Virus record (IMG/VR): IMGVR_UViG_3300044842_000168
Location: 1-64,000 of that record
From: a virus
Taxonomy: Duplodnaviria; Caudoviricetes
DNA length: 64,000 nucleotides
Strand: one strand, 5' to 3'
Shown here: in pieces, positions 1 through 64,000 of the stretch
Numbering within the stretch: the first letter of the stretch is position 1
How the letters are laid out: every line of letters starts with the position of its first letter
Position numbers and translations under genes: made by a program
Notes under the pieces: generated by a model
Databases searched by the model: none
What the model saw: the letters and a program-made list of their open reading frames with translations, nothing else
What the model was told of the DNA's origin: nothing

Positions 1-116
1 TGGGGGCCTGGCGCGCCCCCCACCCCCCGGCCCGCCTCGCGGTGCTTGGTCAGCCGGCGGGAGGAGAGGGAGCCTCGCGAGCGGTTGAACGCGGCGAGGA
101 GTTCGTGCACGGTCAT
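1..116 (-). CDS. hypothetical protein, partial (runs off window start)
   Basis: ATG at 116 preceded by AAGGGGAA RBS, downstream of the TAGACG promoter at 257-286; MTVHELLAAFNRSRG... Confidence 0.4.
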   Translation of the reverse strand, partial: MTVHELLAAFNRSRGSLSSRRLTKHREAGRGVGGAPGP

Positions 117-256
117 CTGGTTCCCCTTCACGGGTCGTCGCCAGGTAGAGCGGACCGGACGGTCCGAGCGGTACCGAGGTAGCCAATGGCCCACTGGGCG
201 TCGGGGCGATCCCCGCTTGCCTCGGTACCGGTCGCGCCGACCGGGCTGCTGTAGGG

Positions 257-286
257 AGCCTACTGGGTAGACGCGAGTGCGTCTAC
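257..286 (-). promoter_or_regulatory. TAGACG-type early promoter with palindromic operator
   Basis: GTAGACG-cgagtg-CGTCTAC at 267-286; minus strand TAGACG-N17-TAGGCT. Confidence 0.75.
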
Positions 287-300
287 CCGGTAGCCGGTTC

Positions 301-507
301 TCAGACGAGGGACCAACCACTCGCGAGCCGTCCCGCGACGTAGGCGGTGAGCTCCGGGCCGATGACCCGGGTGGTCGGGATGGAGTCGGAGCGGTCGATC
401 ATCGCGACCGGCGAGCCGGCCTCGATGGAGATCGTGTCGATCTGGCCGGTGGGACCGTAGAGGTAGGTGGTCTCGGTGGCGGCGTGTCGGCCGGTCGTCT
501 TCTGCAT
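301..507 (-). CDS. hypothetical protein (leaderless)
   Basis: 68 aa ORF; ATG 6 nt after TACAAT -10 box. Confidence 0.65.
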   Translation of the reverse strand: MQKTTGRHAATETTYLYGPTGQIDTISIEAGSPVAMIDRSDSIPTTRVIGPELTAYVAGRLASGWSLV

Positions 508-513
508 ACCTAG

Positions 514-544
514 ATTGTAGTCCAGGAACCCCCACCGCGTCTAC
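514..544 (-). promoter_or_regulatory. TAGACG-type promoter (half operator site)
   Basis: minus strand TAGACG-N18-TACAAT. Confidence 0.7.
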
Positions 545-567
545 AGAACGGTGGGGGTTCCTGGAGA

Positions 568-1167
568 TTACTTGGTGATCGCGAGGAGCCGGTACGCCTC
601 GGAGACGTTCCGGACCTTCCGCGTCCGGTCGCCCAGGTCGATCTTGGACGACTTGAGGAAGTGGCCGTCCGCGTCCCAGTCCAGCCGGACCGTGCCGCGC
701 TCGCTGACGATGCGGACGGAGATGGTGCCCTTGCCGTACGACCGGACGGTGGGCTTTGTGGCGAGAGCCTCGGAGATGTGCGCCGCGACCGTCTTGGCCT
801 TGTCCCGGCCGGTGTCGGTCCGCCGGACGCAGTGGACCACGCCGGCCCGCGAGGTGCCCTTACGCGGCTCGGTGGGCTCCGGCTCCGGCTCGGCCTCGGG
901 AGCGATGTAGTCGGGGTTGAGCTCCGGGTGGCACGCCCAGCACTCGGCGACCGAGTGGCCGGCCTCGGGCTGCGTCTTGTCGGTGTGCTCCGGGCCGGCC
1001 GCGTCGTGGCCGAAGTCGCTGTGGGTGTTGTCCCAGCTGCCCTGCTCCGAGCACGGCACGCACAGCTCCAGGCTCCGCGCCGTCACGACGTCGCCGTAGG
1101 CCGCGCCGTTCCCGACCTTCCGAGCGTCGCAGCTCCGGCACATCTTCGGCTTGTTCATCCCGCTCAC
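568..1167 (-). CDS. hypothetical protein with Cys/His clusters (possible Zn finger)
   Basis: 199 aa; CxxC motifs (CRSC, CVPC, CWAC); GGAG RBS before GTG. Confidence 0.75.
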   Translation of the reverse strand: MSGMNKPKMCRSCDARKVGNGAAYGDVVTARSLELCVPCSEQGSWDNTHSDFGHDAAGPEHTDKTQPEAGHSVAECWACHPELNPDYIAPEAEPEPEPTEPRKGTSRAGVVHCVRRTDTGRDKAKTVAAHISEALATKPTVRSYGKGTISVRIVSERGTVRLDWDADGHFLKSSKIDLGDRTRKVRNVSEAYRLLAITK

Positions 1168-1199
1168 TCCTCAGCTGGTATCTCCTGGTTGCTGAGACC

Positions 1200-1230
1200 A
1201 GCTTACGCCAGTAGACGCACCCGCGTCTAC
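1200..1230 (-). promoter_or_regulatory. TAGACG-type promoter/operator
   Basis: GTAGACG-cacccg-CGTCTAC at 1211-1230; TAGACG-N18-TAAGCT. Confidence 0.8.
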
Positions 1231-1511
1231 CCCTTTCTGGAGATTGTTTCGCTGACCTCTCCGACATGGATCGGCTCGATCACCAGGCGCGGCTTGCGAA
1301 GCTGGTCGTTGATGCACACCGGGAAGTCGAACACCGTAGCCGGATCCACGAAGCCGGGCGGCCGGCCGCCCAGGGCAGCGGTCTGTTCGATGAACGGCCG
1401 GATGTGGCTCCGCGCGCACTCGAAGTAGATGGTGACCGGCGGGTCGGTGGCGCGAGTGTTGAGCCGCATCATCTCGGCCTGCCGGTAGAGGGCCATGAAC
1501 GCTTCTTCCAT
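1227..1511 (-). CDS. hypothetical protein
   Basis: MEEAFMALY...; start overlaps TGA of upstream gene (TGATG); C-terminal part of the listed 1227..2183 ORF. Confidence 0.65.
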   Translation of the reverse strand: MEEAFMALYRQAEMMRLNTRATDPPVTIYFECARSHIRPFIEQTAALGGRPPGFVDPATVFDFPVCINDQLRKPRLVIEPIHVGEVSETISRKG

Positions 1512-2146
1512 CAACAACCTCCGGTGCACTGTTGGGGTAGGTGGAACATGCCCGAGCAGAAGGAGCCCGGAGTGTGCGCGCAGCCGTGGAGCCGGCCGGC
1601 GCGCTCCTCGCGGACCAGCTTCACGTAGAACACCTTGAACGGGACAGCGCGGTCGGCGAGGTCCTGTACAAGGTCCCACTGGTCGGTAACGGGGACGTAC
1701 GGCCGGCGGCTGACCGCAGCAGTGACCACCGCTGTGTCGAGTTCCTTCGCCTGCCGGACCGACTGTAGCTCGCAGGAGTCGGGGCAGCAGAAGTGGGTCG
1801 GCTTCCCGTGGGCCTCGTGGCAGTGGTCCGCGACGTTCGCGTGCCGGCCGAGATGGAGCTTGCAGCGCGGGCAGCGCACGATCCGGTACCGGCTCCAGTA
1901 CGAGGCGCGGCCGGCCGCCAGGACCATGAAGGCGTCCCGCTCCTCCACCTTTGGCGTCCCGCGCTTCCGGCAGAACCGTCCGGTGCAGGGCTCGTTGTCG
2001 GTGCTGTGGTAGTGCAGGTTGATCAGTCGGCCCGGCGGGTGGTATCTCTCCATCTCCTTCAGCAAGATCCGCTCGCCCTCGCTGAGCACGCTCGGCGCGC
2101 ACCACTCCGCGAGGCACCAAGCCGAGCCGTGACGGTGTAGGTTCAT
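1511..2146 (-). CDS. hypothetical protein, Cys/His-rich
   Basis: 211 aa; ATGA overlap with upstream gene; CPRC and HxxxxHxC motifs. Confidence 0.65.
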   Translation of the reverse strand: MNLHRHGSAWCLAEWCAPSVLSEGERILLKEMERYHPPGRLINLHYHSTDNEPCTGRFCRKRGTPKVEERDAFMVLAAGRASYWSRYRIVRCPRCKLHLGRHANVADHCHEAHGKPTHFCCPDSCELQSVRQAKELDTAVVTAAVSRRPYVPVTDQWDLVQDLADRAVPFKVFYVKLVREERAGRLHGCAHTPGSFCSGMFHLPQQCTGGC

Positions 2147-2928
2147 CGCTTCCTCTTCCAGCTATCGATGGAGTCCAGGTCACCCTGCGTCGCCGGCTTC
2201 ATCTCGTTCAGGCTCCACGAGACGTAGCGTGGCATCCAGTACTTCCTGGCAGTGAGTGACAGCCGGGTGATCTCTTGGCCTGTGTATTGCGGCGGCGTGG
2301 CGTGGAGGTTGATGGATTTGATTTCAGCGAGCGGCGCGTCGGCCGCTGAGCCCCGAACGATCTCGCCAATCTCGGGCACCCACAGCCCATCCGGCTCGAT
2401 ACCGGAAGCGATCGAGAACTGATAGGCAAGATACGCCAGCTCATCATCCCCCAGTATGTCATAGTCCGGCGGCTCTACAGATGCAGGGGCAGGAGCCTCG
2501 CTACGGACCACCCGCATGACCAGCATCGGCAGCACGTGGATGAACAGCTCACACGCGACGATGGAATACAGCCACTGCTTGATGCCGCCGCTCATCGCTC
2601 CGGTGACCAGACCGGTTGTTGACATGATGATGGCGAACCAGACCAACTCGCGGCTGAAGGAGAAGGATCGGCGGCGCGGCGGCTCCTTGGCGGCGACGCG
2701 GCGGGCCTTCGCCTCTTCCTGCTCCGCAGCCGCAGCAAGCTCTCGGATGTACCTCTGTGCTGCGAAGGTCTCCTCACACTCTCGTATGGCCTGCATCCGT
2801 TCAAGGTCCGTACGGGCCTCTCGGAGCCGTTTCTGTGCGACTAGAACTGGGTCGGACCCAGGGCAGTACAGCCCGTCGCCGTAGCTGTGCGCAGCGTGCG
2901 GCAACTTGACTCGGCAGGCCTCAGACAT
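2143..2928 (-). CDS. membrane protein with N-terminal C-H-H-C motif and coiled coil
   Basis: 261 aa; CRVKLPHAAHSY..YCPG, helical segment, two hydrophobic stretches. Confidence 0.7.
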   Translation of the reverse strand: MSEACRVKLPHAAHSYGDGLYCPGSDPVLVAQKRLREARTDLERMQAIRECEETFAAQRYIRELAAAAEQEEAKARRVAAKEPPRRRSFSFSRELVWFAIIMSTTGLVTGAMSGGIKQWLYSIVACELFIHVLPMLVMRVVRSEAPAPASVEPPDYDILGDDELAYLAYQFSIASGIEPDGLWVPEIGEIVRGSAADAPLAEIKSINLHATPPQYTGQEITRLSLTARKYWMPRYVSWSLNEMKPATQGDLDSIDSWKRKR

Positions 2929-3181
2929 CCTTCATCGCCTTCCACAGCGCGTCGGTAGCAGCCTTCGCCTCGGGACAGGCGCCTTCGAACGCTCCGACGT
3001 TGAGCGGCTGTCCCTCCCGGAGCACCAGCGCGTCCACCCCGGCCCACACAGCCCGGCGCCACGCCGGCTGCGCGTAGAAGTGCAGCGGTACTTTGGCGAT
3101 CTCGCCGGCCGAGAAGGAGGCGTTGACCGCATAGAGGAGTGAGTTGTAGCTCCAGATGAGGGTGATGCGGCGCGTCTTCAT
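2921..3181 (-). CDS. hypothetical protein
   Basis: MKTRRITLIWS...; ATGA coupling to upstream gene. Confidence 0.65.
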   Translation of the reverse strand: MKTRRITLIWSYNSLLYAVNASFSAGEIAKVPLHFYAQPAWRRAVWAGVDALVLREGQPLNVGAFEGACPEAKAATDALWKAMKDV

Positions 3182-3333
3182 CGCAACCACCACAGCAGCT
3201 TCCCTTGCGCGCGGGCATCTGCCCGCGCTCGGCGCCGGTAGATGGCGCGATCCTTGTCATGAAGCCGAACGCCGACGAAGGCGCCGACAATCGCGGCCCC
3301 GAGGCAGGCGAGGGTGAACCAAACGACGTCCAT
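3178..3333 (-). CDS. small membrane protein (leaderless; not in ORF track)
   Basis: MDVVWFTLACLGAAIVGAFVGVRLHDKDR...LWWLR, 51 aa; ATG 7 nt after TACGCT; TGA overlaps next ATG. Confidence 0.7.
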   Translation of the reverse strand: MDVVWFTLACLGAAIVGAFVGVRLHDKDRAIYRRRARADARAQGKLLWWLR

Positions 3334-3340
3334 GCACCCG

Positions 3341-3406
3341 AGCGTACGCTGTAGACGTAACTGCGTCTACGAACGGGTAGACGCAACCGCGTCGGCGCGC
3401 TACCTT
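3341..3406. promoter_or_regulatory. divergent pair of TAGACG promoters
   Basis: palindrome 3351-3370 with leftward TAGACG-N17-TACGCT; rightward TAGACG(3378)-N17-TACCTT(3401-3406) facing the RNA cassette. Confidence 0.75.
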
Positions 3407-3720
3407 CTCTCTCGTGAACACGACGGGAGTACGCTTCCCGAGCCAGGCCGATACTTGACAACTCCATCACAGGCTTCCGGACGCGGTGAACGCCACCCGC
3501 CCTCACTCACGCTTCGGCGCTGAGCCAGTAACCGCGTCCGGTCGAAACTCCCTAAAGAGGGCACGAGTTCCTCGACCAGCGCGCGGCCAAGGCCGATATC
3601 GTGTAGTGGCGGGGCGGCGGGTCGCGCCAAAGCCCCGCTTCCTCTTCAGGGAACAACTCCAGGCGTTGCGCGGACGGTACGCCTGGCAGCCGAGGCGGCA
3701 TGAGGGGTCGCCTCGGCCGG

Positions 3721-3794
3721 TGCGGGGTGGAGGAGCTTGGTACCTCGCTGGACTCATAATCCAGAGATCGCGGGTTCAAATCCCGCTCCCGCTA
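3721..3794 (+). tRNA. tRNA-Met(CAT), initiator-like
   Basis: TGCGGGGTGGAGGAGCTTGGTACCTCGCTGGACTCATAATCCAGAGATCGCGGGTTCAAATCCCGCTCCCGCTA; resembles actinobacterial fMet tRNA; 1:72 mismatch; no encoded CCA. Confidence 0.9.
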
Positions 3795-3959
3795 CGACTA
3801 CGCCCCCGCGTAGCCACGTCCCTGTCCGGGGACTCCACGCCCTCGAATCCAGCCAGAAACGGACGGTGGCTGGTGAGTAAGGGCAAGCAGGACGGATTGG
3901 TTAACCAGACCGTACCGTCCACGGGCCGGCGTGCTCCGCTTCAGGTCGCCGGCCCACTT

Positions 3960-4024
3960 GGGTAGCAGCCCGCTCCAGCGGATGCGGTAGGACTGCTTGC
4001 TGGTTCGATGTCCAGCACTACCCG
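3960..4024 (+). ncRNA. miniature tRNA-like element (acceptor plus T arm, no canonical anticodon loop)
   Basis: GGGTAG/CTACCC stem and TGCTGG-TTCGATGT-CCAGCA T arm with two small inner hairpins. Confidence 0.45.
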
Positions 4025-4093
4025 CTTGGCAAACTTCCCTTGTCCTGCAACCTGTCTCAGCCATTGAGCGGTGTAAGACGGGCCTGGGTGGTC

Positions 4094-4198
4094 GTCCGGA
4101 GCGCTGTTGATCTGGAACGGCGAGGAGCCTCATATAGACAGCGGGTCAGATCCGCTGTTGCTCTTAGGGGTAGGGTGGTTCGAGTCCACCCCCGGACA
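4094..4198 (+). ncRNA. tRNA-like RNA (CAT) with 24-nt hairpin insertion at position 37/38
   Basis: GTCCGG/CCGGAC acceptor, 7-bp D stem, AGGAGC/GCTCTT anticodon stem, CTCATA then inserted hairpin, GGGTGG-TTCGAGT-CCACCC T arm. Confidence 0.6.
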
Positions 4199-4433
4199 CG
4201 CTCGTACACAGCCCCGCTGACGGGGTGCTTGGTACGGCCGGCGGCCCACCGCCGTCATCGGTTGGGCAGGGACCACGGCCCTATCCTGGGCAGGCGCCAC
4301 ACGCTGGTGCCAGGGTTGAATCGTGGCGCGTTCCGCTACGCGAGTTGGTGTGGGCTGATAGCGGACGTCCTTCTGGTGGGACGATTGGATTCGCCAGAGA
4401 GACCACAGCGTGTGGCCACACGCTGTGGTGCTT

Positions 4434-4552
4434 GGGGACGTAGCTTCAACAGGCAGAGCTAGGGCACCACCCGGGCCACCCAGGAAGACACGGCGCCGTG
4501 TTGACTGTGGTGGGGTGTATCCCTGATGCGGGTTCGAGTCCCGCCGTCCCAC
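4434..4552 (+). ncRNA. tRNA-like RNA whose anticodon loop is replaced by a 56-nt structured insert
   Basis: GGGGACG-TA-GCTT..GAGC D arm, AGGG/CCCT stem enclosing 4465-4520, GCGGG-TTCGAGT-CCCGC T arm, CGTCCC acceptor. Confidence 0.65.
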
Positions 4553-4660
4553 AGGAGCCCCCACACGCGCTCCGAACTACCGGAGACGGCCGATAGCCCA
4601 CGAGCGGCCATTCTAGACCCCATAGCGCACCCGTATTCGGCCTGGGACGGGAGAGCGCGA

Positions 4661-4697
4661 CGAAGAGCCCCGGGTTGCCAGTCCCCGGGGCTCTTCG
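4661..4697. terminator. hairpin terminator between convergent units
   Basis: 14-bp arms CGAAGAGCCCCGGG / CCCGGGGCTCTTCG. Confidence 0.7.
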
Positions 4698-4715
4698 CTG
4701 TGTGCTGGACGGGTT

Positions 4716-4883
4716 CTACCGGCCGTTGGCCCGCGCGGTGTCGACCATCCGGCTGCCCTTCGCCCACTGGGCGTCGGCCTTGGCGGTGTTGCCGGCGTCG
4801 CGGTTGGCGTTTGACGCTGCCATCAGCCGCGAGCCGGCCCGCAGCCGGTAGTCGTTCCGCGCGTCGCTGTTGGACTTGGCCAT
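4716..4883 (-). CDS. small hypothetical protein
   Basis: MAKSNSDARNDYRL..., 55 aa; AAGGG RBS; downstream of promoter 4919-4948. Confidence 0.65.
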   Translation of the reverse strand: MAKSNSDARNDYRLRAGSRLMAASNANRDAGNTAKADAQWAKGSRMVDTARANGR

Positions 4884-4918
4884 TGTCGATCCCTTCGTCG
4901 GTTGACTTCGACGTCTAC

Positions 4919-4948
4919 AGCTTACTCTGTAGACGCGGCTCCGTCTAC
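4919..4948 (-). promoter_or_regulatory. TAGACG-type promoter/operator
   Basis: GTAGACG-cggctc-CGTCTAC at 4929-4948; TAGACG-N17-TAAGCT. Confidence 0.8.
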
Positions 4949-4970
4949 CCCAACGCGTAGCCTCGGCGCC

Positions 4971-5321
4971 ATGGCCAAGTCGAAGGGGGCCAACATCGGC
5001 TCCAACATGAAGCGCTCCGCGCCGCACGCGTCGGCGCCGAGCGCGAAGCAGCGGAAGAGCATGCCGGCCTCGAACTTCGCCGGCCCCGGGAAGTCGTACC
5101 CCATCGTGAACAACAAGGGGCAGAAGTCCGCGCCGATCGCGCGGAACGCGCTGGCCCGCGCCGCCCAGTTCGCCTCTCCTGCTGTGCAGGCCCAGGTGAA
5201 GCGGAAGGTGGCGGCCAACTTCCCCTCCATCGCCGTCACCGGGAAGCGCTCCGGCTCGGCCGGCCGCCGGACGGCCCCGAAGCGCATGAGCTCCACGGGA
5301 AGCTACCGCCGAGGCAAGTGA
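4971..5321 (+). CDS. basic protein, DUF6582-like (leaderless)
   Basis: MPASNFAGPGKSYPI...ARNALARAAQ motif recalled from DUF6582-type phage proteins; K/R-rich; ATG 7 nt after TAGCCT. Confidence 0.7.
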   Translation: MAKSKGANIGSNMKRSAPHASAPSAKQRKSMPASNFAGPGKSYPIVNNKGQKSAPIARNALARAAQFASPAVQAQVKRKVAANFPSIAVTGKRSGSAGRRTAPKRMSSTGSYRRGK

Positions 5322-5327
5322 CCACCA

Positions 5328-5362
5328 GAACGGCCCGCTACGTGCGACGTAGCGGGCCGTTC
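5328..5362. terminator. bidirectional terminator
   Basis: 16-bp arms GAACGGCCCGCTACGT / ACGTAGCGGGCCGTTC between convergent genes. Confidence 0.75.
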
Positions 5363-5373
5363 GGCGTTCGGGC

Positions 5374-7725
5374 CTACTTCCCCTTGAGCGACTGTGCCAG
5401 GAGGGCTGCAGCCTCCTTCCGATTCTTCCCGATGAACCGCCGGCCGCCGGGGCCGCCGGCCTCGCGAGAGACGAACTGACCGGGCCCGCGCTCCTCGATT
5501 GTGCCCACCAGCTTGCCCGACGAGTCGTGCATGTTGAACACGCGCTTGCCGGCGAGCGTCTTCTGACCGCTCTCCATCAGTTGGTATCCGCCCGGCGCAC
5601 CAACGACCTTCTTGGGTTGGGTCGGGCTGGCCTCGTTTCGCAGACGTTCTCGACGCGCCGCGATGGACTCTCCCGGCTTGAAGCCGTAGTTGGCCGATGC
5701 TGCCTTGGGTTCGGCCGAGGCAGCCTTCGCGAGCTTCTCGCCAGACTTCACCGAACCAGCACCGGTCGTGGAGATTCGGCCAGCCATCATGTCCGAGAGC
5801 ACGCCCTGCTCGGCGGTGACGTCCTTCATCTGGTTGTGAATCTTCATCTCCTGCTGCGACTGCAGCAGCCCGCGTCGCCGGCCCTTCGCCGCGTCGTAGC
5901 GATCGCTCAGCGCCTGGTACTTCTTCTCCAGCGAGTCGTGAGCCTTCTGGAGCTGGGCCGGCGACTTGCCCTGGTGCTTGGCGATGAACTCATCCCTCTG
6001 GCGCTCGGCGTGAGTCTGCTTGGGGCTGGGGCTGTTCAGGCTGGTCTTGTTCTTCCGCGCCGCCAGCTCATCCTCCACCGCGCGAAGCCGGCGCTCACCG
6101 CTCGGCATCATGGTGGCGGCGAACGAGGAGCGGAGCCGTGTCTGCTCGGCCTTCAGCTGCTCGTCTGACAGCTGTGAGACCTCGGCCTTGGTGGCATCGC
6201 CCTCGGCCACCGCCTTGAACGGGTTGTGGCCTTCGCTCTGGGCCGCGCGCCGCCGGTCCGCCTCGGCCTTCGCTCCAGCGAACTGCTCCGCTGCCCGGAC
6301 GTGCTCCGGCTTCTTCGCGAACGGGTTGGACGCCTCGCGGCGCCGCGTCCGCTCGGCCTTCAGCGCGTCATACCGCTTCTGGGACATGCCGGAGCCGAGC
6401 GCGCTCTCCAGCTCCGACTGGAGTTCAGCGTCGGACAGCTTCGCCGGGTCCTTCCCGGAGCCCTGCCCGACACGCGGCTCCTGCGAGGTCCCGGTGTTGG
6501 GCTTCTCCGCCAGCTTGCCGGTTGGGTGGTCCGGTCTCGACGCGGCGCGTCGGTCGCTTTCGGCCTGTAGGATGCGCCGCATGTTGGGGCCGTTGCTGGA
6601 CTTCTTGAGCTCAGCAGCCAGCTCAAGGTCCGACATCGCCTTGGCCCTCTCGGAAGGGGTCGCCCGGGACGCCTTCTCGGTAGCGGCGCGGAGGTCCATC
6701 TGATTGCCGCGAGGCTCGGCCGTGCCCCCGAAGTGGAAGGTGCTGTTGGGGCTGGCGATGATGGTGGAGCGCTTGCCCGTCTTCGGGTGCTCCACCTCGA
6801 TCTCCTTCAACTTGCCCGCACCGCCAGACTGGGTCAGCTTCGCCGAGACGACGCGGTGGAACTCGGCGTTGTGGGCCTTGGTGTTCTCATGGCTACCGCC
6901 GGTGTCCATGTTGTCGGCCTTGATCAGGTCGCCGGGCTCCAGCTTGTTGGCACGGATCTTCGTGCCACGCTGGGTGGTGTAGGTCCGCTCCTTGACGGAC
7001 GCGGCCTTCTTCGCGCCGCTGATCTGCTCCGCCGCAGCCTCATGAGCCGGCTTCTTCGTCTTGAGCTCGCTGTCCGAGAGATCCTGCAGCTTCCGCTTGG
7101 CCTTCGGCTCGGAGGGCATCCCCTTCTCCCCGAACACCGGAGCTTCGCGCTTGAGCTGGTCGGCCGAGAAGCGGCTGATCCGGCCGGTGCTGATCCGACT
7201 GTCGATCTCCTTGAGGATGGCATCCCGCTCGCTGGGGTCGGCCTTGTTGAGTTGGGCCTTCAGCTCATCGTTGCTCTTGCCCCGAAAGTCGTTCGCGCTC
7301 TTTGGCGGCCCAGCCCGGAGCGCGTCAGGGTGGTTCTTCCCGCGCTCCGCCATGGACGTCGCTGAACGGCCGGTCTTGAGGCCGCGTGCGCCGAGTTCCT
7401 TCTGGACCTCGGCGTGGTGCTTGAGGGCGGCCCGCTTGTCCTCCTCGCCAGTCGCGAACCTGTGCATGTCCTTCGCGCGGAGCTGCTCGTGCTTCAGCTG
7501 GTTGTCCGACAGCGCGCTCAGATCCTTGCCGGCCGAGCCGTGCGCGTGGTTGATGGTCTGCTTGGCGTGCGCCAGCTTCTTCTCGCCGGCCGCGACCTTG
7601 GCGACTTCGGCGTTCACCAGCAGCTTGTGGGCCTCGGACTTGTCCCCGTGGGCCTTGACCTCGGCTGCTTCGGGTGTGATGGGGATCCACCCGTGCCGCC
7701 AGTGGTATACGTGACCGTGAGCCAT
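5374..7725 (-). CDS. large basic protein with N-terminal HWxHGWIP module and LSDxEL repeats (putative virion-internal protein)
   Basis: 783 aa; N-terminus similar to that of 12662..13531; about 8 [LMK]S[DN]x[EQ]L motifs; leaderless after TAGGAT. Confidence 0.8.
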   Translation of the reverse strand: MAHGHVYHWRHGWIPITPEAAEVKAHGDKSEAHKLLVNAEVAKVAAGEKKLAHAKQTINHAHGSAGKDLSALSDNQLKHEQLRAKDMHRFATGEEDKRAALKHHAEVQKELGARGLKTGRSATSMAERGKNHPDALRAGPPKSANDFRGKSNDELKAQLNKADPSERDAILKEIDSRISTGRISRFSADQLKREAPVFGEKGMPSEPKAKRKLQDLSDSELKTKKPAHEAAAEQISGAKKAASVKERTYTTQRGTKIRANKLEPGDLIKADNMDTGGSHENTKAHNAEFHRVVSAKLTQSGGAGKLKEIEVEHPKTGKRSTIIASPNSTFHFGGTAEPRGNQMDLRAATEKASRATPSERAKAMSDLELAAELKKSSNGPNMRRILQAESDRRAASRPDHPTGKLAEKPNTGTSQEPRVGQGSGKDPAKLSDAELQSELESALGSGMSQKRYDALKAERTRRREASNPFAKKPEHVRAAEQFAGAKAEADRRRAAQSEGHNPFKAVAEGDATKAEVSQLSDEQLKAEQTRLRSSFAATMMPSGERRLRAVEDELAARKNKTSLNSPSPKQTHAERQRDEFIAKHQGKSPAQLQKAHDSLEKKYQALSDRYDAAKGRRRGLLQSQQEMKIHNQMKDVTAEQGVLSDMMAGRISTTGAGSVKSGEKLAKAASAEPKAASANYGFKPGESIAARRERLRNEASPTQPKKVVGAPGGYQLMESGQKTLAGKRVFNMHDSSGKLVGTIEERGPGQFVSREAGGPGGRRFIGKNRKEAAALLAQSLKGK

Positions 7726-7750
7726 GGTCAGATCCTAATCGGTCAGATGA

Positions 7751-7789
7751 CGAAATAAGCCGGCCGGCTCCGAGCGGGAGCCGGCCGGC
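7751..7789 (-). terminator. rho-independent terminator
   Basis: 13-bp arms at 7759-7771 and 7777-7789 followed by TTATTTC on the minus strand. Confidence 0.7.
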
Positions 7790-7798
7790 GAGTCAGGG

Positions 7799-8137
7799 CT
7801 ACAGACGCGGCCCACGCCGCTGACTGGTCGGGGCCGGCGGCAGCTCGACGCCAGCCGCCGTCTCGCCCCGCAGGTCCCGGATCGCGCGCAGGGTGTCGAC
7901 CCGGGCGGAGAGCGTCTGCCACGCCTCCCGCGCATTCCCGCCAAGCTCGGGCCGGAACTCGGTGGTCTCGGGGCCGATCGCGCCGGGGATGTGCCTGGTG
8001 TGCCGGTAGGCTCGGTGGTAGGTCGAGTTGCCCACCTCCAGCTCCCAGCCGCGCGTGTCGAAGCCGACGCTGTCGGCCAGCTCGACGAAGGTGGCGAAGG
8101 CGCCTCGGACGTCGTTGACGGTGTAGCGCTCGGTCAC
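7799..8137 (-). CDS. hypothetical protein
   Basis: 112 aa, GTGA-coupled, GGAGGG RBS. Confidence 0.7.
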   Translation of the reverse strand: MTERYTVNDVRGAFATFVELADSVGFDTRGWELEVGNSTYHRAYRHTRHIPGAIGPETTEFRPELGGNAREAWQTLSARVDTLRAIRDLRGETAAGVELPPAPTSQRRGPRL

Positions 8138-8472
8138 GGTCCCTCCAATACGGTCATCCAGACAGCGGCCTCGCGGCCGGAGATCTTCTTGTGGTAGTGG
8201 CCGTTACGCCAGGGGCGACTGCCGGTCTTGGCCAGCATGACGTACGTACGCTGGTCGTTCCAGACTACCTGCAGGTAGTGCGACTCGTATCCCTTGGTAC
8301 GGTGGATGGTCGCGTACTGCCGGCCGTCCGGCGCCCACTCGACCTTCAGGCCGCGCTTCGCGGCGGAGGTAAGGATCTGTGCGGCGAGCTTGCTCAGCCC
8401 GCGCTCCCGGATCTGTTCGGCGCCCTGCGCGAGCCACGCGGCGGTCGGCGCGGGCGAGGCGTTCGAGGTCAT
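8134..8472 (-). CDS. hypothetical protein
   Basis: MTSNASPAPTAAWL...; ATGA coupling. Confidence 0.7.
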   Translation of the reverse strand: MTSNASPAPTAAWLAQGAEQIRERGLSKLAAQILTSAAKRGLKVEWAPDGRQYATIHRTKGYESHYLQVVWNDQRTYVMLAKTGSRPWRNGHYHKKISGREAAVWMTVLEGP

Positions 8473-8765
8473 CGGCCCATCCTCGCGACCCGCTCGGACG
8501 CGTCGGCTTCGGTCATCCACCGGCGGTGCTTCCACTGCGGACCGACCGAGCAGAGCAGCTCGATGTCGGCGGAGCGCTTCCCGGTGAGGCCGAGGATGAC
8601 GCGGATACGCGGCGTGTGGATCGAGGTCGGGTGCTTGATCAGCCACTCGGTGTACGAGGCGTTGGGCTCGACGACCAGGCCGGCCTCGACGGCGGCGTGC
8701 AAGACAGCAGCGGCCTTGGCGGACAGGACGCGGGTGGCGATCTCGGAGTGGATATCGGTTGCCAT
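8469..8765 (-). CDS. hypothetical protein (leaderless)
   Basis: MATDIHSEIA...; ATG 6 nt after TATGCT. Confidence 0.7.
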   Translation of the reverse strand: MATDIHSEIATRVLSAKAAAVLHAAVEAGLVVEPNASYTEWLIKHPTSIHTPRIRVILGLTGKRSADIELLCSVGPQWKHRRWMTEADASERVARMGR

Positions 8766-8771
8766 ACCAGG

Positions 8772-8802
8772 AGCATACGCCAGTAGACGCAATTCCGTCT
8801 AC
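8772..8802 (-). promoter_or_regulatory. TAGACG-type promoter/operator
   Basis: GTAGACG-caattc-CGTCTAC at 8783-8802; TAGACG-N18-TATGCT. Confidence 0.8.
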
Positions 8803-8823
8803 CCCGCCAACTACCCTCGGCGT

Positions 8824-9084
8824 ATGAGCAGGGCAGAGAGCGCAGCGCGACCGCACGGAGCGATGCCGCAGCACCTCCGGGACTACTGGACGCACGGGGC
8901 CGGCGCGGCCAAGATCGGGTGGGGCGGCGGTGGTGACTTCAACCGGTGCCTGCTGAACCTCGCGCCGTACGTGAAGACAGCCGCCCTGAAGGGTCTGTGC
9001 GAGAACCTGCACGAGATCGCGACAGGCATGAGCACGACGACGCACGCGAAGCTACTCGGCGGGCCGCATCGTCACGGTAAGTGA
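8824..9084 (+). CDS. phage head-module associated small protein
   Basis: LRDYWTHGAGAAKIGWG..GDFNRC..L..Y...GLCENLHEIATG motif typical of actinophage head-region proteins; leaderless after TACCCT. Confidence 0.7.
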   Translation: MSRAESAARPHGAMPQHLRDYWTHGAGAAKIGWGGGGDFNRCLLNLAPYVKTAALKGLCENLHEIATGMSTTTHAKLLGGPHRHGK

Positions 9085-9217
9085 GTTGACGCGGAGCCTC
9101 TCGGCCTCGTGGGTGAGGTCGTCCCGCACGATCGCATAGTGCCCATCCGAGATCTCGACCAGACCAAAGTGCTGACGGCCGGCCGGAGATGTCCAGGACA
9201 CCCTTGTCCCTCGGGTC

Positions 9218-10876
9218 ATGGCTACGACGCTAGTACACTTCGATCTTGTGGCGTATCTGGACGGAGAGACTGCCGAGACTTTCGATTGGCGTCGGTACCT
9301 GACCGAGCGGGTCACCGCGCTCGCTGGGACCGAGCGCGACGTGGCTTCGTTGCTGCTGGCGAAGGACTCGCTGTCTGCTGCCTTCCGCTCCACGCTGACC
9401 GCGAACGACCCGATGCTGTTCGCGCTGATCTACTTCCGGCACCACCTGGCCGGCAAGGAGACCGCTGACCGCATCACCTTCTCTGACTTCCACCTGGATC
9501 TGTGCCGGCAAAGGGAACGCTGGTGGAGGAAACTCGACACCCCACAGGCGATCCGGGATGCCTATGTGGCGCCGCGCGGTACCGGGAAGAGCACCTGGCT
9601 GTTCCTGATCCTGCCGATGTGGGCGGCGGCGCACGAGCACCGGAAGTTCGCTGCCGCGTTCGCTGACGCCGGTGCACAGGCTGAGCAGCACCTGGAGAAC
9701 TTCAAGAAGGAGCTGGAGGAGAACGACCTGTTGGGTTGCGACTTCCCGCGCCTGGTCAAGCCGCGAACGAAGGTCGGCAAGGAACAGGTCATCGCCAATA
9801 ACCGGCAGATCATCCAGTGTTCCAACGGATTCGTGTTCGCGGCGCGAGGCATCGAGGCCGCGTCGCTCGGTATGAAGGTGGGCAACCTCCGGCCGGATCT
9901 GCTGATCTTCGATGATGTGGAGCCGGGTGAGGAGACCTACTCGGAGTACCAGGCTCGGAAGCGGCTTCTGGCCATCACCGACAACGCCTTCCCGCTCAAC
10001 GTCAACGCCCAGGTCGTGATCGCCGGCACGACAACCATGGCCGGCTCCATCATCCACCAGATCATCCGCGTCGGTATGGAGGAGGACGACGAATCCACAC
10101 AGTGGGTGCTGGATGAGAACATCCGGGTGCACTACTATCCACCGATCCTGCCCAACGACGACGGTTCGGAGCGCTCGCTGTGGCCGGCGAAGTGGTCGCT
10201 GGAGTTCCTCAACTCCATCCGGCACACGCGCGGCTATGCGAAGAACTTCGCCAATATGCCGATCGCGGCGGACGGCACGTACTGGGGTGTGGATGACTTC
10301 CCGGTAGGCGTGCTGCGTACGCCTACCCGCTACCTGCTGTCGATCGACCCGGCCGTGACATCCAAGAAGAAGAGTGACTGGACCGCGCTCGCGGTTGTGG
10401 CGTACTCGCCAAGCGAGAAGCGGGCACAGATCGTGTTCACCCTCGCGGTCCGGGTGTCCAGCGAGCGGCTCAAGCCGATCGTGGTACAGATCTGCGAGGC
10501 GTTCCCGATCCGACTGATCCTGTGCGAGAGCAACCAAGGCGGTGACCTGTGGATCGCTGCACTGGACGGCATCCCTGGGGTGAGGCTCTCGCTGATCCAC
10601 CAGTCCGACCCCAAGGAGGTCCGAGCCGCGCGCTTCCTCGCTCACTGCCAGGCGGTCCCTGAGCCGCGTGTGCTGTTCGGGCCGGACCCGGTGCGAGATC
10701 ACCCCCAGCTTCGCGACCAGTGCCTGTCGTTCCCGCACGGTATCAACGATGACCTGGTGGACGCGGCTGGTACTGGCGCGGAGTACTTCCTCAAGTGGGC
10801 CACGGAGCTGGAGCGCGCGAAGGCGAGCCGATCCCGGCCCGTGCGCCGGCCCATTAACTACGTCGGCGCTAGCTGA
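9218..10876 (+). CDS. terL: terminase large subunit
   Basis: Walker A APRGTGKST, Walker B LLIFDDVE, nuclease motifs SIDPA and NDDLVDA. Confidence 0.93.
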   Translation: MATTLVHFDLVAYLDGETAETFDWRRYLTERVTALAGTERDVASLLLAKDSLSAAFRSTLTANDPMLFALIYFRHHLAGKETADRITFSDFHLDLCRQRERWWRKLDTPQAIRDAYVAPRGTGKSTWLFLILPMWAAAHEHRKFAAAFADAGAQAEQHLENFKKELEENDLLGCDFPRLVKPRTKVGKEQVIANNRQIIQCSNGFVFAARGIEAASLGMKVGNLRPDLLIFDDVEPGEETYSEYQARKRLLAITDNAFPLNVNAQVVIAGTTTMAGSIIHQIIRVGMEEDDESTQWVLDENIRVHYYPPILPNDDGSERSLWPAKWSLEFLNSIRHTRGYAKNFANMPIAADGTYWGVDDFPVGVLRTPTRYLLSIDPAVTSKKKSDWTALAVVAYSPSEKRAQIVFTLAVRVSSERLKPIVVQICEAFPIRLILCESNQGGDLWIAALDGIPGVRLSLIHQSDPKEVRAARFLAHCQAVPEPRVLFGPDPVRDHPQLRDQCLSFPHGINDDLVDAAGTGAEYFLKWATELERAKASRSRPVRRPINYVGAS

Positions 10877-10893
10877 CCGGTAGGATTTCCGCC

Positions 10894-12669
10894 ATGAGCG
10901 ACCTGGAGTTTGCGGTCCACGAGATCCGGGAGAACAACACCGAGTACACCACGGCCGAGGATTACTACTACGGCCGGGTGGGCGAGGTGTTCGCTTCGCC
11001 TGCCATCAGGAAGCGCATCTCCAAGTCAGCGCAAGGTTTCAAGGTCAACTTCGCCAAGAAGCCTGTGACCTCTCGGCTGTCGCGGCTGAAGATCGCCTCG
11101 GTGAGCGTCGCGCCGGCCGAGGACAACGAGGCCGCGACGGCAGCCGCGAAGGAGCTCACCGACATCCTCGTCAATGAGGTGTGGAAGGCGAACCAGATGG
11201 ATCTGGAGGCGCCGATCGCCCACCGTGGCGCGCTGGTGTGCGGGGACGCCTACCTGCTCGTGTGGCCGGGGGACGGCGACAACGGAGAGCCGCCGGTGGA
11301 GGTGTTCTTCGAGAGCGCCAAGACCATGCGGATCTTCTACAGCGAGGAGGATGAGCGCACGCCGGTGTTCGCGGCGAAGATGTGGACGGAAAGCGAGGAG
11401 TTCGCAGTCCACGACGACGACAAGAGCAACCAGCGCTGCCGCGTCAACCTGTACTACCCGGACCGGATTGAGATGTACATCTCCAATCCAGGTGTCGATC
11501 CGAACAAGGCAGAGAGCGATAGCGACTTCGCGCAGTGGATCGAAACGCACGCCGACGACGAGGCCGAGGAACAGGAGCCGATCGACAACCCTACCGTGAG
11601 TGAGGAGCTGGTCGGCGCGCAGATGGCTTGGTACGGCACATACCAGGGCACCACCTACTCTGGTCCAGGCTCGACAATGCCCGGCCCGGACGCCTCGACG
11701 GACCCGGACCTAACCTCCAACGTGCTGGATCAAGGCGGTACGGCGGTACAGGGCGATACATGGCCTGTCAAGAACCCGTTCGGCATCATCCCGGTGTTCC
11801 ACCTGCGGACGGACCGCCCGTACGGCCGGCCGGTGCACGCTGACGCCTACGGGCCACAGAACGCCATCACCAAGATCGCCGCGACGCAGATGAGCGCGAC
11901 GGAGCTGCACGGCTTCACCCAGCGGTACATGCTGATGGAGGGGATCACCGACGACCTCTCGGACACGCCGGACTGGGACGACAACGACGCGGAAGACGGG
12001 AACGACCCGGCCCCGGAAGGTGGTCTCGCCAACCGGATGGAGGGCGGCCCCGGCACGATCATCCCGCTGCACGGCGTGAAGAGCGTGGGGGAGTGGCCGG
12101 CCTCGCCGGTATCCAACTTCATCGATCCGCTGGAGTGGTGGATCAAGGCGATGTCGACGGTGACCGAGACTCCGCTGCAGTACATCGATCCGTCCGGCCA
12201 GCTGCCTTCCGGGGTGTCCCAGGCCGAGGCCAAGTCCCCGCTGATCGAGGACTGCCGTCAGCTCACGATGATGTTCACGCCGCCATGGGAAGAGGCGCTG
12301 GAGTTCGCGCTCCACATCCTCGGCCATGAGGACGCCAAGGTGCAGATCCGCTGGGCGCCAGTGAACTCGGTCCGTGACCTCGACGGTTGGCAGACCATCG
12401 AGGCACAGCAGGGAGCCGGCGTGCCGGTCCGCGAATCCCTGATCGAGGCCGGGTATGAGGCTGAGGTCGTGGACGGCTGGATGAAGACGCTGGAGCAGAG
12501 CAACTTCAAGGGCCGCGTGGAGATACTGCAGATGATCGCGACGGCCCTGCAGTCGCTCGGCGCGGCGGCGAGCCTCGGCGTCGTGGACGCGGCTGAGGTC
12601 AACAAGTTCGCAGCCCAGCTGCTCCAGGTGGACATCCCCGAGGCGCCAGAGGAGGGCAGCAGTGGCTGA
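10894..12669 (+). CDS. portal protein (SPP1 gp6-like)
   Basis: follows TerL; YY.GR, VNFAKK, ALVCGDAYLLVW, NPFGIIPVFH motifs; leaderless after TAGGAT. Confidence 0.9.
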   Translation: MSDLEFAVHEIRENNTEYTTAEDYYYGRVGEVFASPAIRKRISKSAQGFKVNFAKKPVTSRLSRLKIASVSVAPAEDNEAATAAAKELTDILVNEVWKANQMDLEAPIAHRGALVCGDAYLLVWPGDGDNGEPPVEVFFESAKTMRIFYSEEDERTPVFAAKMWTESEEFAVHDDDKSNQRCRVNLYYPDRIEMYISNPGVDPNKAESDSDFAQWIETHADDEAEEQEPIDNPTVSEELVGAQMAWYGTYQGTTYSGPGSTMPGPDASTDPDLTSNVLDQGGTAVQGDTWPVKNPFGIIPVFHLRTDRPYGRPVHADAYGPQNAITKIAATQMSATELHGFTQRYMLMEGITDDLSDTPDWDDNDAEDGNDPAPEGGLANRMEGGPGTIIPLHGVKSVGEWPASPVSNFIDPLEWWIKAMSTVTETPLQYIDPSGQLPSGVSQAEAKSPLIEDCRQLTMMFTPPWEEALEFALHILGHEDAKVQIRWAPVNSVRDLDGWQTIEAQQGAGVPVRESLIEAGYEAEVVDGWMKTLEQSNFKGRVEILQMIATALQSLGAAASLGVVDAAEVNKFAAQLLQVDIPEAPEEGSSG

Positions 12670-13531
12670 GCGCGTCTATCACTGGAAGCATGGCTGGATA
12701 CCGCTCACTCCTGAGGCAGCCGTCATCAAGGCGCACGGCTCTAAGGTCGGGGCACAGAAGCTTCTGGTTGACAAGGAGGTCGCAGCCGTCGCAGCCGGCG
12801 AGAAGACGGTTGAGGAGGGCAAACGATCACTAGGCACCTTGGTGTGGAAGCCGAGTAAGCCTGGCAGGTTTGATGTACACGACCCAGAGAGCGGGAAGAA
12901 GCTCGGTACCGTCGTAAAGACGAAGCCCAACCAGTACTACGTGTTTGACTTGCAAGACAGGCGGATCTCTGAGGCGGTAGACCGCGAAGAGGCCAATCTG
13001 TATCTGCGTCCCGGTGCAGATTCGCGCGGCCGGCTTCGGGGACAAGCAGCTCTGGAGGCTACGGGGATAGGGAACAGTGCCGCCCTCGCGGAGTATCGCA
13101 AGAGCGGATACCGAACCGTCAACAAGGGACTTCGGAAGTACAAGGGTGATGCGTCGAAGATCCGCGACCCCCATACCAGGCAGCTAGTAGAGGATCTGCG
13201 GAAGGACTTCGCTGACGCCCATCCCGTCTCGGCCGATATCGCTGTGTTTCGGGGGATCAAGTATGCCGGGCTCCCCAAGGAATCCATGAAGGGTATGGAG
13301 TTCGTAGATCACGGCTTCGTCTCGACCTCGCCCAGCGCCGGACAGAGCCAGATGTGGGGACGGATGGCGGTCATGCGGATCACCGTCCCGAAGGGCACCA
13401 AGGCTGTCGCCATGGGGCACAAGATCTCTGATCCTGAGACCGAGATCCTTTTGGGTGATGGCACCAAGTTCCGCATACTCAGCGATGAGATCCTGGACGG
13501 CAAACGCACCATTGAAGCTGAGGTGATCTAG
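12662..13531 (+). CDS. VIP2/C3-type ADP-ribosyltransferase with N-terminal HWxHGWIP module
   Basis: R-S-E triad context: AVFRG, GFVSTS, ETEILL; EY..SGY..VNKGLR helix. Confidence 0.88.
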   Translation: MAERVYHWKHGWIPLTPEAAVIKAHGSKVGAQKLLVDKEVAAVAAGEKTVEEGKRSLGTLVWKPSKPGRFDVHDPESGKKLGTVVKTKPNQYYVFDLQDRRISEAVDREEANLYLRPGADSRGRLRGQAALEATGIGNSAALAEYRKSGYRTVNKGLRKYKGDASKIRDPHTRQLVEDLRKDFADAHPVSADIAVFRGIKYAGLPKESMKGMEFVDHGFVSTSPSAGQSQMWGRMAVMRITVPKGTKAVAMGHKISDPETEILLGDGTKFRILSDEILDGKRTIEAEVI

Positions 13532-13588
13532 ATGGATGACCGATTCACTTGGAGTATTGGTGACATCGATATCACCAAGCGACCCTGA
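13532..13588 (+). CDS. 18-aa micro-ORF coupled between ART and MuF
   Basis: MDDRFTWSIGDIDITKRP; ATG directly after the ART stop, TGA overlaps the MuF ATG. Confidence 0.5.
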   Translation: MDDRFTWSIGDIDITKRP

Positions 13589-14472
13589 TGACAACGCCGG
13601 TTGACGTCCAGGCGGCCCAGGCACAGGCGAATGCTGATGTGCGGTCCGCTGCGCTCCGTGCGCTGGAGGCGAGTGTGCTGGCCGGGTTGTTGGCCGGTGT
13701 ATCCATCGCGATGATCCGGCGACAGCTGTTGGCAGCAGCGGTGATCGGGACGTTCACGCTCGGGCTCGCCCGGCCGCTGATCGGGCGAGCCTTCTCGGGC
13801 GTGGACCTCAGCGCGTTGACGGCCGGCGGCGCCTCAGCGGTAGCGCTCGGCTCCAGCTTCGGCGGCTTCGCCTCGACGACTCCACCTGATCCGCCGGACA
13901 TCGTAGCGATCCTGCGCGACGCGACGGCCCGCGCCCAGGCCGCGCTCGCCGTGGGCAGGAACCCACAGGAAAGCACCCTGACAGCCACAGGGAGCCTCGA
14001 ACGCGGCCTGTCGGTGGTACGGGCCTCGGTGAACGGCTACGTGGAGCGCGCAGCCGCTAAGCCGGCGATCGACGACCCCTCGCCGGTGATCTGGGTCGCA
14101 GAGCGGGACGCCTGTGTGGTGTGCCTGGCGTACGCCGGCCAGATCTCAACGGACGGTCGGTGGCCCGGCGGTCGGAGCTTCGATCCGAAGCGAACAGTGC
14201 ACAAGGGGAAGCCGTTCGAAGGGCCGCCGGCCCACCCGCACTGCCGCTGTGATGTGCAAAAGGTCGCCTCGGTGGAAGCCGGGCGGTTCCTGGCGCGAGC
14301 GCTGGAGCGCGAGGCGCAGCGATCGATCGCGAAGGGCTGGGCGCTGCCCAGCGAGGCCGACAGCGCGTCACGGCGTCGCGCCTTGGCCCGGCTGTTGAGC
14401 GGGCCGAACCTCCTGCCCAAGAGCGTGGTGGAGGAAGCACGACGAAACATGCCAACTAAGCTCGCTGCTTAA
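13588..14472 (+). CDS. MuF-like (SPP1 gp7) minor head protein
   Basis: WVAERDACVVC and PPAHPHCRC motifs; position between portal and scaffold. Confidence 0.85.
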   Translation: MTTPVDVQAAQAQANADVRSAALRALEASVLAGLLAGVSIAMIRRQLLAAAVIGTFTLGLARPLIGRAFSGVDLSALTAGGASAVALGSSFGGFASTTPPDPPDIVAILRDATARAQAALAVGRNPQESTLTATGSLERGLSVVRASVNGYVERAAAKPAIDDPSPVIWVAERDACVVCLAYAGQISTDGRWPGGRSFDPKRTVHKGKPFEGPPAHPHCRCDVQKVASVEAGRFLARALEREAQRSIAKGWALPSEADSASRRRALARLLSGPNLLPKSVVEEARRNMPTKLAA

Positions 14473-14496
14473 CAGACATCTGAGGAGGTGGGCGGT

Positions 14497-15378
14497 ATGC
14501 CCATTCAGGACAACGACAACCCCGGTGACGACAACGACGACGTGGTGGACCCCGCGCTGGAAGACGACGACGAGGCCGACGACGACAACGATCTCGACGT
14601 GGACTTCGACGAGTCCGACGAGGACGAGTCGGAGGGGGACGAGGAGGACGACGGCACCGGCCCACGCAAGGCGGCCGGCCGGAAGAACTCCGGCGGCACC
14701 GGTCGGGACGAGGAGAAGTCGCCGGAGCAGCTCAAGAAGGAGCTGGACGCCACCCGGGCCAAGCTCGCCAAGTCGCGCCGGGAGCAGACGCGGTGGAAGA
14801 ACCGCGCCCAGGCGAAGGACACCAAGGCCACGGACGGCCGGGAGCCCACGGCCGGCGACAAGCGCGCCGTCAAGGCGGTCGTGGCCAAGGGCGGTACGGA
14901 CGCCGAGGCGCGGGAGAAGGGTGCCGAGCGCGGCCTGACCCGTGAGGACGTCGCGGAGATGATCGCCGAGGCGCGGGAGACCGAGGCGCGCAAGGCGGCG
15001 GAGAAGTACAAGCCCGTGGCGATCCGTTCCGAGGCCAAGGACCTGCTGACCGACGCCGGCTACAAGTTCGGCAGCGCCGAGGACCGTGACCGCCGGCTGG
15101 ACCGCGCGCTCAAGCTGATCGACATGGATCAGGTCGAGGTGGACGACGACGGCACCGTGCTCGGCCTGGAAGACGAGATCGACAAGCTGCGGGACGACTG
15201 GCCGGAGCTGTTCGCGGACGAAACCGAGGAGGAGCCGGAGCCGGTGAAGCCGGCCGCGCGGCGCCGCGTCGCGCCGCGCATCAACGGTCGGGCCGGCCGC
15301 GCGGCGCGCGCCTCAACCCGTGAGTTGAGCGCGAGCGAGGGACAGCTGGCCTACCTCCGGGGGCACGGACAGCGGTAG
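14497..15378 (+). CDS. capsid scaffolding protein
   Basis: acidic N-terminus, coiled coil, directly upstream of the capsid gene; GAGGAGG RBS. Confidence 0.8.
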   Translation: MPIQDNDNPGDDNDDVVDPALEDDDEADDDNDLDVDFDESDEDESEGDEEDDGTGPRKAAGRKNSGGTGRDEEKSPEQLKKELDATRAKLAKSRREQTRWKNRAQAKDTKATDGREPTAGDKRAVKAVVAKGGTDAEAREKGAERGLTREDVAEMIAEARETEARKAAEKYKPVAIRSEAKDLLTDAGYKFGSAEDRDRRLDRALKLIDMDQVEVDDDGTVLGLEDEIDKLRDDWPELFADETEEEPEPVKPAARRRVAPRINGRAGRAARASTRELSASEGQLAYLRGHGQR

Positions 15379-15397
15379 CTACAACACGAGCGCGCCT

Positions 15398-15433
15398 GAG
15401 CCGAGCGGGAAGAGTGGCGTTCCCGCTCGGCTC
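15398..15433 (+). terminator. hairpin between scaffold and capsid genes
   Basis: 14-bp arms GAGCCGAGCGGGAA / TTCCCGCTCGGCTC. Confidence 0.55.
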
Positions 15434-15545
15434 GCCAGTAAGTATCTGAACTCCAGTAGTACTATCCCGCAAGAGTGCTACCCACGAGACTCCCGGTAGG
15501 GAGTTGGGGCCGAAAGATGACTCCAACAACCGAAAGGAGCTGGGC

Positions 15546-16499
15546 ATGACCGCCCAGGATTTCTCCAGCTGGATCGCTGAGGAGAAGGGCTCCGACGTTC
15601 TCCAGCAGATCATGTTCACCTCCGTCATGGAGCGGATCGGCGCGCACGTGCCCATGCGTACCAACAAGTTCGACGTCCCGCGTGACGGCGGCGTGTCGGT
15701 GGGCGTCGTGGCCAAGTCCGCCTCGTACTCCGAGAGCACCGCCAACAACGACGACATCGTGCTGACGGCCACCAAGTTCGGCTCGGCGGTCCGGATCGCC
15801 GAGGAGGACATCGAAGACACCTCGATCGACATCCTCACCATCAAGAAGAAGGCGTGGGCGCGCCAGTACGCCAAGATGTTCGACAACGCCTGCCTCGGTA
15901 CCACGGCGGCGGTCGGCGCGGGCGTACCGTTCACCTCGCTGTACCTGGCGCTGAAGTCGGCCGACAGCAACGCCGGCTACTCCGCCAACGCCAACTACAC
16001 CTCGGCGGCGCCGTCCGCGTTCGGCTACACCAACCTGTCCAACGTGATGGGCCTGGTGGAGTCCGGCAACTTCTTCGACGACGGCCAGATGTGCTGGATC
16101 GCGCACCCGGCCTTCAAGGCGTACGTCCGGAACATCACCGGCCTCACCTACAACGGTGCGGCCTCGGGTACGACCTCGAACGGCATGCCGGTGTTCGTGG
16201 ACGGCCGGGAGGGCGACGGCCTGCCGCCGACCATCCTGGGCTACCCGGTGTACTGGACCCAGGGGGCCAAGACCTCGGCCACCGCGCTGAGCAACCCGGG
16301 CGGGAACAGCCTGCTGTTCTTCGTCAACAAGGACTACCTCATCGTGGGCGACCGGACCCCGGTGGAGTCGATGGTGGCCGGCGCGGACTCGGGGCCGGCG
16401 TTCCTGACGGACGAGGCGCTGCTCAAGGTCCGCACCCGCAAGGGCTACGGCACCGGCTTCCCGCAGGCCGCGTCCGTCCTGGAGCTGATCGGCGGCTAA
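15546..16499 (+). CDS. major capsid protein (HK97 fold)
   Basis: 317 aa; VRIAEEDIED, P.TILGYPV, VRTRKG motifs; AAAGGAG RBS; highly biased codons. Confidence 0.9.
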   Translation: MTAQDFSSWIAEEKGSDVLQQIMFTSVMERIGAHVPMRTNKFDVPRDGGVSVGVVAKSASYSESTANNDDIVLTATKFGSAVRIAEEDIEDTSIDILTIKKKAWARQYAKMFDNACLGTTAAVGAGVPFTSLYLALKSADSNAGYSANANYTSAAPSAFGYTNLSNVMGLVESGNFFDDGQMCWIAHPAFKAYVRNITGLTYNGAASGTTSNGMPVFVDGREGDGLPPTILGYPVYWTQGAKTSATALSNPGGNSLLFFVNKDYLIVGDRTPVESMVAGADSGPAFLTDEALLKVRTRKGYGTGFPQAASVLELIGG

Positions 16500-16519
16500 G
16501 GGTAACCTCGGCTCGTAGG

Positions 16520-16549
16520 CGGCCGGGCCAGCGATCGCTGGCCCGGCCG
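16520..16549 (+). terminator. perfect 30-bp palindrome after the capsid gene
   Basis: CGGCCGGGCCAGCGA-TCGCTGGCCCGGCCG. Confidence 0.6.
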
Positions 16550-16571
16550 TTCGTCTAGGAGGGGAAGAAGC

Positions 16572-17042
16572 ATGGCAGCGAAGGCGAAGTCCACCACCAC
16601 CAAGAAGCGCGTCAGCACCAACTCGGCGGAGTTCGAGCGGGACGTCGAGGCGCGGCACGGCGACAAGTCGGCCTACAAGCCGGGTCGGTACACCCGGGTG
16701 TTCGAGGTCGTGGAGAACGGTATCCCGCTCGTGGACCACGACCACCAGGCCAACAAGGCGTTCCTCGTGGAGGAGGCGCGTAACAAGGGCGTCCGGGTCA
16801 CCGCCATCGACGACGTGACGCTGGACGAGGACGAGTACCTGGACAATGGCAAGCGGCGCCTGGTGTACTCCGGCCCGGTCGCCGAGGTCATGCCGGTGGA
16901 GCAGCGCTCGGCCGAGGAGGACAAGGAGACCGATCCGCTGGACCCGATGATGATGGTCTCGCACGACGCCAACCCGAAGCCGGGCGAGGGCCAGATGGGC
17001 CAGGAGCTGGACCCGGCGGCCGTCGCGAAGAAGAAGGCCTGA
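16572..17042 (+). CDS. hypothetical virion-associated protein
   Basis: 156 aa, GGAGGGG RBS, follows the capsid gene. Confidence 0.75.
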   Translation: MAAKAKSTTTKKRVSTNSAEFERDVEARHGDKSAYKPGRYTRVFEVVENGIPLVDHDHQANKAFLVEEARNKGVRVTAIDDVTLDEDEYLDNGKRRLVYSGPVAEVMPVEQRSAEEDKETDPLDPMMMVSHDANPKPGEGQMGQELDPAAVAKKKA

Positions 17043-17048
17043 CACGAC

Positions 17049-17780
17049 ATGGTATCGGCGGCACAGGGCACGACCGTCACGGTCGGGGCTTCCTACACCG
17101 ATGGTGTGGGTGGGCCGCCGATCGATGTATCGGGTCTGGAGATCACGATCGGTGGCGGGGCAGGGATCGGGCCGACCTCGGCCGGCATCGTCCACCCCGC
17201 CACCGGGCAGTACACCTACAGCTGGGCGATCCCGGCCGACCAGACGCCGGGGAACTACCCGGTGTCTTGGACCTCAGATCAGCCGGAGGTTGACGACGTC
17301 ATCGCCGTGGTGGCAACTGTGGCGAGCGTTGGAATGACATGGGCTACTGTGGCTGACGTCGCCAACCTCACTGGCAAGGTCGTCACGGTCCAGACGCTGA
17401 TGATGGCACAGGGCGTGATCGACCTCCACTCCGAGACGACAACCAACGCTCGCATCAACATCCGACCCCGTGACAAGTGGAGGCTGATGCAGGCGGTAGC
17501 CTACCAGGCGGCCTGGCTCAGCTCCGCGCCCGACGCCTTCACTCGTAACGAGATCAGCTCCGCCGGCCACGCCGCAACGTCGTTCTCCTTTGTGGACGCG
17601 GAGTCGGTCACGCTGGCGCCGCTGGCGAAGCGCGCGCTATCCAAGCTGAGTTGGAAGCGCTCGCGCTCGGTGCGTATCCGGATGCAGCGGCGCGGCGGCC
17701 TGTCGCTCCGGCAGCGCTGGTACGACATGGAGCATGACACCGGGGACTACGAAAGCTCCGCCTACTGGACACCGATGTAG
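17049..17780 (+). CDS. head-to-tail adaptor with N-terminal Ig-like domain
   Basis: beta-rich N-half (GQYTYSW, GNYPVSW); WATVADV..LTG and AVAYQAAW adaptor-like C-half. Confidence 0.7.
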   Translation: MVSAAQGTTVTVGASYTDGVGGPPIDVSGLEITIGGGAGIGPTSAGIVHPATGQYTYSWAIPADQTPGNYPVSWTSDQPEVDDVIAVVATVASVGMTWATVADVANLTGKVVTVQTLMMAQGVIDLHSETTTNARINIRPRDKWRLMQAVAYQAAWLSSAPDAFTRNEISSAGHAATSFSFVDAESVTLAPLAKRALSKLSWKRSRSVRIRMQRRGGLSLRQRWYDMEHDTGDYESSAYWTPM

Positions 17781-17782
17781 CC

Positions 17783-18139
17783 ATGTACGCCACTGCGACG
17801 ACGACAGCCAGCATCTACAATGACGACGCGACGACCATGGACGTCTACAACTACGGGACGGCCGACGACAACACGTTCCCGGCTGCTACTGGCGTGATCA
17901 TGTTCTTGCTGGAGGAGAGCCAGAATGCCTCCGATCCGGCCTCGCGCGAGCCGCGCGTGATCCGGAGCGCTACCGGCCGGCTCCCCTCGGCGTACGCGGG
18001 CATGGTTCACTCCGGCACCACCCGTATCAAGGACGAACGGACCGGGGTGTTCTGGCGGGTCAAGTCGGTGGCCCACACGACCTCGCCGGTCATCGACTCT
18101 GACGTTGAGCTCACCCTAGACGCAGTTGATGCAGCGTAG
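17783..18139 (+). CDS. head-to-tail stopper
   Basis: size, position and beta-rich pattern. Confidence 0.6.
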   Translation: MYATATTTASIYNDDATTMDVYNYGTADDNTFPAATGVIMFLLEESQNASDPASREPRVIRSATGRLPSAYAGMVHSGTTRIKDERTGVFWRVKSVAHTTSPVIDSDVELTLDAVDAA

Positions 18140-18199
18140 TACCGTCGAAGACGCGAGCACGGCCGCTCGCCTTCGGTTGGATCCTGTTGGTTGCCTGTG

Positions 18200-18234
18200 A
18201 ACAGCCCCGCTCCTGTGGAGGGAGCGGGGCTGTT
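18200..18234 (+). terminator. hairpin inside the connector region
   Basis: 14-bp arms AACAGCCCCGCTCC / GGAGCGGGGCTGTT. Confidence 0.6.
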
Positions 18235-18334
18235 CCGTATCCGGTCCCACCACGTAAGATCACCCTCATAAGCGGTCCGGAGAGGGCCGTACAGCGCATG
18301 GCAAGGCTTCCCGGCCGGAGAGGGTGGGGTGAGG

Positions 18335-18700
18335 ATGTCGCACACGTCGGTGCCAAATCCGGCCGCCCACGACTGGGTGCTGAAGGTGGGCAACGAGAAG
18401 CTCCTGGACCCCACTTCGTCGGCTGTCTTCATCGTCGCCAGGGCCAGTGCTCCAGTGAAGTACGGCGACCTCGTGGCCAAGATGTACAACGAGCGCGTGG
18501 ACGACCGGACGCGGCGGATCGGCTCCCGCTCGAACCACACGCTGGTCACGGAGTTGGGCTCCCGTCCGCACGCCATCGACTCGCACGGCCGATACCCGCT
18601 CCGCAACCGCGAGACGGGACAGGTGTTCGGCCGCCACGTCAACCACCCGGGGACGCGCGCACAGCCGTTCCTCCGGCCGGCTCTGTACTCACAGCGATGA
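18335..18700 (+). CDS. HK97 gp10-like tail completion protein
   Basis: APVKYGDL, HTLVTELGS, HPGTRAQPFLRPAL motifs. Confidence 0.8.
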   Translation: MSHTSVPNPAAHDWVLKVGNEKLLDPTSSAVFIVARASAPVKYGDLVAKMYNERVDDRTRRIGSRSNHTLVTELGSRPHAIDSHGRYPLRNRETGQVFGRHVNHPGTRAQPFLRPALYSQR

Positions 18701-19176
18701 CCACGCCTGTTCTGCGCCCAACGCCTGAGCTGGTGGCTCAGGCGTTGGTGCGTACCTTCGCGAACATCCCGACCTCCATTGTAGGGATGGACCTCCCGCA
18801 GAACACCTCTAAGTGGGTCCAGTACGGCTTTGTGGAGCTGTCGCTGCTGAGCGGATCACTGTTCTCTCCGGAGCTGTCGGGCCGGCGGTCGATCATCTCG
18901 GTGGACTGCTGGGGAATCCGGAGCGTCAACACCCTCAAGCCGGACTGGGGTAAGGCGGCTGTGTTGGCTGAGAACGTCTGGCGCGGCTGCTCGGATCACC
19001 GAGCGGTCGCCGTGACGCTCTCGCCTGGCCCGAACTACCCTGACGCGCGGGTGCTGAGCGCGTTCCCGATGAACGAGCCGGTGCGCCGGCCGAGCGCGAC
19101 CCCCGGCCCCGGGGACCAGGCAGCCTGGGCCCACATAGGTTTCGAGATGGTCATGAACTGGGTGGCCCTCTCGTGA
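18697..19176 (+). CDS. tail terminator protein
   Basis: position before the major tail gene; ISVDCWG motif. Confidence 0.7.
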   Translation: MTTPVLRPTPELVAQALVRTFANIPTSIVGMDLPQNTSKWVQYGFVELSLLSGSLFSPELSGRRSIISVDCWGIRSVNTLKPDWGKAAVLAENVWRGCSDHRAVAVTLSPGPNYPDARVLSAFPMNEPVRRPSATPGPGDQAAWAHIGFEMVMNWVALS

Positions 19177-19249
19177 GCACCATCACCAGCCAAGAGGCTC
19201 CCGGTAGGGAGATGGCGTTAACAGACCCGTCGAGGACGAGGAGCCTCAA

Positions 19250-19843
19250 GTGAGCAACAACCCGAACGCTGTCACCGCCGGCAACCTCGCCCTGGGGCCG
19301 GCGGACCTCTACTGGGCCAACTTCGACATCACCGGCGCCAACGAGCCCACCGACAACTCGGTGACCGGCGCGCCGCCCTCGGGCTGGAACGGCTTCGGCG
19401 GCACCAACAACGGTGTCACCTGGACCGTCACGCCCACCTACAAGGAACTGGTCGTGGACCAGATCGTGTACGACGTGGAGCGCCGGCTCACCAACGTCCA
19501 GCTCACCGTCGCCACGCAGCTGGCCGAGGTCACCCTCACCAACTACGGCGCCACGCTGAACTCCTCGGCGCTGGTGACCGCCGCGACGACCGGTGCACCG
19601 GGGACGTTCGAGCCGTCGCTGGCGAACAGCGGTGCGACCCCCAGCTACATCTCCATCATGGTGGACGGGTGGGGGCCCAACGGGAAGCGCCGTCGCGTCA
19701 TCGTCCGGAAGTGCCTGTCCACGGCGGCGGTCGGAACCGCCGACAGCAAGGACGGGCAGAAGGTGTTCCCGGTGACGTGGATGGCGCACTACGTCAGCTC
19801 GACCCGAGCACCGTACCGAATCATCGACGCGCCGGGCGCGTAG
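19250..19843 (+). CDS. major tail protein
   Basis: 197 aa; GFGGTNNGVTW, VDQ motifs; position before chaperones and tape measure. Confidence 0.85.
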   Translation: MSNNPNAVTAGNLALGPADLYWANFDITGANEPTDNSVTGAPPSGWNGFGGTNNGVTWTVTPTYKELVVDQIVYDVERRLTNVQLTVATQLAEVTLTNYGATLNSSALVTAATTGAPGTFEPSLANSGATPSYISIMVDGWGPNGKRRRVIVRKCLSTAAVGTADSKDGQKVFPVTWMAHYVSSTRAPYRIIDAPGA

Positions 19844-19910
19844 GCTCCCGGCGACCGTCCGGAGAGGACGGTCAAACAACCCATACGCATCCTGGAGAGG
19901 GAGCGACGCC

Positions 19911-20255
19911 ATGCCGATCATCGATCTGGATCCGCCGCCGATGGACGCCGATGCTGACGCCGAGGCTCCGACTCGGCCGCGCGACCCGCTGTTCAAGGTG
20001 GAGGGCAAGGTCTACACCATCGTCAGATCCTTCACGGCGGCAGAGTGCCTGCGAGCCCTGGAGATCATGGTCAGTGTCAGCTACAGTGCGTCGCTCATCT
20101 ACCTGATGAAGACAGCGCTGGGGGAGGACGGCTGGCAGGCACTGAAGAATGCCGAGTCCATGACCCCCGAGCAGTACACGCAGATCGTGGACATCATCAA
20201 GGCCAAGTCGGTCGCGACGTCGAAGCTGATGGCGGGAAACTCGAACGGCAGCTGA
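19911..20255 (+). CDS. tail assembly chaperone (gpG-like)
   Basis: 114 aa between major tail and tape measure genes. Confidence 0.8.
   Translation: MPIIDLDPPPMDADADAEAPTRPRDPLFKVEGKVYTIVRSFTAAECLRALEIMVSVSYSASLIYLMKTALGEDGWQALKNAESMTPEQYTQIVDIIKAKSVATSKLMAGNSNGS
20234..20240 (+). promoter_or_regulatory. programmed -1 frameshift slippery site G GGA AAC
   Basis: XXXYYYZ heptamer in the chaperone frame; the -1 frame continues to 20533. Confidence 0.85.
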
Positions 20256-20533
20256 GAAGTGTGGCCTGGATACCGCTGCTCCTGGACGATGTGGAGTCGG
20301 ACATGAGCGTGTACCACCGGGTCGATGACATCTTCCAGCTGCCGGGGCCCAAGTTCATCCGGCTGGCCGAGCGCCTGCCGAACTATGAGGGGAGCGTGAG
20401 AGCGACGATGCGCCGGTTGAGCGAGGAGGTTGAGGCCGCGCCGGCTCCGGCCGCCGTCATCACGCCGGAGTCGGCCGCGAGCCTGCCCACGCTCCCAGGA
20501 ATGCCGCCTCTGTTCGAGTTCAATGCCGCGTAG
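20234..20533 (+). CDS. frameshift extension of the tail chaperone (gpGT-like)
   Basis: KLERQLRSVAWIPLLLDDVESDMSVYH...LPNYEGSVRA in the -1 frame. Confidence 0.8.
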   Translation, partial: GKLERQLRSVAWIPLLLDDVESDMSVYHRVDDIFQLPGPKFIRLAERLPNYEGSVRATMRRLSEEVEAAPAPAAVITPESAASLPTLPGMPPLFEFNAA

Positions 20534-20544
20534 GGAGGTGAGCG

Positions 20545-22815
20545 ATGCCGGGCGAGAAGATTGGCGAGGGCTACGTCGAGGTCACTGTTGACATCGACGA
20601 CAACGGCCTCAACGGAGCTACAGAGAAGGTCACCCGCAAGGTAGACGACGACCTTACCAAGGCTGCGCCCGGCATCGGTGAGGAGGTCGGTAAGGGCCTG
20701 GGCGATGGGCTGGAGAAGGGGATCGGTCCTTCGGGGGAGAAGGCTGCTCGCAACTTCAAGGAGAACTTCGAGCAGCACAAGTCGGAGTTTCTCGCCTTCG
20801 CCAAGACCTTCGGTGACGACTTCTACAAGCAGTTCAACGGGAACGGCGAGGCTGCCCTCAGCGAGCTGAACAAGCTCTTCAACAAGGAGTTCGATAGCGG
20901 CGGCCTGGACGCTTCGAACGTATGGTGGAAGGCGTTCGACAAGAGCGTCAAGAGCGCAGCCCCCAAGAGCGCTTCCGGCCTGTTCGAGTCGTTCGGCATC
21001 GCAGCAGAGAAGGCTGGCGTTGAGGGCGGCGACGTCTTCGGCAATGGCATCATCGATGGCGCCAAGAACGCATTCAAGATCTTCTCTGAGCTTCCTCCAG
21101 AGGTCCAGCTGGCGGTGGGCGGGGCGGCAGCCACTGCTGGTTTGCTGTTCGGCTCCTTCCTGGCAGCCTCGGCCTCGGCGGCGATCCTGGGTGTGCTGGG
21201 TGGCGGTGCGCTCGCAGCGGGAATCATCGCTGAGGCCAAGAATCCCGAGGTTTCAGCTGCCTTCTCGGGCATGGCGAATACGGTACAGGCTGACTTGGAG
21301 CAGGCAGCCTCGCCGTTCATCGACAGGCTGGTGGGGTCGGCGGGCATCATCCGGGACACCTTCGACTCGGAGATGCCAGACCTGGAGAATCTCTTCAACA
21401 CCCTGGCTCCGTCGATCACCCGCCTTACGGACGGCGCGTCTCAGTTCGTCCAAGAGCTGGTGCAGGGGGCGGACGAGGCCGGTCCGCAGATGGCGAATGT
21501 GCTCGGTGCCGTCGCGGACATCTTGCCGGTGATTGGCGGCGGACTCAAGGAGATGATGTCCGAGATCGCTGATGGTGGGCAGGGAGCAGCCGACGCCATC
21601 CGAGTCATCGGTACCACCCTGGCCGGCCTTCTGATCTTCATCGGGTTCATCCTGGATGAAGGCTCCACCATGTTCGAGGGCATGATGAATGGCGCCCGTA
21701 CGGCGCTGATTCCCTTGGAATACCTACTGAAGGCGCTCTCTGGAGTGCCCGGGATCGGTGGCGCCGCGAAGTCGGCGCTCAAGGATCTCAACGATACCTT
21801 CTATGGTGGGGAGACCTCCTCCAAGAGGGCTGCCAGTGGTGTGAAGGACTTCGGCGACACCACTGAGAAGGCCGCGCAGGCAGCCAAGGAAGCAGACGAC
21901 GCTGTCCAGAAGCTGTTCGACGACTTCAACAATGACGCCAAGGCATCCCTCAACGCCGATGAGTCGATGATCGCCTACAAGAACTCTCTGGTGCAGCTGA
22001 AGGCCGCTCTGGACGGTAGCGACAAGAGTCTCGACCTCAACACTGCGGCCGGCCGCGCGCTCAAGCAGCAGTTTGACCAGACCGCCACAGCTGCCTTGGA
22101 CTCGGCCGACGCAGTGCGGAAGAACGCAGAGAACTCTGGCGCGAACGGTGTACAGGCGGCGCACGCCTACAGCGCTGCTCTCGCCGGTAACATCTCGGAG
22201 CTGGCTGCGACGGCGGAGCAGGCGGGCATGAGCCGAGCCGCGACGGCGAACCTCATCGCAACGCTGTTCGGTATCCCCAAGGATGTCGCAACCGAGTTCG
22301 CTACTCCGGGTGCAGCGGCAGCGAAGCAGGCCGCAGAGGATCTCGAATACGCCATTCAGGCGATCGAGACCAAGAAGGAAATCGACATCTACGTCAACAC
22401 CCACTACTCCAAGACGACACAGAACACCCCGGGGTACTCACAGTATGGCTTCGGCAGCTACCGGTACGGCGGCATCCGGCACGCCGCGACCGGCTTGCTG
22501 GATGCGGGCGTGTACAACGACGGCCCAGTGGTCTTCGCTGAGCCGGAGACCGGTGGCGAGGCGTTCATCCCGCGCCTGACCAACGACCCGCTACGTTCCA
22601 TGAACATCCTTGCCGAGGCCGCGTCCTGGTACGGTCTCAGCCTGGCCCCTAACAACACGTCTCCGGCCACTACGCCTGGCGCGAACCCTGCCTCTGCGCC
22701 GGCTCGCGGTACCGGCGGGAGCGGGAAGACCATCAACCTCTACTACAACGGGGCTCCGCCGAGCGGCACCGACAAGCAGCGGATGTTCCGCGACCTCGAT
22801 CTGGCGGTGCTGTGA
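20545..22815 (+). CDS. tape measure protein
   Basis: 756 aa Ala/Gly-rich helical protein; IGEGYVEV N-terminus; FAEPETGGEAFIP C-terminal motif. Confidence 0.9.
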   Translation: MPGEKIGEGYVEVTVDIDDNGLNGATEKVTRKVDDDLTKAAPGIGEEVGKGLGDGLEKGIGPSGEKAARNFKENFEQHKSEFLAFAKTFGDDFYKQFNGNGEAALSELNKLFNKEFDSGGLDASNVWWKAFDKSVKSAAPKSASGLFESFGIAAEKAGVEGGDVFGNGIIDGAKNAFKIFSELPPEVQLAVGGAAATAGLLFGSFLAASASAAILGVLGGGALAAGIIAEAKNPEVSAAFSGMANTVQADLEQAASPFIDRLVGSAGIIRDTFDSEMPDLENLFNTLAPSITRLTDGASQFVQELVQGADEAGPQMANVLGAVADILPVIGGGLKEMMSEIADGGQGAADAIRVIGTTLAGLLIFIGFILDEGSTMFEGMMNGARTALIPLEYLLKALSGVPGIGGAAKSALKDLNDTFYGGETSSKRAASGVKDFGDTTEKAAQAAKEADDAVQKLFDDFNNDAKASLNADESMIAYKNSLVQLKAALDGSDKSLDLNTAAGRALKQQFDQTATAALDSADAVRKNAENSGANGVQAAHAYSAALAGNISELAATAEQAGMSRAATANLIATLFGIPKDVATEFATPGAAAAKQAAEDLEYAIQAIETKKEIDIYVNTHYSKTTQNTPGYSQYGFGSYRYGGIRHAATGLLDAGVYNDGPVVFAEPETGGEAFIPRLTNDPLRSMNILAEAASWYGLSLAPNNTSPATTPGANPASAPARGTGGSGKTINLYYNGAPPSGTDKQRMFRDLDLAVL

Positions 22816-23681
22816 TGACGGCGGCGGTTGGGTACTGGAGCGGGTCTCTCACCTACGGCACCAAGTCGATCCCCTTCGGCAACGTAGACGCCAACGGTAC
22901 CATGTGGCTGCTGCACGGTGTCGATGGCTGGGATGGTGCAGCGATCGGCTCGGGTCAGGTGACGCAGAACTCTGGCGACCACGGCGGTGTGCCCTCGCCA
23001 CAGTTCTATGGCCCGCGCCTGATCACCCTTCGCGTGACCGCGATGGCCCCGACGCAGGCCCTCCGGGACGTCGCGCGCTCGGACATGGCACGGGCCTGCC
23101 CGATCGGCTCGGGCGGGGCGAACGACCTCGCGACGTTCGTGTACAACGAGCCGATCCCCAAGACCACCAAGCTGCGCCGGGATGATCGGATCCAGGAGCT
23201 GTCGCTGGATCTCAACTCGGTGAGCTTCTCCGTCCCGCTCATCGCGCCGGACCCGCGCAAGTACTCGGTACAGACCTACACCACGCCGATCTCCCCACCG
23301 ACTCCGCCAACCGGTCTGGCACCGCCCTTCACGCCGCCACTGCTCATCCCGGCGGCGGCGCCGAGCAACGAGGGAACGTTCACCAATCACGGCGACTTCG
23401 AAACCCCTTGGTATGCAACGGTTTACGGCCCCTGGACATCCCCCTCGTTTCATTCGGTGGAGCAGAACAGGACCGTGACCTACACGGGCTTGACGCTGGG
23501 GGCCGGCGACATCCTTCAGGTGGACTCCTTGAACTTCATGGGATTCCTCAACGGATCGGTGTTCTACTCAGCCGACGCTGGAAGCGACTGGTTCCGGCTA
23601 CAGCCGGACACCAACCGAATCCGAATCGGCGGTTCAGGTTCGGGCTCCGCGACCATCACCTACTCCGACGCATGGCAGTGA
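22815..23681 (+). CDS. distal tail protein (Dit-like)
   Basis: YGPRLITL, LIAPDPRKY, NHGDFET motifs after the tape measure gene. Confidence 0.8.
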   Translation: MTAAVGYWSGSLTYGTKSIPFGNVDANGTMWLLHGVDGWDGAAIGSGQVTQNSGDHGGVPSPQFYGPRLITLRVTAMAPTQALRDVARSDMARACPIGSGGANDLATFVYNEPIPKTTKLRRDDRIQELSLDLNSVSFSVPLIAPDPRKYSVQTYTTPISPPTPPTGLAPPFTPPLLIPAAAPSNEGTFTNHGDFETPWYATVYGPWTSPSFHSVEQNRTVTYTGLTLGAGDILQVDSLNFMGFLNGSVFYSADAGSDWFRLQPDTNRIRIGGSGSGSATITYSDAWQ

Positions 23682-23690
23682 GGCGACGAC

Positions 23691-24779
23691 ATGGCAACTT
23701 CTGTAGCAACCTCCGCCGTCTACGCCATCGACCAGATTGCGTTGGATGGCAAGGATCTCCGGCTGGCGGCCGGCGTCACCGCGTCCGGCTTCAACCAGGC
23801 CGGCGGTCTGTCGGTGTGGAGCGGGATCAGGCCTTCGGGCGGAACGCCGGGCCTGTGCGTGTGGACCTCGGGGCTGAGCTTCACGGTCAAGGCGTTCCAG
23901 TTCGCGGTACAGGGCACAGACGCGAGCGACCAAGGTGTGTACCTCGGCGCGCTCAACGCTGACACCGTACTCACCACGGTTGCGGCCGACAGCGTCAACC
24001 CACGCTGGGATCTGGTGGGCGTAAAGATCGTGGACAACGGAGACGGCACCTCGACCTCCAACGTGGTGATCGTGACCGGTGCGCCGTCGTCCACGCCGGC
24101 CGATCCCAACCCCGGCAGCAACTTCCTGCCGATCGCCCGGCTGGTCGTGCCGGCGACGGCAACAGACCTCGCGGGCGGCGGTGGCACGCACGGCTCGATC
24201 CAAGACCTGCGGCGCTTCTTCACGGCAGCCGGCGGCATCGTCCCGGTGTCCAACTCAGCGGCCTACCCGACTGCCGGGCCGGCCGGCACGTTCTTCTATG
24301 ACCTGTCCACCGGCGCCTTCGGGGTGTGGAACGGTACGGGCAACGTCTTCGCGCGCTCTCAGTACCTCCGCGTCACCCGGGCAGACGGCAACACCCTCGC
24401 CTCCTCGTCGAACCACACCCCCTCGCAGATCCTGTGGAACTCCTCGGCGGACATGAACCAGGACTTCGGTGTGTACCCCTCCGGCTCGCCGCTGAACTTC
24501 TCGCTGCCCTCGGCGGGGCTGTGGCTCGGGTACCTCCGCGTCATCTATGACCCCAACACCTCTGGTATACGGCGTATCCACATCAAGCAGGGCTCGACCT
24601 TCTGGACGCACAGCCGGAACGCGGCAAACCCTGTCACCAACGCGGACTCCTCGCACTGCTCCTTCCTGTTCCCCATCCACGGCAACGCCGGTGACAGCAT
24701 AGGATTCTACACCGACCACGACTCGGGAAGCACACGAACGCTCTCGGGCCAGGTGGCAGCTCTGGTGAAGATCTTCTGA
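23691..24779 (+). CDS. minor tail protein
   Basis: ADSVNPRWDLV, IQDLRRF motifs of actinophage tail proteins. Confidence 0.75.
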   Translation: MATSVATSAVYAIDQIALDGKDLRLAAGVTASGFNQAGGLSVWSGIRPSGGTPGLCVWTSGLSFTVKAFQFAVQGTDASDQGVYLGALNADTVLTTVAADSVNPRWDLVGVKIVDNGDGTSTSNVVIVTGAPSSTPADPNPGSNFLPIARLVVPATATDLAGGGGTHGSIQDLRRFFTAAGGIVPVSNSAAYPTAGPAGTFFYDLSTGAFGVWNGTGNVFARSQYLRVTRADGNTLASSSNHTPSQILWNSSADMNQDFGVYPSGSPLNFSLPSAGLWLGYLRVIYDPNTSGIRRIHIKQGSTFWTHSRNAANPVTNADSSHCSFLFPIHGNAGDSIGFYTDHDSGSTRTLSGQVAALVKIF

Positions 24780-25882
24780 TGGACTGGGTGTACAAGGCGA
24801 CCGACCTCCGGACTGGCCGTGTGATCGCGGACCGCATCCGGGGCTTCGCACCGGGCACGCTCACCCGGGCTCGCGGTGACGAGGCGGCCGGCGACGGTAC
24901 GCTGAGCCTCGACGGGAACTCGGAGATGGTGAGCCGACTTGTTCCTAAGAGGACGGTGCTGTGGGCGGTCGGCGACGGCACGCCATATTGGTCCGGAGTC
25001 TTCTGGGACGACAGCCACTCCTCAGCGGCGGCCGGCGCGCTCCCCATGTCGTTCAAGACGCTGGAGAGCGTGTTCGCGTACCGCGAGATCCGCGACAACC
25101 TCACCTACGGCAACAACGACCAGTTCGACATCATCCGGTCGCTGTTCAAGTACGCGCTCGCGAAGACGGGCGGCGAGATCGCCAACATAGTCATGGACAA
25201 CAGCCTATCGACTGTGTTGCGCCAGCGGAGCTATCTCGCCTCGGACCGGACGAAGGTGCTCGACGCAGCGAAGGATCTGGGCAACGTCATCAACGGGTTC
25301 GAGTGGACCTTCACCCCGACCTGGGTGGACTACACCGGCGGGACGCTCGGCTGGCGGCTGCAGCTGGGATACCCGACGCTGGGAACCGCCGACGCGGCCG
25401 GTCGCATCCTGCGCTACCCGGGCAACCTCACCGACTACGCGTGGCCTCGCACCACATCCCAGTCGGCCAACTCGACGGTGGCGGTGGGAGACGCGAACAA
25501 CAACAGCACAGTAGCGATGCAATCCACTTCGGCGCACGGGTTCGAGGCTGCTGAGATCGCGGCCGGCTTCCCACTCATGGAGGAGTCGATCAGCTATGCA
25601 GGGCAAGGGATCACCGACGTCAACACCCTCAACGACCACGCTGACGACGACGTCAACCGGCTGAGTGGCATCCTCGTCAACCCGACGTTCACGCTCTCGC
25701 TGGACAAGGCGCCAGGCCTCGCCCGGATCAACATCGGGGACACGCTTCCCTACTGGCTGCAGTCGGCTCGGCATCCGACGCCGGCTCAGGGTACGATCCG
25801 GGTGGCCAAGATCGACATCAGGCCCACAGTCCCGGGCACGGCGATCATCTACGCGGATTCGGTGGTGGAGCATGTGTCCTAG
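24779..25882 (+). CDS. tail hub / minor tail protein
   Basis: YKATDLRTG, PYWSGVFW, SYLASD motifs; position in tail-tip cluster. Confidence 0.75.
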   Translation: MDWVYKATDLRTGRVIADRIRGFAPGTLTRARGDEAAGDGTLSLDGNSEMVSRLVPKRTVLWAVGDGTPYWSGVFWDDSHSSAAAGALPMSFKTLESVFAYREIRDNLTYGNNDQFDIIRSLFKYALAKTGGEIANIVMDNSLSTVLRQRSYLASDRTKVLDAAKDLGNVINGFEWTFTPTWVDYTGGTLGWRLQLGYPTLGTADAAGRILRYPGNLTDYAWPRTTSQSANSTVAVGDANNNSTVAMQSTSAHGFEAAEIAAGFPLMEESISYAGQGITDVNTLNDHADDDVNRLSGILVNPTFTLSLDKAPGLARINIGDTLPYWLQSARHPTPAQGTIRVAKIDIRPTVPGTAIIYADSVVEHVS

Positions 25883-27824
25883 CTACACCCAGCCGGCCGG
25901 CGACAAGGGCACCGCCAAGATCAAGGACTATGACCGGCGTATCCGAGCGCTGGAGTTCCGACAGGGCTTGGTACTTCCGGACAACTCGGTCCCGGGCACG
26001 CCGAGCTTCAACACTCCGCTGACGGCCTTCTATCAGTCTACTTCGGACGGTACCACGAAGGCCGAGGTGACACTGAGCTGGACTACCCCGACCAACACCG
26101 ACGGGTCCGAGGTCCTGGACGCGGCATACTATGAGATCCAGTACCAGCCCACAACGGTGTTCTCGGATCAGCCCACCTATGCACAGATTGCAGCGCTCGG
26201 TCTGACGTACGCCCAGCTGAACTCTGGTGGCTACACCTACCTGACGATGCCCGGGGCGAGCGAGCCGGACCAGGCGACAACGGACTGGCACCCTGTCGTC
26301 GTGCCCTGGAACAACGGGAACACCGTCACGATCAAGGAGCTCACCCCCGGCGTCCTGTACAACTTCCGCATTCGCTTCGCTGACACCGCGACGCCCACGA
26401 ACCTGTCGGCATGGTCCTCAACGCTCACCATCACAGCGGCGGCCGACTCCGTGGCGCCGAGCCAGCCGGCCGCGCCGGCCGTCGCCTCCTCGCTCATCGC
26501 GGTTCAGGTGACGCATACGCTCGGGAAGTTCTCTGGCGGCACCTATAACCTGGAGGCCGACCTTCACCACCTGGAGGTGCACGCCTCGTACGAGCCGGCT
26601 TTCATCCCCAGCAGCGCGACGTTGCTGGGGAAGCTGGTAGCGAACGCAGGCATGCTCACGGCGAACATCCCCGCGCTGGGTTCATTTGGCGTCTCCTCGA
26701 CTGCCGGGGTGTACGTCAAGGTCATCGCCGTTGACATCTCCGGCAACAAGTCTCCGGCATCCTCAGCGGCCTCGGCGACGGCCACGCTGATCGACAACCA
26801 GCACATCACCGACCTCTCCGCCGACAAGATCACCGCCGGCACGATCACGACACAGATCCTGCTCGCTGGATCCATCAAGACGTCCACCCTCGGGGCTCGG
26901 GCCGAGATCGATGCAGCCGGAATCCGGTTGTACGACAACAGCAACAACAACACGGCGAACTTCAGCGCTGCGGACGGCTCGGTGGTGCTAACCGGTACGG
27001 TCCGTACCAACTGGGCACCGAACAACAATGCCGCCATCGTCATGGACCCGTTCTTCACGGCGCCCGGCGCAGGCAGCTATCCCACTCTGGTGTTCTACGA
27101 TGGGATCAACTCCAAGGGGCCGGCGCGGCTGAACGCGACGTCCTACGGAGTCAACGGGACAGGCGGAACGCAGACCGGCTTGAACTCGGGGCCGTCTGCT
27201 ACCGGAGCATCCTTCAACCAGGCCACAGCCTTGCTCCGGCCAGACGGATTCATCATCAAGTACAACGACCAGTCTGGCAACAAGCGTGGCGGTTACGTCG
27301 CAGGAGACGCCTTTGGCGCGCACCTGGCTATGACAGACAGCTCGGGCAACCAGATCAGCGGTCTGGACCTCAACTCGGACGGCTCGGTTCTGCTGCTGTC
27401 TAACTTGCTGCCCGGTAACGGTATGCAGGTGGACAACTCCGGCAACGCCTACTTCCAAGGCACAGGCAGCGCACAGATCTACGGTGGCCCGAGCGCTGAT
27501 ATGTTCCTGCAGAGCGGCGCCGGCAACGGGAAGATCTGGTTGGACAGCGGGGGAACCTATCGGCTGTACGGAAGGTTCACCAACTATGAGGCGATGACCT
27601 CGACACAGGCGCTGATGACCGGGCAGCAGTCCGGGAACTTCCAAGAGATGGACCTGACCTTCGGCGCGACGATGGCCGGCAGCATGGTCGCGTTGTGCAC
27701 GATGCAGAACGGCTCTGGTGGCGTGTACGTTACGGTTACTGCCATCAGCTCAACCGGCGTCAACCTCCGGGCGAGCGTCTCCGCCAACCAGACATGGAAC
27801 TTCTGGATCTTCAGGGACAGCTGA
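25872..27824 (+). CDS. tail fibre/central tail protein with fibronectin type III repeats
   Basis: LSWTTP, LTPGVLYNFRIR, SAWS, VKVIAVD.SGNKS; ITAGTI repeats. Confidence 0.8.
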   Translation: MCPSYTQPAGDKGTAKIKDYDRRIRALEFRQGLVLPDNSVPGTPSFNTPLTAFYQSTSDGTTKAEVTLSWTTPTNTDGSEVLDAAYYEIQYQPTTVFSDQPTYAQIAALGLTYAQLNSGGYTYLTMPGASEPDQATTDWHPVVVPWNNGNTVTIKELTPGVLYNFRIRFADTATPTNLSAWSSTLTITAAADSVAPSQPAAPAVASSLIAVQVTHTLGKFSGGTYNLEADLHHLEVHASYEPAFIPSSATLLGKLVANAGMLTANIPALGSFGVSSTAGVYVKVIAVDISGNKSPASSAASATATLIDNQHITDLSADKITAGTITTQILLAGSIKTSTLGARAEIDAAGIRLYDNSNNNTANFSAADGSVVLTGTVRTNWAPNNNAAIVMDPFFTAPGAGSYPTLVFYDGINSKGPARLNATSYGVNGTGGTQTGLNSGPSATGASFNQATALLRPDGFIIKYNDQSGNKRGGYVAGDAFGAHLAMTDSSGNQISGLDLNSDGSVLLLSNLLPGNGMQVDNSGNAYFQGTGSAQIYGGPSADMFLQSGAGNGKIWLDSGGTYRLYGRFTNYEAMTSTQALMTGQQSGNFQEMDLTFGATMAGSMVALCTMQNGSGGVYVTVTAISSTGVNLRASVSANQTWNFWIFRDS

Positions 27825-28381
27825 TGACCATACATATCAAGGAAGTCCAGGAGTACGAACATCACTTCGTGGTCATCCAAGACCGCGACGGTACCGAGGG
27901 ACGTGTGGGGCACTTCATCCCCAAGGATGCTCTGGAGTGGAGAGCGGCAGAGTACGAGATCGACCCGGCGGACATCGACACCCTTCTGACCGTCGTTCTG
28001 TACGAGCCGCTGTTGGACGGCAACAGCCACGAGCACCCGAAGCATCTCTACAACGCCGACTCGATCGCCGAGGCGCGGGAGTACCACCTGGGCCGGATCA
28101 AGGCTGCTGCCAAGGCGCACCCGATCTCGGACCCGGATGGACACCTGGACACGGTGCGGCGCAAGTCACACATGCATCCAGAGGCACTCGCGCTCAAGGC
28201 CGCTCATGTCGATCGGGGCCGATGGCTACGGAGGTCCAGGAAGGCCGCTGATCCACACGAGGATCGCCTGGCAACCCTCCGGGCGAACCTTTCCACCCCC
28301 GAGCCACCCGCAACGGCTCTGCGTGAGCCCGAGGCCGGCAAGCCGGCCGACACCAACGCCCTGCTGAGGAAGGACCGCTGA
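27824..28381 (+). CDS. tail-associated hypothetical protein
   Basis: 185 aa, TGATG coupling. Confidence 0.65.
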   Translation: MTIHIKEVQEYEHHFVVIQDRDGTEGRVGHFIPKDALEWRAAEYEIDPADIDTLLTVVLYEPLLDGNSHEHPKHLYNADSIAEAREYHLGRIKAAAKAHPISDPDGHLDTVRRKSHMHPEALALKAAHVDRGRWLRRSRKAADPHEDRLATLRANLSTPEPPATALREPEAGKPADTNALLRKDR

Positions 28382-29361
28382 TGGCCACGACCACTCTTCG
28401 CCTCGGGCTGTCGAAGAAGGACGTCAACGACACCTTCAACGAGGTCCTGTACGACAACGGCAACGCTGACATCCTGGACGCGGCGGTGGGCTTTTCGGCG
28501 TGCACCTCGGCTACGCGACCGAGCGCGCCGTACAACGGGCAGCCGATCCGCGAGACGGACACCGGGCGCTTCTTCGTCTCCAACGGCTCCTCGCCGGCTT
28601 CGGCGTCGTGGATCCAGCTTCTCAACACCGCCTCGGACATCACCCTCACTGGCCACAACATCACGCTGTCCGGCACCGGCTCGAACCTGACCGTGGGCGG
28701 CTCGGCCTCGGTCGCCGGCAACCTCTCACTACCCACAACTGGCGGTAGCTCCAAGCTGCTGCTCGGTCCGGACGTGAACCTCTACTGGGGATCTTCCAAC
28801 ATCCTCAAGACGGACGACTCGTTGCAGGTGGTTGGGAACCTCAGCACAACCACAACCGCCTCCAACCTGAGCATCGGCGGCTCCGCCTCGATCTCGGGCA
28901 ACCTGACGGTGGGCGGCCGGATCACTGGCATCTCCAACCTGTCCGGTGAGGCGACGGCTGGCCTGACGCTGTCGACTTCCTATCAGGATGTTCCCGGTGC
29001 ATTCTTCAGCTTCACCACGACGAAATCCAACACCGTCGTGCAGGTCAGCGTATCAGCTGACATCTCCTGGGGCGCCGGCGATACCGCCTCGGACTACATC
29101 AGCGTCATCGTCAGCGTGGATGGAACAGACATCACCACTGGTGGAGTTGTGGGTACGTCGCCTGGCTCCGCGTTCATCGGGGCCGGTGTGCCGGCTGGTG
29201 GACCACTCAATCCCATCACGATTGCTTCGCCGGGCAGCCACACCATCCAGCTCCGGGCCAAGCGGCAGGGCACAGGCGGTTCGGCTGCACTGAACAAGCT
29301 TGGGCAGCGCGCGGCCGGCGTCGGCGGCTGTCGTGTGGTAGGCACAGTATTCGACGTCTAG
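28381..29361 (+). CDS. tail fibre-like protein
   Basis: TTLRLGL N-terminus, CTSATRP..P..GQ.I.ETDT motif, GNL-x-V repeats. Confidence 0.75.
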   Translation: MATTTLRLGLSKKDVNDTFNEVLYDNGNADILDAAVGFSACTSATRPSAPYNGQPIRETDTGRFFVSNGSSPASASWIQLLNTASDITLTGHNITLSGTGSNLTVGGSASVAGNLSLPTTGGSSKLLLGPDVNLYWGSSNILKTDDSLQVVGNLSTTTTASNLSIGGSASISGNLTVGGRITGISNLSGEATAGLTLSTSYQDVPGAFFSFTTTKSNTVVQVSVSADISWGAGDTASDYISVIVSVDGTDITTGGVVGTSPGSAFIGAGVPAGGPLNPITIASPGSHTIQLRAKRQGTGGSAALNKLGQRAAGVGGCRVVGTVFDV

Positions 29362-29371
29362 GATCGGCGCT

Positions 29372-29557
29372 ATGGCACAAGTTGAGGTCCCGGCACAGAC
29401 GGTCGTGGACAAGCTCTCGGCACAGCTGGGCTCCGCGCTCGCGGACAACGCCCGGCTCCAGGCGGCTCTGGACATCGCTCTCACGCGGATCGATGTGCTG
29501 GAGTCCCACAACCATGAGCTCCAGGAGCTCACCACCACCAAGGTACGCGAGGAGTAG
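29372..29557 (+). CDS. small coiled-coil protein
   Basis: 61 aa with heptad pattern. Confidence 0.65.
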   Translation: MAQVEVPAQTVVDKLSAQLGSALADNARLQAALDIALTRIDVLESHNHELQELTTTKVREE

Positions 29558-29560
29558 CGC

Positions 29561-30409
29561 ATGGCGCCACACGCAGTCTGGACATCCTACCGGATCGAAC
29601 AGCACCACGAGGACGGCCCGGGGTACCTCGGTCGGCACGTCGAACACGACCCGCGCTCGATCGCGTACGAACTCTCCCGGGACCTGTTCCCGAAGAAGCT
29701 GGTATCGGCGAAGCACGACCGGCTCATTCCCGTCCTGGACCAGGGCAACGTCGGCTCGTGCACCGGCAACGACGCGACCGGCCGAACGGGCACCGCGCCG
29801 AACTACGCCCCCATCCCGGCCGACAACAAGTACCGGCCGTCCGCCACCGACGCCGACGCGGACGAGAAGCTGGCCCGGGACACCATCTACCACATGGCCA
29901 CCCAGCTCGACAACGTGCCGGGTACCTACCCGGGCCAGGACACCGGCTCCACCGGTCTGGCGGCCGCCAAGGCAGTCTCCAAGCTCGGGCTGATCGCCGG
30001 CTACCAGCACGCCTTCAACGCCGAGACCGCGCTGGCCGCCCTGACCACCTTTCCGCTAGGGATCGGCGCGGCGTGGCTCACGGGCATGGACAACCCCGAC
30101 TCCAACGGCCTCGTGCACGTCACCGGCGACGTGCGCGGTGGCCATCAGTTCACAGCGGACGAGATCGACGTGGAGAAGAAGCTGGTGGGCTTCACCAACT
30201 CCTGGGGTCTCGGCTGGGGCGTCGGCGGCCGGTTCTTCATGAGCTTCGACGACTTCGAAGCCATGCTGGACAACGACGGCGACGTGATCTGCTACGTCCC
30301 GCTGTCGAAGCCGGCCCCGACCCCCACGCCCACCCCGACGCCCAGCGACGTCGACAAGGCGCTGCACGACATCATCGCCCTGGCACAGGGAGCCCTCGGC
30401 GCCGCTTGA
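29561..30409 (+). CDS. papain-family (C1-like) cysteine peptidase
   Basis: DQGNVGSC (oxyanion Q, catalytic C), GGH, FTNSWG.GWG motifs; PT linker near the C-terminus. Confidence 0.85.
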   Translation: MAPHAVWTSYRIEQHHEDGPGYLGRHVEHDPRSIAYELSRDLFPKKLVSAKHDRLIPVLDQGNVGSCTGNDATGRTGTAPNYAPIPADNKYRPSATDADADEKLARDTIYHMATQLDNVPGTYPGQDTGSTGLAAAKAVSKLGLIAGYQHAFNAETALAALTTFPLGIGAAWLTGMDNPDSNGLVHVTGDVRGGHQFTADEIDVEKKLVGFTNSWGLGWGVGGRFFMSFDDFEAMLDNDGDVICYVPLSKPAPTPTPTPTPSDVDKALHDIIALAQGALGAA

Positions 30410-30445
30410 AGAGATCTTCGCCGGCTGTTCGGCCGGAGGTAGATA

Positions 30446-30481
30446 CCCAGCAGCCCCAGACCGAGGTCTGGGGCTGCTGGG
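30446..30481. terminator. bidirectional terminator ending the virion operon
   Basis: 17-bp arms CCCAGCAGCCCCAGACC / GGTCTGGGGCTGCTGGG. Confidence 0.8.
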
Positions 30482-30498
30482 CCGTCTGGCGGTGGAGA

Positions 30499-30825
30499 CT
30501 AACTGCCCGGAGACGGCGGCCGGGGGTTCGGGATGTTGGGCGTTGGGGCCGGCTGTGGCGGCTTCGGGTCCGTACCGGCCCGCGTCGGTCGGGGCTGGTT
30601 CGGGTTCTCCGGCCTCGGCGCCGGAACCGGCTCGCCCGGCAGCGGTGGCGCGGTGGCGTAGTGGGGGACCGGGTAGCCGGGAGTCCCGGGCTGCGGGACC
30701 GGCGTGTTCGGGTTGGGATCCGGCGGCCCGGGTGGGGTCGGCGGGATGTAGGCGGCCCAGCGCGGCCTCGGCGGCGGCGGACCGGATGGCTGCGGCGTGG
30801 GCCGCTGGATGATGGCTGTGGTCAT
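30499..30825 (-). CDS. proline-rich hypothetical protein
   Basis: 108 aa, very Pro-rich; ATGA coupling. Confidence 0.55.
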   Translation of the reverse strand: MTTAIIQRPTPQPSGPPPPRPRWAAYIPPTPPGPPDPNPNTPVPQPGTPGYPVPHYATAPPLPGEPVPAPRPENPNQPRPTRAGTDPKPPQPAPTPNIPNPRPPSPGS

Positions 30826-30986
30826 CGGCGCGGTCCGCCCTCCAGGCGCAGGCCGTTCGCGGCGTTGGCGTAGCCGTTCCGGCCCTCGTTGGCCTGCTTG
30901 GCCTTGTCCAGCACCTCCTTGTTGTGCTGCTGGCGGCGGTACTCGCTCGCCGCGTCGGGCTTGTTGAACTTGTCGGCGTCCGTCAT
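30822..30986 (-). CDS. small hypothetical protein (not in ORF track)
   Basis: MTDADKFNKPDAASEYRRQQH..., 54 aa; AGGAGG RBS. Confidence 0.7.
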   Translation of the reverse strand: MTDADKFNKPDAASEYRRQQHNKEVLDKAKQANEGRNGYANAANGLRLEGGPRR

Positions 30987-31018
30987 GGTTCCTCCTGTGG
31001 TTGTTGATTACGCTCCGT

Positions 31019-31048
31019 AGCTTACGCGGCAGACGGTAGTCCGTCTAC
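31019..31048 (-). promoter_or_regulatory. TAGACG-type promoter/operator (one mismatch)
   Basis: GCAGACG-gtagtc-CGTCTAC at 31029-31048; TAGACG-N17-TAAGCT. Confidence 0.75.
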
Positions 31049-31065
31049 CCCGTCCCGGGGAACGG

Positions 31066-31096
31066 AACGGGGCCGCCTCGCCGAGGCGGCCCCGTT
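31066..31096 (-). terminator. hairpin terminator
   Basis: 15-bp arms AACGGGGCCGCCTCG / CGAGGCGGCCCCGTT. Confidence 0.7.
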
Positions 31097-31126
31097 GACG
31101 GCCCTAGGATGGCCGTAGAGCGACGA

Positions 31127-31882
31127 TCAGCCCTCGGTGCGCCTTCTCCGCCGGCTCACCGTCACGAGCACGGCACCGCCCACGAGGACGGCCACGCCGA
31201 GCACCAGTACCCCGGTGAGGGGTGCGCCGGTCACCGGCAGGGTCGGTACGGCTGTGGCCGTGGAACTCGCCGAGGCCGTCACGGGCACCGCGCCGGAGGA
31301 ACTCGGCGAGGCCGAGGTGCTCGGGCTGGTGGTCGGGCAGGCCTTCCCTGTCACGTCGCCGGCTGAGTCGTCGGAGCCGTCGTTGTTGTCCGAGGAGTCC
31401 GTCCAGCTCTCGCAGTCGGTCGCGTAGGTCCAGGTGTAGCCGGTCGAGGTGATCGCGACGTCTGTGTTGGGCGGGAACAGCCGGCGCGGCCAGTCGGAGG
31501 TGTTGGGCTTCCCGTTGACCGACTTCGGCAGCAGGCCCGTGTCCGGCGCGACCTCGGACACGACGTGGAACGTCATCTGGCCCTTCAGCGTCCCGGTCAC
31601 CGGGGCGTCCGGGAGCGTCACGCCGTTGCGCGGCGAGGCCGCTCCGGCGAAGGTGGTGAAGTGGCCGTCGTCGTTGATGGTCACGGTGTAGCCGTCGTCG
31701 TCCTTGGCGACGGTGGTGTACCGGGTGAAGTCGTCGCTGGCCCAGTCGCCGTGGTGGCCGCCGTCCGGTGCCCCGGTGATCTGTGTGGTGCCCGAGTTCG
31801 GGTCGGTCGCCGAGGCCGGCGCGGCTAACGCGAGGAACAGCGCGCCGAAGAGGGCCAGCAGCGCCAGGATGCGCTTGGTCAT
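31127..31882 (-). CDS. secreted, sortase-anchored (LPXTG) surface protein
   Basis: signal peptide MTKRILALLA...ASA, Ser/Thr linker, LPVTG plus hydrophobic helix plus RRRRR tail. Confidence 0.88.
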   Translation of the reverse strand: MTKRILALLALFGALFLALAAPASATDPNSGTTQITGAPDGGHHGDWASDDFTRYTTVAKDDDGYTVTINDDGHFTTFAGAASPRNGVTLPDAPVTGTLKGQMTFHVVSEVAPDTGLLPKSVNGKPNTSDWPRRLFPPNTDVAITSTGYTWTYATDCESWTDSSDNNDGSDDSAGDVTGKACPTTSPSTSASPSSSGAVPVTASASSTATAVPTLPVTGAPLTGVLVLGVAVLVGGAVLVTVSRRRRRTEG

Positions 31883-31957
31883 CGTCTTCTCCTTCTGGTC
31901 GCACCGTGCGACCCCAGGAACGGCCGGACGAGCCGGCCGCTCCGAGCGGGCACGGGA

Positions 31958-32086
31958 TCAGCGGGCGAATGCACGGCCGGCGACGTACGCGACGCTCAGC
32001 ATCAGCGGGGAGGTCAGCACGAGTCCGGAGAACCAGAATCCACCGGCGATGATGGCTAGCTTCAGTTCCTTCGTCAACTTGTTCAC
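31958..32086 (-). CDS. small membrane protein
   Basis: 42 aa, hydrophobic core, GGAGG RBS. Confidence 0.6.
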   Translation of the reverse strand: MNKLTKELKLAIIAGGFWFSGLVLTSPLMLSVAYVAGRAFAR

Positions 32087-32091
32087 CTCCC

Positions 32092-32418
32092 TCAGTAGCT
32101 CGGCGTTGCTGTCGGGGCGACCACTCCAGCCAACCCACCGAACAGGCTGCCGAAGATCCACAGGACGGAGACCAGAACCGAGGGTCCGGCGAGGATGTAT
32201 CCCATAACCAGGCCGGCGACGGCCATCCCGTGCCCCTTGACGGTGTTGGTGCGCGTCTCCTTCAAGGCGACGTGGCCAAGAACCACCGCGACGATGGAGA
32301 AGATGCCAAAGGAGCAGCATCCGGTAGCGAGCCCGACGATGCCCAGTACCATCGAGGCGACGGCCATGCCCGAGGTACGACGCGGGTCTACCGCGTACAT
32401 GAACGGCGGCTGGTTCAT
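32092..32418 (-). CDS. DUF4190-like membrane protein
   Basis: TSGMAVASMVLGI...VVLGHVAL...GHGMAVAGLVMGY pattern. Confidence 0.85.
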   Translation of the reverse strand: MNQPPFMYAVDPRRTSGMAVASMVLGIVGLATGCCSFGIFSIVAVVLGHVALKETRTNTVKGHGMAVAGLVMGYILAGPSVLVSVLWIFGSLFGGLAGVVAPTATPSY

Positions 32419-33560
32419 CAGGCACAGCTCCAGGGGTCGAAGGGTTGCCAGCCGACCGTGGGGTTGTTGGGGGCGTTGTGGAACACGAGCGGTTGGATCA
32501 TGTAGGTGGCGGCTGTCTGGTTCAGCTTGCCGGCGTCCCACAGGTCGATACCCTGGTACGCCTGGCCGTCCAGCACCATGACCGTCCGGGGCTGCCCGCC
32601 GCAGGTGTTGGCGCTGACGGTCGCCCGGTACCGGGCCGACATCGGCTGTGGGCCGGAGCCCTGTGCCGCCGCGTAGCCGGCCGGCGAGGTCCACGGCCCG
32701 ATTGGGGTCGGGGCCGTACCGAAGATGGTGGGCACCGCGTCGCAGTAACCACACTCGGGGTTGCTCAGCGTCATGACGTAGAGCGTCGCGGAGAACTTGT
32801 AGATGCCGGCGCCTTCGACCGCGCTGAACAGCGCGGCAGAGCCGTTTCCGGTGCCGTCCGTCCACGCGGCGTTGAGCGGCTCCACGAACTCCGCGTACCC
32901 GGTCCCTCCGGCACCGGTGCACACGAGGTAGGCGGCGGAGCCGTCCGTGAAGATGGAGAAGTCTCCGTTGGCATTCGCACAGGTGTACGCGGCCGGCTTG
33001 TGGAACGTCGTGCAGGGACCGGTCGGTCCGGAGCAGAGGTAGTTGTTGTAGGCGTTGGCGTGGTCCAGGTTGAAGTCGTCCGGGGCGTTGAACCACAGCA
33101 CGTACTGTCCGTCCGGTCGCTGCACCATCCGTGGGTTGAAGCAGCCCGCCCCGTTCGTCCGGACGCACTGTGCATCCCACGTCCGCCCGCTCCACGGATC
33201 GATCATGGTGGGGGAGATCAGCTGTGTGATCCCGGACCACGGCCCGTCGAGGCTCGGCGCCGAGGCGACGGCGAAGCCACAGAAGTGGTTGGTGCTCGCG
33301 CCGACTCCCCAGGCGAAGCCGCAGGAGTACTGGGTGCCGTACAGGTAGTAGGTGTCGCCGAACTTCTGCACGATCCCGTCGTGCAGGTCGAGGCCGGTGA
33401 TGGTCTTCCCGGACGGAACCGTGACGGCCGGCGCGGTGAGGGTGGTTCCGTGACTCGGGGGCACGGCGGTGCCACGCGGGCTCGCCGAGGCGACCCCCGA
33501 GATGAGGGCCGTGATCGCCAGCACGTTGGCCAGCAATACGGCCCAGCGGAGCCTGGTCAT
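32418..33560 (-). CDS. secreted GH43-like beta-propeller glycoside hydrolase
   Basis: signal peptide; LHDG..QKFGDTYYLYGT, FNPRM, NGDFSIF, VEGAGIY motifs. Confidence 0.75.
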   Translation of the reverse strand: MTRLRWAVLLANVLAITALISGVASASPRGTAVPPSHGTTLTAPAVTVPSGKTITGLDLHDGIVQKFGDTYYLYGTQYSCGFAWGVGASTNHFCGFAVASAPSLDGPWSGITQLISPTMIDPWSGRTWDAQCVRTNGAGCFNPRMVQRPDGQYVLWFNAPDDFNLDHANAYNNYLCSGPTGPCTTFHKPAAYTCANANGDFSIFTDGSAAYLVCTGAGGTGYAEFVEPLNAAWTDGTGNGSAALFSAVEGAGIYKFSATLYVMTLSNPECGYCDAVPTIFGTAPTPIGPWTSPAGYAAAQGSGPQPMSARYRATVSANTCGGQPRTVMVLDGQAYQGIDLWDAGKLNQTAATYMIQPLVFHNAPNNPTVGWQPFDPWSCA

Positions 33561-33571
33561 GCGAGTTCCCT

Positions 33572-33733
33572 TCAGGGGCCGAACGGCCCGACGTTGTAGA
33601 GGGTGGACGTGGGGACGACGTGTACGTTGGTCGCGGGGGTGTGCTCCTGGTAGAGGAACTGACCGTAGGCGATCAGGAACCCGATCGCGAACGCGGCGAA
33701 GCCGGCCGCGAGCCCGAGCCAGAAGCGCTTCAC
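33572..33733 (-). CDS. small membrane protein (not in ORF track)
   Basis: MKRFWLGLAAGFAAFAIGFLIAYG..., 53 aa; GTGA coupling. Confidence 0.65.
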   Translation of the reverse strand: MKRFWLGLAAGFAAFAIGFLIAYGQFLYQEHTPATNVHVVPTSTLYNVGPFGP

Positions 33734-33903
33734 AGCTTGTACCACCTTTCGAAGTCGTCTTTGGTGAGCGCGCGGGCGATCGCCTTGGCTCGCCGCGCGG
33801 CCTTCCGGTCGCGCCGGAGCGCCCGCGCGGGCGGAGCGAAGGTGATCACGAGCACGAGCGTGACGATGAGGCTGGCGACCATACAGGCCGCGAAGAACTT
33901 CAT
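33730..33903 (-). CDS. small membrane protein
   Basis: MKFFAACMVASLIVTLVLVITF plus basic tail. Confidence 0.65.
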   Translation of the reverse strand: MKFFAACMVASLIVTLVLVITFAPPARALRRDRKAARRAKAIARALTKDDFERWYKL

Positions 33904-34004
33904 CGTGGAGCGAAGATGCCGAGGCCGAAGCAGACCGCGCCGCCCACGACCAGGGACAGGACCAGGAACACCCACACGCCGCAGGGGACGCGAGACGTCC
34001 TCAC
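33900..34004 (-). CDS. 34-aa membrane peptide
   Basis: GTGA and ATGA coupling at both ends; GGAGGAG RBS; hydrophobic. Confidence 0.55.
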   Translation of the reverse strand: MRTSRVPCGVWVFLVLSLVVGGAVCFGLGIFAPR

Positions 34005-34084
34005 CACTCCTCCGTTCTGCGAATCCAGATGATGTTGGGGATGAAGCTGCTGACCAGGGTCCAATAGAAGGCCGCTCCGATCAC
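34001..34084 (-). CDS. 27-aa membrane peptide
   Basis: MIGAAFYWTLVSSFIPNIIWIRRTEEW; coupled at both ends. Confidence 0.5.
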   Translation of the reverse strand: MIGAAFYWTLVSSFIPNIIWIRRTEEW

Positions 34085-34353
34085 TCGGAGGTTCCACGGA
34101 TCGCGTTCAGCCGAGCAAAGACGCGGGAGTCGCACCACGACACGGACGGTGTGTCCTCGGCTGCCAACCGGCGCCTCGAAGACGATGTGCGGCTGTGCCA
34201 CAGGTGCCACTCCCCTCGGCGGTAGCTGGACACCATGCCCCGGACGAACCGGACCGGAAGCTGCACGCCGTAGAACCACAGGGCCAGGGCCCACAGGATC
34301 AGCAGGGCGATGGCGGCCACGGCCAGGACTGGTATCAGCACGAACTCGATCAC
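34081..34353 (-). CDS. membrane protein with C-terminal His/Cys motif (leaderless)
   Basis: N-terminal TM helix; GTG 7 nt after TACAGT. Confidence 0.65.
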   Translation of the reverse strand: MIEFVLIPVLAVAAIALLILWALALWFYGVQLPVRFVRGMVSSYRRGEWHLWHSRTSSSRRRLAAEDTPSVSWCDSRVFARLNAIRGTSE

Positions 34354-34360
34354 GGCAATG

Positions 34361-34397
34361 ACTGTACTCCAGTAGACGCGTATCCGTCTACTGGAGT
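34361..34397 (-). promoter_or_regulatory. TAGACG-type promoter with extended 13-bp palindrome
   Basis: ACTCCAGTAGACG-cgtatc-CGTCTACTGGAGT at 34366-34397; TAGACG-N18-TACAGT. Confidence 0.8.
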
Positions 34398-34516
34398 GCG
34401 AGGAAGACGGTCAGCGCGGCGAGCAGCAGCAGCGCTCCGAGGAACATGACGGCTCTCCAGAATTGCTCACGGCGACGCCGGGACCTGTAGGTTTGTGGCT
34501 CCCAGTACTTCTTCAC
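34388..34516 (-). CDS. small membrane protein (not in ORF track)
   Basis: MKKYWEPQTYRSRRRREQFWRAVMFLGALLLLAALTVFLALQ; GTGA coupling. Confidence 0.6.
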   Translation of the reverse strand: MKKYWEPQTYRSRRRREQFWRAVMFLGALLLLAALTVFLALQ

Positions 34517-35091
34517 CAACGGTCGGCCCTTCCCGAGGTGTTGCCGTCGTGGATGTTCCACACCCAGGTCCGCTCGGGCAGGTGGGAGAACTTGGCGCCG
34601 CCCCGGAGCAGCTGGACATAGAAGCCCCAGTCATCATACGGAGTGCCACCCCACGGTGCGAAGTGTGCATCGGCTGCCTTCGCGACGTCGTACCGAACCA
34701 GCGAGGTGACCGGGATGTAGCTCCGCGCCTCCAGCAGATCCGCGTCGAAGGGCACGCCGAACCGGTCCGGCGACGGGTCAGCGCCACCGTTCATCACCGG
34801 CCACGGGTACACGACGTCGGCGCCGGTCTCCTCGGCATGCGTCAGTAGCCGGTCCAGATGGCCGGGCATGAACGCGTCGTCATCGTCCAGGAAGGCCATC
34901 CAGGTCGTGGCGACGGCCCTGAGCGCCCGGTTGCGAACGGCGGCGGCGCCGTCGTGGTCCTTGTCGACCTCGATGATGATCCGTGTGGGCGGTTCGGTCT
35001 GGTGCATCACCGAGGCTACGGCGCGGCGTAGCATGGCCTGTCGCTTCGGGATAGTCGGGATGATGACGGTGACGTCACGCGCGAAGGGCAC
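34513..35091 (-). CDS. glycosyltransferase family 2 (GT-A)
   Basis: VTVIIPT, AAVRNRAL, FLDDDD, DDWGF motifs. Confidence 0.88.
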   Translation of the reverse strand: MPFARDVTVIIPTIPKRQAMLRRAVASVMHQTEPPTRIIIEVDKDHDGAAAVRNRALRAVATTWMAFLDDDDAFMPGHLDRLLTHAEETGADVVYPWPVMNGGADPSPDRFGVPFDADLLEARSYIPVTSLVRYDVAKAADAHFAPWGGTPYDDWGFYVQLLRGGAKFSHLPERTWVWNIHDGNTSGRADRW

Positions 35092-36004
35092 GGTGGACCC
35101 CTTCCTCCAGCTCGATGCGCGGGGTGTAGATCGTTCGGTACAGGGCGTCATCCCCCACGCGGTACGCGACTCCCTTGGGCTTCCCGTCCAACACCTTCAC
35201 CTCGGGGTCGGCTCCCCAGTACGCGTAGTATGCCATCCGGGCAAGCTCTGTCATGGAGACGCCCCGGCCGGTGCAGATGTTGACCGGGCCGTCAACCTCC
35301 ATCTCGGCCATCAGCAGCATGGAGTGAACGAAGTCGTCGATGTGGATGAAGTCGCGTGTGGCGTCACTCCACACCTCGATCGGGCCGGTGTTGGGCGGTG
35401 TGGACTTGACGCGCTCGATGATGGAGGGGAACGGGTAGTCCAGACTCTGGTCCTCTCCGTAACCAGAGAACGGCCGAACCACGGTCACCCGACCGCCGGC
35501 CGCGCGGTACTCCTCGGCGAGCCGCTCACCAACCATCTTCTCGAACCCATAGCTGATGTCCGGCCCGATGTGGGCGACGGGGTTGTACACCGGGGCGAAG
35601 TCCTCGTGCAGCCTCATCCCCCACTGCGCCTCTTGCATCGACGTCGGGTACACCGCCGAAGAGGAGATGTAGATGAGCCGCTCGGGCTGCGCCCTGGCCA
35701 CCCAACGGAACAGCGCACCGTCGATGGAGAGGTTGCGCGACAGCACCTCCAGCGGGCTGATCTCCATTGTCATCCGGCCACCTATGAACGCGGCGCAGTG
35801 CACAGCGAGGTCGTAGTGGACGGCGGTGAAGTAGCCGGAATCCACCAGGCTCCCTACGCCCCGGTAGTGCCGTTGCACACCAGGCAGGGGCCGCTGGCTA
35901 TGGCTCGGGAGATCGATGGCGTCCACGGCCCAGCCCTGCTTCGCGAGCGCTGCGGTGACGTGTCGCCCCACGAAGCCGGCCGCGCCGGTCACGAGTGCCT
36001 TCAC
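35075..36004 (-). CDS. NAD-dependent epimerase/dehydratase
   Basis: TGAAGFVG, ISSSAVY, YGFEK, VRPFSGYG, RDFIHIDD. Confidence 0.92.
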   Translation of the reverse strand: MKALVTGAAGFVGRHVTAALAKQGWAVDAIDLPSHSQRPLPGVQRHYRGVGSLVDSGYFTAVHYDLAVHCAAFIGGRMTMEISPLEVLSRNLSIDGALFRWVARAQPERLIYISSSAVYPTSMQEAQWGMRLHEDFAPVYNPVAHIGPDISYGFEKMVGERLAEEYRAAGGRVTVVRPFSGYGEDQSLDYPFPSIIERVKSTPPNTGPIEVWSDATRDFIHIDDFVHSMLLMAEMEVDGPVNICTGRGVSMTELARMAYYAYWGADPEVKVLDGKPKGVAYRVGDDALYRTIYTPRIELEEGVHRALRA

Positions 36005-36711
36005 GGCTGGCTCCCGTCCACCATTGTCTGGTCCTGCTTCAGCCGGCGAATCGCATCCTTGAGGCCGTCGCTGGAGCCGACCCAGCGGTGGTACTCCGCT
36101 CGGTCGTGCTCGTTGGTGTAGCGGCTGTTGGCGTCCTCATACGTCGTGTCCCACTCGGCGCGGCCGGCGTGCGGGTGTAGATGGGTTATCTTGATCTCCG
36201 GAAAGTAGCGCAGCGACTGCATCACTTCACCAAGCACCTTCCAGGCGTTGTCCACGTAGAGGTGATGCAGGCCGGGAGGCGCCATCCATCCGAGCGCCCG
36301 TACGATGTTGGCGTCCATGAAGACGGCGGTGGGGAGCGCTTCGTGCTGGTGCCCGTCGTCTCCGTAGGCGATCATCATCGGCTGCAGCGCATCGTTGAGC
36401 TTGGCGTCCCAGCCGCCCGTCTCGAACACGTGGTCATCCCCGACGAAGCCGAGTATGGTAACCACATCCTCGACGGCATAGGATGCGGCTTGGTTGAGCG
36501 TCTGTACCATGTTCCGACGCTTGCTGTCCACGTTGAGCAGGAACACCCCGGCCCCCGACACAGCATTGCTGTACCCGACCAGATCCGGGTCAGAGCTGTC
36601 CACAGCGATGATCAGCCGGGTGCTTCGGTGAACGCGGGTCAGGCGGAATGACTCGATGAGCCGGGCGACGTTCGCCGGCCGGCCGCGTGATGGACAGATG
36701 ACGGTGATCAT
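36001..36711 (-). CDS. GT-A fold glycosyltransferase
   Basis: VICPSRGRP, VDSSDP, FVGDDH, HLYVDN motifs. Confidence 0.8.
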   Translation of the reverse strand: MITVICPSRGRPANVARLIESFRLTRVHRSTRLIIAVDSSDPDLVGYSNAVSGAGVFLLNVDSKRRNMVQTLNQAASYAVEDVVTILGFVGDDHVFETGGWDAKLNDALQPMMIAYGDDGHQHEALPTAVFMDANIVRALGWMAPPGLHHLYVDNAWKVLGEVMQSLRYFPEIKITHLHPHAGRAEWDTTYEDANSRYTNEHDRAEYHRWVGSSDGLKDAIRRLKQDQTMVDGSQP

Positions 36712-37103
36712 TGTTCTCCTCCGGGCCAGACGACCCGATAGATGGTATGGCAGTAGACCTTCAACACGCGCCAGCATTCGGGGCATGGCTCGCGTGTGAC
36801 GTACAGAACGAACCGCGCTCCGCCGTACGCCTTGAATGCCTGCTGTATGCAGTTGATCTCGGCGTGTGTCGCGATGCAGTTGTGGTACGGCGTATATGGG
36901 TCTGGAGCTTCGGTGACGCGTGGACAGTGCCCGGCCAAGCACGACAGCAGCGAGCCTGGATCGGTGCCGTTGTAGCCAGTGGCGATCAATCGGTTGTCCC
37001 GCACCGCTACAGCGCCGACTCGTGACCGAGAGCAGTCGGCTCGGGCTGCGACAGCGGTAGCGATCCCCAGGAAGTACTCATCCCAGGAGGGCCGGCCAGT
37101 CAC
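36708..37103 (-). CDS. dCMP deaminase
   Basis: RPSWDEYF, VGAV, TGYNG, HAEINC, EPCPEC. Confidence 0.92.
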   Translation of the reverse strand: MTGRPSWDEYFLGIATAVAARADCSRSRVGAVAVRDNRLIATGYNGTDPGSLLSCLAGHCPRVTEAPDPYTPYHNCIATHAEINCIQQAFKAYGGARFVLYVTREPCPECWRVLKVYCHTIYRVVWPGGEQ

Positions 37104-37507
37104 GAAGCCTGGTCCTTTCGCTTGTAGAGACGGAAGGCGAACAGTGCGCCGCGCATCTCCCACTCGAACCTCAGCGCGTGTGCGCGGGCGTAGTTGGTGC
37201 CGGCGGTGCGATAGGCAGCGACGGATACCACGAAGTCCTTGCCCGGTATGCGTTCCTGCCAACCTGCATCCACGAAGTTCTCCCAGTGATACCGAGTTCG
37301 TCCGCCTATGGTGGTCTTGGGCGCGCCGGTGGTGATGAAGTCCTCAGAGCGGTACTCAGCCAGCACAGTAACCGCCGGCCGGCGATCTCCTGGGCAGGCG
37401 TTGGCGATATGAGAGGACAGGGAGGCGTGACAGCCTATCACCACGCGTAGGTCGGCGCCACAGTCGGGGCAGAACCGGGCTCGGTGACAACGCCCACAAG
37501 TACTCAC
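37100..37507 (-). CDS. hypothetical protein with N-terminal Zn ribbon
   Basis: CGRC..CPDC; GTGA coupling. Confidence 0.65.
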   Translation of the reverse strand: MSTCGRCHRARFCPDCGADLRVVIGCHASLSSHIANACPGDRRPAVTVLAEYRSEDFITTGAPKTTIGGRTRYHWENFVDAGWQERIPGKDFVVSVAAYRTAGTNYARAHALRFEWEMRGALFAFRLYKRKDQAS

Positions 37508-38532
37508 GCGACCTCCCTGGCCTTCAACCCGTACGCCTCACGCCACAGCTGGGCGTTGCCTTGGATGGTGTAGCTGGCAGCGAGTTCCTTTGCCCGCTGC
37601 CCCATCTCTTCGCGTAGGCCGGGGTCTGAGGCCAGGAGAGAGAGGTACTGCCCCCACTCGTGCGGCCGGCGCACGAGGAAGCCAGTCTGTCCGTGATCCA
37701 CGAACCGCTCGTACGGCGGCTCAGCACTCACGACCGCCGGGATACCCAGGGCCGCGTACTCCAACGCCTTGATGTGGCTCTTAGACCGGTTAAACACATG
37801 GCTCTTCAGCGGAGCCAACCCAATGTCGAAGTCGATTGACCGGTAATAGCTGTCGAAGTCGGGGGACCAGGGTGTGAAGCGCGTCCGGTCGGCCGGGAAC
37901 CGGAGGTGCTCGGTGAAGTCGGTGCCGATGCAGTGGAAGTCGGCCTCGGGGTGCCGCGCCAGCCAGCGACGGATCTGTGGCCCGGACTCGTCGAAGTCCA
38001 TCAGGTGCGTGAAGGAGCCACCCCAGCCAACCGTGAGCCGCTCGCGCTTCGGCCGCTCCAGCTGGAGGAGATCGCCCAGTACGACGTTCGGCAGCACGAC
38101 CACGTTGGGGTTGAACTGTCCGAACACCTCGGCGAGATGCGGTGTGGACACCGTGACGACATCGGCGACCTCGCAGTTGCGCCGGATGTTGGCGGCGATG
38201 ACCGGGTCACCATACATCTTCGCACCGGCCGGGTTGGAGCGGGGATCGATGGTGAATAGGTCGTCATCCACCTCATACACGAGGCGGTGGAACCCCTCGG
38301 CCGCGAGCCGCTGCCAGATACCGGACGGGTCAGGCTTGCACACGCGCTGCCCGATGATGGTGACGGGTCGCTCGCCGAGCCTGAACGCCTTCGGCTCACT
38401 CAGCTCTGGCGGTATCCGCTCCGCGAGCGCGACCCGGTAGCCAAGCTCGCGCAGACCCCACAACGGGATGCCCACGCGGTACTGTCCACAGCCGAACCAG
38501 TCGGCGATCCAACCGAAGACGTCCAGGTCCAC
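37504..38532 (-). CDS. glycosyltransferase, GT-B (family 4-like)
   Basis: YEVDDD, DIGLAPL..FN.SKS.IK.LEYAALGIP motif. Confidence 0.88.
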   Translation of the reverse strand: MDLDVFGWIADWFGCGQYRVGIPLWGLRELGYRVALAERIPPELSEPKAFRLGERPVTIIGQRVCKPDPSGIWQRLAAEGFHRLVYEVDDDLFTIDPRSNPAGAKMYGDPVIAANIRRNCEVADVVTVSTPHLAEVFGQFNPNVVVLPNVVLGDLLQLERPKRERLTVGWGGSFTHLMDFDESGPQIRRWLARHPEADFHCIGTDFTEHLRFPADRTRFTPWSPDFDSYYRSIDFDIGLAPLKSHVFNRSKSHIKALEYAALGIPAVVSAEPPYERFVDHGQTGFLVRRPHEWGQYLSLLASDPGLREEMGQRAKELAASYTIQGNAQLWREAYGLKAREVA

Positions 38533-38535
38533 TCG

Positions 38536-38733
38536 CTACCTCCCCGTAACAGCCGGAGCGCCGAAGCACCCTGGGCAGAACACCATGTTCATCGCGACAG
38601 CGACCTCATACCGTACCGGCGTCGGGAAGCTCGCCGTCCACGACCCACACCCGGTCCGGAAGGGGTCGCTAGCTGTGCTAGAATGGACGGTATGGCCCGG
38701 AACGGCGTGGGCGGTGTAGAGGAGCGGTCTCAT
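38536..38733 (-). CDS. small hypothetical protein
   Basis: 65 aa, ATGA coupling, GGAGG RBS, two Cys pairs. Confidence 0.55.
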   Translation of the reverse strand: MRPLLYTAHAVPGHTVHSSTASDPFRTGCGSWTASFPTPVRYEVAVAMNMVFCPGCFGAPAVTGR

Positions 38734-39059
38734 GCCTCCTCCGAGCTTCGCGAGGCCAGTACGGCTCGATAGCGTTCGCGCTCGGCTGCCTCGGCGAGAA
38801 GCTCGGCCGTCGCGACGCCGGACCACATGTTGGCCAGCCGCTCCGCCAGTTGCTCTTCCTCGATAGCGTTCCGGACCCGGACGCTGTTGAAGGCGCGCAT
38901 CTCGGCCTCGACCGGGGTGCAGGAATGGCCGCCCTGCTTCGGGCGGGCCATCTCCGCTGCCTTGATCTGATCCATCAAGCTGTAGAACTTGAGATATGCC
39001 TCGTGCGCCTTGTTGGCCTGTGCCCGCATTCGGCGCAGCGCGGTCTCTGCGCTAGACAC
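38730..39059 (-). CDS. hypothetical protein
   Basis: 109 aa, helical. Confidence 0.65.
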   Translation of the reverse strand: MSSAETALRRMRAQANKAHEAYLKFYSLMDQIKAAEMARPKQGGHSCTPVEAEMRAFNSVRVRNAIEEEQLAERLANMWSGVATAELLAEAAERERYRAVLASRSSEEA

Positions 39060-39276
39060 CGAGAGCCCTTTCCAGCCGGCCGTCCACGATCTCTCCGGCG
39101 GCGAGTTCTGTCTTGAGGAGTCGCATGGCGATCGCCAGACGGGCCGGGTCGCTGTCCTCGTACGCCTTCAGTGCGGCCTCGGCGTACGTCGTGAGGGTGG
39201 AGATTCGGTGATACGGACTTTTGCTGATTTGCTGGATCTCGAATTCCAGTGTGTCGTCGTTCACAACGACTACCAT
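39052..39276 (-). CDS. hypothetical protein
   Basis: 74 aa; GAGAAGGG RBS. Confidence 0.65.
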   Translation of the reverse strand: MVVVVNDDTLEFEIQQISKSPYHRISTLTTYAEAALKAYEDSDPARLAIAMRLLKTELAAGEIVDGRLERALGV

Positions 39277-39346
39277 TGCAATTCCCTTCTCACCAGGAAT
39301 GACGAGAGGAGCTTACTCGTGTAATAGCTGTTGGCGCTAGATACGA

Positions 39347-39372
39347 AAGGACCGCCCCGAAGGGCGGTCCTT
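39347..39372 (-). terminator. rho-independent terminator
   Basis: AAGGACCGCCC-cgaa-GGGCGGTCCTT. Confidence 0.7.
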
Positions 39373-39385
39373 GTAGTGGGATCTA

Positions 39386-40168
39386 TCAGGCGAAATAGCC
39401 GGCCTTACCGGCGCAGTCGCGACCCATGCCCCGGTCGATAGACTCCTGGTCAGTGAGGGTCCGGTGGCACCGGATGCACTCGCCGTAGAGCTGCCCGAAC
39501 TTGGCGGCCTCGGCTGCGCTGAGCCGGTCCTCCTCGGCGAGCCGGCGGAGCGCGCCCGACGCGTACTCCCACGACCGCGTGGCGGGGTTGAACCGGTTGG
39601 CGTAGAGCCGGCCGGAACCGTGCACGGCGCGCTTGACCTGGAAGAAGTCGTCGCCGAGCCGGAACACGCCGTCGCCCTTGACCGGGGTCCGGGTCGGCTG
39701 GAGGGACTGGAACTTCTGGAGCCGCTCGCCCTGGCGCTGCGCGACCTCGCGGAGCTTCGACCGGCCGGCCTTGGTGGCGGCGAAGACGGGATCGATGCGG
39801 TACGGCTTGTGGCTGGTGGAGCCGCAGTTGTTGCAGAAGCCGCCCGGCGCCAGCGCCCGCTCGTTGGCGAAGTCGCACCAGACCTCGCGTGCCTCGGCGA
39901 AGGCACGGTTGCGGTCGGCCGCCTCCTGGACTCGGATCGTCATGGCGTAGGCGTCGCGGTCGGTGGCCTGCTCGCGCTCGGCAATGAGGCTGTCGTACCG
40001 GGCGAAGCGATCGATGCTCGCGGCAGCGGCCTCGGTGGCCCGAGCGCGCTCGCTCGACCACAGCGGACGGCCGTAGGTGGCCGCCTCGCCGGCCGCCCGG
40101 CGGCGGTAGCACTCGCGCACGTCGGCAGCGGTCGGGTGGGGCGTGTGGTGGATCCCGCAGATTGGCAT
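39386..40168 (-). CDS. DUF6011-like Zn-finger protein
   Basis: C-terminal CIRCHRTLTD.ESIDRGMG.DC. Confidence 0.8.
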   Translation of the reverse strand: MPICGIHHTPHPTAADVRECYRRRAAGEAATYGRPLWSSERARATEAAAASIDRFARYDSLIAEREQATDRDAYAMTIRVQEAADRNRAFAEAREVWCDFANERALAPGGFCNNCGSTSHKPYRIDPVFAATKAGRSKLREVAQRQGERLQKFQSLQPTRTPVKGDGVFRLGDDFFQVKRAVHGSGRLYANRFNPATRSWEYASGALRRLAEEDRLSAAEAAKFGQLYGECIRCHRTLTDQESIDRGMGRDCAGKAGYFA

Positions 40169-40208
40169 GGCTTCCTCTTCACATCGGCTGGCTTCCTGCT
40201 GTGATGCC

Positions 40209-40239
40209 AGTCTACGCCAGTAGACGCCTTCGCGTCTAC
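40209..40239 (-). promoter_or_regulatory. TAGACG-type promoter/operator
   Basis: GTAGACG-ccttcg-CGTCTAC at 40220-40239; TAGACG-N18-TAGACT. Confidence 0.8.
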
Positions 40240-40259
40240 CCCCAGTTTACAGATATGCC

Positions 40260-40294
40260 GAGGGCCGGCTGCTACGGGGAGGCAGCCGGCCCTC
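40260..40294 (-). terminator. terminator after the lysis cassette
   Basis: 13-bp arms GAGGGCCGGCTGC / GCAGCCGGCCCTC. Confidence 0.7.
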
Positions 40295-40314
40295 GGGGCG
40301 GGGGAGGAGTGGAG

Positions 40315-40686
40315 CTAGGCGGCGTGGTTGGGCGGCGCGGCGTTGATGGCCGGGGCCGACCGGGGTGGGATGACGGCGACGCCACCCACGACGGCGACGG
40401 TCAGCAGGACGTTCAGCCACTCGGCGAGCGTGATGTGGCTGAGGCTCGCGCCGGCCGCGAGGTATGTCACGATCAACTGCAGCCCGGCGAGTACGCCGGC
40501 CAGGGCCGTCTTCGGCCACACCAGACCGGCCGGCAGCAGCCCGGCCAACCCGACCGCGAACGTCTGTGTGATGGCGATGCAGATCTGGAACCACTCCAGG
40601 GTGCTGATGCTGCCGTCTGAGAGCGCCGAGATGATCGACACCAGGATCACGCCCAGCAGGGGCGGCAGGAGCTTGAGATAGGTCAT
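40315..40686 (-). CDS. holin-like membrane protein
   Basis: multiple TM helices with internally repeated IS/T..EW motif; downstream of the endolysin. Confidence 0.7.
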   Translation of the reverse strand: MTYLKLLPPLLGVILVSIISALSDGSISTLEWFQICIAITQTFAVGLAGLLPAGLVWPKTALAGVLAGLQLIVTYLAAGASLSHITLAEWLNVLLTVAVVGGVAVIPPRSAPAINAAPPNHAA

Positions 40687-41090
40687 GACCAGGTCTTTCC
40701 TCTCCAGGCCCGCAGCCGAAGCTCGCGAGGCGGCTCGGGGGCGGTCAGCCCCTGGCCGGTGATGATACCCCGCAGACGCACTATGTAATCGACGGCCTTG
40801 TCCAGCATATTCTGCTGGTGCTCGATCTTCGCGTCTAGCTCGTTGTTCTTCTCTTCCAGGGCAGCAGCCCGGCGCTGGAGGCTTTCAATCTGCTGCCCCT
40901 GCGCGTTGGTGATTGCCACGAAGGCGGTCTGGTCCAACTCGCGCTGCTTTGACCAGTGATCCTCACGGGACGCCCGACGCGCCATCAACGCGGTGATGAT
41001 TGCTGCTGCTACAGTCGGGACACCGACCAAGACGGTGCCCCATGTGATTCCCCCTGACGCTGCAGCGTCAACCGCCAAGATCATGAGCAT
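40683..41090 (-). CDS. membrane-anchored coiled-coil lysis accessory protein
   Basis: one TM helix plus heptad coiled coil. Confidence 0.65.
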   Translation of the reverse strand: MLMILAVDAAASGGITWGTVLVGVPTVAAAIITALMARRASREDHWSKQRELDQTAFVAITNAQGQQIESLQRRAAALEEKNNELDAKIEHQQNMLDKAVDYIVRLRGIITGQGLTAPEPPRELRLRAWRGKTWS

Positions 41091-41499
41091 CTACGTTCCC
41101 GTTCTCCGAAGGTGGCTCTGGCCAACTCGCTACCAGCATGACGATGCACGCCACAAACAACCAGATCACCGAGGCCAGCGCGCCGCGCTCGTATGTCCCC
41201 ATCAGGAATGACACGAGTTCTGTCGACCCCCAGAAGAAGCATGGCGTGATGGCTCCGATAAACCCCAGGAAATCGTTCTTTCCCCGGAAAGCATAGATGA
41301 TGCTCAATATCCCACCTAAGACAAACGTCCACCCCCAAAAGGGAAGAGGCAGGACGTTTTGGATCACCAGACGTTGGCCGGAGCCGAAGGCGGGGGACGG
41401 CTCGAACACGATGCCCAGCCCGTTGATGGTCCACACCGCGCCGATCAGCAGCAGGAAGATTCCTCGCCGACCGACGCGGCGTAGCAGACGCCACAGCAT
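41068..41499 (-). CDS. multi-pass membrane protein (lysis cassette)
   Basis: about 4 hydrophobic helices. Confidence 0.7.
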   Translation of the reverse strand: MLWRLLRRVGRRGIFLLLIGAVWTINGLGIVFEPSPAFGSGQRLVIQNVLPLPFWGWTFVLGGILSIIYAFRGKNDFLGFIGAITPCFFWGSTELVSFLMGTYERGALASVIWLFVACIVMLVASWPEPPSENGNVDAHDLGG

Positions 41500-41500
41500 G

Positions 41501-42556
41501 TCACTCGGGAACGTAGCTGGGGTTGATGACGGTGCGCCCGGCGTTCACCGGCAGCGCCAGGTAGGAGTTGAACTCGTCCCAGGTGATCGTGTTGGGACCC
41601 TTCACGCCGCCGTTCCGGTAGGCCACCTCGTTGTCGATGTTGTTGGCCTTGGGTGCGATGTGCTTCAGCATCCCGTTGTCGAACAGCATGAAGTCACCCG
41701 GCCACGTCTGGCCGGCCGGAACCTTGTTGCGGTCAGGGCTGATGATGACCATGGTGGGAACCTCCGTGTCATTGACGGGTGTTGGGGTGGGCTTGTTGCT
41801 GAACATCGCGGCGACGGCGCCGGAGCCCCGAACCGCGTTCGCGTCCACGTTGTAGCCGGCGACCTTCGCTGTGTCGGTGAACTGCCAGCCCCAGACGGAC
41901 ATGCCGCCGTAGCCGGCCGGGAAGGAGTTGTCGCCCGGGTAGAGGGCCGAGGCGTACCCCGAGCCGCCGACGTAGCTGGACACCTGCAGCAGCAGACCGG
42001 CGTTGGCGAGGGCGGCCAGCGAAGGGCTGCCCATGTGATCCTGCCAGACCCAGTGCGGGAGGTAGGACAGGCCGACCTTGTAGCCCTTCGCCCGCATGGC
42101 GAGTGCGAACTGCAGGTGGTCGTTGACGGTGGGGATCGGCGCGCCCGAGCCGTCCGGCTCGTGGTCGATCATCACCATCACCGAGGTGTCCCCGATGGAG
42201 CGAGCCGCCGTCGCCACCTGATCCGCGATGGAGACGGACCGGGACGGGTACAGGAAGTGGTACGCCGCGAACGGCAGCCCGATGGACTGCGCCTGCCGCT
42301 TGAAGCCGGCGAACGCCGAGTCAGCCGACGACCGCATGGGTCCCTCGGCTCCCTTGTTCACGAGCGCGGCAGCGGCGTGCCGCACCTCCTCGTCATCGTG
42401 CATCCGCACGCTCAGGTGCCTGGCGAGGTTGTGCAGCCGGCTGACGCCGTAGCCGGTGGAGCTTCGGGCGATGACGCCAGCGAAGCCCTCAGTCTTGACA
42501 GCGGCCATGCTCAGGCCGGTCTGATAGAAGGCGATATCGATGAAGAACTCGGTCAC
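41501..42556 (-). CDS. endolysin, GH25-like muramidase
   Basis: FIDIAFYQ, AAYHFL, MIDHE (DxE), WGWQFT, VDAN motifs. Confidence 0.85.
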   Translation of the reverse strand: MTEFFIDIAFYQTGLSMAAVKTEGFAGVIARSSTGYGVSRLHNLARHLSVRMHDDEEVRHAAAALVNKGAEGPMRSSADSAFAGFKRQAQSIGLPFAAYHFLYPSRSVSIADQVATAARSIGDTSVMVMIDHEPDGSGAPIPTVNDHLQFALAMRAKGYKVGLSYLPHWVWQDHMGSPSLAALANAGLLLQVSSYVGGSGYASALYPGDNSFPAGYGGMSVWGWQFTDTAKVAGYNVDANAVRGSGAVAAMFSNKPTPTPVNDTEVPTMVIISPDRNKVPAGQTWPGDFMLFDNGMLKHIAPKANNIDNEVAYRNGGVKGPNTITWDEFNSYLALPVNAGRTVINPSYVPE

Positions 42557-42566
42557 GGCTCCCCTC

Positions 42567-43214
42567 TCATCCGTAGCGGAGCGGCCAGGCCTCCTCCCTC
42601 AACCGAGCATCCTTCTTCGCCCTCCGGAGGAACGTCAGACAGTGCCGCACCGCGTCTCTGCCGTGCTCCAAGCCTACGGTATCCCGATAGAGACCCCAGT
42701 CCTTCAGCCGGTCGTCCGTCACCGCACCCTTGGCGAGAGAGGGCGACTGGAGGAAGTACCGGCGCCCGTGGCGTAGCTTGGTGACGTTGCCATCGTCATC
42801 CATCTCGGCGGGTGTGTTCCCGGCTTGTCCACTCCACATCGCGTGATCGATCGCTGCGGTGATTCGCACCGGTGACAACACTTCTCGTGCCGCGTTCGAC
42901 GTCCGCAGTATGAAGTCCTCGATGCCGATAGCCGCATCTTCCCAAGCGGACACCAGCGCGAGTGCCTCGGTAACCTGGCTGTTCTCCGGGCCAGTCCACT
43001 GTCCGCAGGACCAGTGGTGGATGTTGTCCAGCACCTTGGCCTCTGGAGACTCTAGGGCGTCTGGGTGCACCGAGAACACTGCCCATCCTGTGGTGGACCC
43101 GGGATCGAACCACACCACGTTGGCGTATGGGGTGAAGTCGAAGTCGTCGGGGGAAGGTGCAGCGAGCCCGAAGTCAGCCGGCCGTACCGAGGGCAGCACG
43201 AAGGTTTCTGTCAC
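42567..43214 (-). CDS. ruvC: RuvC-like Holliday junction resolvase
   Basis: WFDPGSTTGWA, IGIEDF, HGRDAVRH acidic motifs. Confidence 0.7.
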   Translation of the reverse strand: MTETFVLPSVRPADFGLAAPSPDDFDFTPYANVVWFDPGSTTGWAVFSVHPDALESPEAKVLDNIHHWSCGQWTGPENSQVTEALALVSAWEDAAIGIEDFILRTSNAAREVLSPVRITAAIDHAMWSGQAGNTPAEMDDDGNVTKLRHGRRYFLQSPSLAKGAVTDDRLKDWGLYRDTVGLEHGRDAVRHCLTFLRRAKKDARLREEAWPLRYG

Positions 43215-43218
43215 GGCC

Positions 43219-43452
43219 TCACGCCCACACCACGAGCCGGGGCACGGTGCGGGCCGGGATGGCGGTGACGGGGCGGTAGACCTCGGCGAGCGAAGCCAGG
43301 CGTTTGCCGGCCGTCAGACGGTGCGAGCCGTGTTCGTAGTACCGTCCGAGGTATTCGACGAATGCGACCGCGAGCGGCCATCCTAGGGTGGCGCCGTGGG
43401 TCTTGTACGCGAGCCGCAGCACGGCGAGGATCATCCAGAAGGTGCTCATCAC
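43219..43452 (-). CDS. hypothetical protein
   Basis: 77 aa, GTGA coupling. Confidence 0.55.
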   Translation of the reverse strand: MMSTFWMILAVLRLAYKTHGATLGWPLAVAFVEYLGRYYEHGSHRLTAGKRLASLAEVYRPVTAIPARTVPRLVVWA

Positions 43453-44450
43453 GCCTCGATCCTGAACTTGGGGGTGGGAAGGAACGTACGCCGGTCCTGC
43501 TTGGCCCACGGGAAGCCGCACTGGCCCTCGACGCTTTCCCAGCCCTGGAACGTGCACTGCATCCCGACGCGCTTGGCGCCGGAGCACATCGGGCAGGTCA
43601 CCAGCCAGCCGCGCCAGTCGCCATCGGTCTGCTCGCCGGCCGGATCCACAGCGAACAGCTTCCCGTCTCCGGAGCAATGTGGGCAGACGCTGCCCGTCTT
43701 CTCGCAGGAGATCTTGATGTACGGCTCCAGGAACGGGTGGGCCTCGGCGAGCACCTTGCCCATCGATCGCATGACCGACACCATCTCCCACATGAACATG
43801 GAGCAGGCCCGGTACGCGTACACCGCGAGGAACTCCCGGACGGTGTACTCGCAGACGATGTAGTTGGTGGTGCCCTCGGGGAGGATGAACCGTGCGTCCT
43901 GGTACGAGATGTCCTCCTCGGCCGCGACCCGGTACGCCCGCGCCGACATGGCCGCCGCCGCCTCGAACGCCTCCCGCGCCCGGGGGTTCCGGAACACGCT
44001 CTCGGGCATCCTGACGTCTGGCTCGTTGCCATAGAAGGTCGCCCGCTGCGACTGCTGGTGGAAGCCGGCGCGCCGGGACCGCACCAGCTGGTGTGTCAGG
44101 GCACGGGAGGCACCCCACACCTCGAACACGACCGTCTGGGACTCCAGCGCGGCCTGTAGACCGCCGCGCATCATCTCTTCCCAGTCGGTGCCCTCGTCTG
44201 TCTCTTCCACCGACACACCGGTCGTGGCCCGGGTCGCCCGCGACAGGACGCGGCGGAAGCTCTCCTCGTCCACGCCCTGCAGCAGCTTCACCCGCAGACC
44301 GTCCGTGCCGACCTGCAGCACACCGGGGGCGTCGGCGCCGGGAGCGGTGTGCCGGCCGTCCGTGTTCATCGAGTGTCGGTTGAACGCCTTGTCGGCCAGG
44401 ATGGGGTCGTTGTCCCACTCGTTGTTCGGCCGGCTCCTGTGGTACGTCAC
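43449..44450 (-). CDS. thyX: FAD-dependent thymidylate synthase ThyX-like, variant motif, with Zn-finger insert
   Basis: FEVWGASRALTHQLVRSR..FHQQSQR, DARFILP; CPHC...CPMC insert. Confidence 0.82.
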   Translation of the reverse strand: MTYHRSRPNNEWDNDPILADKAFNRHSMNTDGRHTAPGADAPGVLQVGTDGLRVKLLQGVDEESFRRVLSRATRATTGVSVEETDEGTDWEEMMRGGLQAALESQTVVFEVWGASRALTHQLVRSRRAGFHQQSQRATFYGNEPDVRMPESVFRNPRAREAFEAAAAMSARAYRVAAEEDISYQDARFILPEGTTNYIVCEYTVREFLAVYAYRACSMFMWEMVSVMRSMGKVLAEAHPFLEPYIKISCEKTGSVCPHCSGDGKLFAVDPAGEQTDGDWRGWLVTCPMCSGAKRVGMQCTFQGWESVEGQCGFPWAKQDRRTFLPTPKFRIEA

Positions 44451-44478
44451 TGCATTCTCCTTCTCACGGGATCAGCTG

Positions 44479-44508
44479 ATCTTACGGTCGATCTTGTGTT
44501 GCGTCTAC
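44479..44508 (-). promoter_or_regulatory. TAGACG-type promoter (half operator site)
   Basis: TAGACG-N17-TAAGAT upstream of thyX. Confidence 0.7.
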
Positions 44509-44807
44509 TCGGGGTAGTCGCCGGCCTCCCAGTAACCGTGCGAGGGCGGCTCCTCGGCCTTGACCGGACTCCAACCGGGGCAAGGCGCGACGTTGTTGGA
44601 ATAGGGCGGCGCCCATTGGTGCGCCGCGTGCTCGATCGCCATCGACCACTCCGGGCACGGCGACGGCTCGGCCTGTCGCGACTCGCGCACGGCCGTCTGG
44701 AACACCTCGACGCAGCGCTGTACCTCACGGTCGTTCGCGAGGTCGTGGCCCATCTCCTCGGCCACCGCCTTGAGACCGATGGCGATCTCTCCCCAGATCA
44801 GTTCCAT
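44505..44807 (-). CDS. hypothetical protein with C-H-H-C motif
   Basis: CPEWSMAIEHAAHQW...PCPG. Confidence 0.65.
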   Translation of the reverse strand: MELIWGEIAIGLKAVAEEMGHDLANDREVQRCVEVFQTAVRESRQAEPSPCPEWSMAIEHAAHQWAPPYSNNVAPCPGWSPVKAEEPPSHGYWEAGDYPE

Positions 44808-45025
44808 GACTGCTCCTCCTCATCCTCCAGCGCCAGCAAGCGCTGCTCGGCTTCTCCAGCGGCCTCGTCACAGTCGATCTCGTCCAGGAGCCGGCCAAGC
44901 TCCGTGACGTTGTAGTCGCTGGGGTCGATCTGCTCGGACTCCAGCGCAGCCTGCAGCAAATCCTCGCTCAGGTTGTCGATCGCACCGCGCACCAACTTCG
45001 CAGCAGCGTTCCGCAGCTCGCTCAT
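44798..45025 (-). CDS. acidic hypothetical protein
   Basis: MSELRNAA..., ATGA coupling. Confidence 0.65.
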   Translation of the reverse strand: MSELRNAAAKLVRGAIDNLSEDLLQAALESEQIDPSDYNVTELGRLLDEIDCDEAAGEAEQRLLALEDEEEQSWN

Positions 45026-45426
45026 GCCCGCTTCCCTCCGTGCCGGTAGGGCCGGCCCTCGTTGTAGGCCATCTTCTCTGCCACGGCCTTGTCGAGATCG
45101 ATCCCGTACCGGCCGGCGAGGTCGAAGACGCGGATCAGGATGTCGGCGAGTTCGATCGGTACGCCTTCGGGCTTGTCGCCTACGTAGTAGGTCTCGGTGA
45201 AGCCGTGGCCGGCTCGCCACTCCTCGAACGCCTCGGTGACCTCGGTGTGCACGAGGGCGATGGAGGTACCGAAGTCCGGCGCCGGGTCCCAGAAGCCGTG
45301 CGACAGTGAGTTGCTGTGCGCTCGGTGCTGCAAGGAGTTAAAGGGATGTGCGGCAAGCTCCCGCACCGCAAGCCTCGCATCCTCAAGAGCCTCTTCCAGC
45401 TCCTTGATTCGGCTCTCAAGCGACAT
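45022..45426 (-). CDS. mazG: MazG-like NTP pyrophosphohydrolase
   Basis: LVHTEVTEAFEE, ELADILIR, KMAYNEGRPYRHG. Confidence 0.88.
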   Translation of the reverse strand: MSLESRIKELEEALEDARLAVRELAAHPFNSLQHRAHSNSLSHGFWDPAPDFGTSIALVHTEVTEAFEEWRAGHGFTETYYVGDKPEGVPIELADILIRVFDLAGRYGIDLDKAVAEKMAYNEGRPYRHGGKRA

Positions 45427-48400
45427 CTTCGGCCGCCTCTCCTTCGTCGTCTTCCTCGGGGTCGATGACCGCGAGGCTCTTCACGTACAACGAGGCGCCG
45501 AATCCAGAGCGGGAGCGTCGGGCGCTCACCATCACGACGTCGTGGTTAACGCGGAGTCCCTCCAGCGCCTCGGCGAACTTGGGGTAATCGAAGCGGGTGA
45601 TGCGCAGGTACACATCCTCCTCGCCATCGTCGTAGCAGTGCAGCACACAGGAGTGCACGAGGTCCGGCCGCTTCATCTCGGCCTTGATCTCGTCAATCTC
45701 CTTGCCGGACCGGGCGCGCTCATCCTCGATGGCGTCCTTGTACTCCTTGAGCTTGACGAGGCCGACCCAGCGAATCCGGGCGCCGCCACGTGCCTCGATG
45801 ATCTCGTCTGAGGTGTGTGTCGGGGCCGGCATGCGCAGCGAGCCCTCCGAGATCGCCGACCGGATCGCGGCGAGAGCGATCTCGGTACGCCGCAGCCCGA
45901 ACGGATCATCTCCCAGCTGGTGCCGGAAGACTTCGATCTTCTTCGCACCGATCCCCTTGATGTTGGCGAGGTCGTCAATGCAGGTGATCTCGTGATCCTT
46001 CGCGTACTCCAGGATGACCCGGGCCATCTTGACCCCAATCCCCTTGAGCTGGGTCCAGCCGGCCGCCACGGTCGTCGAGTCCACCGCTGTCCAGGTCAGG
46101 CCGGAGCGCTTCGGGTCCACGCCCCGGACCTCGATCCCGTGCGCCTCGGCGTCCCGGATCAACCGGGGCCACTTCTCCGGCTTCGTCTTCTGCAGCTGTG
46201 CGGTATAGAAGGCGACCGGGTGGTGCGTCTTGAGCCACATGCACCACTGCCCGAGCCGGCTGTACGAGATGGAGTGTGCGATGTTGAAGACGTAGGTAGC
46301 TGAGGTCACCAGCTTTCCCCACACCTTCCGGGCGGTCTCCTCGTCCATCCCGTGCAGGCGCTTCGCCCCCTCCACGAAATCGATAGCGCTCTTGTTGAAC
46401 TGTGCCTCGCCGAGCTTCTGCGAGATGATCTTGCGGATCTCGTGGACCCGCTTGACGGGTAGACCGCCGATGATCCGGAGCGCATTCAGCACCTGCTCCT
46501 GGTAGATCACCTGGCCCTTGGTGTCCTTGAGCATCTCGTCCAGCAGTGGGTGATACCGCGTCGGCTTCTTCTTGCCCTGCCTGACGGCGATGTACTCGGC
46601 AGTCGATCCGGAGAACAGCGGCCCTGGGCGTGACAGGGTGTTGACGTCTGAGAGCTCCATGAAGTTCCGGGGCTTGACCTCCCGGCACACCAGCCGCGTC
46701 GCCCGACCCTCGAACTGGAAGATGCCCACGACATCGTTGCGGCGAAAGGCTTCTAGCGTCTCCTCGTCTTCGGCTGGGATCGCATACAGGTCATCCAGCG
46801 TGAGGCCGGCGATCTCCAGAGCGATCCGGATCATGCCCATGGTGGTGAGGCCGAGGAAGTCAGCCTTCATCAGCCCCAGATAGGCCGCGTCGTACTTGTC
46901 AACCGAGACAACAGAAATCTGCTCCTCAGAGCCGTCTTGGTACTTCTTAGTTCTGGTGTACATCGCGCAGGTGTCCGCGACCGGGGTGTTGGTGACCACG
47001 AGTCCGGCGGCGTGCACCGACATGCCTCGGTAGTTACCCTGCAGCTTCAGGGCGTACTGGAGGTACTCGGCGTTCCGCTCGTAAGCCTCCTTGGCTTGTG
47101 GGAACATCTCGATGGTGTCCAGCAGCGTGAAGTCACCGCGCGAGTCACCGCCCGACCGCTCCACCAGCACGCCCTTGATCGCCTCGACGTCGGCCCGGTT
47201 GATCTCCTTGGGGAAGCCGCGCACGATGTCGTCGATGGAGTTCTTGCCCTTGTACTTGGTGTAGGTACCGATGTTTCCCACCCGGTCCTCGCCGTACAGC
47301 TCGACCACGTGTGCCCGGACCTCGTGCCGCCTCTCATCATCGAAGTCCAGGTCAACATCTGGCTCATCCTCGCGGTCGGGCGCGATGAACCGCTCAAACT
47401 GCATCAGCGGGAACTCCAGCGGATCGATCTCGGTGATGCGCAGGAGATAGCTCACGAGCGAAGCTGCCGCTGAGCCACGCGCCGGCCCGACCGGGATGCC
47501 GTGATCCTTCGCGTGCCGCACGATGTCCGAGAGCATCAGGAAGTAGTCGCAGAAGTCCTTGTTGGTGATGGCTTCCATCTCGTACCTGAGCCGGGCCACG
47601 TACTCGTCCGCGTGCCGGCGCATGCGTCGGTTCCCGTGTGCGACGCGGTACTGCCAGCCCTCCCGTAGCCACGTCCAAACCAAATCTACGGTGCTAACGC
47701 CCTCGGGGAGGGGGTAGCGGAGCCGTTCGGCCTTCGGCAGCGTTACGGAGCATCTCGCGGCGATCTCGGCTGTGTTCCGGAGCGCTTCCTCAGCGGAGCG
47801 CTTGGACAGACCAGTCGCCCGCAGCCGATCGTACACGTACCGATCCGAGGTCGGATAGTCGGCAGGTATCCCATACTCCCACTTGGCCTCCATGGCCGCG
47901 ACCGAGCCGGCGCCTCGGCCGGCGGCGTGCAGGATGGAGCGCATCTGCGAGTCGGCGGTACTCGGGTAGTGCACATCAGCCGTCGCCACGAGCGGGATCT
48001 TCAGCTCTCGGCCGATCCGCTCGAACGCCGGGTTGAGACGCTTCGTCCGGTCCAGCTCCGGAAAGATCTGGCACTCCAGGTAGTAGCTGTCGCCGAAGAT
48101 CTCCCGGAACTGAGCAGCAACCCGCTTGGCTGCCTTGTAACCCTGCCCATCCCCCATCATCTTGCCACCGTCCAGTACACATGACAGTAGCGAGTCGGCG
48201 CAACCCGACAGCACGATCAAGCCACGCCGGTGCTCCGACAGCATACGCCCGGTCGCGGTAGGCCACTGATAGAAGTTCTCGGCATACGAACGCGACACCA
48301 CACGATTGAGGTTCCGGTACCCCTCCAGATCCTCAGCGACGACGGTGAGGTGGCACTTCTGGCGATACGGGCCACCCTTTGGCTCGGTGTATAGCTCGGC

Positions 48401-48592
48401 TCCGAAGACCGGCTTGACACCGGCTGCCACAGCGGCCTTCTCCAGCTTGACGTGAGAGGAGACGTTGCCGTGCTCGGTGAGCGCGACGGCTCCCATGCCG
48501 AGTTCAGCGACCCGGGCGACATGGGCCTCGGGCAGCCCGAAGCCGTCGAGGTAGCTGAACGTCGAGTGGCTGTGCAGCGAAACGAAGTCCAC
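45416..48592 (-). CDS. dnaE: DNA polymerase III alpha subunit (family C)
   Basis: PHP motifs SLHSHS, ALTEH; GRGSAA, PDVDLDF, HAAG, K.DFLGL, YVFNIAH. Confidence 0.95.
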   Translation of the reverse strand: MDFVSLHSHSTFSYLDGFGLPEAHVARVAELGMGAVALTEHGNVSSHVKLEKAAVAAGVKPVFGAELYTEPKGGPYRQKCHLTVVAEDLEGYRNLNRVVSRSYAENFYQWPTATGRMLSEHRRGLIVLSGCADSLLSCVLDGGKMMGDGQGYKAAKRVAAQFREIFGDSYYLECQIFPELDRTKRLNPAFERIGRELKIPLVATADVHYPSTADSQMRSILHAAGRGAGSVAAMEAKWEYGIPADYPTSDRYVYDRLRATGLSKRSAEEALRNTAEIAARCSVTLPKAERLRYPLPEGVSTVDLVWTWLREGWQYRVAHGNRRMRRHADEYVARLRYEMEAITNKDFCDYFLMLSDIVRHAKDHGIPVGPARGSAAASLVSYLLRITEIDPLEFPLMQFERFIAPDREDEPDVDLDFDDERRHEVRAHVVELYGEDRVGNIGTYTKYKGKNSIDDIVRGFPKEINRADVEAIKGVLVERSGGDSRGDFTLLDTIEMFPQAKEAYERNAEYLQYALKLQGNYRGMSVHAAGLVVTNTPVADTCAMYTRTKKYQDGSEEQISVVSVDKYDAAYLGLMKADFLGLTTMGMIRIALEIAGLTLDDLYAIPAEDEETLEAFRRNDVVGIFQFEGRATRLVCREVKPRNFMELSDVNTLSRPGPLFSGSTAEYIAVRQGKKKPTRYHPLLDEMLKDTKGQVIYQEQVLNALRIIGGLPVKRVHEIRKIISQKLGEAQFNKSAIDFVEGAKRLHGMDEETARKVWGKLVTSATYVFNIAHSISYSRLGQWCMWLKTHHPVAFYTAQLQKTKPEKWPRLIRDAEAHGIEVRGVDPKRSGLTWTAVDSTTVAAGWTQLKGIGVKMARVILEYAKDHEITCIDDLANIKGIGAKKIEVFRHQLGDDPFGLRRTEIALAAIRSAISEGSLRMPAPTHTSDEIIEARGGARIRWVGLVKLKEYKDAIEDERARSGKEIDEIKAEMKRPDLVHSCVLHCYDDGEEDVYLRITRFDYPKFAEALEGLRVNHDVVMVSARRSRSGFGASLYVKSLAVIDPEEDDEGEAAEDVA

Positions 48593-48614
48593 GCCTCGCC
48601 CTCCTTCCACGATG

Positions 48615-48645
48615 ACCCTATCGGTGTGGACGCGGTTGCGTCTAC
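48615..48645 (-). promoter_or_regulatory. TAGACG-type promoter/operator (one mismatch)
   Basis: GTGGACG-cggttg-CGTCTAC at 48626-48645; TAGACG-N18-TAGGGT upstream of dnaE. Confidence 0.75.
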
Positions 48646-49247
48646 TCTTCGCCCCGAAGCCAAGCCCCGAACCTAGTCCAGTGTTCCTCGACTACCGGCC
48701 CCATAACCTTTCTGTTGCGTAGCACATGACTCGGGTGGAACATCGCCCAGTAGTCGATGTCGCCCTTGATCACGAGATGCTGCCCGGCGACCCGGGAGAG
48801 CGAGAAGGCCTGCCGCCCCCGGTGCTTCCGGGCTCGGTCCCGCAGGGAAGCGGCACCCAATACTGCATGTGCAACTGATCCGATCGCCACGAGACAGTCT
48901 GGCTTGACCGAGGCGTACTCCCGCCGGAGGTACGGCACCGAGGCCACCACGAGATCTCCAGCGGGCGTTGGGTTGCCCTTGCCGGGCCAGTACTTGACGA
49001 CGTTGGTGACGTAGACGTCCTCCCAGTCCAGGCCGGCGAGGGCGAGCAGCCGGCCCAGGAGGATGCCCGAGGGGCCAACGAACGGCTTCCCGTGCAGGTT
49101 TTCCCGGGCGCCCGGTGCTTCGCCCACGAGCATGGCCATAGGGTGGGTCGTTCGTCCCCTCCCGGGCACGAGCCGGCGTCCGGGGAGCCGCAACGAGGCG
49201 AAGGCCGGATCGGTCCGGTAGTCCTCCCATACATCGTCAAGCGACAC
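48642..49247 (-). CDS. udg: uracil-DNA glycosylase, family 4-like
   Basis: LVGEAPG..E...GKPFVG.SG, YVTNVVK, MFHPS. Confidence 0.9.
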   Translation of the reverse strand: MSLDDVWEDYRTDPAFASLRLPGRRLVPGRGRTTHPMAMLVGEAPGARENLHGKPFVGPSGILLGRLLALAGLDWEDVYVTNVVKYWPGKGNPTPAGDLVVASVPYLRREYASVKPDCLVAIGSVAHAVLGAASLRDRARKHRGRQAFSLSRVAGQHLVIKGDIDYWAMFHPSHVLRNRKVMGPVVEEHWTRFGAWLRGEE

Positions 49248-49249
49248 CC

Positions 49250-49471
49250 CTACACCTCCCAGTACGACAGCACCGAGCTCAGCGGCCAGGAGCGCAGCAG
49301 CTCCGCGCACACCAGGTTGGAGTACGGATGGCCCCAGAGTTCCAGCACCGGAACGTCGCTCTTCACCACCAGTCTGAGAGCCGATCCCCGGTGCTCCTCT
49401 TCGGCCCCGTCGACAGTCTTGATGTGGAAAGTCTTGTCATTGTTGTAGTTGCCCGGGTGGGCCTCAGCCAT
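49250..49471 (-). CDS. hypothetical protein
   Basis: 73 aa, overlaps upstream stop. Confidence 0.55.
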   Translation of the reverse strand: MAEAHPGNYNNDKTFHIKTVDGAEEEHRGSALRLVVKSDVPVLELWGHPYSNLVCAELLRSWPLSSVLSYWEV

Positions 49472-50192
49472 CGCGCCGGCCCTCCTCCTCATCGATCATC
49501 GCGAGCGTGAGGAAGCAGTGCCCGATGAGGTCCTGGATGATCTCGCGTGGCTGCTCCGAGGCGAGCGGCTTCCCGTCCCAGATCGACTTCTTCAGCTTGC
49601 CCATCTTCCGCCACATGTCCGAGAACTGGCCCCGGATGCCGAGCACCTTATGGTTCTCGTGTGCGCCGTCGTTGTAGTCTTCGGCCTTGGCGTGGAACTG
49701 CTCCCACCACTCGGCCACCAGGAAGTCCCGGATGTACCGCATGTCCGCCGGGTCGTTGTCCTCCGGCTGTTCGTCAGCCTGTTCGCCGGGCCGGTTGCCG
49801 GGGCAGTACCTCTCCTGACCGCCTTCGTCCGGAACCCAGTTGTGCTCCGGGTGCTCGGATTCGCTGGAGCACCAGAAGGGGAACGCCTCTCGGTTCACCA
49901 CGCCGACGCAGTGGATGTCCCCTACCGGCGTAGTCCAGTCGTGCGGCGCGTGCGGCTCCGGATCGCCGCACGCGCCATCAGGGAGCGGCTCGGGCTTGGC
50001 TACGATACCAGAGCAGTACCGGAAGGGCTGCTCGCCGTACGGACCGTTGAACCAGTTGTGCTCGTCGTGGGGGAGCGGGTTGGGGCACGAGCCCTCATTC
50101 GTGCCCGGGCACCACACTTCGTCGTCGATACGGGTCCAGTTGTGGCCGGGGTGATTCGCCATGTTCCCGCAGTGGAGCGCGCCTCGCTGCAC
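49464..50192 (-). CDS. Nmad1/DUF1599-like domain fused to tandem C-H-H-C repeats
   Basis: C-terminal FHAKAEDY...LGIRGQFSDMWRK..KL...DLIGH pattern; four H-x2-H-x-W...C-x-G repeats. Confidence 0.7.
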   Translation of the reverse strand: MQRGALHCGNMANHPGHNWTRIDDEVWCPGTNEGSCPNPLPHDEHNWFNGPYGEQPFRYCSGIVAKPEPLPDGACGDPEPHAPHDWTTPVGDIHCVGVVNREAFPFWCSSESEHPEHNWVPDEGGQERYCPGNRPGEQADEQPEDNDPADMRYIRDFLVAEWWEQFHAKAEDYNDGAHENHKVLGIRGQFSDMWRKMGKLKKSIWDGKPLASEQPREIIQDLIGHCFLTLAMIDEEEGRRDG

Positions 50193-50193
50193 G

Positions 50194-50880
50194 TCAACGA
50201 CCTCCGTTGATGGTCACGATCTCCCCGGTGTACCCGGGCGATGGGTTGAGGAGGATGTCCACGGCAGTGCGGGCGACCTCGCTCTTGGTCAGCGGCCGGC
50301 CGAGCGGTGAGGACGCGGCCTCATAGCGGTCAGCGTACTCCCGCGTCCACCCGCGCAGCGCCGGTACCGTGGAGTCCACGTAGTCGGTCATCGGCGTGTC
50401 GGCGACCTTGCCAGGGGCGATCGCGTTGACGCGGACGTCTGGCGCGAGTTCCCGGGCGGCACAGCGCACCGCCATGTTCAGCGCGGCCTTGGAGGAGCAG
50501 TAGGCGATTGACGTACGCATCGGTCGTACCGCCGCGTCCGAGGACACCGCGAGCACCGAGCGCACCGGAGTTGTCCGCCGGGCGATGATCCCCATCAGCA
50601 TGATGAAGCCGAAGGTGTTGACGTTGAACAGATCCTCGACGCCTTCGCGGTAGGTGTCCCGCAACCAACGGAGTTCGTTGACGCCGGCCGAGTACACCAC
50701 GTGCGTGATGTGGTTGTCGATGATGGATCGCTCCATCGTCCAAGCCTTCCGGACGTCCACCGTCGGCTCCGAGTCCGGGCACGCGCCCAGCCGGAACTCG
50801 ACCTCTTCGCGTCCCCACACCTCTTCGAAGATGGCGGCCCCGATCCCCGACGTACCACCGATCACCAGAACACGGTTCAC
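50194..50880 (-). CDS. short-chain dehydrogenase/reductase
   Basis: IGGTSGIG, YSAG, NVN, YCSSK (YxxxK), RVNAIAPG. Confidence 0.92.
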   Translation of the reverse strand: MNRVLVIGGTSGIGAAIFEEVWGREEVEFRLGACPDSEPTVDVRKAWTMERSIIDNHITHVVYSAGVNELRWLRDTYREGVEDLFNVNTFGFIMLMGIIARRTTPVRSVLAVSSDAAVRPMRTSIAYCSSKAALNMAVRCAARELAPDVRVNAIAPGKVADTPMTDYVDSTVPALRGWTREYADRYEAASSPLGRPLTKSEVARTAVDILLNPSPGYTGEIVTINGGR

Positions 50881-51539
50881 CGGTGCTTCTCCTTCCAGTA
50901 CCGGATTCCTCCGGATACCAACATATCCAGCTGTCCCACCGTAGCCCAGCGGATAGCCTTCCCGCCAAGCTCGCTGCTCTCGTTCCAGTATCGGTTGTAG
51001 GGCTGGTCGTGCAGCAGGAGGCGCCCGAAGCCGACCGCCTCAGCCTGGGCGATCATCTCGGGCAGGTCATCGACGACCGCGACAACCCGCTCGGTACCCA
51101 CGAGCCGTTTGAGCTCTCGGTACTTGTTGTGCCCGAACAGTACTGCGTCGTGCTGCATCTTGTTGCGGCGCAACCATTCCCGGGTGTCCGGGTCGATGTT
51201 GTCAAGGCGAAGGTATGGACGCGTGGTGCAGATCCATACCTCTGCGCCGGCGCGCCGCCAGGACCGCACAGCCTCGGGCATCCCTTCCACCACCGGCATG
51301 GCGCGTTTGAGACCGCCCTGCCGGTAGGCGAGCTTGACCCGGCGGTAGGTGGCTTTGCTGACGTGCATGAACTTGTAGAGCGGTAGGCCGGGGTTGTCCT
51401 CGGCGACCGGCATGGGGCGTCCGAGGTACATCTCAGCGAACCGCAGGAACCACTCGTGGTACAGCGCCGAGGTTCCGTCGATGTCCAGGGCCACCACCGG
51501 CTTCCGGGACGTGTCGATCACTCGTCGTCCCTCCACCAC
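50877..51539 (-). CDS. HAD-family phosphatase (deoxyribonucleotidase-like)
   Basis: ALDIDGT, ICTTRP, VVDDLPE, HDQPYNR. Confidence 0.85.
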   Translation of the reverse strand: MVEGRRVIDTSRKPVVALDIDGTSALYHEWFLRFAEMYLGRPMPVAEDNPGLPLYKFMHVSKATYRRVKLAYRQGGLKRAMPVVEGMPEAVRSWRRAGAEVWICTTRPYLRLDNIDPDTREWLRRNKMQHDAVLFGHNKYRELKRLVGTERVVAVVDDLPEMIAQAEAVGFGRLLLHDQPYNRYWNESSELGGKAIRWATVGQLDMLVSGGIRYWKEKHR

Positions 51540-52186
51540 CAGATGCGCCCGTCGCTGAGGATGTCAACCTTGAACTCACGTCGCTCGTACGGGTCGTCCT
51601 CCTCCGGCCGGCGCCACACCGGCGCCGGGAAGAACTCCTGCCCGTCCGGTCTGATCATCACGCAGCCCTGGTGCAGGACGGATGTGGAGTGGATCACGGC
51701 CGGCGTCCGGTCATACCAGATTTTCCGGCCCAGCAGCTGCTCGGCGGCCGTCTGCCCGGCGCCCCAGTTGATCGCGGCGTGATCGGCGAGCTTGTGAACG
51801 GCCATCTCCATCGACCGCAGCGCGTGCGAGACGTCGGTACCGCCGTGACCCTCGTACACCTGCTCTCCGTCGATCTTGATCCACCACCAGATCTCGCCCC
51901 GGATCTCGTCACGGCCCTTCCAGTCGTTCACCTCCCGACTGTTCTCGGTGTGCAGGCCGGTCTCGACGTGGTAGAAGTGGCCTCGGTGGCGGGACCAGTG
52001 TCCCGGCTTCGTCTCGGCCCACCACACGCTGTCAGGCTTCGGCGGCTCGGGGCCGTAGTGGCGCGGCTGTCCGAGTGCGAGTCGCGCGTCACGGATGTTC
52101 TGGCCGTGGCCGAACTTCACCGTTCGCTTGGTGGTGTGGAGTTCGGCAGGGACGTAGTTGTCATCCGGCATTGGATAGCACCTCAC
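51518..52186 (-). CDS. hypothetical protein
   Basis: 222 aa, Trp-rich, coupled to neighbours. Confidence 0.7.
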   Translation of the reverse strand: MRCYPMPDDNYVPAELHTTKRTVKFGHGQNIRDARLALGQPRHYGPEPPKPDSVWWAETKPGHWSRHRGHFYHVETGLHTENSREVNDWKGRDEIRGEIWWWIKIDGEQVYEGHGGTDVSHALRSMEMAVHKLADHAAINWGAGQTAAEQLLGRKIWYDRTPAVIHSTSVLHQGCVMIRPDGQEFFPAPVWRRPEEDDPYERREFKVDILSDGRIWWWRDDE

Positions 52187-52961
52187 AGGCGGTTTCGTAG
52201 GCGTGGTGTGACAGGACGTCCTTGCGCCATGTGCCGTACCGGCCGAGGCCGACGACGGAGATGCCCCGTAGACAGGTGCAGGATGTCCGTACGGGCTTGT
52301 TCACGATCGCGGCGGCCGGATCCACCCCGTCCGCATACGAGGCCGAGAGCGGCCATTCTACGGTCTTGTGCCCGTAGATGTTGCTGACGCGGTACCAGAC
52401 GTCCTCCGGGCGCCCGGAGCAGATCACCGTGAAGGGCGGGCAGTCGATCGAGACGCGCTGCGAGATCGGCGGCGCGTCCCCCATCGCCCACACCGAGGTC
52501 TCCACGAAGCTGTGGTTGCGGTTCGAGCACAGGTCAACGAGCGGGAGGGTGGAGAGGATCGGGGCGGCCGGCTCGCTCTCCCGTAGCCGCACCACATCGA
52601 CCATCTTCAGACGTCCGACCGGGAGCACGCGCCAGCCGTACGCTTCCCAGGCTCGGTCGTACGCCTCACGGATGTCCCATGCCTTGTGGGTGCTGCTGAG
52701 AACCTCTGGTGAGACGGGGTTGACCGCCTCGGGGCCGTACACCTTGCGCCGGTAGCCGTCCGAGTTCCCCAGAAGCTTGTATTGCACTTCGTACGGGTCG
52801 CGGCGTGACAGGCCGGGGATCGGGGCGTGCAGATACTGCGCACCGAACATGGTGGACTTGCGGGCCTTCTCCGCGAACAGCACCGGCGTGTGCCCCAGGG
52901 CGTGTGCTGCGTGCGCCGCGAACATGCCGGCCGGCCCGGCGCCGAGGATGTAGACCTTCAC
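52161..52961 (-). CDS. FAD-dependent oxidoreductase, UDP-galactopyranose-mutase-like
   Basis: ILGAGPAG, FGAQYLH, LGRYGTW motifs. Confidence 0.7.
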   Translation of the reverse strand: MKVYILGAGPAGMFAAHAAHALGHTPVLFAEKARKSTMFGAQYLHAPIPGLSRRDPYEVQYKLLGNSDGYRRKVYGPEAVNPVSPEVLSSTHKAWDIREAYDRAWEAYGWRVLPVGRLKMVDVVRLRESEPAAPILSTLPLVDLCSNRNHSFVETSVWAMGDAPPISQRVSIDCPPFTVICSGRPEDVWYRVSNIYGHKTVEWPLSASYADGVDPAAAIVNKPVRTSCTCLRGISVVGLGRYGTWRKDVLSHHAYETACEVLSNAG

Positions 52962-53167
52962 GCGCTCTCCTCTTCACGATGCCAATGGTTGAAGTCGTTC
53001 TGCTTGTGCAGCCAAGCGTGGTACAGCTCCCAGGCGGACCGGGCTGCCATCCTCTTGCCGTACCTGCCAAGCCATCGCATCCGAAGTGCGTCGGCATGGC
53101 GCTTCTCCAGATGGTTGATGAAGTGTTCGTCAGTCATACCAGCGACGGCCGGAACCACGATAGTCAC
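52958..53167 (-). CDS. hypothetical protein
   Basis: 69 aa, GTGA coupling. Confidence 0.6.
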   Translation of the reverse strand: MTIVVPAVAGMTDEHFINHLEKRHADALRMRWLGRYGKRMAARSAWELYHAWLHKQNDFNHWHREEESA

Positions 53168-53238
53168 GAAGGAGCCCTCTCGGGGGAGGCGGACCGGGGC
53201 GGCGACAGTCTACCGCCGCCCCGGTCCTACAGGCGAGG

Positions 53239-53937
53239 CTAGAACGGCGCCTCGTCGTCGTCCTCGTCCTCGTCCTCGTCCGGCTCGGGCTCGGCGCGCC
53301 GCCGCGCCTTCTTCGCCGGAGCCGCCTTCTTGCCGGCCTTCTTCGCGGGCCGGCGCGGCGGCTCGTCCTCCTCGTCCTCGTCCTCGACGTCCGCCACGGA
53401 CGGCTTCGCGGCCTTGCGGCCGGTGGCCTTCTTGCGGGCCGGCTTCGCGGTCTCCTCGTCCACCGGGGCGTAGCGGGTCGGCCGCAGCTTGTCGTCGTAC
53501 TCGCCGCCCTTGTCGACCTCCAGCTTCAGGCGCGAGCGCACCTGCAGGCCGTTCATCTTCAGCGAGCCGATCTTGGTGATGACCGGCGGCTCTTCGTCGT
53601 TCACGACGCAGCCGCCCGACACGAAGTCGTTGTAGTCCGCGCCGATCGCGTCCAGGAACGGCTTGAGCCGGAACAGCGTCGAGGGCAGGATGGTGATCCG
53701 GTCCCACACCGGGCACCCCACGTAGTCGGCCAGCTCCGGGTCGTCGTCGGGGTTGTTGAACGTCATGTGGATCACCAGCATGTCGTTCCCGGCGGACGAC
53801 TCGTCCACCTTGACCCAGTCGATGTCCAGAACGTACCAGCCGGGGGTGGGCAGCAGTTCGCCGTCGTAGTCGTCGAACCCGCCGACCTCGGTGTCCTCCA
53901 GCTCACGGGCCGAGATGTCGAACTTCATCTTGGGCAA
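53239..53937 (-). CDS. single-stranded DNA binding protein, DUF669-like
   Basis: PTPGWY...VDESSAGNDML, VWDRI; acidic tail ending DDEAPF; downstream of the Sak4-like gene. Confidence 0.75.
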   Translation of the reverse strand: MPKMKFDISARELEDTEVGGFDDYDGELLPTPGWYVLDIDWVKVDESSAGNDMLVIHMTFNNPDDDPELADYVGCPVWDRITILPSTLFRLKPFLDAIGADYNDFVSGGCVVNDEEPPVITKIGSLKMNGLQVRSRLKLEVDKGGEYDDKLRPTRYAPVDEETAKPARKKATGRKAAKPSVADVEDEDEEDEPPRRPAKKAGKKAAPAKKARRRAEPEPDEDEDEDDDEAPF

Positions 53938-53954
53938 CAGTTGCTCCTGGGTTG

Positions 53955-54755
53955 TCAGGCGGCCGGCGTGCGCCGGGTCCGCGTCTTCTTGGGTCCCTCG
54001 ATGAGGGAGATGAGGTCGGGGATGGTGGCGTCGTCCGTCCACCGTCCGAGCCGATCGAACTGGTCCTTGGCGAAGTACGGACCCCATGTCTGCCACAGAA
54101 TCCGCCGAACCGGCCTGCCCTCCTTGTTCTCTGCCACGGACATGTACCCCACCGCGTCCATCAGGCCGCAGACGTACTGGGAAACCATGCCCTTCTTACC
54201 ATCGAGGCCGGGCGCCACAACGTCCTCGCCGTCCTCGTCCTCTGACCGCGCCGGGTGCGCGAGCCAGAGCGTGTTGATCGGGGCGTCCACCATCTGTGCC
54301 ACCCAGTCCTCGAACATCAGGTGCCACTTGCCCCGGTCTTGCAGCGCGGGGATGTACTTGTCCCGCTTGGGGTTCGCGGCCACCACATCGTCGAGGATTG
54401 AGCGCAGCGCCTTCTTCTGGGTCGTATCGGCGGTGTCGATCACGATCCAGTCGAATGGCCGGTATGCCGGATCTTCGTTGGTGACCTTCTCCAGGATGTC
54501 GACCGCATCGAACCAGGTGTCAATCCGGCGCAGCTTCGCCTTTGACCCCTGACGCTTCGCAGCCTTCGCGCCCGGCTCGGCCGACGCGATGAGGGCGTTG
54601 GGCGCCGTACCGCCCAGCACCGTCTTGCCGACGCCCGAGTCCCCGTAGACCAGGAGGTTGTAGCTCTCGCCGAACTCCTCCAGATCCACGATCGCGGTGG
54701 CCCGAGGCGCCGTCTTCTCCGGTGCAGCGGGCCTTGCCCGCCTCTTAGGTGGCAC
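53955..54755 (-). CDS. Sak4/RecA-like AAA ATPase recombinase
   Basis: LVYGDSGVGKT, WIVIDT, WLAH, MDAVGYM, AKDQF. Confidence 0.85.
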   Translation of the reverse strand: MPPKRRARPAAPEKTAPRATAIVDLEEFGESYNLLVYGDSGVGKTVLGGTAPNALIASAEPGAKAAKRQGSKAKLRRIDTWFDAVDILEKVTNEDPAYRPFDWIVIDTADTTQKKALRSILDDVVAANPKRDKYIPALQDRGKWHLMFEDWVAQMVDAPINTLWLAHPARSEDEDGEDVVAPGLDGKKGMVSQYVCGLMDAVGYMSVAENKEGRPVRRILWQTWGPYFAKDQFDRLGRWTDDATIPDLISLIEGPKKTRTRRTPAA

Positions 54756-54915
54756 TATCGTCCTCCTTGCATTCCTTGTGGATCCAGCCACCGTCCTCTT
54801 CGGAGTTGACGATGCGGTCTCCGGGATAGATGCGCTCGCCACAGTCGGCGGCGCAGTCGCTCTCGTACTCGGCCTCGATGCCCTCGTCATCAAGAGAGAA
54901 CTTACGAATGGGCAT
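54745..54915 (-). CDS. small Zn-binding protein
   Basis: CAADCGERIYPGD...WIHKEC. Confidence 0.65.
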   Translation of the reverse strand: MPIRKFSLDDEGIEAEYESDCAADCGERIYPGDRIVNSEEDGGWIHKECKEDDSAT

Positions 54916-55132
54916 AGGGAACCAGCCGGTCGTAGTTGTCGTACAGGTAGTTGGAGCGGTACACACCATCGGAGGGCGAAGCGGTAGCGCCGTACCGGTA
55001 CCGCGCGACCCGCACGCCGTCACGTGATATGTACAGCTCCTCTCGGAAGATGGGCAGAGGGATCTCGTCGTCTGGATATTCTTCCCAGGCTCCGCCGACC
55101 GGGCCACCGTCGAAGATGATGGTGTGGCTCAC
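54902..55132 (-). CDS. hypothetical protein
   Basis: IIFDGGPVGG motif; GTGA coupling. Confidence 0.65.
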   Translation of the reverse strand: MSHTIIFDGGPVGGAWEEYPDDEIPLPIFREELYISRDGVRVARYRYGATASPSDGVYRSNYLYDNYDRLVPYAHS

Positions 55133-55476
55133 TTCATCACCACCCACTCGCTGACGTCCCACACGTTCTGTGGGCCGCCCTCGCGCCGGATCAGCCGGCA
55201 CGTCTCGACCTCGTGGAGGCAAGGGACCAGACGGTTGATCCGGACTGGCATGCGAATGCGAAGTGGTTCCCAGGGGGCGATACCGTCCTCAAAGGACGGT
55301 CCAGACTGCACCCAGAAGGCGAAGACGGCTGAGTTGCACCTCGGGCACGGCGGAGCCTTCGACAGCTGCTCTGTGCCCGGTCCGACCAGTCCGGGAGGGC
55401 AGAACAGCATGCCGCCCTCGTCACCTTCGAACTCGATTCCGACCGGCCCGGATGGGTTGCGTACCTTGATGATCAT
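55129..55476 (-). CDS. hypothetical protein with Zn ribbon
   Basis: CPRC...PCLH; ATGA coupling. Confidence 0.65.
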   Translation of the reverse strand: MIIKVRNPSGPVGIEFEGDEGGMLFCPPGLVGPGTEQLSKAPPCPRCNSAVFAFWVQSGPSFEDGIAPWEPLRIRMPVRINRLVPCLHEVETCRLIRREGGPQNVWDVSEWVVMK

Positions 55477-55820
55477 GGTTGCTGTGGCCACCCGCCTTCC
55501 CAGCTCGCGATGTGCGTCCACTCGTACAGGTAGTGCTCCGGCGCCGCGTCGAGATCCATAACACAGAAGTCGGGCATGGTGGTCTTGAGCGAGACGCGCG
55601 ACACGAAGTGTCCGCACGGCTCGACCATGATCAGACCCCAGGACTTGCGGAACTCGTTGAACTTCCCCCAGCCAGCCCGTGTGAAGTAGCGGAGTTCCTC
55701 CACTTCTTCGCCGCACGTTGGACAGGATGCCTCGCCCCGGTTGGTTATCGGCGTGGCCTCGACCGCCTTGACCACGAGGTCGCCAACGGACAGGGCCACT
55801 TCTTTGAGCTGCAGGCTCAC
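55473..55820 (-). CDS. hypothetical protein with Zn ribbon
   Basis: CPTC...PCGH. Confidence 0.65.
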   Translation of the reverse strand: MSLQLKEVALSVGDLVVKAVEATPITNRGEASCPTCGEEVEELRYFTRAGWGKFNEFRKSWGLIMVEPCGHFVSRVSLKTTMPDFCVMDLDAAPEHYLYEWTHIASWEGGWPQQP

Positions 55821-56002
55821 TGAACCTCCTCGCCGGCCGCGTCCTTCTCGGTCATGTTCACGATCCGAGCCTTGATCTCCTCCAGCCGATCGCAGATGTA
55901 GTCCGCGTCGGCCGGATAGATGCGCCCCATAGCGAGCGCCCGACGGGTCCGCCGAAGCAGCCTATCAGCCTCGGCGGTCCCGTTGACCTTGAGCGTCTTC
56001 AC
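55817..56002 (-). CDS. small hypothetical protein
   Basis: MKTLKVNG..., 61 aa, coupled at both ends. Confidence 0.65.
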   Translation of the reverse strand: MKTLKVNGTAEADRLLRRTRRALAMGRIYPADADYICDRLEEIKARIVNMTEKDAAGEEVQ

Positions 56003-56781
56003 TGCTTGGCCCTCCGGGCCAGACCGTGGTTGAGGAACCAGTCCACGAACGAGACGATGATGAAGTGCCGGCCGGCGTTCGTGTTGCGCTGCACCGACTG
56101 GAGCTTGAACCGGAACGCCTTCAGGAACTCGGCGTCTTCCTTGATGGTCTTGACGATGACGTCGGTGGGCACGCCGTTCACTTTCGCCTGCCAGAAGGCG
56201 ACGCCGAACCACGCCGAGATGTCCGGCTTGGGGTCGACACCGGCCCGCCGGCACAGATCCCGTCCGTTGGCCTCGCCCCACTCCCAGGCGTGCATCAGCC
56301 CGGAGCCGGACCGGCTCAGCGAGTCCTTCCGCTCCTGCAGGAACGGCAGCAGCTCCTCCTTGTCCTTCGGGTACCGGCCGGCGTTGTAACTCGCGAACAG
56401 CGTGCGGGCGAAGGCGTAGAACGACGTGGCCTGGTTCCAGAAGCGCTCCGGCAGGATCGCCCGCGCGACCACGTACGCCTCGGCTGGGGACGTCCGCGCC
56501 GTCTCGCTCGGCTCGCCCCCGTTCCGGTGCTTCGGCTGCGCCTTGCTGGGGTTCCACCCGCCCTCGATCACCTTGAGCCGGCCGACTACGCCGTCCAGCG
56601 TCTCGTGCAACAGCGCGCAGTGCTCCTCCAACTGCGTGACCCGGGCGTAGAGGTTGCTGGTGCTGTCGCTGACCGCCTCGGCAAAGTTGTTGAGGTCGGG
56701 ACCCAAAGTGCCCTCATACTCCTTGAGGGCGTCCCCCCTCTCCATCAGCGCCATGATCCTGTCGTCGTCCTCAGTCTTCAC
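55999..56781 (-). CDS. hypothetical protein (coiled-coil N-terminus, helical C-terminus)
   Basis: 260 aa with biased codons, inside the replication module. Confidence 0.75.
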   Translation of the reverse strand: MKTEDDDRIMALMERGDALKEYEGTLGPDLNNFAEAVSDSTSNLYARVTQLEEHCALLHETLDGVVGRLKVIEGGWNPSKAQPKHRNGGEPSETARTSPAEAYVVARAILPERFWNQATSFYAFARTLFASYNAGRYPKDKEELLPFLQERKDSLSRSGSGLMHAWEWGEANGRDLCRRAGVDPKPDISAWFGVAFWQAKVNGVPTDVIVKTIKEDAEFLKAFRFKLQSVQRNTNAGRHFIIVSFVDWFLNHGLARRAKQ

Positions 56782-57907
56782 CTTGCGTCTCCTCTCGATG
56801 GTCCGCGTACGGGTCCTCCACCCGATACGCGGACTGCTTGAAGTGCTCCCAACCCGGAGCCTGCGAGTCGTGCAATACGCACAAGTCGAAGAACTCGCAG
56901 CTGCCGCAGTTGGAGGTCGTGTGCTTGACCAGAGGGAGTTGCTTACGGCGCACAGCCTCCATCCACAGCGCCTCCTCCTGGATCTTGCGAATCTGTTGCG
57001 CCCGTTGGCGAGCGGTCTTGACTACCAGCTTCCGCTCGAACAGCGGGCGCGGCTGTGCCTTGGACCGGTCGCCCAGCACCGTCAGCCCCCGGCGCGCGGC
57101 GATCTCAGCCATGCCAGCGAGCGTCAGCGAGCGCGAGACGTCGGGCATGGCCGCCAGATAGTGCTCCTTCTTGGGCTGGTTGGTGGCGTACCCCTCCGCG
57201 TCGCGCGGCCGGTCGTCGGGCAGCGCTTTCCGGAGGTAGTTGTAGGTGATGCCCTTGAGCTTCGTTCCGGCCGGCACTAGTCCTTGGTGGATGATGGTCT
57301 GGGCTGCAACGGCGAAGTACGAGCCGGCCTGGTCGTCCAGCTCCAGATGCGATCCGTTGGGGATGGAGCTGGCTGTTTTGTGCTCCATGAGGAACAGGTC
57401 GCCGTTACGGGTGGCGAGGTCGCGGTACACCCCGTCGTACGTCAGGCAGTAGATCACGATGGCCTCACCCGGCTTCGTCGGGTGTGGGATGTCGATCTGT
57501 GTGGAGTACTCGGGCTGGATGACGTGCCAGTTGTCGTCGCGCCCGTACTCCTTGACGTACTCCCCCAGCAACACCTCGCCGAGTTCAGCAGCCTCCACCA
57601 TACGTTCTTCGGTGAAGTACTCGCCGGCCGAGGTATCAGCAGCCTTCGCCACGGACCGGACGAAGGTGGGCTCGGCGAACTTGGAGCAGTACTCCCGCCA
57701 CGTCTCTACCGGGTGCGGTCCGCGCTTCCGCCCGGGGCCGCAGTACCACTCAGCAAGCGCGAGGTGTACGCCCGTGCCGAACCAGAAGGCGTCGCGCGGC
57801 CGGCCCTTCGGCACGAGCCCTTCGCGCCAGCTCCACCACCACTTCTGGGGACACTGCTTGAACGTCCGGCGCTCACTCGTCCGGAGGAACGGAACGCGGC
57901 GGCTCAC
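56771..57907 (-). CDS. PD-(D/E)XK exonuclease (RecB/Cas4-like)
   Basis: SERRTFKQCP, GTGVHLAL, TYDGVY, LMEHKT, QAGSY, C..CEFFDLC. Confidence 0.88.
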   Translation of the reverse strand: MSRRVPFLRTSERRTFKQCPQKWWWSWREGLVPKGRPRDAFWFGTGVHLALAEWYCGPGRKRGPHPVETWREYCSKFAEPTFVRSVAKAADTSAGEYFTEERMVEAAELGEVLLGEYVKEYGRDDNWHVIQPEYSTQIDIPHPTKPGEAIVIYCLTYDGVYRDLATRNGDLFLMEHKTASSIPNGSHLELDDQAGSYFAVAAQTIIHQGLVPAGTKLKGITYNYLRKALPDDRPRDAEGYATNQPKKEHYLAAMPDVSRSLTLAGMAEIAARRGLTVLGDRSKAQPRPLFERKLVVKTARQRAQQIRKIQEEALWMEAVRRKQLPLVKHTTSNCGSCEFFDLCVLHDSQAPGWEHFKQSAYRVEDPYADHREETQGED

Positions 57908-58131
57908 GGGCGACCCCGCTTCTTCAGCGAGTAGGCCGAGTGCAAGCAGGTACCGATCGGGTACGGCCCGTTGCAGATCAGGTAGGACTTGTTGGGGTCG
58001 CAGTGGCGCGGCGCCACCTGCCACCGACGCATCTCGCTTCGGTAGTACTGCCAGATTTCGGCCTTCGTCCACCCGCGTTCGTCCGGAAGCTCGCGATGGA
58101 ACCACCGATAGGCCGCTGTACGCCGGCTCAT
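57904..58131 (-). CDS. hypothetical protein
   Basis: 75 aa, GGAGG RBS. Confidence 0.6.
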   Translation of the reverse strand: MSRRTAAYRWFHRELPDERGWTKAEIWQYYRSEMRRWQVAPRHCDPNKSYLICNGPYPIGTCLHSAYSLKKRGRP

Positions 58132-58239
58132 GCGTCCTCCTCTCCCGATAGGAGGGGCCAGGAAACCACCCTAGAATGGCCTCCTGGCCCCGAACGGCCG
58201 GCGCGGGTCTTCCCCTCCCCTACCGGCCCTCGGCAGCGC

Positions 58240-58707
58240 CTAGAACGGCGCCTCCAGCTCCTCGTCCTCGTCCGCGTCGTCCTCGGCCGGCGCCGCGCGC
58301 CGCCGGGACTTGGCCGCCGTCTTCTTCGCGGCCTTGGCCGGGCGCGGGGCACCCTTGCGGGCGCGCTTCGGGGCCGGCGCCTCCTCCTCGGCCTCCTCCT
58401 CGGCCTCCTCCAGCTCCTCGGCCGCCTCCTCGGCCTTCTTGGCCGCCTTCTTCTTGGCCTTGGCCTTGGCCGGCGCGTCGTCGGTCCGCAGCGCGGCCAG
58501 CCGCTCCTGGTTGGCCTCGGACTTCTGGTGCTCCATCCGGAGCGCCACCGTCAGCTTCACGCCCATGGCGAACGCCTCGGCCTTGGTCCGGGCCTTGGTC
58601 GGGTCGTACTCCGTCACCTCCTGCAGCCAGTCGGTGATGTGCTCCTGCAGCGCGGTCGGCGCCTTGTCGACGTACGCCGTGTAGTCCTTGGCCTCGCTCT
58701 TCGCCAT
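58240..58707 (-). CDS. Lys/Ala/Glu-rich protein with acidic ...ELEAPF tail
   Basis: 155 aa; AKKAAKK tracts; strongly biased codons. Confidence 0.8.
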   Translation of the reverse strand: MAKSEAKDYTAYVDKAPTALQEHITDWLQEVTEYDPTKARTKAEAFAMGVKLTVALRMEHQKSEANQERLAALRTDDAPAKAKAKKKAAKKAEEAAEELEEAEEEAEEEAPAPKRARKGAPRPAKAAKKTAAKSRRRAAPAEDDADEDEELEAPF

Positions 58708-58832
58708 GGGTTTCCCTTCCGTCTCGGCGAACCTTACCGTGTGATCTCGAATGCCGCTAGAAGTGACTACTTTTTGATCACTTTTACCAGCTGCATATCA
58801 CAGCGACCGGGCAAGCCTACCTGATGCAGTGG

Positions 58833-59306
58833 TTATGCCGAAACCTTGTAGGCCAGACATTCGACCTTGACCTGGATATACTGCTCGCTGAACAGCTCTT
58901 CCATCCCGGGCATGGGCGTCAGGCCCTCGGTTGCGTCGTGGACGCGAAAGCCGGGGATCAGCGTGTACCCTTCGTCCCCCAGCTCGATGAAGCACTTTCG
59001 GATGACGCCGTCGATCGCGTTGGCAGCGAGAAACACCAGATCCTTCTTATCCAGTGCATCCTTCTCCAGCTCTCGTGACGCGGTCCAGGTGTAGACGCAC
59101 CTATTAACTTGTAGGCCCTGGAATGCGTAGATGATGTGGCCGTGCACCAGGTCACGGAGCCCGGTTATGTGGTACGCAGCGTACCTCGGTCGCGGTGAGC
59201 CCTCCTCGTACTGTTGCATCACGTACGGTCTGTGGCTTGCCACAGCGTCGTGCGGGAGGTCGTGCACATCACCGTTCCTCGGACCTCCTACCAGCAACAC
59301 CCTCAC
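58833..59306 (-). CDS. hypothetical protein
   Basis: VLLVGGPRNG motif; GGAGG RBS, GTGA coupling. Confidence 0.65.
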   Translation of the reverse strand: MRVLLVGGPRNGDVHDLPHDAVASHRPYVMQQYEEGSPRPRYAAYHITGLRDLVHGHIIYAFQGLQVNRCVYTWTASRELEKDALDKKDLVFLAANAIDGVIRKCFIELGDEGYTLIPGFRVHDATEGLTPMPGMEELFSEQYIQVKVECLAYKVSA

Positions 59307-61174
59307 AGCATCCTCCTCTCCAGCACAGCCTTCTGCACTGCGTCTGCGGTCAGGTTCCCGGCAGCGATCCGTTCCTCCACGGTGTTCCGCGACCGGAGGT
59401 AGTAGTACGTGACCGGGCGCGGCCGGCTCACGCGGTGGATCCGGTCCTCCAGCTGTTCCTGGTCGTCCGGCACCCATGTCTCGTCACAGATGATCATCTC
59501 GTCTGCGAGGTCGAGGGTGATTGCCACGCCGCCGGCCGTCGTGTTGATGAGCATGATCCGCCGGCCGCCCTCATACTGGAACTCCTCGACAGCGGCCTGC
59601 CGCCGGCTACCGGTGATCTTCCCGGTGATGCGGAGAGGATCGATGCCGGACTTCAGGTAGATCTGGGAGGCAATCCAGTCGATGACGGTGGTGAACTGAG
59701 AGGCGATCACGATCTTGGAGCCGGCTACCGGGTCGTCCAGCATCCCGCGTTCGTCCAGCGCCTCCAGTATCCAGGCGAGCTTGTTGCTGGGCGCTGCCGG
59801 CTCGAAGTTTCCAGCTTCGTCGTACCGACCGAACGCCGAGGCGAACTGGCGGAGTCGGGTGTACTCCGCTAGCACCCCTACCGCGTCCAGCTCACCATTC
59901 TCGATCCGGGCGCGGGCCGTCTTCTCCATCGAGGCGTACGCCTTCGCCTGCTTCGGCTCCATATCCAGCCATACGCCGACCGGGCCGTCTCCACCACCGA
60001 GCGGCTCGCCCGCGTACGTCTTGGGCGGGAGATCAGGGGCGACCTCGGCCTTGGTCCGCCGAAGCATCAGCCCCTGCAGGCTCTCACGAAGCTCGGGCAA
60101 GCGGTCGGCCCTTGGGCCGCCGATGACCTCCCCGAAGCCGTTGGAGGTGACTTCGAAGAAGCGCTCTTTCCACGCCGTGAAGCCTCGGTAGCGGTCCGGG
60201 TCCAGCCAGTTGAGCGTGCCGAAGAGGTAATGCGGCTTACCGCGCATGGGCGTACCTGAGAGAGCCACGCGCAGGCCATTAGGGGCCAGCCGAAGCCGCA
60301 CGGCACCCTCTCTCGCGAGCGTCTTCCAGCCCGAGGTCCGACACAGCACGCGGTGGCTCTCATCGATGATGATGGCGCCCCACTCGCGGGCGAACAGCTC
60401 CGGCCACCCATGCTCGACCTCGACGCGGACCTTCTTGGGGTCGTGGCCACAGTCCACCACACTCGACTTCGGACGGTCTGTGGCGCGCCACCGGCTTCCG
60501 CAGAAGCGACAGACCCAATCCACCTTCGTCCGCAGCATCTCTGGATTCACGATGATCCAGCTGTAGGGATGGTGAATGGCGGCCTCGGCCTCTTCAGCGA
60601 ACTGCTTCAAAGCCCACTCGCGAATCGGCCGGCTTCCCGCGATGGGGATTACTCGGTGCGTTCCGGAAGTCCACCGTTCGACCTCGCCGGGCCACACAGC
60701 GGTCACGGCGGTAGCCGGCGCCACGACCAGATATGGCCCAGGTACGCCCGACTCGATCACCCCGCCTATGGATTGGATGGTCTTGCCGAGACCGGGCTGG
60801 TCCGCGAGCAGCGCCCGGCGTGAGTCCGCCAAGAACCGGATTCCCACTCGCTGGTACGGTCGCGTCGCGGTGGCTTGGCGGATCGCGCCGGGTGACCGGG
60901 GCAGCAGGAGCGTCTCTCCTGTGGAGCCGGCGAGGTCGGTGAAGTAGGCCGTCTTGGCGCGCTCGGCCTTGGCCCAGGCCCACAGCCGGCGCCCGATCTC
61001 CAGCCCATCGCCGAACACCTCGCGCGTCGCCAGGCAGGAAGCCATAGACAGCGGAACGCTCCAGACGCCTCGCTTGTTGCTCCAGTAGGCGCCTGGAATC
61101 CGCTCCTTGAGTCGGATGGGGCGCTCGGTGGTGATGATGATGCGCTTCCCACCCAGCTCCGCGCGAGCCCTCAT
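59303..61174 (-). CDS. SNF2-family (SF2) helicase
   Basis: DQPGLGKT, IIDESH, LSGTPM, GGVAITL, QLEDRIHR. Confidence 0.92.
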   Translation of the reverse strand: MRARAELGGKRIIITTERPIRLKERIPGAYWSNKRGVWSVPLSMASCLATREVFGDGLEIGRRLWAWAKAERAKTAYFTDLAGSTGETLLLPRSPGAIRQATATRPYQRVGIRFLADSRRALLADQPGLGKTIQSIGGVIESGVPGPYLVVAPATAVTAVWPGEVERWTSGTHRVIPIAGSRPIREWALKQFAEEAEAAIHHPYSWIIVNPEMLRTKVDWVCRFCGSRWRATDRPKSSVVDCGHDPKKVRVEVEHGWPELFAREWGAIIIDESHRVLCRTSGWKTLAREGAVRLRLAPNGLRVALSGTPMRGKPHYLFGTLNWLDPDRYRGFTAWKERFFEVTSNGFGEVIGGPRADRLPELRESLQGLMLRRTKAEVAPDLPPKTYAGEPLGGGDGPVGVWLDMEPKQAKAYASMEKTARARIENGELDAVGVLAEYTRLRQFASAFGRYDEAGNFEPAAPSNKLAWILEALDERGMLDDPVAGSKIVIASQFTTVIDWIASQIYLKSGIDPLRITGKITGSRRQAAVEEFQYEGGRRIMLINTTAGGVAITLDLADEMIICDETWVPDDQEQLEDRIHRVSRPRPVTYYYLRSRNTVEERIAAGNLTADAVQKAVLERRML

Positions 61175-61176
61175 GG

Positions 61177-61692
61177 TTACACCTTCTCCAGATATCCGCG
61201 CCGCTCCAGCTCCTCCTGGAGCTTCGAAACCCTATCGGACACCTGAGCGATGTCGGCCTTGCGCTCAACGTTCTCCTTGCGCAGCTTCTCCACGCGGCGG
61301 TTCAGGATCTCTTGCTGCTGCGCCAGCATGGCTTGCCGGTTGCGCATCTGTCGAACCTCTTCGCGTGTCAGAAGCTGGATATCAGTTCCCTCCAGGATCT
61401 CCTGGGCACGCTTGATCCGGCGCCGGGCGCGAATCTGTTGCTTGTGCGAAAGCCGGTCGTGCTCCCGAGCCTCCACCATCCGGTATCCGACGCCTCGGAC
61501 GTTTTCCAGCGTTCGCTTGTGCGATCGCTCCAGCTCACGAACGGCGCGCCCGACCGGGATGTACACACCACGTCGCGGAAGCTTCAGGATCTTCTGCAGC
61601 CTCTCGAACTTGATGACATCGCCGATATCCATCTTGGCAATGACCTCATAGACCAGCTCCCACTGGCTTTTCAGGCCCTTCGGCTCAAACAT
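61177..61692 (-). CDS. winged-helix-like plus coiled-coil protein flanking the GGY-NN array
   Basis: 171 aa; AVRELER..KRTLENVRGVGYR wing-like motif followed by a long helix. Confidence 0.7.
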   Translation of the reverse strand: MFEPKGLKSQWELVYEVIAKMDIGDVIKFERLQKILKLPRRGVYIPVGRAVRELERSHKRTLENVRGVGYRMVEAREHDRLSHKQQIRARRRIKRAQEILEGTDIQLLTREEVRQMRNRQAMLAQQQEILNRRVEKLRKENVERKADIAQVSDRVSKLQEELERRGYLEKV

Positions 61693-61726
61693 ACCATATT
61701 CCTGTCAACAGTCGGTTTGGGATCCC

Positions 61727-62261
61727 CTGCCCTGCCTAGCCCCACCCTGCCTAGCCTCGCCGTTCCGCGCCTGACCCGGCCAGTTCCATGCCAGACCCAG
61801 CCCCGCCGGGTTACGTGCCCGGTAGAGGTATGACCCTCTACCGGGCTCCATGCCATGCCCTGCTCCGCCGCGCCCTGCCCCGCCTTGCCTAGCCCGGCCC
61901 TGCCCGGCCGCGTTTACGCGCTCCATGCCTTACCGAGCCATACCGTTCCTTGCACCGCCTTGCCGTTCCATACCGGACCCGGCCCTGCCTCGTTGCGTGG
62001 CCCAGAGAGTTTCGAGGCTCTCTGGGCCTCCTTGCCTTACCGCGCCCGGCCCTGCCGAGCCCAACCTGGCCGCAGCCACACCGCGCCGAGCCGAAGCCGA
62101 ACCGCGCCGCGCCAGAGCTTGCCATGCCCCGCCGAGCCGCGCCCCGCCGAGCCTTGCCTTGTAGCGTGGCTCGGGGAGTTTCGAGGCTCCCCGAGCCTTC
62201 CATGCCCTACCTTGCCACACCGATCCGCACCCAGCCCTGCTGTGCCGAGCCTCGCCTTGCC
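61727..62261 (-). repeat. GGY-NN pentamer array (78 units, 5 segments) split by hairpins; putative guide-RNA array
   Basis: minus strand reads GGCAA GGCGA GGCTC GGCAC...; 69 of 78 units start GGC or GGT; 30-nt hairpins at 62168-62197, 61999-62028, 61817-61846. Confidence 0.88.
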
Positions 62262-62268
62262 GCGTGAG

Positions 62269-62859
62269 CTATTCGCCGAGCAGCTCGACCTTGGCGTCGA
62301 ACCGCCCGTACATCCGGCGGAAGTCGCCGAGGCCCTCGAACCGGCCAGCGTCGGCGGCGATCCGCTCGAACTCCTCCAGCTCCATGATGGAGTAGTCCAA
62401 CACGAAGTCGGCGGTGAACTCCCACTCCGGGAACCACGGGCGGCAGCGTTCCACGCGCTGCTGGCCGATCCGGACGGTGCGGTAGTCCACGAAGGGAGAC
62501 TCGCCGTCGCCCCACAACGCCTCCTTGTCGCGCGGGCCGGCGTAGAACAGTGGGGCCTGGAACGTCTCGATGGACAGCCCGCGCTCGATCTTCTTCCCGT
62601 TCTTGGTGATACGGGCGCCTCCCAACAGGCAGGCGAAGATGTTCTCGCCGGGGATGTAGGGGCCGATCTCCTCGTCGTAGTACAGCGCGGCCTCCCAGTC
62701 GATCCGCGCCATGGCGGCCCGATCCTCGTCGGTCTTGGTGCGCTTGGAGCTGAACTCCTTCATCGCCTTCGCGAACTTGTTGCTGGGCGAAGCCGCCTGT
62801 GCGCTGTGCATCAAGAGCGGCCGAGTCCCCTTGCCGGTGAGCCTTACCCTGTTCTCCAC
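62269..62859 (-). CDS. small RAMP/Cas7-like (RRM-fold) protein, candidate Vipr-type effector
   Basis: VRLTG...PLLMH, YIPGENIFACL, WEFTADF, C-terminal Gly-rich loop AGRFEGLGDFRRMYGRF. Confidence 0.75.
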   Translation of the reverse strand: MENRVRLTGKGTRPLLMHSAQAASPSNKFAKAMKEFSSKRTKTDEDRAAMARIDWEAALYYDEEIGPYIPGENIFACLLGGARITKNGKKIERGLSIETFQAPLFYAGPRDKEALWGDGESPFVDYRTVRIGQQRVERCRPWFPEWEFTADFVLDYSIMELEEFERIAADAGRFEGLGDFRRMYGRFDAKVELLGE

Positions 62860-62896
62860 TGCGTTCCCCTTCTCACAAGGAATTGCAACTGAATTG

Positions 62897-62926
62897 AATA
62901 TAGTCGGTAGACGGATTCGCGTCTAC
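62897..62926 (-). promoter_or_regulatory. TAGACG-type promoter/operator for the RAMP gene and array
   Basis: GTAGACG-gattcg-CGTCTAC at 62907-62926; TAGACG-N17-TATATT. Confidence 0.8.
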
Positions 62927-63417
62927 CTCACCGGGCTACTCCCGTTCTCATCCAACGGCCTGCCCTTGCCCCACTCGGGGCCCAGCTTCTTCGCCTCGGC
63001 CCACTCGATGACGGACGGCGGGTTGAGGTCGCGGGACAGCGCCCGGAACCGGCTGTAGAGACTTTCCCAGGCTGAGAGGTGCCGGACCTTGACCCGGGAC
63101 ATCTTCGCCGCGAGGGCGGCGCGGATCATCTCCGCCTCTTGAGCGCTGACGGCCACCTGGGCGTTGTCGGCTGGCTCGGGCTGCTCCTCGGAGCGGACCG
63201 AGAGGGCGTCGGTGAACACCCTCTCCATGCCAAGGATGCGCCGGATCAGCGAGGCCTGGCCGAGACCACCCCAGGTGATCCTCGCCTGCTGTACGGCCAA
63301 ATGCAGGCCCTCGATGTCCTCGTCTGACAGGGCTATCACGGTGGAGTCGGGCGGGATGTCCACCCCGCCCCGCAGCGTCAGTGGCTTCGCGGCCCGGTTC
63401 CACAACAAGATCTTCAC
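62923..63417 (-). CDS. hypothetical protein
   Basis: 164 aa, AAGGAGG RBS. Confidence 0.7.
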   Translation of the reverse strand: MKILLWNRAAKPLTLRGGVDIPPDSTVIALSDEDIEGLHLAVQQARITWGGLGQASLIRRILGMERVFTDALSVRSEEQPEPADNAQVAVSAQEAEMIRAALAAKMSRVKVRHLSAWESLYSRFRALSRDLNPPSVIEWAEAKKLGPEWGKGRPLDENGSSPVR

Positions 63418-63440
63418 GCGTCCTCCTTCGGGACGTGGGA

Positions 63441-63471
63441 CACCCGGGCTGGCCGCGAACCAGCCCGGGTG
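63441..63471 (-). terminator. hairpin terminator
   Basis: CACCCGGGCTGG / CCAGCCCGGGTG. Confidence 0.55.
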
Positions 63472-63477
63472 CAGGAA

Positions 63478-63741
63478 CTACTGTACGGAAGTGATGGCGG
63501 AGAGACGAACCGACCGGACCCCCGACGCGGCGGCCGGGAAGGTCAGCACCCCATCTTCGATCTTGATGGAGTGCGTCTTCTCCATGACGCGCTCGGTCTC
63601 CTCAGCGCCCGAGATGCCGTTGATCCAGGTGATCTTCCGGCCGGCGAAGTCGTTGGGCACGGCGTCAGCGACGTCGAACGCCGGGCGCTTCGCCGCCGGG
63701 CGCGACTTCGTTGGCTTGATGGCGCGCTCGGCGCGCTTCAC
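63478..63741 (-). CDS. hypothetical protein
   Basis: 87 aa with biased codons. Confidence 0.65.
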   Translation of the reverse strand: MKRAERAIKPTKSRPAAKRPAFDVADAVPNDFAGRKITWINGISGAEETERVMEKTHSIKIEDGVLTFPAAASGVRSVRLSAITSVQ

Positions 63742-63758
63742 ACGGACCGGGCGGTGGT

Positions 63759-63986
63759 CTACTTCGCCGCCTTCTTCGGCGACTGGGGCGTCAGCCCTTT
63801 TGGGGCCGGCGCCTGACGCTTCGGCTCCAGCTCCGCCGTGGACTTCGGCGCCCAGTTCTTCAGGATGTCCGACGCGTTCCGCAGGATGCGCGGCCGGCCG
63901 TCCCGGATGTACTGCCCGGAGCCCGGGACGTACACGCCGCCGTCCCAGGAGATCTCGATGCGCTCGCGGTCTCCGCGCTTCGCCAC
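63759..63986 (-). CDS. hypothetical protein (start may lie further upstream)
   Basis: basic ORF with biased codons at the window end. Confidence 0.55.
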   Translation of the reverse strand: MAKRGDRERIEISWDGGVYVPGSGQYIRDGRPRILRNASDILKNWAPKSTAELEPKRQAPAPKGLTPQSPKKAAK

Positions 63987-64000
63987 GACGGTGGCGGCGT

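What the first reader, a model, noticed from the sequence alone, without database searches (positions are those of the whole stretch)
61727..62926. RAMP-like gene plus GGY-NN repeat array: candidate phage-encoded programmable RNA-guided (VIPR-like) system
Seen: 7 nt after the stop codon of a 196-aa gene, the minus strand becomes an almost uninterrupted run of 78 five-base units (three carry one extra base). In each, three bases are nearly constant (GGC/GGT in 69 of 78) and two vary freely. The protein has RAMP/Cas7-like features: N-terminal strand with PLLMH, YIPG helix, C-terminal Gly-rich GLGDFR..YGRF loop. Gene and array sit under one dedicated early promoter (62897-62926), with no cas1/cas2 or nuclease nearby. 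Knowledge: Cas7-type RAMPs polymerise along guide RNA with a fixed nucleotide period. This layout matches my recollection of recently described VIPR systems (RAMP-ancestral protein plus GGY/NN RNAs whose NN pairs spell a gapped dsDNA target); I could not verify that here. Inference: one subunit binds each GGY and the NN pairs encode targets, probably for transcriptional interference against competing phages or host genes.
Basis: partly seen in the sequence, partly recalled or inferred. Interest (0 to 1): 0.96.

Follow-up and report, generated by a model that had tools for sequence, protein, structure and literature searches.

The report
VIPR RNA-guided system in an actinophage
This soil phage carries a complete copy of the recently published VIPR system: a small Cas7-like protein, a long array of GGY-NN guide RNAs and a helper gene. 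It is a genuine but no longer novel kind of RNA-guided DNA silencer, and its targets are still unknown.

Summary
The 196-aa ORF (62269-62859, minus strand) matches the solved SUSP1 Vipr protein (PDB 36pp, E 8.6e-29, near full length). It keeps the residues shown to matter in SUSP1. Its model (pLDDT 94.7) resembles Csm3/Cas7 RAMPs. Seven bases after its stop codon begin 77 GGY-NN pentamers. GGY carries 1.7/1.9/1.0 bits and NN 0.1/0.05 bits, and all 16 dinucleotides occur. They form 5-6 tracts. Three tracts end in 11-12-bp hairpins, with 6 of 11 pairs covarying. The next gene (61177-61692) is a vap1 homolog (hhalign 95.7% to SUSP1 vap1). The locus sits behind one promoter-like site that carries one of 10 copies of a phage-wide 20-bp operator.

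VIPR was published in 2026 (bioRxiv 10.64898/2026.04.26.720920, .720927 and 2026.10.15.759431), so this is a new member of a known kind, most like type II.

Local peculiarities are the array lying between vipr and vap, a 25-unit tract, and plain hairpin tails where relatives have tRNA-like tails. The papers I could search do not mention tRNA-like tails.

No self-targets were found. No natural targets were found in IMG/VR (exact scans) or in 401 actinomycete genomes (up to 3 mismatches). The host is an unidentified soil actinomycete. This scan had already noted the same stretch in another window.

The parts
62897..62926 (-). Promoter-like site (TAGACG-17-TATATT) overlapping a 20-bp palindromic operator, GTAGACG-N6-CGTCTAC, at 62907-62926
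   Evidence: The promoter scan gives 1 site against 0.2 expected. The operator has 10 copies in the window against 0.02 expected.
62269..62859 (-). vipr gene, 196 aa, GTG start with a GAAGGGG ribosome-binding site. It is a RAMP-type protein predicted to bind the vrRNA repeats.
   Evidence: PDB 36pp SUSP1 Vipr, E 8.6e-29. PHROG 4652, E 5.6e-52. SUSP1 H17, K33, R39, R138, D177 and R179 are identical; K82 is R and W178 is F. AF2 pLDDT is 94.7. The top 50 Foldseek hits are all Csm3/Cas7. The database gene call of 180 aa (P0001) starts at Met17 and cuts off the conserved first strand.
62202..62261 (-). vrRNA1 guide tract, 12 GGY-NN units
62168..62197 (-). Tail 1: 11-bp hairpin with an 8-nt loop (CCUCGAAA), preceded by GGAA and followed by ACGCUAC
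   Evidence: Fold energy -25.1 kcal/mol, z -4.5. Covariation with tails 2 and 3.
62032..62158 (-). vrRNA2 guide tract, 25 units (13 + 4 + 8) interrupted by single C insertions at 62093 and 62072
   Evidence: Tracts of 18-24 units also occur in relatives L010-L012.
61999..62028 (-). Tail 2: 11-bp hairpin with the same loop as tail 1, followed by ACGCAAC
   Evidence: Fold energy -23.6 kcal/mol, z -3.6..
61925..61989 (-). vrRNA3 guide tract, 13 units
61909..61920 (-). Weak 4-bp hairpin (CGCG-UAAA-CGCG) after GGA; a degenerate tail or junction between vrRNA3 and vrRNA4
   Evidence: The fold is no better than shuffles, z -0.2.
61850..61909 (-). vrRNA4 guide tract, 12 units
61817..61846 (-). Tail 3: 12-bp hairpin with a 6-nt loop, followed by ACGUAAC
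   Evidence: Fold energy -29.3 kcal/mol, z -5.2..
61727..61807 (-). Last tracts: 4 units, a GGA junction with one extra base, then 11 units. There is no hairpin tail, and the tract runs into the vap 5' region.
   Evidence: A tail-less last tract abutting the vap ribosome-binding site is also seen in L010, L015 and L016.
61177..61692 (-). vap1-like accessory gene, 171 aa, with a conserved N-terminal domain followed by a coiled-coil-like C-terminal part
   Evidence: A homolog follows vipr or the array in 10 relatives. The family profile against SUSP1 vap1 gives hhalign probability 95.7%, E 8.9e-9. PHROG 5926.

Best explanation
The stretch 61177-62926 (minus strand) is a complete VIPR (Viral Interference Programmable Repeat) system of the vipr-vap1 (type II-like) kind. 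It lies in a ~75-kb lytic-looking actinophage from soil. One operator-controlled promoter is predicted to drive a single transcript that holds vipr, five or six vrRNAs and vap. The vrRNAs are separated at or near their hairpin tails. By analogy with SUSP1, Vipr protomers load one per GGY-NN unit into a helical filament capped by the 3' hairpin. The filament presents the NN dinucleotides, which pair with double-stranded DNA reading NN-x-NN-x (one base skipped per unit). The bound filament blocks transcription of the target, and Vap assists. The likely targets are genes of competing phages, prophages or satellites in the same actinomycete host. What is shown here by computation: the homology, the fold, the conserved contact residues, the repeat grammar, the tail structure, the vap homology, the clade-wide locus layout and the absence of self-targets. 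What is inferred from the published SUSP1 and P. fulva work: transcription, processing, filament assembly, the 1-nt skip rule and silencing.
For: - Protein: it matches PDB 36pp 'SUSP1 Vipr protein', E 8.6e-29, residues 10-191 against 9-189.
- Protein: SUSP1 itself is hit at 35% identity and actinophage homologs at 42-50%.
- Protein: the SUSP1 residues H17, D177, R138, K33, R39 and R179 are identical. These were tested by mutagenesis or seen in RNA/DNA contacts (paper 10.64898/2026.04.26.720927). K82 is R, W178 is F, and K88 is kept.
- Fold: the AF2 model has pLDDT 94.7. Foldseek's best 50 PDB hits are all Csm3/Cas7 subunits, E about 4e-7, probability 1.00.
- Array: periodicity, information content and uniqueness are shown.
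- Array: tract sizes of 12, 13, 12 and 11 units fall in the published 9-16 range.
- Tails: three hairpins fold with z -3.6 to -5.2. Six of 11 pairs show compensatory changes and none is broken.
- Accessory gene: the vap1 homology is shown.
- Conservation of layout: all nine relatives at 49-56% Vipr identity have same-strand GGY/NN tracts starting just after vipr or lying just upstream of it. These include prophages in Micromonosporaceae, Streptosporangium and Nonomuraea. In seven of the nine a vap homolog follows.
- NN variability: between the homologous loci L011 and L012 (Vipr 87% identical), GGY positions are 89% identical and NN positions 32%.
- Self-targeting: none above the shuffled-guide null, as the paper also reports.
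- Transcription unit: no terminator-like site lies inside the locus.
Against: - No expression, RNA-processing or binding data exist for this phage.
- No natural target was identified for any guide, so the biological role (competitor silencing) is taken wholly from other VIPR systems.
- The tails are plain hairpins. They are neither the SUSP1 pseudoknot nor the tRNA-like modules of the nearest relatives.
- One junction (vr3/vr4) has only a weak 4-bp stem, and the last tract has no tail.
- One tract has 25 units with two 1-nt insertions, outside the published 9-16 range. Some of the array may therefore be degenerate or processed differently.
- W178 (pi-stacking on G2 in SUSP1) is F here.
Confidence: 0.88

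Rival explanations
1. This is a functional VIPR, but its guides are aimed at host chromosomal genes (host takeover or regulation of host defence) and not at competing mobile elements.
For: No phage-borne target was found in IMG/VR by exact scans. The operon sits behind the same operator-bearing promoter family as other, presumably early, genes. Satellite-encoded vrRNAs that direct Vipr to host REP sites are documented (abstract).
Against: Neither vr1 nor vr4 had a match with 3 or fewer mismatches in 401 actinomycete genomes. The host is unknown, so that sample is thin. All natural phage-borne VIPR targets reported so far are mobile elements.
Confidence: 0.15
2. The system is partly decayed. 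Vipr is intact but several tracts are relics that no longer give functional guides: the 25-unit tract with insertions, the 4-unit stub, and the tail-less last tract.
For: Eight of 77 units depart from GGY. There are three 1-nt insertions. One junction lacks a stable tail and the last tract has none.
Against: Long tracts (18-24 units) and a tail-less last tract abutting vap recur in independent relatives, which suggests function. The paper notes frequent internal degeneracy in working vrRNAs.
Confidence: 0.2
3. The pentamer array is not an RNA guide array. It would be coding sequence (Gly/Ala/Arg-rich ORFs cross it on both strands) or a structural DNA repeat.
For: ORFs of 96-345 aa run through the array on both strands. 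Public annotation has read such arrays as protein: the first ~105 residues of Trine gp40, and LittleE gp35 on the opposite strand.
Against: A 5-nt period cannot keep a reading frame. Conservation is by nucleotide position (GGY fixed, NN free), not by codon. The hairpins covary at the RNA level. The array is always on the vipr strand next to a Vipr gene.
Confidence: 0.02

Closest known systems
SUSP1 (Escherichia phage) type II VIPR: Vipr (PDB 36pp), vrRNA1-4 and vap1 (bioRxiv 10.64898/2026.04.26.720920 and .720927)
   Same: The Vipr proteins are homologous (35% identity, E 8.6e-29) with the same RNA/DNA contact residues. Both have GGY-NN tracts of about 12 units followed by a structured 3' tail, a homologous vap1 gene, a phage-borne locus, no cas genes and no self-targets.
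   Different: - Gene order here is vipr, then the array, then vap. In SUSP1 it is one vrRNA, vipr, vap1, then three vrRNAs.
- The tails here are simple 11-12-bp hairpins, not a pseudoknot.
- The scaffold is mostly GGC (55 of 77 units), where SUSP1 is mostly GGT.
- One tract has 25 units.
- The host is a high-GC actinomycete.
- The targets are unknown.
Unannotated actinophage and actinobacterial prophage VIPR loci: Gordonia phages MakoManhole gp78/77 and Trine gp41/40, Mycobacterium phage LittleE gp34/33, and prophages in Micromonosporaceae B7E4, Streptosporangium and Nonomuraea
   Same: These are the closest Vipr proteins (42-59% identity) and vap homologs. Arrays start a few bases after vipr and vap follows the array. 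The last tract has no tail. The motif CC-ACGC follows the tail.
   Different: Their tails are tRNA-like: an acceptor-like stem stacked on a T-arm with a TTCGA loop and a conserved GG in the linker (33 instances). This phage has none of these, only continuous hairpins that look like the same module with the linker deleted. Most relatives also carry one vrRNA upstream of vipr; this phage does not.
Cas7/Csm3 backbone subunits of type III (and type I, VII) CRISPR-Cas effector complexes
   Same: They share the RRM-based RAMP fold with a glycine-rich loop and thumb (Foldseek probability 1.00, TM about 0.5). Their backbone subunits also polymerise along a guide RNA with a fixed nucleotide period (established knowledge for Cas7; shown for Vipr).
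   Different: Sequence identity is only 10-16%. There is no CRISPR repeat-spacer array, no cas1/cas2, and no Cas10, Cas5 or Cas6 partners. The period is 5 nt with only 2 bases read, against 6 nt with 5 bases read. The outcome is DNA binding and silencing rather than RNA cleavage.

Membership tests
VIPR system (Vipr + vrRNA), type II-like | Protein homologous to an experimentally characterised Vipr | tested here: met
   PDB 36pp_D SUSP1 Vipr, E 8.6e-29, near full length. tblastn to phiSUSP1 gives 35% identity.
VIPR system (Vipr + vrRNA), type II-like | Minimal RAMP fold: single RRM core, glycine-rich loop, thumb | tested here: met
   The AF2 model has pLDDT 94.7. The top Foldseek hits are all Csm3/Cas7. 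The G-loop GLGDFR aligns with SUSP1 GVGDWR.
VIPR system (Vipr + vrRNA), type II-like | Residues that bind GGY and DNA in SUSP1 Vipr (H17, K33, R39, K82, R138, D177, W178, R179) | tested here: met
   Six are identical. K82 is R and W178 is F, both conservative changes (residue roles).
VIPR system (Vipr + vrRNA), type II-like | Adjacent same-strand tandem GGY-NN (YNNGG) repeats with conserved GGY and hypervariable NN, 9-16 units per vrRNA | tested here: met
   There are 77 units, 69 with exact GGY. NN carries 0.05-0.12 bits and 16 of 16 dinucleotides are used. Tracts have 12, 13, 12 and 11 units. One tract of 25 units is out of range.
VIPR system (Vipr + vrRNA), type II-like | Conserved structured 3' tail after each repeat tract | tested here: met
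   Three stable covarying hairpins are present. One junction is weak and the last tract has no tail.
SUSP1 VIPR clade | Pseudoknot tail with the SUSP1 consensus sequence | tested here: not met
   The tails here are simple hairpins unrelated in sequence to the SUSP1 tails. This locus therefore lies outside the SUSP1 clade, though within the family.
VIPR system (Vipr + vrRNA), type II-like | vap1-type accessory gene in the operon | tested here: met
   The 171-aa ORF is homologous to the vipr-adjacent genes of 10 relatives. Its family profile matches SUSP1 vap1 (hhalign 95.7%, E 8.9e-9).
VIPR system (Vipr + vrRNA), type II-like | Viral context with no cas genes or CRISPR array | tested here: met
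   The record is a 75-kb virus, about 92% complete. It has terminase, portal and DnaE genes. Neighbours give no Cas or defence-family hit apart from generic SNF2 helicase-core matches below the curated cut-offs.
VIPR system (Vipr + vrRNA), type II-like | NN strings differ between homologous loci while GGY and tails are kept | tested here: inconclusive
   The sister phage (P0002, 88% identical) could not be fetched. For the related pair L011/L012, GGY is 89% identical and NN 32%. That supports the rule for the clade, not for this phage directly.
VIPR system (Vipr + vrRNA), type II-like | No self-targeting at 80% or more of NN positions | tested here: met
   The best own-genome scores are 15-18 of 22-26, equal to the shuffled-guide null.
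VIPR system (Vipr + vrRNA), type II-like | Natural targets obeying the 1-nt skip rule | tested here: inconclusive
   No hits in IMG/VR for five exact patterns. No hits in 401 actinomycete genomes for vr1 and vr4 with 3 or fewer mismatches. No hits above null in 143 kb of related loci.
VIPR system (Vipr + vrRNA), type II-like | vrRNAs expressed and co-purifying with Vipr; DNA binding and silencing | not testable with these tools
   This needs small-RNA sequencing, pull-down and reporter assays.
CRISPR-Cas class 1 effector (Cas7/Csm3) | cas operon (Cas5/Cas6/Cas10 or Cas8, cas1-cas2) and a repeat-spacer array | tested here: not met
   No such genes or arrays are in the window. Only the fold is shared.

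The most novel reading that the evidence does not exclude
In the actinobacterial Vipr clade the spacers between guides may be tRNA mimics (acceptor stem plus T-arm plus a GG elbow). They would recruit host tRNA-processing enzymes (RNase P and/or RNase Z) to cut long vrRNA arrays into single guides. That would be a natural counterpart of synthetic polycistronic tRNA-guide arrays. In this phage the module would have been reduced to a bare 11-12-bp minihelix followed by ACGC, which still marks the cut site and caps the Vipr filament. Array maturation would then depend on the host, through a route the held VIPR papers do not mention. Those papers describe pseudoknot tails and hammerhead ribozymes.
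Probability: 0.3. Interest if true: 0.7.

Novelty: new member of a known kind. Interest (0 to 1): 0.45.

Why it matters
- It confirms that a reader working from raw sequence alone can recognise a VIPR locus.
- It adds a well-formed VIPR system from an uncultivated, high-GC soil actinophage to a family characterised so far only in E. coli and Pseudomonas phages.
- It shows features the published type II examples lack: 77 units in one block between vipr and vap, plain hairpin caps, and a 25-unit tract. These bear on how arrays are processed and how filament length is set.
- Current curated libraries (Pfam, NCBIfam, PADLOC) do not model Vipr or vap. Public actinophage annotations also mis-call the arrays as proteins, so these loci are being missed or mis-annotated.
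- The tRNA-like tails of the relatives give a testable lead on vrRNA maturation.
- The system itself is no longer a new kind of biology.

Tried and rejected
- Pfam, NCBIfam and PADLOC give no family for Vipr or vap.
- Rfam finds nothing in the arrays at E up to 1. ARAGORN calls only one odd 'tRNA-???' in Trine.
- A megablast of the locus against phage records gives no match.
The 77.8-kb contig of the sister phage (P0002) could therefore not be read. The metagenome scan with P0002 returned only 28-52% relatives. The single-protein IMG/VR scan returned nothing.
- IMG/VR exact 1-nt-skip scans of vr1, vr3, vr4, vr5b and the ten tail-proximal units of vr1 gave 0 hits.
- An IMG/VR scan for this phage's tail signature gave 0 hits.
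- Genome scans with 3 or fewer mismatches over 401 genomes of the class gave 0 hits for vr1 and vr4. The reversed-pattern controls gave 0 and 4 hits. Four prophage-bearing genomes gave 0 hits. I did not repeat this for vr2, vr3 and vr5.
- Guides scanned against 143 kb of related VIPR loci scored at null level, so I rejected the idea that they target relatives' vipr genes or arrays.
- Sequencing runs: only soil and rhizosphere metagenome DNA holders were found, and no RNA holder is listed. Laying their contigs gave the source contig only, with no variants in the array.
- Host assignment failed. 
- I considered the SNF2 helicase (59303-61174) as a possible helicase-type vap and rejected it, because it has no homolog in any relative's VIPR locus.
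- I did not run complex prediction, the search of protein representatives or the protein atlas, because the family assignment was already decisive.

Full report
**What is there.** On the minus strand, a 196-aa ORF (62269-62859) ends in TAG. Seven bases later a 535-nt run of five-base units begins (62261-61727).
- GG dinucleotides recur at lag 5 in 77 of 123 cases.
- I parse 77 units, 69 with exact GGY. Information content is 1.73, 1.90 and 1.01 bits at the three scaffold positions and 0.12 and 0.05 bits at the two variable ones. All 16 dinucleotides are used.
- The feature is unique in the 75,134-bp genome. Twenty Markov shuffles gave no run longer than 7 units.

**The family exists and the protein belongs to it.** VIPR systems were published in 2026. 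They consist of a Vipr RAMP protein plus vrRNAs of 9-16 YNNGG repeats with a 3' tail. They read double-stranded DNA with one base skipped per unit, silence competing phages and satellites, fall into seven types, and carry vap accessory genes.
- The ORF matches the solved SUSP1 Vipr (PDB 36pp) at E 8.6e-29 over residues 10-191. It also matches PHROG 4652 at E 5.6e-52.
- In an alignment with SUSP1 and three actinophage homologs, the residues shown to matter in SUSP1 are conserved. H17, K33, R39, R138, D177 and R179 are identical, K82 is R, and W178 is F.
- An AlphaFold2 model (pLDDT 94.7) finds only Csm3/Cas7 subunits among its best 50 PDB matches. That copy of the PDB predates release of the Vipr structures, so this is independent support for the RAMP fold.
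- The database gene call (180 aa, from Met17) removes the conserved first strand. The GTG start at 62859, preceded by a GAAGGGG ribosome-binding site, is the better one.

**Anatomy of the array.** The tracts are vr1 (12 units), vr2 (13 + 4 + 8 units with two inserted C), vr3 (13), vr4 (12), a 4-unit stub and vr5b (11).
- Tracts end in GGCAU/GGCAA then GGA.
- vr1, vr2 and vr4 are followed by 11-12-bp hairpins, then ACGC or ACGU. The hairpins fold at -23.6 to -29.3 kcal/mol (z -3.6 to -5.2).
- Across the three hairpins, 6 of 11 pairs change on both sides and none is broken. The structure is therefore selected at the RNA level.
- The vr3/vr4 junction has only a weak 4-bp stem, and the last tract has no tail.
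- No terminator-like site lies within 61000-63500.
- The only promoter-like site is upstream of vipr. It overlaps a 20-bp palindrome, GTAGACG-N6-CGTCTAC. The operon is therefore wired into a phage-wide regulon and does not have a private promoter.

**The accessory gene.** The 171-aa ORF after the array (61177-61692) is homologous to the gene that follows vipr or the array in LittleE, Trine, MakoManhole and seven metagenomic or prophage loci. A profile of this family matches SUSP1 vap1 (hhalign 95.7%, E 8.9e-9). This makes the system type II-like. The SNF2 helicase gene that starts two bases after vap has no counterpart in any relative's locus. It belongs to the adjacent replication module.

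**Context and relatives.**
- The record is an IMG/VR virus, about 92% complete, 65.9% GC, from soil and rhizosphere metagenomes.
- Its terminase is about 45% identical to those of Streptomyces phages. Its DnaE is about 51% identical to those of Nocardia and Mycobacterium phages. The host is an unidentified actinomycete.
- Ninety-nine homologs were found in the 5.8-billion-protein collection. One is 88% identical, on a 77.8-kb contig. Many are 50-60% identical.
- All nine fetched loci at 49-56% identity carry same-strand GGY/NN tracts beginning a few bases after vipr or lying just upstream of it. Some of these arrays run to about 1 kb, and some include tracts of 18-24 units. Where the contig extends far enough (seven of the nine), a vap homolog follows. 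The hosts include Micromonosporaceae, Streptosporangium, Nonomuraea and a Mycobacteriales MAG.
- The window's layout is therefore typical of this clade.
- Between the closest pair I could read (L011 and L012, Vipr 87% identical), GGY positions are 89% identical, NN positions 32%, and the tails nearly identical. This is the pattern expected of programmable guides.

**Tails of the relatives.** In MakoManhole, LittleE, Trine and the prophages the inter-tract tails contain a canonical T-arm: a 5-6-bp stem with a TTCGA loop. It is closed by an acceptor-like stem, with a conserved GG in the linker.
- There are 33 instances in 12 kb of arrays against 4 in 142 kb elsewhere.
- Nine of 10 consensus pairs covary.
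- Rfam does not call them tRNAs.
- The three VIPR papers never use the word tRNA in their main text, and no paper in the library pairs 'vrRNA' with 'tRNA-like'. I could not see the papers' supplementary figures.
- This phage has no T-arm. Its tail 1 reads like a MakoManhole tail with the linker deleted (GCUCGG...CCGAGC outer stem, UCGA in the loop, the same 3' ACGC). I therefore read its hairpins as collapsed minihelix versions of the same module. That reading is an inference.

**Mechanism.** By homology with SUSP1 and P. fulva, one Vipr binds each GGY-NN unit. The filament is capped at the tail, and R-loop formation proceeds from the tail-proximal units toward the 5' end. The NN pairs read DNA as NN-x-NN-x. 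None of this has been measured for this phage.

**Targets.**
- No guide matches the phage's own genome above the shuffled-guide null.
- No exact match exists in IMG/VR for vr1, vr3, vr4, vr5b or the ten tail-proximal units of vr1.
- vr1 and vr4 have no match with 3 or fewer mismatches in 401 actinomycete genomes.
- No guide matches the related VIPR loci above null.

The targets remain unknown. With an unknown host and thin sampling, this says little.

**Verdict.** Because VIPR is already described, this is a new member of a known kind, with local variations and a lead on guide maturation from the relatives' tails. The same stretch had been noted before in this scan in another window.

Noticed in passing
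L010:1688-2376, L011:5663-6734, L012:5690-6740, L014:5871-6299, L015:5656-5812, L002:1644-3147, L003:3241-4892, L004:4072-4354: The vrRNA tails in actinophage and actinobacterial VIPR relatives are tRNA-like. Each has an acceptor-like stem stacked on a T-arm with an invariant TTCGA loop and a conserved GG in the linker. There are 33 instances, about 97-fold enriched in arrays, with covariation in 9 of 10 pairs. The main text of the held VIPR papers does not mention this.
   Followed up: partly
L004:4085-4400 (Trine gp40 N-terminus); L003:3060-3449 (LittleE gp35, opposite strand); window 62812-62859: There are annotation errors around VIPR arrays. The first ~105 residues of Trine gp40 are a translated vrRNA array. 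LittleE gp35 overlaps two vrRNA tracts and their tails on the other strand. The database call for this phage's Vipr starts at Met17 and loses the conserved first strand.
   Followed up: partly
window 267, 1211, 3351, 4929, 8783, 31029, 34372, 40220, 48626, 62907 (20 bp each): A 20-bp palindrome, GTAGACG-N6-CGTCTAC, occurs 10 times (0.02 expected). One arm doubles as a -35-like box. It is probably the operator of a phage-wide, presumably early, regulon that includes the VIPR operon.
   Followed up: partly
L011:6330-6400 and L012 equivalent: A second, non-tRNA-like tail type is almost identical between the two prophage arrays: a nested hairpin around GGTCGCGAG-CTTGT-CTCGCGACC. One array can therefore mix tail types.
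   Followed up: no
window 61693-61731; L010:2440-2470; L015:5845-5872; L016:5910-5935: The last tract of the array has no tail and runs straight into the ribosome-binding site of vap, in this phage and in three relatives. This suggests that the final guide and the vap mRNA share a processing or translation link.
   Followed up: no
window 59303-61174: An SNF2-family helicase gene starts 2 nt after the vap stop codon. It gives generic helicase-core hits to DpdE/ZorD/DrmD models far below the curated cut-offs, and it is not conserved next to VIPR in relatives.
   Followed up: yes
window 3721-3795: A single tRNA-Met (CAT) gene lies in a region that earlier notes describe as a non-coding cassette of hairpins and tRNA-like folds. 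I did not examine whether it relates to the tRNA-like vrRNA tails of relatives.
   Followed up: no

Follow-up and report, generated by a model that had tools for sequence, protein, structure and literature searches.

The window analysed here, a stretch of 64,000 nt from a Caudoviricetes genome, carries close to its right-hand end an array of GGY-NN pentamers (minus strand, 61727-62261) that is divided into five blocks and interrupted three times by a hairpin of exactly 30 nt. This arrangement raises two questions, namely what the array encodes and what the hairpins do within it. The reading that we consider likely is that the array encodes the vrRNAs of a type II-like VIPR system, with the 30-nt hairpins as the structured 3′ tails of its guides, reduced from tRNA-like tails.

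The vipr locus and its guide tracts

VIPR is a CRISPR-related DNA silencer that was described in preprints in 2026. It comprises a RAMP protein of ~20 kDa (Vipr) and vrRNAs. In each vrRNA, 9-16 YNNGG repeats lead into a structured 3′ tail, which is conserved and caps the filament; every repeat is bound by one Vipr protomer, and DNA is read by the NN dinucleotides with a skip of one base (10.64898/2026.04.26.720920, 10.64898/2026.04.26.720927). How the guides are made is known for a few systems, from enterobacteria and Pseudomonas.

The gene adjoining the array on one side (62269..62859, minus strand) has a GTG start and encodes a protein of 196 aa. It matches PDB 36pp_D, the Vipr protein of Escherichia phage SUSP1, over residues 10-191 (phmmer, E 8.6e-29), shares 35% identity with SUSP1 Vipr by BLASTP (E 2e-36) and also matches phrog_4652; we therefore refer to it as vipr, the RAMP gene of a VIPR system. 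SUSP1 residues H17, K33, R39, K82, R138, D177, W178 and R179, which bind G1, G2, Y3 and the DNA strands (10.64898/2026.04.26.720920, 10.64898/2026.04.26.720927), align with H18, K34, R40, R83, R140, D179, F180 and R181 of the window protein. The GGY-contact residues H18, R140, D179, F180 and R181 are kept in the BLASTP alignment, and H18, R140, D179 and R181 are invariant among 27 Vipr relatives.

On the other side of the array lies a vap1-like accessory gene (61177..61692, minus strand; 171 aa) whose product has a winged-helix-like GVGYR motif and a coiled coil. The assignment comes from similarity to SUSP1 Vap1 (BLASTP, E 4e-7, 25% identity over 111 aa) and from synteny, homologs of this gene adjoining vipr in Mycobacterium phage LittleE, in prophiBWHA-1 and in Gordonia phage Trine. 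A vap1-type accessory gene next to vipr is a feature of type II VIPR (the SUSP1 / P. fulva type) and is present in the window; an SNF2 helicase gene completes the neighbourhood of vipr, vap and array. The order is vipr - array - vap1, all on the minus strand. A scan of 61000-63600 returned a single promoter-like site, upstream of vipr, and 0 intrinsic terminator-like sites. Together with the homology of both proteins, the shared strand, the lack of a terminator between the parts and the promoter-like site before vipr identify the locus as type II-like VIPR. Before Vipr homology was established, an R-loop origin, a DNA iteron array and a ring-protein RNA sponge had been entertained; all were then dropped. 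At the DNA level, the only match of 61100-62900 in the phage collection was a weak one inside vipr of Gordonia phage MakoManhole, and a Vipr peptide-pattern scan of viral_contigs gave no confirmed relative.

Units were parsed as YNNGG, following the VIPR paper. Direct reading bears out the five minus-strand segments that the first-pass annotation had delineated, with 12 units in A, 25.4 in B, 13 in C, 12 in D and 16.2 in E. Guide tract A (62198..62261) consists of 12 GGY-NN units and a terminal GGAA, and is preceded directly, just past the vipr stop codon, by ACGC (62262..62265). Tract B (62029..62158) ends in GGA and is not a single in-phase tract, running as 13 + 4 + 8 units with two +1 phase slips. 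Tract C (61922..61989) contains 13 units, two GGAAC pentamers included, and tract D (61847..61909) 12 units, each followed by GGA. The terminal tract E (61727..61807) is again broken in phase, as 5 + 11 units, and has no tail; it ends GGCAG-GGGA, ~35 nt before the vap start. Tandem Repeats Finder places 21-nt tandem duplications at the +1 phase slips of B (62069-62113) and E (61762-61802). It is correct that A-D run into GGA and E into GGGA, as had been noted, but GGA does not hold up as a separate end signal, since its GG closes the last YNNGG unit and only the A is extra. Three linkers separate hairpins from the tracts that follow them, all on the minus strand: ACGCTACAA (62159..62167), which is an A and then the 8-nt leader of the next guide, ACGCAACGA (61990..61998) and ACGTAACCC (61808..61816). 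ACGY occurs in the array five times and no more, always immediately 5′ of a segment, the hairpin-less fronts of A and D included.

Guides A, C and D (12, 13 and 12 units) fall within the published range of 9-16, while B (25 units) and C and D taken together in phase (28 units) exceed it. No second GGY-NN tract of at least 8 units is found in the 75,134-bp phage genome, a single contig. This uniqueness, together with the folding z-scores of the hairpins given below, indicates that the array and its hairpins are real and not a product of chance.

The type II VIPR of SUSP1 is likewise phage-encoded and has a homologous Vipr and Vap1, GGY-NN guides of ~12 units and a conserved structured element after each guide. 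However, its tail is a ~40-nt pseudoknot, which has no sequence or topology in common with the plain 30-nt hairpin of the window. Moreover, SUSP1 has one vrRNA upstream and three downstream of its genes with AT-rich spacers between them, whereas the window guides lie close together between vipr and vap, with 39 nt from one to the next, leaving no room for individual promoters, and two window tracts run far beyond 16 units. As the tails of SUSP1 and of a Pseudomonas phage are quite different, tails are clade-specific. The locus illustrates that guides can be packed head to tail, delimited by just a 30-nt hairpin and a 9-nt linker, and the hairpin is a very small delimiter on offer for multiplexed VIPR tools.

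Targets were sought in several collections. By the 1-nt skip rule, no target in the phage's own genome rose above the null; the exact 1-nt-skip patterns of A, B1, C, D and E2 had no match in viral_contigs, and those of A and D had none in metagenome_contigs. Guide D had no target in 405 actinobacterial genomes (four prophage-bearing genomes at up to 3 mismatches and 401 Actinomycetes at up to 2). In the reverse direction, 79 guide tracts of relatives were compared with this phage genome and none gave a match above the null. With no target found for any guide, the guide function rests on homology. The locus is contained in only two soil/rhizosphere DNA sequencing runs, which are probably where it came from, and no RNA run is listed as containing it.

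Tail-less tracts directly before the vap ribosome-binding site, such as E (61727-61807, minus strand), also occur in the related loci L006, L007, L008 (3960-4020) and L016 (2500-2545). The lack of a tail on E is therefore a conserved layout and not an accident. Tail-less GGY-NN tracts are also seen before the vipr ribosome-binding site, in L001 (1694-1753), L007 and L010; L007 has a tail-less tract at 2900-3000. Coating of such leaders by Vipr might regulate translation of its own operon.

The 30-nt hairpins and their evolution

Tail hairpin 1 (62168..62197, minus strand, as are the others) has an 11-bp stem, GGCTCGGGGAG/CTCCCCGAGCC, closed by the loop CCTCGAAA, and folds at -25.1 kcal/mol (z -4.47). 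Tail hairpin 2 (61999..62028), also of 11 bp, pairs GGCCCAGAGAG with CTCTCTGGGCC around the same loop (z -3.58), and tail hairpin 3 (61817..61846) has 12 bp and the loop GTCATA (z -5.19). None of 200 dinucleotide shuffles folded as well as any of the three. The first-pass annotation had read three hairpins of exactly 30 nt, each followed by ACGCTAC, ACGCAAC or ACGTAAC and two of them with the same loop on differing stems whose pairing is kept; all of this is seen on direct reading, and GGA precedes each hairpin. Its proposal that they delimit the units of a RAMP-associated array is upheld: the RAMP protein is a true Vipr and published vrRNAs end in a structured tail. Only 3 of the 5 boundaries carry a hairpin.

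A gapless alignment was made of 8 distinct 30-nt hairpins, the three of the window and five from a sister phage (see below). Standard pairs fill 91.7% of its cells, compared with 27-49% when the partners are slid. Compensatory, two-sided changes affect 7 of the 12 stem pairs, and the observed covariation was reached by none of 500 shuffles. Four cells hold G-U pairs, which on the opposite strand would be A-C mismatches, and this assigns the structure to the sense RNA. Sequence is conserved in the loop (CCTCGAAA or GTCAKA) and in the linker (consensus ACGCAACAA), while the stems keep only their pairing. These data show that the hairpins are RNA structures under selection, as had been argued from the two stems first compared. 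Searched against Rfam, both over 58000-64000 (E-value threshold) and over the whole window (gathering scores), the array matched no family, CRISPR repeats included; the only hit was a tRNA-Met gene at 3721-3794 on the plus strand.

Two further folds were considered as tails and rejected, a weak stem that spans the vipr stop codon ahead of segment A (z -0.63) and a fold after segment E, neither of which is better than shuffles. The short CGCGT-AA-ACGCG hairpin proposed for the C/D boundary did not survive either: the sequence can pair over no more than 4 bp, around a TAAA loop (z -0.17), and 76 of 200 shuffles fold as well.

The closest relative of the window, with 88% identity in Vipr, is a phage from a soil metagenome, represented by loci L005 and L006. 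Its array is of the same kind and adds five distinct hairpins, each again exactly 30 nt long. Window hairpin 3 differs from sister hairpin 3 at 2 of 30 positions. Window hairpin 2 (62028-61999) aligns with sister hairpin 1 (L005 3665-3694); about 5 of the 11 stem positions differ between these two and are compensated, with loop and linker kept. The stems thus evolve unusually fast, possibly to avoid recombination between repeats or to evade rival vrRNAs that target tail junctions.

The same comparison bears on the boundaries that have no hairpin. At the C/D junction, GGA is followed by GCGCGTAAACGC (61910..61921, minus strand), which lies opposite a decayed hairpin 2 and linker in L005 with 27 nt missing and which we annotate as a collapsed tail; C and D stay in phase across it (80 nt, or 16 units). 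Inside E, GGAAC-GGCGA lies opposite GGAGC, hairpin 4, the linker and GGCGC of the sister phage, so that a hairpin and linker present there have no counterpart in the window; 37 nt are missing and the phase is again kept. Judged from these alignments, delimiter loss happens, and is documented at C/D and inside E. For segment B, the reported double length is confirmed (25.4 units), but the suggestion that it had lost a delimiter is not, as B carries no visible scar and its excess is at least partly a 21-nt tandem duplication.

The pentamer GGAAC accounts for four of the five internal GGA units (61965-61969, 61945-61949, 61783-61787 and 61762-61766, minus strand). Since the copy at 61762-61766 aligns with GGAGC, hairpin and linker in the sister phage, some GGAAC units may be scars of in-phase hairpin loss. 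Segment B also contains GGCAA-GCTCT-GGC (62111-62123, minus strand). In degenerate form, GGCAA-GCYCT-GGC is common to window B, MakoManhole and LittleE (L001 3034-3046; L002 3752-3764), and in the latter two it sits two units past a tail. It could mark a former guide start in B.

Moreover, near-identical sister phages from different metagenome samples (L005 3580-4030 and L006 3580-4070) differ in array content, one whole guide with its tail being present in L005 and absent from L006, and the reverse near the array end. Arrays turn over via recombination between pentamer units. The sister comparison as a whole documents array evolution through fast compensatory stem change, unit-level recombination and in-phase delimiter loss.

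tRNA-like tails of relatives and the origin of the hairpin

Fourteen further actinobacterial loci were examined: Gordonia phages MakoManhole and Trine, Mycobacterium phage LittleE, prophiBWHA-1, four prophages and six metagenome contigs. The prophage loci examined were from Micromonosporaceae, Streptosporangium, Nonomuraea and a Mycobacteriales MAG, and an alignment-based scan of genome_contigs gave four loci. In these relatives, a tail sits at the same position as the window hairpins and has a different form. A 5-6 bp arm leads into a 10-11-nt bulge with TGG; next come a TTCGANY loop on a 6-bp stem whose closing G-C pair is invariant, then the 3′ arm and [A/G]CGC. This tail corresponds to the acceptor/T-arm half of a tRNA. 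The 39 tRNA-like tails, which come from the 11 of these loci that were searched, form two stacked helices with 95% pairing and compensatory changes at 10 of 11 pairs. Their best Rfam family is the tRNA-like mascRNA-menRNA (RF01684), at sub-threshold scores (18-24 bits against 42.5), and ARAGORN calls one Trine tail 'tRNA-???'. Resemblance to a tRNA half is shared with MALAT1/mascRNA (RF01684) and with engineered tRNA-gRNA arrays, where the tRNA-like element separates functional RNAs; against this, the relatives score below the Rfam threshold and few tRNA-like sequence features survive in the window hairpins.

The window and its sister share with these actinobacterial arrays the Vipr clade, the tail position, a stacked helix of 11-12 bp, the 3′ A-CGC junction and the GGCAN-GGA guide end. 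They differ in having neither the 11-nt TGG bulge nor the canonical TTCGANY T-loop. Specifically, the window tails show no 10-11-nt TGG bulge between helices and no TTCGANY loop closed by G-C, their loops being CCTCGAAA (twice) and GTCATA. They nevertheless match the geometry of the relatives, with an 11-12 bp stacked helix directly past the guide and then [A/G]CGC, and a tRNA-like tail stripped of its bulge is an 11-12 bp hairpin, as large as those of the window.

The Vipr tree groups the window with its sister (support 100/97) inside a clade (100/99) whose other ten rows are all tRNA-like-tailed, and the next outgroups also have tRNA-like tails. Given this nesting, the plain 30-nt hairpin would most simply be a reduced descendant of the tRNA-like tail, its bulge gone and its T-loop relaxed. 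A covariance model of the tRNA-like tails did not detect the window hairpins in a search of the whole window, and the case for descent therefore rests on position, geometry, flanks and phylogeny. With filters off, the same model applied to 61600-62400 ranks the three hairpins first, with weak scores of 8.8-10.4 bits. The terms tRNA and tRNA-like are not used in the accessible VIPR-related literature, and the plain hairpin is a new, reduced tail form of an already published kind of system.

Two perfect T-arm-like hairpins (GGTTCGAGTCC) also occur elsewhere in the window, close to the tRNA-Met gene (3721-3795), at 4172-4191 and 4529-4543 on the plus strand; neither ARAGORN nor Rfam calls them tRNA.

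Guide boundaries and competing readings

We propose that vipr, array and vap1 would be transcribed from the minus strand as one precursor, in which each GGY-NN tract is a guide coated by Vipr protomers, one per pentamer, and each 30-nt hairpin serves the preceding guide as its structured 3′ tail. The hairpin would be the counterpart of the SUSP1 3′ pseudoknot, marking the 3′ end of the filament, and probably also the cognate handle for Vipr loading. Cleavage of the precursor would fall immediately 3′ of the helix, behind the conserved A, in which case the next guide begins with CGC, plus five more bases in three cases. Occasional in-phase deletion of a tail would fuse neighbouring guides, as at C/D and inside E.

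Several observations bear on where a guide begins and ends. Most arrays open with a guide that has no preceding tail, and tails come after guides, which fits a 3′ tail better than a 5′ handle. Where a tail closes an array in the relatives, ACTT and not ACGC comes after it, which makes CGC the leader of the next guide and A the last base of the tail. From this conserved junction and the tRNA-like ancestry, we infer that the precursor is cut after the unpaired A; as a first guess, an RNase Z-like enzyme makes the cut. By homology with SUSP1, the hairpin presumably remains attached to the mature vrRNA, where it would cap the 3′ end of the Vipr filament and act as its cognate handle. If the hairpin is a remnant of a tRNA-like module, this points to host RNases, and not to a dedicated nuclease or ribozyme, for processing.

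A bolder version of the proposal holds that the hairpins are minimal tRNA-like descendants which still recruit the host tRNA 3′-end machinery for an RNase Z-type cut after the unpaired A, and that in-phase hairpin excision is a normal route of guide fusion. We regard it as tentative and rather doubtful. If true, the array would be a natural, ultra-compact counterpart of engineered tRNA-guide arrays, and excision would leave GGA plus GC or AC as a pseudo-unit, giving double-length filaments (C and D with 28 units, B with 25).

The strongest competitor to a retained 3′ tail is that the helices serve purely as punctuation. Host tRNA-processing enzymes would excise them, with RNase P cutting at the 5′ base of the helix and RNase Z behind the 3′ A, and mature guides would be left tail-less once the helices are discarded. 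The tails of the relatives lend this some weight, as they copy the acceptor/T-arm half of a tRNA with its canonical T-loop and invariant closing G-C, have mascRNA-menRNA as their best, albeit sub-threshold, Rfam family, and include the Trine tail that draws an ARAGORN tRNA call; Trine guides are also flanked by tails on both sides. A helix of 11-12 bp is of tRNA-minihelix length, the length of minimal RNase P and RNase Z substrates, which we count in its favour. However, SUSP1, the sole system with data, keeps the tail on its vrRNA, where it caps the filament, and most arrays have no such module before their first guide. In the window the T-loop is degenerate or absent (CCTCGAAA, GTCATA), which makes recognition by RNase P doubtful. 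On balance we judge excision and discard of the hairpins unlikely.

A second alternative turns the assignment around, with hairpin and linker belonging to the guide that follows (hairpin 1 with B, hairpin 2 with C and hairpin 3 with E). E, which has a hairpin before it and none after, would be accounted for, as would Trine, whose array opens with a tail, and MakoManhole, where a tail and then a tail-less guide lie upstream of vipr; these two exceptions to the tail-after-guide order fit either punctuation or a 5′ handle. This arrangement nonetheless contradicts the architecture of SUSP1, leaves the first guide without a handle in 8 of the 9 arrays inspected and leaves the last tails of MakoManhole, Trine and L009 without a guide. 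Furthermore, the conserved GGCA(T/A)-GGA end motif abuts the 5′ side of the hairpin. A 3′ tail has fewer exceptions than a 5′ handle across the nine arrays inspected, and we consider a 5′ handle very improbable.

Finally, the palindromes might be signals at the DNA level (for recombination, replication or operators) or intrinsic terminators and not parts of guide RNAs, given that perfect palindromes fold on either strand and that hairpins are sites of deletion in the array, but this can be set aside with near certainty, as no hairpin is followed by a U-tract (ACGC or ACGT stands there instead), the terminator scan was empty, the G-U pairs in four cells are compatible only with sense-strand RNA, and stem sequences that vary freely while keeping their pairing argue against a sequence-specific operator.

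With the hairpins taken as 3′ tails of the preceding guides, two other kinds of array offer comparison. VIPR arrays of types I and V that are interspersed with hammerhead ribozymes (fig. S19 of the VIPR paper) also have polycistronic guides and a structured RNA thought to release them, whereas the window matches no ribozyme family in Rfam and its 30-nt perfect hairpin has no catalytic core. In Cas6-processed CRISPR repeats, the type I-E/I-F crRNA consists of an 8-nt 5′ handle, a spacer and a 3′ hairpin. On paper the window is similar, in that a stem-loop ends the guide, the proposed cut falls at its 3′ base, the partner is a RAMP protein and an 8-nt leader (CGCAACAA-like) would open the next guide. 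This parallel of 3′ stem-loop and ~8-nt leader bears on the proposed VIPR-to-CRISPR history. Unlike CRISPR repeats, the hairpin stems of the window diverge from one another, the guides are gapped pentamer codes and not contiguous spacers, there are no cas genes near the array and there is no sign of RNA cleavage by Vipr.

Lastly, two annotated genes of relatives overlap vrRNA arrays, Trine gene 40 (L003 3085-3380) and, on the opposite strand, LittleE gene 35 (L002 2172-2366). Both annotations look like over-calls; Trine gene 40 consists of array in its 5′ part, and vap actually starts near L003 3383.
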